Shown here one piece after another: positions 1 to 15,966 of a stretch of 15,966 nt of DNA. Source of the DNA: Promethearchaeota archaeon (GTDB taxonomy: Archaea; Asgardarchaeota; Odinarchaeia; Odinarchaeales; JBHLKK01). A program made the translations under genes and the position numbers. The stretch is taken from positions 1 through 15,966 of the forward strand of contig JBHLPL010000040.1 in the NCBI GenBank assembly GCA_048939465.1, written 5' to 3'. The first letter of the stretch is position 1; each line of letters starts with the position of its first letter. The notes under the pieces are model-generated. The model searched no databases. It saw only the letters and a list, made by a program, of their open reading frames with translations, and was not told where the DNA came from.

Positions 1-113
1 TTATACCTTTCACTCTCGATATTCATATAAATCATAGTATAAAATGTAGGAAAACGTTTATAATGCATGCTTATTTATAACTGGAAAAAGAAGGATATTA
101 GGGGTTAACTGTT

Positions 114-1751
114 ATGTTGGTCGCAGTTGAGAAGAGGAGGAAAAAGAAAGAGAAGAAAAAGGAAAAGGTATTGACGGAAACTCAATCGGTCTGTCCCGAC
201 TGTTTCTTGGATGAGAAACCCAGACTTCTTACTGCAGAAATCATTGAGCGAGATGGAAAAATCTGGATACGTCGCACTTGCCCCAAGCACGGAGAAATTG
301 AGGAGCTTTACTGGGGCTCATCTAAGATGTATAAGAAGGCCAAGAAGTATGCTCATGACGGTCCTGGTATCCACAATCCTCAAATAAGAGCCGAGAATCC
401 TCTATGCCCTTTAAGCTGTGGTTATTGTGGAATTCACAAGAGCACCCCTGCCTTGGGAAACCTTGTGGTCACGAATCGATGTGATCTGAATTGCTGGTAC
501 TGTTTCTTTTTTGCAGAAAAGGCGGGATACGTATACGAACCTACGCTTGAGCAAATCAGAGAGATGGTTCGGAATTTTAGAAGGGTACGGCCTTCTGCTG
601 GAAAAGCGCTCCAGATTACTGGCGGAGAGCCCGCCATGAGGGATGATATTATTGACATTGTAAATCTGGTCAGGGAAGAAGGGATTACCCACCTCCAGTT
701 CAACACCGATGGCGTAAAGCTTGCTACCGATCCCGAGTTAGCTTCAAAACTCAGAAAAGCTGGAGTGAATACCCTTTACTTAAGCTTTGATGGCACAACG
801 CCCAAAACCAATCCCAAGAATCACTGGGAAGCACCGTACGCAGTACAAAACTGCAGAAAAGTGGGTTTGGGTGTTGTTTTTGTACCGACTGTTATCAGAA
901 GCGTAAATGACGGTGACTTAGGTAACATAGTTCGCTTGGCGTTCGATAACATTGACGTCGTCCGTGGCGTAAACTTTCAGCCGGTTTCCCTGACAGGCAG
1001 GATTGCACGTAGAGAGCGAAGTAAGCTTAGAATCACATCTCCTGATGTGATCAAAATGATAGAAGAGCAGACTGAGGGCCAGATAGCAAGAGAAGACTGG
1101 TATACCTGTCCAGTCACAACAGGCATCACCCATCTCGTCCAAGCTCTAACCGGGAGAACACAATTCGAACTTACAAATCATTTTGCCTGTGGTCTGGCAA
1201 CATACGTTTTCAAAGACAACGGCAAGTTGATACCAATAACAAGGTTTGTTGATGTGGCTGGTTTCGTTGAATACGTCAATGAGAAAGCCAGTGAACTGAA
1301 CTCCGGAAAGAACAAGTTGATTACTTCTTTGAAGATACTTCTCAATCTCAGGAGATTTATTGATAACAAACAGAAGCCCAAATATCTGAAACTTTGGAGG
1401 CTTCTCATAAAAGTCCTGCTGCGACATGACTATAGCGCTCTGGGTTCGTTCCACACTAAATGTATACTCCTTGGAATAATGCATTTTATGGATCTTTATA
1501 ATTATGATGTGGAACGAGTCAAGCGATGCAACATAGTCTATCTTTCTCCAGACGGCAGAATAATTCCATTCTGCGCATTCAATACACTGTCAATGCTCTA
1601 TCGAGATAAAATACAATTAAGGTACGGCCTACCCATAGAAGAGTATGGAAAGGTCCGAGGCGCTGATTTGAAAGCAGATTTGTATAGAAGAGACTTGAAA
1701 TCACTGAGGAGTGGAGAGATATATCAGAAATTCTATAGCGCAGTGAATTAA
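114..1751 (+). CDS. tes: Tetraether lipid synthase Tes / GDGT-MAS (MJ0619-family radical SAM enzyme)
   Basis: N-terminal CPDC...CPKHG metal site, auxiliary CPLSCGYCGIH motif, radical SAM CxxxCxxC (CDLNCWYC), ITGGEP, and C-terminal FMDLYNYDVERVKRC...DGRIIPFCAFN, all characteristic of the MJ0619/Tes family. Short Lys-rich N-terminus. Confidence 0.9.
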   Translation: MLVAVEKRRKKKEKKKEKVLTETQSVCPDCFLDEKPRLLTAEIIERDGKIWIRRTCPKHGEIEELYWGSSKMYKKAKKYAHDGPGIHNPQIRAENPLCPLSCGYCGIHKSTPALGNLVVTNRCDLNCWYCFFFAEKAGYVYEPTLEQIREMVRNFRRVRPSAGKALQITGGEPAMRDDIIDIVNLVREEGITHLQFNTDGVKLATDPELASKLRKAGVNTLYLSFDGTTPKTNPKNHWEAPYAVQNCRKVGLGVVFVPTVIRSVNDGDLGNIVRLAFDNIDVVRGVNFQPVSLTGRIARRERSKLRITSPDVIKMIEEQTEGQIAREDWYTCPVTTGITHLVQALTGRTQFELTNHFACGLATYVFKDNGKLIPITRFVDVAGFVEYVNEKASELNSGKNKLITSLKILLNLRRFIDNKQKPKYLKLWRLLIKVLLRHDYSALGSFHTKCILLGIMHFMDLYNYDVERVKRCNIVYLSPDGRIIPFCAFNTLSMLYRDKIQLRYGLPIEEYGKVRGADLKADLYRRDLKSLRSGEIYQKFYSAVN

Positions 1752-1792
1752 AGATCTGCCCCTCAACTCGGAAATACAAGGCGTCAAGAAAG

Positions 1793-2200
1793 ATGAAGCA
1801 ACCAACGCTGGCCGTAGACGCAATAATCAAAACCAAAAACGATAAGATTGTTTTGATTAAACGCAACTCTCCCCCGTTCCGAGATTCGTGGGCCCTTCCC
1901 GGGGGGATGGTTGAATACGGTGAGACCGTTGAGAATGCTGCTTTAAGAGAGGTCCGTGAAGAAACGGGCCTAGATGTTATTATAAAGAATCTGGTAGGCA
2001 TTTACTCTGATCCTTCAAGGGATCCTAGAGGACATGTCATCTCAATATGCTTTTTAGGTGAAGAGATTAGCGGTACTCTGGTTGCCGATACAGACGCAAA
2101 GGCGGTTGGAACCTTTTCAGCAGAAGAACTGGCCGGACTGGATTTAGCTTTTGATCACAAACTGATGCTTAGGGACGCAGGAATTCTGGAATCTGCCTAG
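1793..2200 (+). CDS. Nudix hydrolase (ADP-ribose pyrophosphatase-like)
   Basis: Perfect Nudix box GX5EX7REUXEEXGU (GGMVEYGETVENAALREVREETGL), plus SRDPRGH and LAFDH motifs. Confidence 0.92.
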   Translation: MKQPTLAVDAIIKTKNDKIVLIKRNSPPFRDSWALPGGMVEYGETVENAALREVREETGLDVIIKNLVGIYSDPSRDPRGHVISICFLGEEISGTLVADTDAKAVGTFSAEELAGLDLAFDHKLMLRDAGILESA

Positions 2201-2946
2201 ACCTCGATGGAAAGAAGATCTCTTGCCAGAATCACCTCACCGTCAAAGATTCTGCGAGCTTGCAGTACTAATCTTCTTTCGGTGTCACTGCCTTTTCTCC
2301 ACCAGTGGGTTAGAACCAGCTTATCAACACAGGCTTCTTTTGCAACTGTTGCTGCATCTTTTGGCGTGGAGTGCTTGTGTTCGTGGGCAAAGTGTGCCAT
2401 TTCATCAGGAAAAGAACACTCGTGGATCAGAATTGCGCATCCTTTGGCAAATCCTGCCAGTTTCTCAAATGGGGCAGTGTCTCCTGTATAACAGATTCCC
2501 TCATTCCTTTGTATCCTGTATGCAAGGTTGGTAGGATCGTGAACTGTTTCAAGTGCGGACAATTCTCCAGACTTCTCTCCCGACTTCATAACGTCTACAT
2601 CAAACCTGAACCTAAATCCTTCAGTGGGGGTATTCGTAGCTCTGAGAAGTCTGCTGATTGAGTCTTTCACGTTGTCCGGACCCGCGATTTTCAGAGGAAG
2701 AGTCCGCCCCGACAGCCACATGGTCCAAAGAATAGACACTAATCCTGCTATGTGATCGGCATGTGCGTGAGTTACTGCAATCATTCTTATTCGTTCGAGA
2801 CAAGCATCTTCTGGATTCAGATTTAGAAGTTTTTGTGTAGTTCCTTCTCCACAATCAAGCAGCAAATCATGATCCACAAGTATGGCTGAAGTAGTTCTTG
2901 CGATTGTGGGGATGCTTGCCGATGTTCCCAAGAATGTAATCTTCAT
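2197..2946 (-). CDS. RNase Z/ElaC-like metallo-beta-lactamase-fold hydrolase, short form lacking the exosite arm
   Basis: MKITFLGTSASIP start, DCGEG, HAHADH (HxHxDH), YTGDT, HEC, HST and LTH motifs. The start was moved to the second ATG (2946), which matches the family N-terminus and lies about 25 nt downstream of a minus-strand TTTAAG box (2978-2971). Overlaps the Nudix stop by 4 nt (CTAG). Confidence 0.85.
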   Translation of the reverse strand: MKITFLGTSASIPTIARTTSAILVDHDLLLDCGEGTTQKLLNLNPEDACLERIRMIAVTHAHADHIAGLVSILWTMWLSGRTLPLKIAGPDNVKDSISRLLRATNTPTEGFRFRFDVDVMKSGEKSGELSALETVHDPTNLAYRIQRNEGICYTGDTAPFEKLAGFAKGCAILIHECSFPDEMAHFAHEHKHSTPKDAATVAKEACVDKLVLTHWWRKGSDTERRLVLQARRIFDGEVILARDLLSIEV

Positions 2947-3213
2947 AACTAAAGAAAACGTCTGTATCATACTTAAATCAATCCCGACGAAATGTCTGGT
3001 TGAGTCAAGGCTCCTCGATTACGGAATTGTTTCTAATCGGTCAAGGAATGTGATTATCGCAAGAACTCAATGGAAGAAGCGCCTGAAAGTACGAGCATGT
3101 TGTAATCTTCGCAATTTTTTGGCAGGATTTTATGAGAAGACCAAAAGGTATATATTCCAGTTGTAGCAGATACTAACTTGTGGCTCTGGTCACACCATTG
3201 GTTTGGGAAGTTG

Positions 3214-3393
3214 ATGACGATGAGAAGCCAGGAAAAAACCGAAAGAACAACAAAGAAAAGATATCAACAAGATGAGAACAGCCTGAACCAGATCTATCGC
3301 ATAATGGAGCTAAACCGGAAACTCCTGAGTCTTAGAGAGCAATTATTAGAAGACGATATTATGGGACCAAACGAGCTCGAAGCTGCAGCATGA
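3214..3393 (+). CDS. Putative small helical hypothetical protein (~57-59 aa)
   Basis: ORF MTMRSQEKTERTTKKRYQQDENSLNQIYRIMELNRKLLSLREQLLEDDIMGPNELEAAA lies in an otherwise empty intergenic space. It has an upstream AAAAGG-TATATATT BRE/TATA-like element (3143-3156) and a downstream hairpin. No family recognised. Confidence 0.45.
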   Translation: MTMRSQEKTERTTKKRYQQDENSLNQIYRIMELNRKLLSLREQLLEDDIMGPNELEAAA

Positions 3394-3439
3394 CTGTTTC
3401 TTGGCTCCCTAAACCCCTAATTTTGACTGATCTCTGATC

Positions 3440-3476
3440 TTGATTACTCAGTTCATTCTTCGAACTGATGAATCAA
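3440..3476. terminator. Imperfect inverted repeat between convergent genes (possible bidirectional terminator or stability hairpin)
   Basis: TTGATT-ac-TCAGTTC (7-nt loop) GAACTGA-tg-AATCAA: 13 bp of stem with a 2x2 internal mismatch. Confidence 0.4.
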
Positions 3477-3507
3477 AACACCCGGAACAACAGGAGGTTT
3501 CTTGATC

Positions 3508-4242
3508 CTACAGAATCAAAATACCCTCTTCTGTTATGTCGAAGTTGTGGATTCTTATACTGTGAGAAGTACCCCTCATTTTCCTTACCATCAACGTGCG
3601 TGCAAATTTCTCTGATGTTTTTTCCAATCCAAGCACTATTATGCCATCTGCTATGAATTGCTCAACATCGAAGCGACTGAGTTTATCGCTCCCTCCTGGA
3701 ATCTCCGTAACTATGAATGATGTACAATCGAGCTGGGCCACGCCGTAACAGAAACGCTGTATATCTCGTCTTAGCTCAAAGAGATTATCATATTGATAGG
3801 CCAGGGGGACTATGGAATCCAGCACAAATCTCTTTGCTCCGACCTCTCCTACGACACTTGCAGCCTTGTAGAGCATAGCATCTATTTCGTTCCTTCTCAG
3901 AATATATTTCTCTGCAGAGGGAGCAGATATCCTTGTGCTTATTGCATCTATTATGGCAAGTTTTCCTTCTTCTTCCAGCTTATCTAAGTCCCATTTGAAA
4001 GCTGAGAAGTGATTCTTCAGTTTACTGGGAGTTTCATCCATCGCGATGTAGACTCCCGGCTCGTCATAGTCCACGATTCCCTTGTAAATGAATTGCATAG
4101 CAAATATGGTTTTTCCTGTTCCTGTATTTCCGGTGAGCAGGTATGTTCCATCTCTTGGGATTCCGCCGTTGATTAGCTCATCCAAACCAGGTACTCCCGT
4201 TGGGACTCTTCTTTCAATTTCCATATGGCTTTTGTCACTCAT
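3508..4242 (-). CDS. Single-domain KaiC/RAD55-like RecA-superfamily ATPase (COG0467-type)
   Basis: RVPTGVPGLDELINGGIP, Walker A GNTGTGKT, Walker B FVLDS, C-terminal VRKMRGT arginine-finger motif. The ATG at 4242 sits 6 nt after a GGTGA ribosome-binding site. Confidence 0.9.
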   Translation of the reverse strand: MSDKSHMEIERRVPTGVPGLDELINGGIPRDGTYLLTGNTGTGKTIFAMQFIYKGIVDYDEPGVYIAMDETPSKLKNHFSAFKWDLDKLEEEGKLAIIDAISTRISAPSAEKYILRRNEIDAMLYKAASVVGEVGAKRFVLDSIVPLAYQYDNLFELRRDIQRFCYGVAQLDCTSFIVTEIPGGSDKLSRFDVEQFIADGIIVLGLEKTSEKFARTLMVRKMRGTSHSIRIHNFDITEEGILIL

Positions 4243-4253
4243 TTCCAATCACC

Positions 4254-4670
4254 TTAGAACCATCTCATAATATCCTTAACAGTTCTTCCGGCTTCACTAA
4301 TCCTGGCAATTCTCTCGTAGATTTCTGGTAGTATCTTATCATAATCTATCTGTGAATTATTATTAAAATACTCGGCCACAATCTCCGGGAGATGCTCTTT
4401 AAAAAGCATAGGATTTTCATTGGTATCCAACACTACGACAAGGCATTTGTCTATTTCCGGTCCGGCATAGTAACTTGCAGCTCTTAATCCTCCCGTATTC
4501 AACGCCACAGAGCATGGATTTCGAGAAGAGACAGTATGCGTGCTGTATACGACTGTGGCCTTATTAGAATCAATCTTAACATGTGGTGGGTGTTTGGCCT
4601 CCACGATAGCTCCAACCTCGTTATCCCAACCTATTATGACTATCCCACGGGCCATGTACATCTCACTCAT
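4254..4670 (-). CDS. Longin-like (profilin-like fold) small protein, Asgard-type
   Basis: Pattern GIVIIGWDNEVGAIVEAKHP...VYSTH...AASYYAG...CLVVVLDTNENP resembles the uDENN/longin-type beta-beta-alpha-beta-beta-beta-alpha proteins abundant in Asgard archaea (recognised by eye). Start could be 4670, 4661 or 4655. Confidence 0.6.
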   Translation of the reverse strand: MSEMYMARGIVIIGWDNEVGAIVEAKHPPHVKIDSNKATVVYSTHTVSSRNPCSVALNTGGLRAASYYAGPEIDKCLVVVLDTNENPMLFKEHLPEIVAEYFNNNSQIDYDKILPEIYERIARISEAGRTVKDIMRWF

Positions 4671-4680
4671 TTGAGCAAAT

Positions 4681-5814
4681 CTACCATAAATCCTCGATTT
4701 TCTCCAGAGCCTGCAACACATTCAATTTTTTCAGATATTTTGGATCAAACTGCCTTTGCAGGAGCTCTTGAGCGATTATGCCTCGAATTCTGTCCGTCTT
4801 CTTTATCAGATGTGGAATTACCAACCCCTCAGAACTAGCAACTGCTAACAAGAGGGGTATAAGAACGGGTGATTCTCTAATCTTGGAGGCATCTACTTTC
4901 ACCTCAAGACCTATGGACGCTTCTTTTCCCATCTTCTTTATGCTTTGGATGTCTGCAACATAGTCCCTCGAGGAAGCAACCATGGGACCTGTTTGAACCC
5001 GGTACCTTCCTTTAGTAGTGAACGAGTAAATCTGGACAATCTCTCTTCGGACAAGATATCTCAGAATCGATATTAGAGTATTTGGATCCAAGTTCATTAT
5101 GACTTCAAGTTCCTGAAAATTCAACACATCTCTTTTGAGTGAATTGATCAAAAGGTTGAAATCTTCGATGGTCAGTTGATTGCTTTCCAGAAAGACTCTG
5201 AAACCTATCGATTCGTTGTCTATCTCTCTGCCTCTTGTCCTATTATTCAAGGTGAACAAGTACTTGCTGGGCGTATTAATAAGGTGGAACCTAGACGGTA
5301 GAAAGTTGATGGGTGATATCATATACTCTCGCAGATAGTAATGAAAAATATCTACTATTTCCTCAACGGTGTCTGGGTTTCCTTTCCAGGTCCTTAGAAT
5401 CTTTTCGTAGCTTTTTTCGACTTTTTCTATTATGAGCTTGAGTTTCTGTTGAAACGAGGGAACTGCCCGATCCACTATCGCGCCTATCGTCAGGTATTCT
5501 CCGCTCTCACAGAGGATTTTCCTTCTCCCAAAATCAATTATCCTGAGCGGGTGTTCTTCTTCAAATATCTCTCGGGAGAAGAGAGATAACGCTGATATAA
5601 ACCCAGAAATGAGTTGTCTGTCAACCTTGAATTCTGTGGTCCCTTCGTGAGTTATCAGATAACCATGTCTATGAATCAATATGAAATCGTAAAGCTTAAA
5701 ATTCACCCTTCTTGCGTAAGGTGGTACGTCATTAACCAGCAGATTCCGTCCCGCATAGTCGTTTTCATTTCGAGGGATTCTCGCGTGGTTTTTGAATTGT
5801 CCAGAATCAAACAA
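4681..5814 (-). CDS. N-terminal longin-domain protein with a central winged-helix-like segment
   Basis: aa ~40-165 (LYDFILIHRHGYLITH...DRQLISGFISALSLFSREI...RIIDFGRRKILCE...TWKGN) follow the classical longin pattern. aa ~216-265 (LNFQELEVIMNLDPNTLISILRYLVRREIVQI) look like a winged helix. TTG start preceded by GGTGGT; a GTG at 5706 is an alternative start. Confidence 0.7.
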   Translation of the reverse strand: MFDSGQFKNHARIPRNENDYAGRNLLVNDVPPYARRVNFKLYDFILIHRHGYLITHEGTTEFKVDRQLISGFISALSLFSREIFEEEHPLRIIDFGRRKILCESGEYLTIGAIVDRAVPSFQQKLKLIIEKVEKSYEKILRTWKGNPDTVEEIVDIFHYYLREYMISPINFLPSRFHLINTPSKYLFTLNNRTRGREIDNESIGFRVFLESNQLTIEDFNLLINSLKRDVLNFQELEVIMNLDPNTLISILRYLVRREIVQIYSFTTKGRYRVQTGPMVASSRDYVADIQSIKKMGKEASIGLEVKVDASKIRESPVLIPLLLAVASSEGLVIPHLIKKTDRIRGIIAQELLQRQFDPKYLKKLNVLQALEKIEDLW

Positions 5815-5864
5815 CTATACCACCATTCGGGTAGTTCCTCCCTGCTAATTATATTCTACTTTTC

Positions 5865-5881
5865 AATGTTATTTAAACATT
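5865..5881. promoter_or_regulatory. TATA box inside an inverted repeat in the divergent intergenic region
   Basis: AATGTT-ATTTA-AACATT. The minus strand reads TTTAAATA (5877-5870), upstream of the longin operon. Confidence 0.4.
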
Positions 5882-6141
5882 TCATTGCTTCATTGCGATA
5901 ATTACACTAGAACCTGAGATTCTCGCAAACCGAAGATAGAGACTGAAACCAAACTTGGAACCAGAATGCGGCACCGTTCTTGAACACGTATTCAGGGGAT
6001 CATGAAGGGAGCTGATATTTCGAAAAGCCCTGATTGGTTGGCGACATCTTGGTTGCACTTGGGTGGCAAAATCCAAAATCTAAAAAAGGAGAGCAACAAT
6101 ATCTTCTGTTAGCAAGATAGTACCCATCCAGAGGGGATAAC

Positions 6142-7590
6142 GTGGAACAAGTATTGAGACGACTGTCTCACTATCTGTGGGAGCTACCGCAGCAAGAACA
6201 CATGTATGTCCGAGGGCTTGTGTACGGTGACATGAAGTTAGTTGAATCACTGGTCACACTAGCAAGAGGGGCAAAAGAAGAAAACGTTCTAGATAAACTA
6301 ACCGAAGCAGCATCCCTTTTTGGGGTTAGACGTGTTTTGGCTCTACCCAGTGTCCATGCGGGACTTGGCTTTCCTGAAGGAAGTATGGTTGCTTTCGGAT
6401 CTGAAGGCGTGATCAGTGTAGCGGGGATAGGCATACACTGTAACTCGGGCTTGAGGGTATTGAGTGTTCCATTGACTAGAAGTGAGGTACTATATCGGAT
6501 TGACGAGCTGGCAACCAAATTATTCGAAAAAATACCTTCAGGTATAGGTGCAAAATCACCTATGAATCTTAGTCTGGATCAAGTTGATGAAGCCATTGTG
6601 AGAGGTGCAGAATATTCGATCTCTCAAGGTTATGGATACAACGAGGATCTAAGGTTTATGGAGCATGAGGGTCGAATCACAAAAGCCGACTCCTCGACGA
6701 TAAGTAAGAAAGCCAAGAAGAGGTGTCATTCGAGAATTGGTGCGCTGAATTCCGGAAGACACTACGTAGAAATCAGATATGTTGACGAGATTTACAATAA
6801 AGAAGAGTTAGAAAAATACGATCTATTTGAAGACCAAATTCTTGTCATGATTCATAGCGGGGCAACCCCCCTATCTGATCAAATCTTCACGGACTATTCT
6901 GTTTCTCTTATCTCCGCAGCCAAAAAACACAGGATTCCTTTTCGAAGGAGGGAATTTGTATCTGTTCCCTTCTTGAGCGAGGAGGGCCAAGCATTTTACT
7001 CGGCAGTCAAGGGATGCAGTAATTGCTCATTTGCAGATAGGCAGGTTATTTCGCAACTCGTAAGAGATGTGTTCAACGACATCTTTGGTGTCTACGAGAA
7101 GGACATCAAGACCTTTTGTGATTACGGATATAACACCATAAGGGAAGAGGAACATAAAGTCGAGGGGGAGACTGCACGGTTCCTGGTTCACCGGAGAGGG
7201 ACTGTAAGGGCCCTCGGACCTAAGAACGACGAGGTCCCTAAGGAGTATAACCTCATCGGTCAACCCTTCTTTATGGGAGGTGGACTTGGAGACTATTCCT
7301 ACCTCCTTCGGGGAGACGCCAAGGGAATACCAGAGACCCTCAATACCGTTCCCTTCGATTCCGGAAGGACTATCCCCAGAATCCAGGCCAGACGGCAGTT
7401 GCGGGGAGAGGCTATACAGAAGGATTTGGCCTCTAAGGGGATATTTGTCAAAAGAAAGAGTCCTGAAACAGTGGCAGAAAACGCGATGAGTGCGTACAGA
7501 TCCTCAACCGAAGTCATGAACATGCTTGAAAACATCGGACTGGTTTCCAAAGTGACACGAATAGCGCCGCTGGTCATACTTAAGGGCTGA
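6142..7590 (+). CDS. rtcB: RtcB-family protein, full length but predicted catalytically inactive as an RNA ligase
   Basis: Colinear with archaeal RtcB from the N-terminus (LRRLSHYLWELP) to the C-terminal PLVILKG, but the key motifs are substituted: LPSVH (for MPDxH), GIHCNSG (for GYDINCG), SGRH (for SGNH), DYGYN (for DVAHN), HRRG (for HRKG) and TVPFDSGR (for STCHGAGR). GTG start after GAGGGG. Confidence 0.88.
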   Translation: MEQVLRRLSHYLWELPQQEHMYVRGLVYGDMKLVESLVTLARGAKEENVLDKLTEAASLFGVRRVLALPSVHAGLGFPEGSMVAFGSEGVISVAGIGIHCNSGLRVLSVPLTRSEVLYRIDELATKLFEKIPSGIGAKSPMNLSLDQVDEAIVRGAEYSISQGYGYNEDLRFMEHEGRITKADSSTISKKAKKRCHSRIGALNSGRHYVEIRYVDEIYNKEELEKYDLFEDQILVMIHSGATPLSDQIFTDYSVSLISAAKKHRIPFRRREFVSVPFLSEEGQAFYSAVKGCSNCSFADRQVISQLVRDVFNDIFGVYEKDIKTFCDYGYNTIREEEHKVEGETARFLVHRRGTVRALGPKNDEVPKEYNLIGQPFFMGGGLGDYSYLLRGDAKGIPETLNTVPFDSGRTIPRIQARRQLRGEAIQKDLASKGIFVKRKSPETVAENAMSAYRSSTEVMNMLENIGLVSKVTRIAPLVILKG

Positions 7591-7622
7591 CTTCCTATTC
7601 TCTTTCTTCGGAAGACAAAAAG

Positions 7623-8225
7623 ATGACCATCAAATATGAAAAAACGCTAAGGGCAATCTCTGTGGTCTTATCACCAACAGGAATCGCCATAATAGTCTCT
7701 GGAATTTTCTCCTTTGGGTTCCCATTGCGCGCAAGTATACTAGATCCAGTTTGGGTCTTCATACTCGGTACGATCTTCATCGGTTTTCTCCCTATAAGCG
7801 CAGTAATCTACGAACGGTCAAAAGGAAATGTTTCATTAGAAGTCCCAAACCAGGAAGAACGGACATACTTCCTTGTCTTGGCTGTCTTCTTCTATGGTAT
7901 TGGGGCCGTCATTTTTTACCTAATCCAGTGTATGATCATGTTTGTTATCTCTGCAGCCTACATTACGGTGACATCTACAGTTACGGCAGTAAATTCTAGG
8001 ACCAAGGTCAGTGTCCACGCAGCCGGCGCTGCCGGGCCTTTGACGGCTATCGTGATGGTCTACGGTATATGGACGCTCTTTGTTTATTCCATTGTCGTAT
8101 TGGTTGTCTGGGTCAGATTGGAGCTTAAGGCCCATACATCCAGTGAACTTCTAACCGGGACCATAATTGGCATAATCATGACTGTATTGACCCTTCTTCT
8201 GCTACTTCCGTTGTGGTCAGTTTAG
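7623..8225 (+). CDS. Multi-pass membrane protein, divergent PAP2-superfamily-like
   Basis: About 6 hydrophobic segments. KVSVH resembles the C2 motif (PSGH) and VRLELKAHTSSE resembles the C3 motif (SRxxxxxHxxxD). No C1 motif seen. Confidence 0.65.
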   Translation: MTIKYEKTLRAISVVLSPTGIAIIVSGIFSFGFPLRASILDPVWVFILGTIFIGFLPISAVIYERSKGNVSLEVPNQEERTYFLVLAVFFYGIGAVIFYLIQCMIMFVISAAYITVTSTVTAVNSRTKVSVHAAGAAGPLTAIVMVYGIWTLFVYSIVVLVVWVRLELKAHTSSELLTGTIIGIIMTVLTLLLLLPLWSV

Positions 8226-8487
8226 GTAGGTTATCCTCCAGATCCGTGGCAGTGTCATCAGATCTGCGAACTGGTCATAGATTTGGGAGCGCCAGCATTC
8301 CGTCTTGAATGAGGCGTTGATATCTGCTTGTTTTGTATCTTATAGCGGGGTTTTTGTATTCTTGAGGCAAAATCTTTACCAGACTTGCAGCAATACTTGT
8401 AGAACCAGACATCATATATGCTCAATATTAACAATACCCGGAAGATATGAGCATGATAGGTACTCTAGAAAATTTGAGTAAGTTGTT

Positions 8488-8502
8488 GAAAAACTTTAAA
8501 TA
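8488..8502 (+). promoter_or_regulatory. BRE/TATA promoter candidate for the nrdJ operon
   Basis: GAAAAAC-TTTAAATA, about 145 nt upstream of the ATG at 8649. Confidence 0.5.
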
Positions 8503-8648
8503 CAATCTCACACCAATCACTTCGAGATTAAGGCGGAAGAGTAAATCGAAAGGCAGGGTGGAAGGGCAAGGAGGGTGAGGCCGCCAACTGCATTCTACTG
8601 CTGAGTAGTGTAGAGCATCAACGCCTCTTGTTTCAAAGGGTGGGGGGC

Positions 8649-11600
8649 ATGACACGAACTCTCAAAGTCAAGAAAATCATAAAGCGCGATGGTAGAATCG
8701 TCGACTTCGATCCAGACAAGATCGCAAATGCAATCTTCAAGGCAGCCCAGGCTCTGGGCGGAAAAGACAGATCGATAGCGGTCAAACTGGCGGATCAAGT
8801 TGTATCCATCGTCGAACAAAAGTTTGGCGCCAGAAAGGTCCCCACCGTCGAAGATGTTCAAGATGTTGTTGAAACGGTTCTGATCGAAGGCGGACATGCC
8901 AAGACTGCAAAGGCCTACATCCTGTACCGACAGAAGAGAAAGGAATTGCGAGAAGCGAAGGCACTGCTTGGTGTTTATGATGACCTGAAGCTATCGCTGA
9001 ACGCTGTCAAGGTTTTGGCTGCTCGGTACTTGCGGAAAGATGAGAATCGGAGAATAATTGAGACCCCAGGTCAAATGTTTCACAGGGTGGCCAAGGCTAT
9101 AGCCAAGGTAGATCTAAATTATGGTAAGAGCGCCAGTGTGAAAAAGATCGAAGAAGAATTCTATAATATGATGGCAAGCCTGGAGTTTCTCCCGAACTCA
9201 CCGACGCTTATGAATGCAGGCACAGAAATTGGAAACCTGTCAGCCTGTTTCGTACTCCCGGTTGAAGATTCCATGGAAAGCATCTTTGATGCGGTAAAGA
9301 ATCTTGCCTTAATTCACCGAAGCGGAGGAGGAACAGGCTTTACGTTTTCGAAACTGAGACCTAAAGGTGATGTGGTCAAGACAACCGGTGGAGTTGCTTC
9401 AGGTCCTATATCCTTTATGAAGGTGTTTGATGCTGCCACCAACGTCATAAAGCAAGGCGGCAGACGTCGCGGAGCAAACATGGGCATACTGAGAGTAGAC
9501 CACCCAGACATACTCGATTTTATTGTGGCAAAGGAAAGAAATGACGTTCTTACCAACTTCAACATTTCCGTTGCAGCTACTCACAGATTCATGAAGGCTG
9601 TGAAGAATGAAGAGGATTATGAATTGATAAATCCTCGTACACAAAGAGCAGTGAAGCGCCTATCAGCTAAGAAGGTATTTGACTTAATCGTAGCTATGGC
9701 TTGGAAGAATGGCGAGCCCGGCATTATATTCATCGACAGAATTAATGAATACAATCCCACTCCTGAAATTGGGAAGATCGAGAGTACCAATCCTTGTCTT
9801 GGTGGAAACATGCTACTGTCTACTGAAAATGGACTAGAAAGATTGAGCGATATTGCTACAGAAAATTCTGACAAAGGAACAAGGATATCAACCGATAACA
9901 GGGTACCGGTCAATGCAAATGTTGGAAGACAACCACCTCTTGATGAGAACACGGAGAACGGCACAAATCTACATAATAGCGTAAGAGCTTGGAGTACTGG
10001 TGAAAAGGTTGTTTACAGGCTTGTAACAAGCGCCGGTTATGAACTTGTAGCTACACCGAATCATAGGATACTGACAACGGAAGGTTGGATAGAATTAAGA
10101 GATTGCTTAGGGAAGAAGATCCTGATACAATCGGGAGAAGGGATATTCAGTAGAAACTATAAACTACCATTCCCCGTAAAGAATGAGTTTACTGGAAAGA
10201 ATGGAAGAAGATATTCATTCTCCCTGCCTTCAGAGTGGTCAAAAGAATTGGGCTTTATTCTTGGCTGGGCAATAGGTGACGGCTGGCTGAGAGAGGGAGA
10301 TAAGGACTGTAGAATAGGATTCTCTTTTGGAGACGATGACCTAGAAGTCTTTGAACATCTTAAACCCATCCTAAATGGCTATTATGGCAGGGAGACAAAG
10401 GAAATCCAAAGAGAGAATAATACTACGCATCTTTCTTATCCCTCAAAATTCTTTGTGGATTATTTTAGAAAGCTTGGCGTTAAGCCTGTAGAAGCTATCA
10501 ACAAGGCTGTTCCGGATTCCATTTTTACTGCTACTAAGGAGGCGGTTACTGGGTTTTTGCAGGCACTCTTCACCGCAGATGGAACCATCGGAACGTACGA
10601 ACCTTCCAAGAATTACTACATAAGGCTTACGTCAAAATCAAGAAGATTGCTGAAAGAAGTGCAACTCCTGTTATTGAATCTGGGGATCAAATCGAGGATA
10701 TACAATAGATGTAGAGAATCAAGAAAAGGATTTAAGTATGTAACAAAGTCAGGCGAGAAAAGATCCTATACTCTTGACGGGATTTGCTTTGAACTAAACA
10801 TCAGTCGGGAAAACATACCGAGATTTCTGGACGAAGTCGGTTTCTTTGGAAGCCGACATGAAGAGAAAAGAAGGAAGCTGAATAGAAGGTACTATTCTGA
10901 CAAATTCGAAGATATGGTTACAGAGATAAGACCTGCCGGCAAAGCAATTGTATACGATTTTGAGGAACCAATAACACATTCAGGAATCTGTAACGGGATT
11001 GTGGTTCACAATTGCGGGGAGCAGCCTCTTTTGCCCTATGAGTCCTGCAACCTGGGTTCCATAAACCTCTCAAAAATGGTTGATGGTGGAGATGTCAACT
11101 GGAAGAAACTTGGAAGAACAGTTGAGCTAGCTGTCCACTTCCTAGATAATGTAGTAGACGCAAACAAGTATCCTCTTCCTGAGATTGAAAACATGACAAA
11201 AGGCAATAGGAAGATAGGTCTGGGTGTAATGGGCTTCGCAGACATGCTCATTAGACTCGGTATTCCATACAATTCCGAAAAAGCTCTAAAGACAGCTGAA
11301 AAGGTTATGCGTTTCATTCAAAGCGAGGGCAAGAAAGCATCTGAAGAACTTGCAAAGAAGAGAGGGGCGTTTCCAAACTTCGAGAAGAGCATATTCGGTG
11401 TAGCAGATGAACCCAAACTCAGAAACGCCACTGTTACCACAATTGCCCCTACAGGAAGCCTGAGCATAATCGCCAATTGTTCTGGCGGAATTGAGCCTCT
11501 TTTTGCAATATCCTTCGTTAGGCGAGTCATGGAAGGGGCTGAACTCATAGAGGTTAATCCAACCTTTGATGAAATAGCGAGGGTTGAGGGCTTTTACAGT

Positions 11601-12074
11601 GATGAGCTTATGAAGCGGATAGCCAAAGCAGGTTCAATTCAGCATGTGGAAGAAGTTCCTCCGGAAGTTCGGCGCATCTTTGTTACGGCTCACGATATTG
11701 CTCCTGAGTGGCACGTAAAAATGCAGGCCGCGTTTCAGAAGTATGTTGAAAATGCTGTCTCGAAGACTGCCAATCTGCCCTACGACGCAACTCCTCATGA
11801 TGTTGAAAGAATATTCTTGCTTGCGTACAGGTTGGGGTGCAAAGGCATAACTGTCTATAGGGACAGAAGTAGGGAGTCCCAGGTCATGAATATTGAGTTG
11901 CCTGAGGCCGAACACCTAGGAGATCAATCAGAAAGAGAATCAGTATCCACCAGTAGTTCTAATCCAGATCATTCTAATTCACCTGATACCTGTCCGGTGT
12001 GTGGTACTAAACTGGTCCATCAAGAGGGCTGTGTTATTTGCAGATCTTGTGGTTGGGGAGTGTGTGAAGGTTGA
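8649..12074 (+). CDS. nrdJ: Class II (adenosylcobalamin-dependent) ribonucleotide reductase with N-terminal ATP cone, an intein and a C-terminal Zn ribbon
   Basis: ATP cone (KIIKRDGR...TVEDVQDVVE...AKAYILYR), FLPNSPTLMNAG, LSACFV, GGGTG, RRGANM, STNP|CGEQPL...ESCNLGSINL, TIAPTGS, KGITVYRD, and C-terminal CPVC...CVICRSCGWGVC. ATG 8649 follows GGGTGGGGGG. About 735 aa after intein removal. Confidence 0.95.
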   Translation: MTRTLKVKKIIKRDGRIVDFDPDKIANAIFKAAQALGGKDRSIAVKLADQVVSIVEQKFGARKVPTVEDVQDVVETVLIEGGHAKTAKAYILYRQKRKELREAKALLGVYDDLKLSLNAVKVLAARYLRKDENRRIIETPGQMFHRVAKAIAKVDLNYGKSASVKKIEEEFYNMMASLEFLPNSPTLMNAGTEIGNLSACFVLPVEDSMESIFDAVKNLALIHRSGGGTGFTFSKLRPKGDVVKTTGGVASGPISFMKVFDAATNVIKQGGRRRGANMGILRVDHPDILDFIVAKERNDVLTNFNISVAATHRFMKAVKNEEDYELINPRTQRAVKRLSAKKVFDLIVAMAWKNGEPGIIFIDRINEYNPTPEIGKIESTNPCLGGNMLLSTENGLERLSDIATENSDKGTRISTDNRVPVNANVGRQPPLDENTENGTNLHNSVRAWSTGEKVVYRLVTSAGYELVATPNHRILTTEGWIELRDCLGKKILIQSGEGIFSRNYKLPFPVKNEFTGKNGRRYSFSLPSEWSKELGFILGWAIGDGWLREGDKDCRIGFSFGDDDLEVFEHLKPILNGYYGRETKEIQRENNTTHLSYPSKFFVDYFRKLGVKPVEAINKAVPDSIFTATKEAVTGFLQALFTADGTIGTYEPSKNYYIRLTSKSRRLLKEVQLLLLNLGIKSRIYNRCRESRKGFKYVTKSGEKRSYTLDGICFELNISRENIPRFLDEVGFFGSRHEEKRRKLNRRYYSDKFEDMVTEIRPAGKAIVYDFEEPITHSGICNGIVVHNCGEQPLLPYESCNLGSINLSKMVDGGDVNWKKLGRTVELAVHFLDNVVDANKYPLPEIENMTKGNRKIGLGVMGFADMLIRLGIPYNSEKALKTAEKVMRFIQSEGKKASEELAKKRGAFPNFEKSIFGVADEPKLRNATVTTIAPTGSLSIIANCSGGIEPLFAISFVRRVMEGAELIEVNPTFDEIARVEGFYSDELMKRIAKAGSIQHVEEVPPEVRRIFVTAHDIAPEWHVKMQAAFQKYVENAVSKTANLPYDATPHDVERIFLLAYRLGCKGITVYRDRSRESQVMNIELPEAEHLGDQSERESVSTSSSNPDHSNSPDTCPVCGTKLVHQEGCVICRSCGWGVCEG
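9795..11012 (+). mobile_element. Intein (406 aa) with LAGLIDADG homing endonuclease
   Basis: Starts with Cys (CLGGNMLL) right after STNP. Block B ATPNHRILT, LAGLIDADG motifs LGWAIGDG and FLQALFTADG, block F VYDF, and terminal GIVVHN followed by extein Cys+1 (CGEQPL). Confidence 0.95.
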
Positions 12075-12598
12075 AGAAATATGGGAAGCTATTGACCTTT
12101 ATTGGTACTGGAGACGGTAAAACGACAGCTGCCCTAGGCCACGCCATAAGGGCGGCAGGACACGGGAAAAGAGTCGTCGTCCTCCACTTCATGAAAGGGA
12201 GAGAAAATGTTGGGGAATATAAGTATTTCACGAGCGACGGAGAGAGGGGGATAAAGGTATACCTGTGTGGCTCTCCCCGGTTCTTGGTTACTATCGAAGA
12301 TAAATGGGAACATCTGGTTAAGGCGAAGGAGAGCTTAAAGCTTGCAAGGGAGATTCTCGCCAAGAATAGCTGTGATCTCTTGATTCTTGATGAAGTCCTC
12401 TATGCCATAAAGTACGGGTTGATACGAGAAGAGGATCTTCTGTCCTTGGTGCAGCTTCGAGGAAATACCCACATAATTCTGACTGGAAGGGAAGCCAGCA
12501 ACCGTATTCAAAAGGCGTCCGATATTGTCACTTTAATGAATGAGATCAAGCACCATTATAATGCCGACAAGACCACAATCCTTGGCCTGGATTATTAG
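12071..12598 (+). CDS. cobO: Cob(I)alamin adenosyltransferase, CobA/CobO/BtuR type
   Basis: P-loop GTGDGKTTAALG, FMKG, DLLILDEV, ILTGR, and SDIVTLMNEIKHHY...GLDY. The TTG start overlaps the nrdJ stop (TTGA). Confidence 0.9.
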   Translation: MKKYGKLLTFIGTGDGKTTAALGHAIRAAGHGKRVVVLHFMKGRENVGEYKYFTSDGERGIKVYLCGSPRFLVTIEDKWEHLVKAKESLKLAREILAKNSCDLLILDEVLYAIKYGLIREEDLLSLVQLRGNTHIILTGREASNRIQKASDIVTLMNEIKHHYNADKTTILGLDY

Positions 12599-12608
12599 AA
12601 AGAGAGTG

Positions 12609-12914
12609 ATGGTGTTGGTTGTAGCTTCCTTTGATATCGTGCCTATCGGGACTGAGGAAACCAGCGTCAGCGATTTTGTGACAGAAGCGATAAAGGTAAT
12701 AAAGAAATTCCAAGACTTGAGATACACACTGACTCCGATGTGTACAATCCTTGAGGGAAGTCTAGATCGTGTGATCGAAGCAATCATGAAAGCGCATGAT
12801 GCGGTGTTCAAGGTAGGGGCCAAGCGTGTTATTACTAATATTAAGATTGACGACCGAAGAGATGTCAAAAGGAAAATGGAAGATAAAGTAAAAGCTGTCG
12901 AGGATAAACTCTAG
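12609..12914 (+). CDS. MTH1187/UPF0045 family (thiamine-binding protein-like)
   Basis: SFDIVPIGTEETSVSDFV...TPMCTILEG...RVITNIKIDDRRD...MEDKV pattern. ATG 12609 lies 10 nt after the cobO stop. Confidence 0.85.
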   Translation: MVLVVASFDIVPIGTEETSVSDFVTEAIKVIKKFQDLRYTLTPMCTILEGSLDRVIEAIMKAHDAVFKVGAKRVITNIKIDDRRDVKRKMEDKVKAVEDKL

Positions 12915-13558
12915 CTCTTTACAGCCTTAAATATTGAATCCACAAACTCGCTTTCTGGTTGGAGCCCCACGACCTCTACCTTATCATTTATTACGGTTTT
13001 AGGTACTGCTGTTACACTATACTCAAGTGCCATGTCCCTGAACTCAATCGACTCGATCATTTCCGACCTTATTCTATTGCTAGCGACTGCCAGTCTGTGC
13101 GCTAATCTAACCATTGCAGGACAGTACGGACACGTGGGCATTACAAAGACCTTTATGTCCACAGGTTTGCCGAGCTTTCTCAATCTCTTGAGAGTATCAT
13201 CACCTAGGTACGCCTCGCCTTTAGATACATCAACGATACTCTCTACGAAAGGACCAAACTCATAACCTGATGGAATGCCTGAATACCTTACTCCGTAGTC
13301 CCTTTCACCAACAATTATAGTTGTAGGGTGCCTCTTTACACCCAGTTCCTTTGCCTTGGCTTCATCTTTCTTGCAGTCGTGTTTTTCAATGCTGACTTTT
13401 CCTGACAGCTTAGCGACCTCCTTAAGAAGGTCCAAAGTCGTATCACATACAACGCAGTTTTTATCACAATGGAAGAATAGGATTCTTACATCTGACCTCA
13501 GATCATCAAACATTTCCTTTACATGTTTCTTTGTGTCCTCATCAATCTCGACAGGCAA
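12911..13558 (-). CDS. Protein disulfide oxidoreductase (PDO, two thioredoxin folds)
   Basis: Two CxxC sites (CVVC, CPYC), GIPSGYEF and cis-Pro motif AVPK. The TTG at 13558 follows a strong GGAGGGAG site and lies downstream of the stop of the upstream gene. Confidence 0.9.
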   Translation of the reverse strand: MPVEIDEDTKKHVKEMFDDLRSDVRILFFHCDKNCVVCDTTLDLLKEVAKLSGKVSIEKHDCKKDEAKAKELGVKRHPTTIIVGERDYGVRYSGIPSGYEFGPFVESIVDVSKGEAYLGDDTLKRLRKLGKPVDIKVFVMPTCPYCPAMVRLAHRLAVASNRIRSEMIESIEFRDMALEYSVTAVPKTVINDKVEVVGLQPESEFVDSIFKAVKS

Positions 13559-13589
13559 AGTACTCCCTCCTGCGAACAGTTCAATCGAA

Positions 13590-13967
13590 TCAGAGGATTT
13601 CCTCCCGTGATTCTTCAAGTCTTTTTAGGGCACTGCTGTACCATTTAGCTAGCGCCTGACGAATTCTCTCTTTAACCTGTTGTCTAGGTATAGCCTTATA
13701 ATAGTATTGTCGCCCTCCTCGGTCTATCAGTGTTTCTTTGCGAAGAGCAAGCCCTTTACTTGCCAGATTTTGAAGAAGTCTTTGGGCAGTAGGTCTGCTC
13801 TTCTTCATGAGTTTCGCCATTTTATACACAGTTATGAAACTGCCTTCCTTCAGAAGCGTGTTATATGCTTCTATTTCCGAGGCACTTAAGGCAATGACAC
13901 ATTTCAGCAGATCCTCAAAATCGACAATCCCTGATGTAATCTGAGACTTTATGTCTTCTATCTTCAT
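13590..13967 (-). CDS. Winged-helix transcriptional regulator (TrmB-like/COG3355-type)
   Basis: LLKCVIALSASEIEAYNTLL...ITVYKMAKLMKKSRPTAQRLLQNLASKGL...GGRQYYYKA wHTH pattern. Ends 31 nt upstream of the PDO start. Confidence 0.8.
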   Translation of the reverse strand: MKIEDIKSQITSGIVDFEDLLKCVIALSASEIEAYNTLLKEGSFITVYKMAKLMKKSRPTAQRLLQNLASKGLALRKETLIDRGGRQYYYKAIPRQQVKERIRQALAKWYSSALKRLEESREEIL

Positions 13968-14005
13968 CGGTAACCCTCGATTGTTTACGTATGTTGAACA
14001 AACAC

Positions 14006-14020
14006 GAAAAGTATATAAAT
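14006..14020. promoter_or_regulatory. TATA element shared by the divergent regulator-pdo and trxA units
   Basis: GAAAAG-TATATAAAT, readable as a TATA box on both strands, in the 116-nt divergent gap. Confidence 0.5.
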
Positions 14021-14083
14021 ACTTTGTGGCAACTACTTCTCTATCTTTCCCCGATTCATTGAGCTTGAACGTGGGTTGGTCTT

Positions 14084-14497
14084 TTGAAGGAAGAAGAAGA
14101 GCTCAGACGCATAAGAGCAAGAAAGATGAAGGAGTTGATGGGACGTATGTCAAAAGAGGAAAGCGGTGGAGAAATACCCACAGGAATACAGCATTTGACT
14201 GATTCGAATTTTGGTGAAATTGTTGCGAAAAGCTCGGTGCCCGTCATTGTGGATTTCTGGGCGGCCTGGTGTATGCCATGCTTGGTGATGGGTCCGATAT
14301 TTGAGTCCTTGGCGAAGAAATACGCCGGAAAAATGGTCTTCGGGAAAGTTGATGTTGATAAGAATCCTAAAACCGCAATGCAATTTGGAGCCAGTAGTAT
14401 ACCTACTTTTATAATCTTCAAGGGAGGAAAGCCGGTCGAACGCATAATTGGGGCAGTTGGGCCGCAATTGGAGGAGCCAATAAAGAAATATGTCTAA
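14084..14497 (+). CDS. trxA: Thioredoxin
   Basis: VDFWAAWCMPC active site, KVDVD, SIPT cis-Pro motif, and the archaeal-type N-terminal helix EEELRRIRARKMKEL. TTG start. Confidence 0.93.
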   Translation: MKEEEELRRIRARKMKELMGRMSKEESGGEIPTGIQHLTDSNFGEIVAKSSVPVIVDFWAAWCMPCLVMGPIFESLAKKYAGKMVFGKVDVDKNPKTAMQFGASSIPTFIIFKGGKPVERIIGAVGPQLEEPIKKYV

Positions 14498-14525
14498 GCC
14501 CCTTCATATTCAAACCTCAACTTTT

Positions 14526-14551
14526 TTATAGTCAAAGCTTATAGTCAAAGC
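14526..14551. repeat. Perfect 13-bp tandem duplication TTATAGTCAAAGC x2 in the usp promoter region
   Basis: Copies at 14526-14538 and 14539-14551. The first copy overlaps a TTTTATA box. Confidence 0.85.
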
Positions 14552-14587
14552 GATTCTAGGTAAAGCAATCTGCATTAACTGGAGAGG

Positions 14588-15028
14588 ATGTTCTTGGAAA
14601 AGAAGATCTTAGTCGCAGTAGACGGAAGTAAGGTATCCGATAAGGCCATGAAACGTGCCGTTGACATGGCAAAGCCAATGGGGGCAAAAATCGTAGCTGT
14701 TCATGTTCTTGACGTGAGAGTCATAACTGTCTATGCTGAGACATCTGGGGAATCTCCGGAAGAGGTTATCCGGAAGTTTGAACATGTTGCTAAAAAGTAT
14801 CTTGATTATGCTAAAGACATAGCCTTAAAGCATAACGTGCCTGTTGAAACCAGGATTCTGCGGGGAACCCCCTGTGCACAAATAACAAAAGAAGCAGGAA
14901 AGATAAAGGCGGAGCTTATCGTTATGGGTGCTAGCGGCATGCATGCTACTACCAGGAAGTTCATCGGAAGTACAGCCGAAAGATGCGTACGAATGTCTTC
15001 TGTTCCGATTTTGCTCGTAAAGGACTAA
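14588..15028 (+). CDS. uspA: Universal stress protein (Usp family), copy 1
   Basis: KILVAVDGS N-terminus and canonical ATP-binding G-2x-G-9x-GS motif (GASGMHATTRKFIGS). Confidence 0.93.
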   Translation: MFLEKKILVAVDGSKVSDKAMKRAVDMAKPMGAKIVAVHVLDVRVITVYAETSGESPEEVIRKFEHVAKKYLDYAKDIALKHNVPVETRILRGTPCAQITKEAGKIKAELIVMGASGMHATTRKFIGSTAERCVRMSSVPILLVKD

Positions 15029-15193
15029 AGGATCGCCTACTCTTCTTTCTTGATATCGCACAGTTTTTGCATAGAATACTGAATTCTGAGAGGAGACTAG
15101 ATTGAATGTGGAGCTCGCTACCCAATAACTACGCAAACCTTATAATGATTAACGATTAGTATGTGAGTGCCCAGCTAGATTGAGATGGGGAGG

Positions 15194-15661
15194 ATGATTT
15201 TGCAGAAAAAAATCTTAGTGGCTGTTGACGGGAGCAAAGTTTCTGATAACGCCTTAGAAATCGCTATTGATATGGCAAAACCTATGGGAGCAAAAATAGC
15301 AGTAATAGCCGTTATTGATGAGAGAGTTGCTGAAATTGTTTCTAAAACCTGTGGAGACCCAATAAGCGAGATAACTCGTGATTTCGAGGAAGCCAACAAA
15401 GGATACTTGGAACGTGCCAAGAATATTGCTGCAAAGAAAGGTATGCAGATTGAAACAAGACTCGTTCGGGGAACGCCAGCAACGCAGATTGCGGAAGAAG
15501 CTGAGAAATCAAATCCATTTCTGATTGTCTTGGGTTGCCATGGCTTAAGTGGCGGGATTACCTCCCGAGACAAGAAACTCATAGGGAGTACTGCTGAAAG
15601 GGTAATACGAATGTGTTGTGGGCATGGCTTTTCACGCTCGATACTGCTTGTCACAGAATGA
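15194..15661 (+). CDS. uspA: Universal stress protein (Usp family), copy 2, with insertions
   Basis: KKILVAVDGSKVSD is identical to copy 1. The start was placed at ATG 15194 by alignment to copy 1 (both follow GAGG). The ATP motif spacer is extended to 13 residues. Confidence 0.9.
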   Translation: MILQKKILVAVDGSKVSDNALEIAIDMAKPMGAKIAVIAVIDERVAEIVSKTCGDPISEITRDFEEANKGYLERAKNIAAKKGMQIETRLVRGTPATQIAEEAEKSNPFLIVLGCHGLSGGITSRDKKLIGSTAERVIRMCCGHGFSRSILLVTE

Positions 15662-15702
15662 TTCTCTTTCTGCCAGAATTCCAGGATCTTGTCAGTTGAG
15701 TT

Positions 15703-15720
15703 TTAGAACATATGTTCTAA
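15703..15720. promoter_or_regulatory. Perfect 18-bp palindrome, candidate operator
   Basis: TTAGAACAT|ATGTTCTAA, about 27 nt upstream of a CTTAAATA box (15747-15754) that precedes the transporter gene. Confidence 0.55.
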
Positions 15721-15815
15721 CAAGTCCATCCTCGCAAAGCAATAATCTTAAATACTTGCTTTTCTCTGTGCCTTTGCAGAAGCCTCAATGGAGATAAAAG
15801 GAAGGAATAATTGAT

Positions 15816-15966
15816 ATGTCGAAAGAAGAAACTGCAAATCCAGCTCCTCTTGGTCTGGCGGGTTTTGGTCTAACCACAGTACTGTTAAATATAATAAACG
15901 CTGGGCTCGTACCTGTTGAAAGCATTGGTATAATTCTTCCCATGGGTCTTTTCTACGGAGGGCTGG
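15816..15966 (+). CDS. satP: SatP/AceTr (GPR1/FUN34/YaaH) acetate uptake transporter, 5' partial
   Basis: My translation is [50 protein letters not shown], which carries the family signature NPAPLGLxGF. Runs off the window end and is absent from the ORF track. Confidence 0.88.

Follow-up and report, generated by a model that had tools for sequence, protein, structure and literature searches.

Pseudoenzymes occur in most large protein families. RtcB is a GTP- and Mn-dependent RNA ligase that acts on 3'-phosphate and 5'-OH ends, represented here by the Pyrococcus horikoshii enzyme (PhoRtcB; PDB 1UC2, 4DWQ and 7LFQ), whose residue numbering is used for the family. One metal ion, Mn1, is held by His234, His329 and Cys98, and the other, Mn2, by Asp95, Cys98 and His203; Asn202 and Asn330 interact with the phosphates of GTP, Glu206 and Lys480 recognise its guanine, and His404 is the nucleophile (PMC9745838). 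The strand carrying the 5'-OH is held by Arg238, Arg190, Gln194 and Asn202 (PMC8051266), and the Arg238 equivalent has been confirmed by cross-linking (PMC12135372). In the human RTCB–Archease complex, Asp51 of archease coordinates the metal (PMC10944509).

Published accounts describe extra RtcB copies with specialised roles, namely RtcB1-3 of Myxococcus xanthus and RtcB2 of E. coli, the latter with PrfH (PMC10630183, PMC9223846, PMC13166195). Like the protein described below, these are additional copies; unlike it, they are active ligases or capping enzymes. M. xanthus RtcB1-3 and E. coli RtcB2 retain the catalytic residues. A full-text literature search for inactive, pseudo- or degenerate RtcB, RtcB-like proteins and Asgard RtcB returned nothing relevant, and the word 'inactive' is absent from the 2023 RtcB review; no description of a conserved, catalytically dead RtcB was found in the literature searched, the 2016 survey of RtcB contexts by Burroughs and Aravind (PMC5062991) apart.

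Here we describe an RtcB-derived pseudoenzyme, pseudo-RtcB, that is maintained by selection. It is encoded in a 15,966-nucleotide stretch of a Promethearchaeota genome (contig JBHLPL010000040.1; hereafter the window). The host archaea belong to the group named as closest to eukaryotes.

Gene, family membership and predicted fold

The pseudo-RtcB open frame begins with a GTG start codon and runs through 482 codons without a stop or frameshift (Table 1). Its product matches the Pfam RtcB profile PF01139 over profile positions 3-426 of 426 (E 4.2e-97; 326.5 bits versus a curated cut-off of 27). Among solved structures it comes closest to the P. horikoshii RtcB entries (1uc2, 4dwq and 7lfq; E ~1e-103), and a HMMER alignment to PhoRtcB (1uc2/4dwq) pairs residues 5-482 with residues 5-481 (E 1.4e-103). 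The two proteins are colinear at ~37% identity, with a 7-residue insertion in pseudo-RtcB at residues 38-44. Pseudo-RtcB belongs to the RtcB sequence and fold family. The original prediction of a full-length, uninterrupted 482-aa frame colinear with archaeal RtcB is borne out by both the PF01139 match and the PhoRtcB alignment. Base composition gives no sign of a recent foreign origin (GC 0.464 for the gene, 0.434 for the genome).

The RtcB fold is predicted to be kept whole, as had been proposed from the sequence. An AlphaFold2 model (mean pLDDT 95, pTM 0.94), whose 73-sequence alignment consists mostly of canonical RtcBs and which is to be read as compatibility with the fold, not as independent proof of it, superposes on GMP- and Mn-bound PhoRtcB (4dwq) with a Foldseek TM of 0.95 and an rmsd of 1.5 A, and on human RTCB with a TM of 0.96. 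All 16 significant Foldseek matches of this model (E <= 0.001) are RtcBs.

Table 1. Features of the pseudo-RtcB locus, with positions counted from the first letter of the window. Residues on the left of each replacement follow PhoRtcB numbering.
Feature	Positions	Strand	Basis
377-aa gene (P0175), divergently transcribed, syntenic	4681..5814	-	N-terminal domain multi-copy across Asgard genomes
Upstream block shared across species, with an A/T-rich stretch resembling a promoter and a GGGGGGAT motif resembling a Shine-Dalgarno site ahead of the conserved GTG	6070..6141	+	Alignment of three orthologous intergenic regions; function inferred
Pseudo-RtcB gene (482 aa, P0001), whole RtcB fold	6142..7590	+	ORF, PF01139, PhoRtcB alignment, predicted fold
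Codon S70, replacing Asp65	6349..6351	+	Alignments; Ser in 5/5 orthologues
Codons H99-C100-N101-S102, replacing D95-I96-N97-C98 (Mn2 ligand Asp; metal-bridging Cys)	6436..6447	+	HCNS fixed in 5/5 orthologues
Codons R206-H207: Asn202 to Arg, metal ligand His203 kept	6757..6762	+	Alignments; roles from PMC9745838, PMC8051266
Codons H238 to T242: metal ligand His234 kept; S237-R238 of the 5'-OH-strand loop now A241, T242	6853..6867	+	Alignments; R238 role from PMC8051266, PMC12135372
Codons Y330-N331: Mn1 ligand His329 to Tyr, Asn330 kept	7129..7134	+	Alignments
Codon R352, replacing Lys351	7195..7197	+	Alignments
Codons F405-D406, replacing nucleophile His404 and Gly405	7354..7359	+	FD fixed in 5/5 orthologues
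Codon K481 (guanine-O6 contact Lys480): kept here, Ala in 2/5 orthologues	7582..7584	+	Alignments; role from PMC9745838
200-aa multi-pass membrane protein (P0174), 33 nt past the pseudo-RtcB stop, syntenic in all orthologous loci	7623..8225	+	

Replacements at the active site

Three alignments (HMMER pairwise, MAFFT and a profile alignment of ~170 RtcBs) agree on the state of the catalytic pocket. From PhoRtcB to pseudo-RtcB, D65 becomes S70, D95 becomes H99, I96 becomes C100, C98 becomes S102, N202 becomes R206, H329 becomes Y330, K351 becomes R352 and H404 becomes F405. Seven of these exchanges (D65S, D95H, C98S, N202R, H329Y, K351R and H404F) had been called by eye in the original prediction; each recurs in the alignments and is fixed in all five orthologues, and together they include the nucleophile and three of the five metal ligands. 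The alignment made by eye was correct because conserved motifs (GFP.G, G.G..N.G, SG.H..E, HR.G and SGR) flank and anchor every replaced site. Further replacements, beyond those recognised earlier, affect G405 (now D406), R238 (T242), S237 (Ala), G241 (Ser), E446 (Asn) and K452 (Arg). One or two positions away from the replaced sites, no His, Cys or Asp able to substitute was found, save Cys100 and Asp406, which are themselves new.

A subset of pocket residues is retained. In the copy encoded here, H67, H203, H234, N330, R408 and K480 are kept (pseudo-RtcB residues 72, 207, 238, 331, 409 and 481), and the phosphate and base contacts R190, E206, N330, S385, R408 and R412 are still present. The earlier statement that H203, H234, N330 and the terminal Lys survive holds for this protein; the Lys, however, is Ala in two of the five orthologues.

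Taken function by function, the position of the nucleophile is occupied by Phe405 in every orthologue. The binuclear metal site keeps His203 and His234, with His, Ser and Tyr in place of Asp95, Cys98 and His329. Among the GTP contacts, Asn330 and Glu206 are kept, Asn202 is Arg, and Lys480 is kept in three of the five orthologues. The 5'-OH strand contacts retain Arg190; Asn202 is again Arg, Arg238 is Thr or Asn depending on the orthologue, and Gln194 is Arg or Gly, so that Q194R is not a conserved change.

Canonical His-GMP ligation by pseudo-RtcB would, from its sequence, be excluded, because the His that is guanylylated is Phe, the Mn-bridging Cys is Ser, Asp95 is His and His329 is Tyr. This agrees with the earlier view that the His-GMP intermediate cannot form, and the replacement of the nucleophile and three Mn ligands extends to the whole set of orthologues. 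As pseudo-RtcB appears to fail the defining catalytic features of an RtcB ligase, annotation of it as a tRNA-splicing ligase should be avoided.

Conservation, selection and ancestry

Five distinct pseudo-RtcB orthologues, 80-90% identical and confined to one genus, were collected: the copy in this genome (P0001), one on an SRA contig (P0003), P0004 and P0176, which are identical to the copies of two further genomes (G001 and G002, respectively), and one from an ENA record (P0177). NCBI labels close pseudo-RtcB orthologues 'Candidatus Hodarchaeota' or 'Promethearchaeota' MAGs, which places the host among the Asgard archaea. All five are intact, lack stops and indels and carry the same replacements; whether these define a conserved clade was a check proposed in the original prediction.

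Across six pairs, Nei-Gojobori estimates give a dN/dS of 0.09-0.12 at a dS of 0.47-1.27. In the same genomes, dN/dS is 0.06-0.105 for the exteins of the resident RtcB, 0.07-0.105 for the gene upstream of pseudo-RtcB and 0.15-0.22 for the gene downstream. Set against these genomic comparators, the pseudo-RtcB values rule out a drifting pseudogene, and the original prediction was right to set decay aside. The wider alternative, a decaying pseudogene or else an annotation or alignment artefact in which the catalytic residues sit at shifted positions, could draw on the confinement of the paralogue to a single genus and on the very long branch leading to its clade (2.1 substitutions per site). It is very improbable in view of the 482-codon frame preserved in all five orthologues, a dN/dS of ~0.1, the agreement of three alignment methods and the flanking motifs that anchor the replaced sites unambiguously. 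Because the nucleophile and most metal ligands are lost, yet the protein stays intact under selection, pseudo-RtcB most likely fulfils a new function distinct from RtcB-type ligation.

The pattern of exchange within the clade is itself structured. A full catalytic set is present in 116 of the ~170 RtcB hits collected, most of the others being fragments. Sixty alignment columns are canonical-invariant, defined by conservation of at least 93% among 116 canonical RtcBs. All five pseudo-copies preserve 33 of these columns and have lost 22, the other five being mixed; in 19 of the 22 replaced columns, a single identical residue occupies the position in every orthologue. Within the clade, canonical-invariant columns are more constrained than other columns (52/60 versus 286/402; Fisher p = 0.012), a comparison of limited power given that it rests on five close sequences from one genus. 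With that sample, the pattern is suggestive only of a former active site that was rebuilt and then frozen, not abandoned. The RtcB active site is exceptionally invariant, and more than one-third of its invariant positions have been exchanged here under strong purifying selection, from which it follows that the RtcB scaffold can serve another purpose.

Pseudo-RtcB is narrowly distributed. When 1.84 billion cluster representatives were searched exhaustively with HMMER, a single 50%-identity cluster was recovered for it, and the next matches are canonical RtcBs at no more than 40% identity. Among 60 related genomes, the pseudo-copy occurs only in the three species of the host genus, each of which has a canonical copy as well. 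The sister family within the order is represented by four genomes (completeness 93-98%), in which canonical RtcB was found but no pseudo-copy.

In an LG+C20 maximum-likelihood tree, the stem of the pseudo-clade measures 2.1 substitutions per site, and the clade falls in the unresolved base. An AU test rejects joining the pseudo-copy and the resident RtcB in one clade (delta lnL 44.6, p = 0.0006, to which a long-branch caveat applies); the pseudo-copy is therefore no recent in-genus duplicate of the resident RtcB. Its origin lies either in an old paralogue or in gene transfer followed by very fast divergence. FastTree and LG+G4 trees group the pseudo-clade with two long branches (P0042 and P0135); we attribute this grouping to long-branch attraction, since they lie apart in the LG+C20 tree.

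The closest active RtcBs (P0025, P0026 and G028:C14) are 39-40% identical to pseudo-RtcB (381-411 bits). They group with the pseudo-clade in the LG+G4 tree (SH-aLRT 95), a grouping that dissolves under the mixture model, and all three differ from pseudo-RtcB in having a full catalytic set. By NCBI label, P0025 comes from a Patescibacteria MAG; G028:C14 comes from an Asgard genome with 9% contamination.

Genomic setting and candidate functions

The host assembly (1.96 Mb in 152 contigs, 91% complete) also encodes a canonical RtcB, on contig C31, as a 973-aa open frame that is interrupted directly ahead of Cys98 by a 480-aa intein. Once the intein is conceptually spliced out, no catalytic residue is missing. 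The resident enzyme is of the same family and, once spliced, the same length as pseudo-RtcB, and both are under purifying selection; they differ in that the resident enzyme has the full catalytic set, and the two are only 34% identical. Archease is encoded on contig C116, and RtcA and two splicing-endonuclease genes are present as well. A second, canonical rtcB and an archease were what the original prediction had suggested looking for, and both exist. With canonical RtcB, archease, RtcA and the endonucleases in place, the normal ligation pathway is complete without the pseudo-RtcB gene.

The neighbourhood of the gene gives little guidance to its role. All orthologous loci share the order divergent 377-aa gene, pseudo-RtcB, 200-aa membrane protein and ribonucleotide reductase. 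No Pfam or NCBIfam match was found for the 377-aa protein, the membrane protein or a 155-aa ORF. The membrane protein family also occurs in many Asgard genomes without pseudo-RtcB. In other Asgard genomes, homologues of both proteins lie away from any RtcB, and so the neighbourhood provides no functional link. Scans of the window for RNA elements returned no tRNA and nothing from Rfam at gathering score. Sequencing runs listed as carrying the pseudo-RtcB gene are DNA runs from mangrove and sediment metagenomes, with no RNA run among those listed.

The reading we favour, at even odds (a probability of about 0.5), is that pseudo-RtcB is a non-catalytic, metal-independent binder of RNA 3'-phosphate ends, 2',3'-cyclic-phosphate ends or a nucleotide. 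The remodelled pocket would accommodate a phosphate-bearing ligand, needing no metal and carrying out no turnover. Arg206 may stand in both for the lost cation and for Asn202, with Arg409, Arg413, Arg194, Asn331 and Glu210 (pseudo-RtcB numbering) retained around it. A second strand would probably not be joined, the loop that holds the 5'-OH strand (S237, R238 and G241) being lost. Pseudo-RtcB might thus serve as an end-binding, sequestering or sensing factor beside the genuine RtcB/archease/RtcA system.

This reading is preferred because the acidic residues D65 and D95 are gone, an Arg occupies the site of Asn202, which makes the alpha-beta phosphate contact, the phosphate contacts are kept and the 5'-OH loop is lost. 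Against it stands the loss of the 5'-OH strand contacts N202 and R238. Binding specific for guanine would be doubtful, because K480 is Ala in two of the five orthologues and Y451 is Phe in one. The original prediction had further proposed that the added arginines would suit RNA binding. That argument is weak: R238 has gone, Q194R varies among the orthologues and there is no gain in net charge. For the charge of the protein as a whole the idea was discarded, pseudo-RtcB being no more basic than its relatives (pI 6.6-8.1 versus 8.2-9.05 in canonical RtcBs).

The fixed residues His99, Cys100, Tyr330 and Asp406 are chemically competent, and would fit a new catalytic centre as well as a binder. A neofunctionalised enzyme could have rebuilt its centre from His99, His207, His238 and Tyr330, possibly with Cys100 and Asp406, using another metal or nucleophile for chemistry other than His-GMP formation; hydrolysis of phosphoester or cyclic-phosphate ends and a Tyr- or Asp-linked intermediate are among the possibilities. 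Both original metal-binding His residues that remain would serve such a site, and the change of Asp95 to His with a new, fixed Cys adjoining, of His329 to Tyr and of Gly405 to Asp is identical in all five orthologues. The greater constraint on the old active-site columns than on the rest of the protein, and a very long stem leading into a clade under strong purifying selection, a pattern typical of altered function, point the same way. Against this, Ser is a poor metal ligand in place of the bridging Cys98 and Phe fills the place of the nucleophile; there is no indication that Cys100 belongs to the site, and Ile96 at that position is no reported ligand in RtcB (PMC9745838); and the neighbouring genes suggest no pathway. 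We regard an enzyme of this general kind, the main rival to the binder, as possible, though on the unlikely side. The bolder version, in which the RtcB fold has been rebuilt around His99, His207, His238 and Tyr330 with Cys100 and Asp406 as an active site for an RNA-end reaction not known from any RtcB, either metal-dependent or covalent, is judged improbable.

A regulatory role exerted through protein contact was also considered, in which pseudo-RtcB, as a partner or decoy, binds archease or RtcB substrates and so tunes the activity of canonical RtcB. Archease and canonical RtcB are indeed encoded elsewhere in the genome, and archease normally puts its acidic tip into the basic pocket of RtcB (PMC10944509). 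Co-folding pseudo-RtcB with the archease of the same genome scored 0.55 (runs 0.48-0.71; best of three controls 0.00), which lends weak support; by the tool's own rating, a pass at this level is wrong in more cases than not unless a strong prior backs it. Of 80 solved complexes, 58 reach the passing mark, as do two of 110 mismatched pairs; at 0.60 or below lie seven of the 80 solved complexes and both passing mismatches. The archease runs agreed in at least 82% of contacts, with a partner pLDDT of at least 86. Little weight is given to this score, however, because a homologous complex has been solved (human RTCB–Archease, 8odo/8odp), so that the score may reflect likeness instead of binding, and because contact in that complex is mediated by the active-site Mn (PMC10944509), which the dismantled metal site of pseudo-RtcB could hardly bind. 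The archease gene, moreover, lies on another contig, unlinked to pseudo-RtcB. Such a partner or decoy role is judged rather unlikely.

As a presumed binder of RNA ends or nucleotides, pseudo-RtcB offers a natural tool for separating that binding from catalysis, and it could bring to light an additional level of regulation of RNA ligation in archaea. Since the clade is confined to one genus, its significance for biology may be narrow.

A separate observation concerns the family at large. Among the top 150 database hits, at least six other RtcB-family proteins, unrelated to this clade, are without the nucleophile. These proteins suggest that pseudo-RtcBs, unstudied so far, may have emerged repeatedly.

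RtcB-family proteins lacking the nucleophile

The pseudo-RtcB is accompanied, among the top 150 database matches, by at least six further, mutually unrelated RtcB-family proteins that lack the nucleophile His404. In P0096, P0135, P0152, P0154, P0160, and P0166, this position is occupied by Tyr, Ser, Val, Cys, Arg, and Ser, respectively, and most of the six are also changed at further catalytic positions. P0160 retains all five metal ligands despite the loss of His404, and one of the six is annotated as a 'hypothetical protein' from a Cloacimonetes MAG. Judging from these sequences, loss of the RtcB nucleophile seems to recur in different lineages.

P0025 (locus L036) and L008 (G028:C14) are among the active RtcBs with the highest similarity to the pseudo-copy. 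NCBI labels P0025 as belonging to a Patescibacteria MAG, and an archease lies ~3 kb upstream of its gene; L008 belongs to a genome that is assigned to the Asgard archaea and carries 9% contamination.

Insertions in other RtcB genes

The resident canonical RtcB carries a 480-amino-acid intein that directly precedes the essential metal-bridging Cys98; this cysteine serves as the +1 residue. The intein is found in the window's genome (G000) and in G002 (L038) and is absent from G001, whose intein-free gene (L037) is otherwise 90% identical; thus, its presence differs among species of one genus. A different insertion is seen in the Asgard genome G048, where the sole RtcB found, L013, has a 9-codon insertion directly after Asp65 containing an in-frame TGA (LPDT*RESPHLREAHQGYG); misassembly, disruption of the gene, or recoding could account for it.

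Neighboring genes in the window

In almost all of the Asgard genomes searched, numerous paralogous open frames match a region (residues about 40–160) of P0175, the divergent neighbor of the pseudo-RtcB, with up to 12 per genome among the matches listed. This domain is unrecognized by Pfam at E <= 5, and the distribution of matching sequences suggests an expanded Asgard domain family. The radical-SAM protein and the KaiC-like ATPase share the window with the pseudo-RtcB and have no evident tie to it. The ribonucleotide reductase large subunit is split by an intein, which bears a LAGLIDADG homing-endonuclease domain.

Coordinates of window genes and of two RtcB genes with insertions
Feature	Location	Strand	Remarks
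Radical-SAM protein	window 114-1751	+	HMPTM-type N-terminal zinc ribbon
KaiC-like ATPase	window 3508-4248	-	
P0175	window 4681-5814	-	377 aa, unannotated
Ribonucleotide reductase large subunit	window 8628-12074	+	class II-type, ATP-cone plus barrel
CobA/BtuR corrinoid adenosyltransferase	window 12071-12598		follows ribonucleotide reductase gene
Intein-bearing canonical RtcB	G000 contig C31:2961-5880	-	loci L001/L003
RtcB with in-frame TGA (L013)	G048:C58:3576-5036
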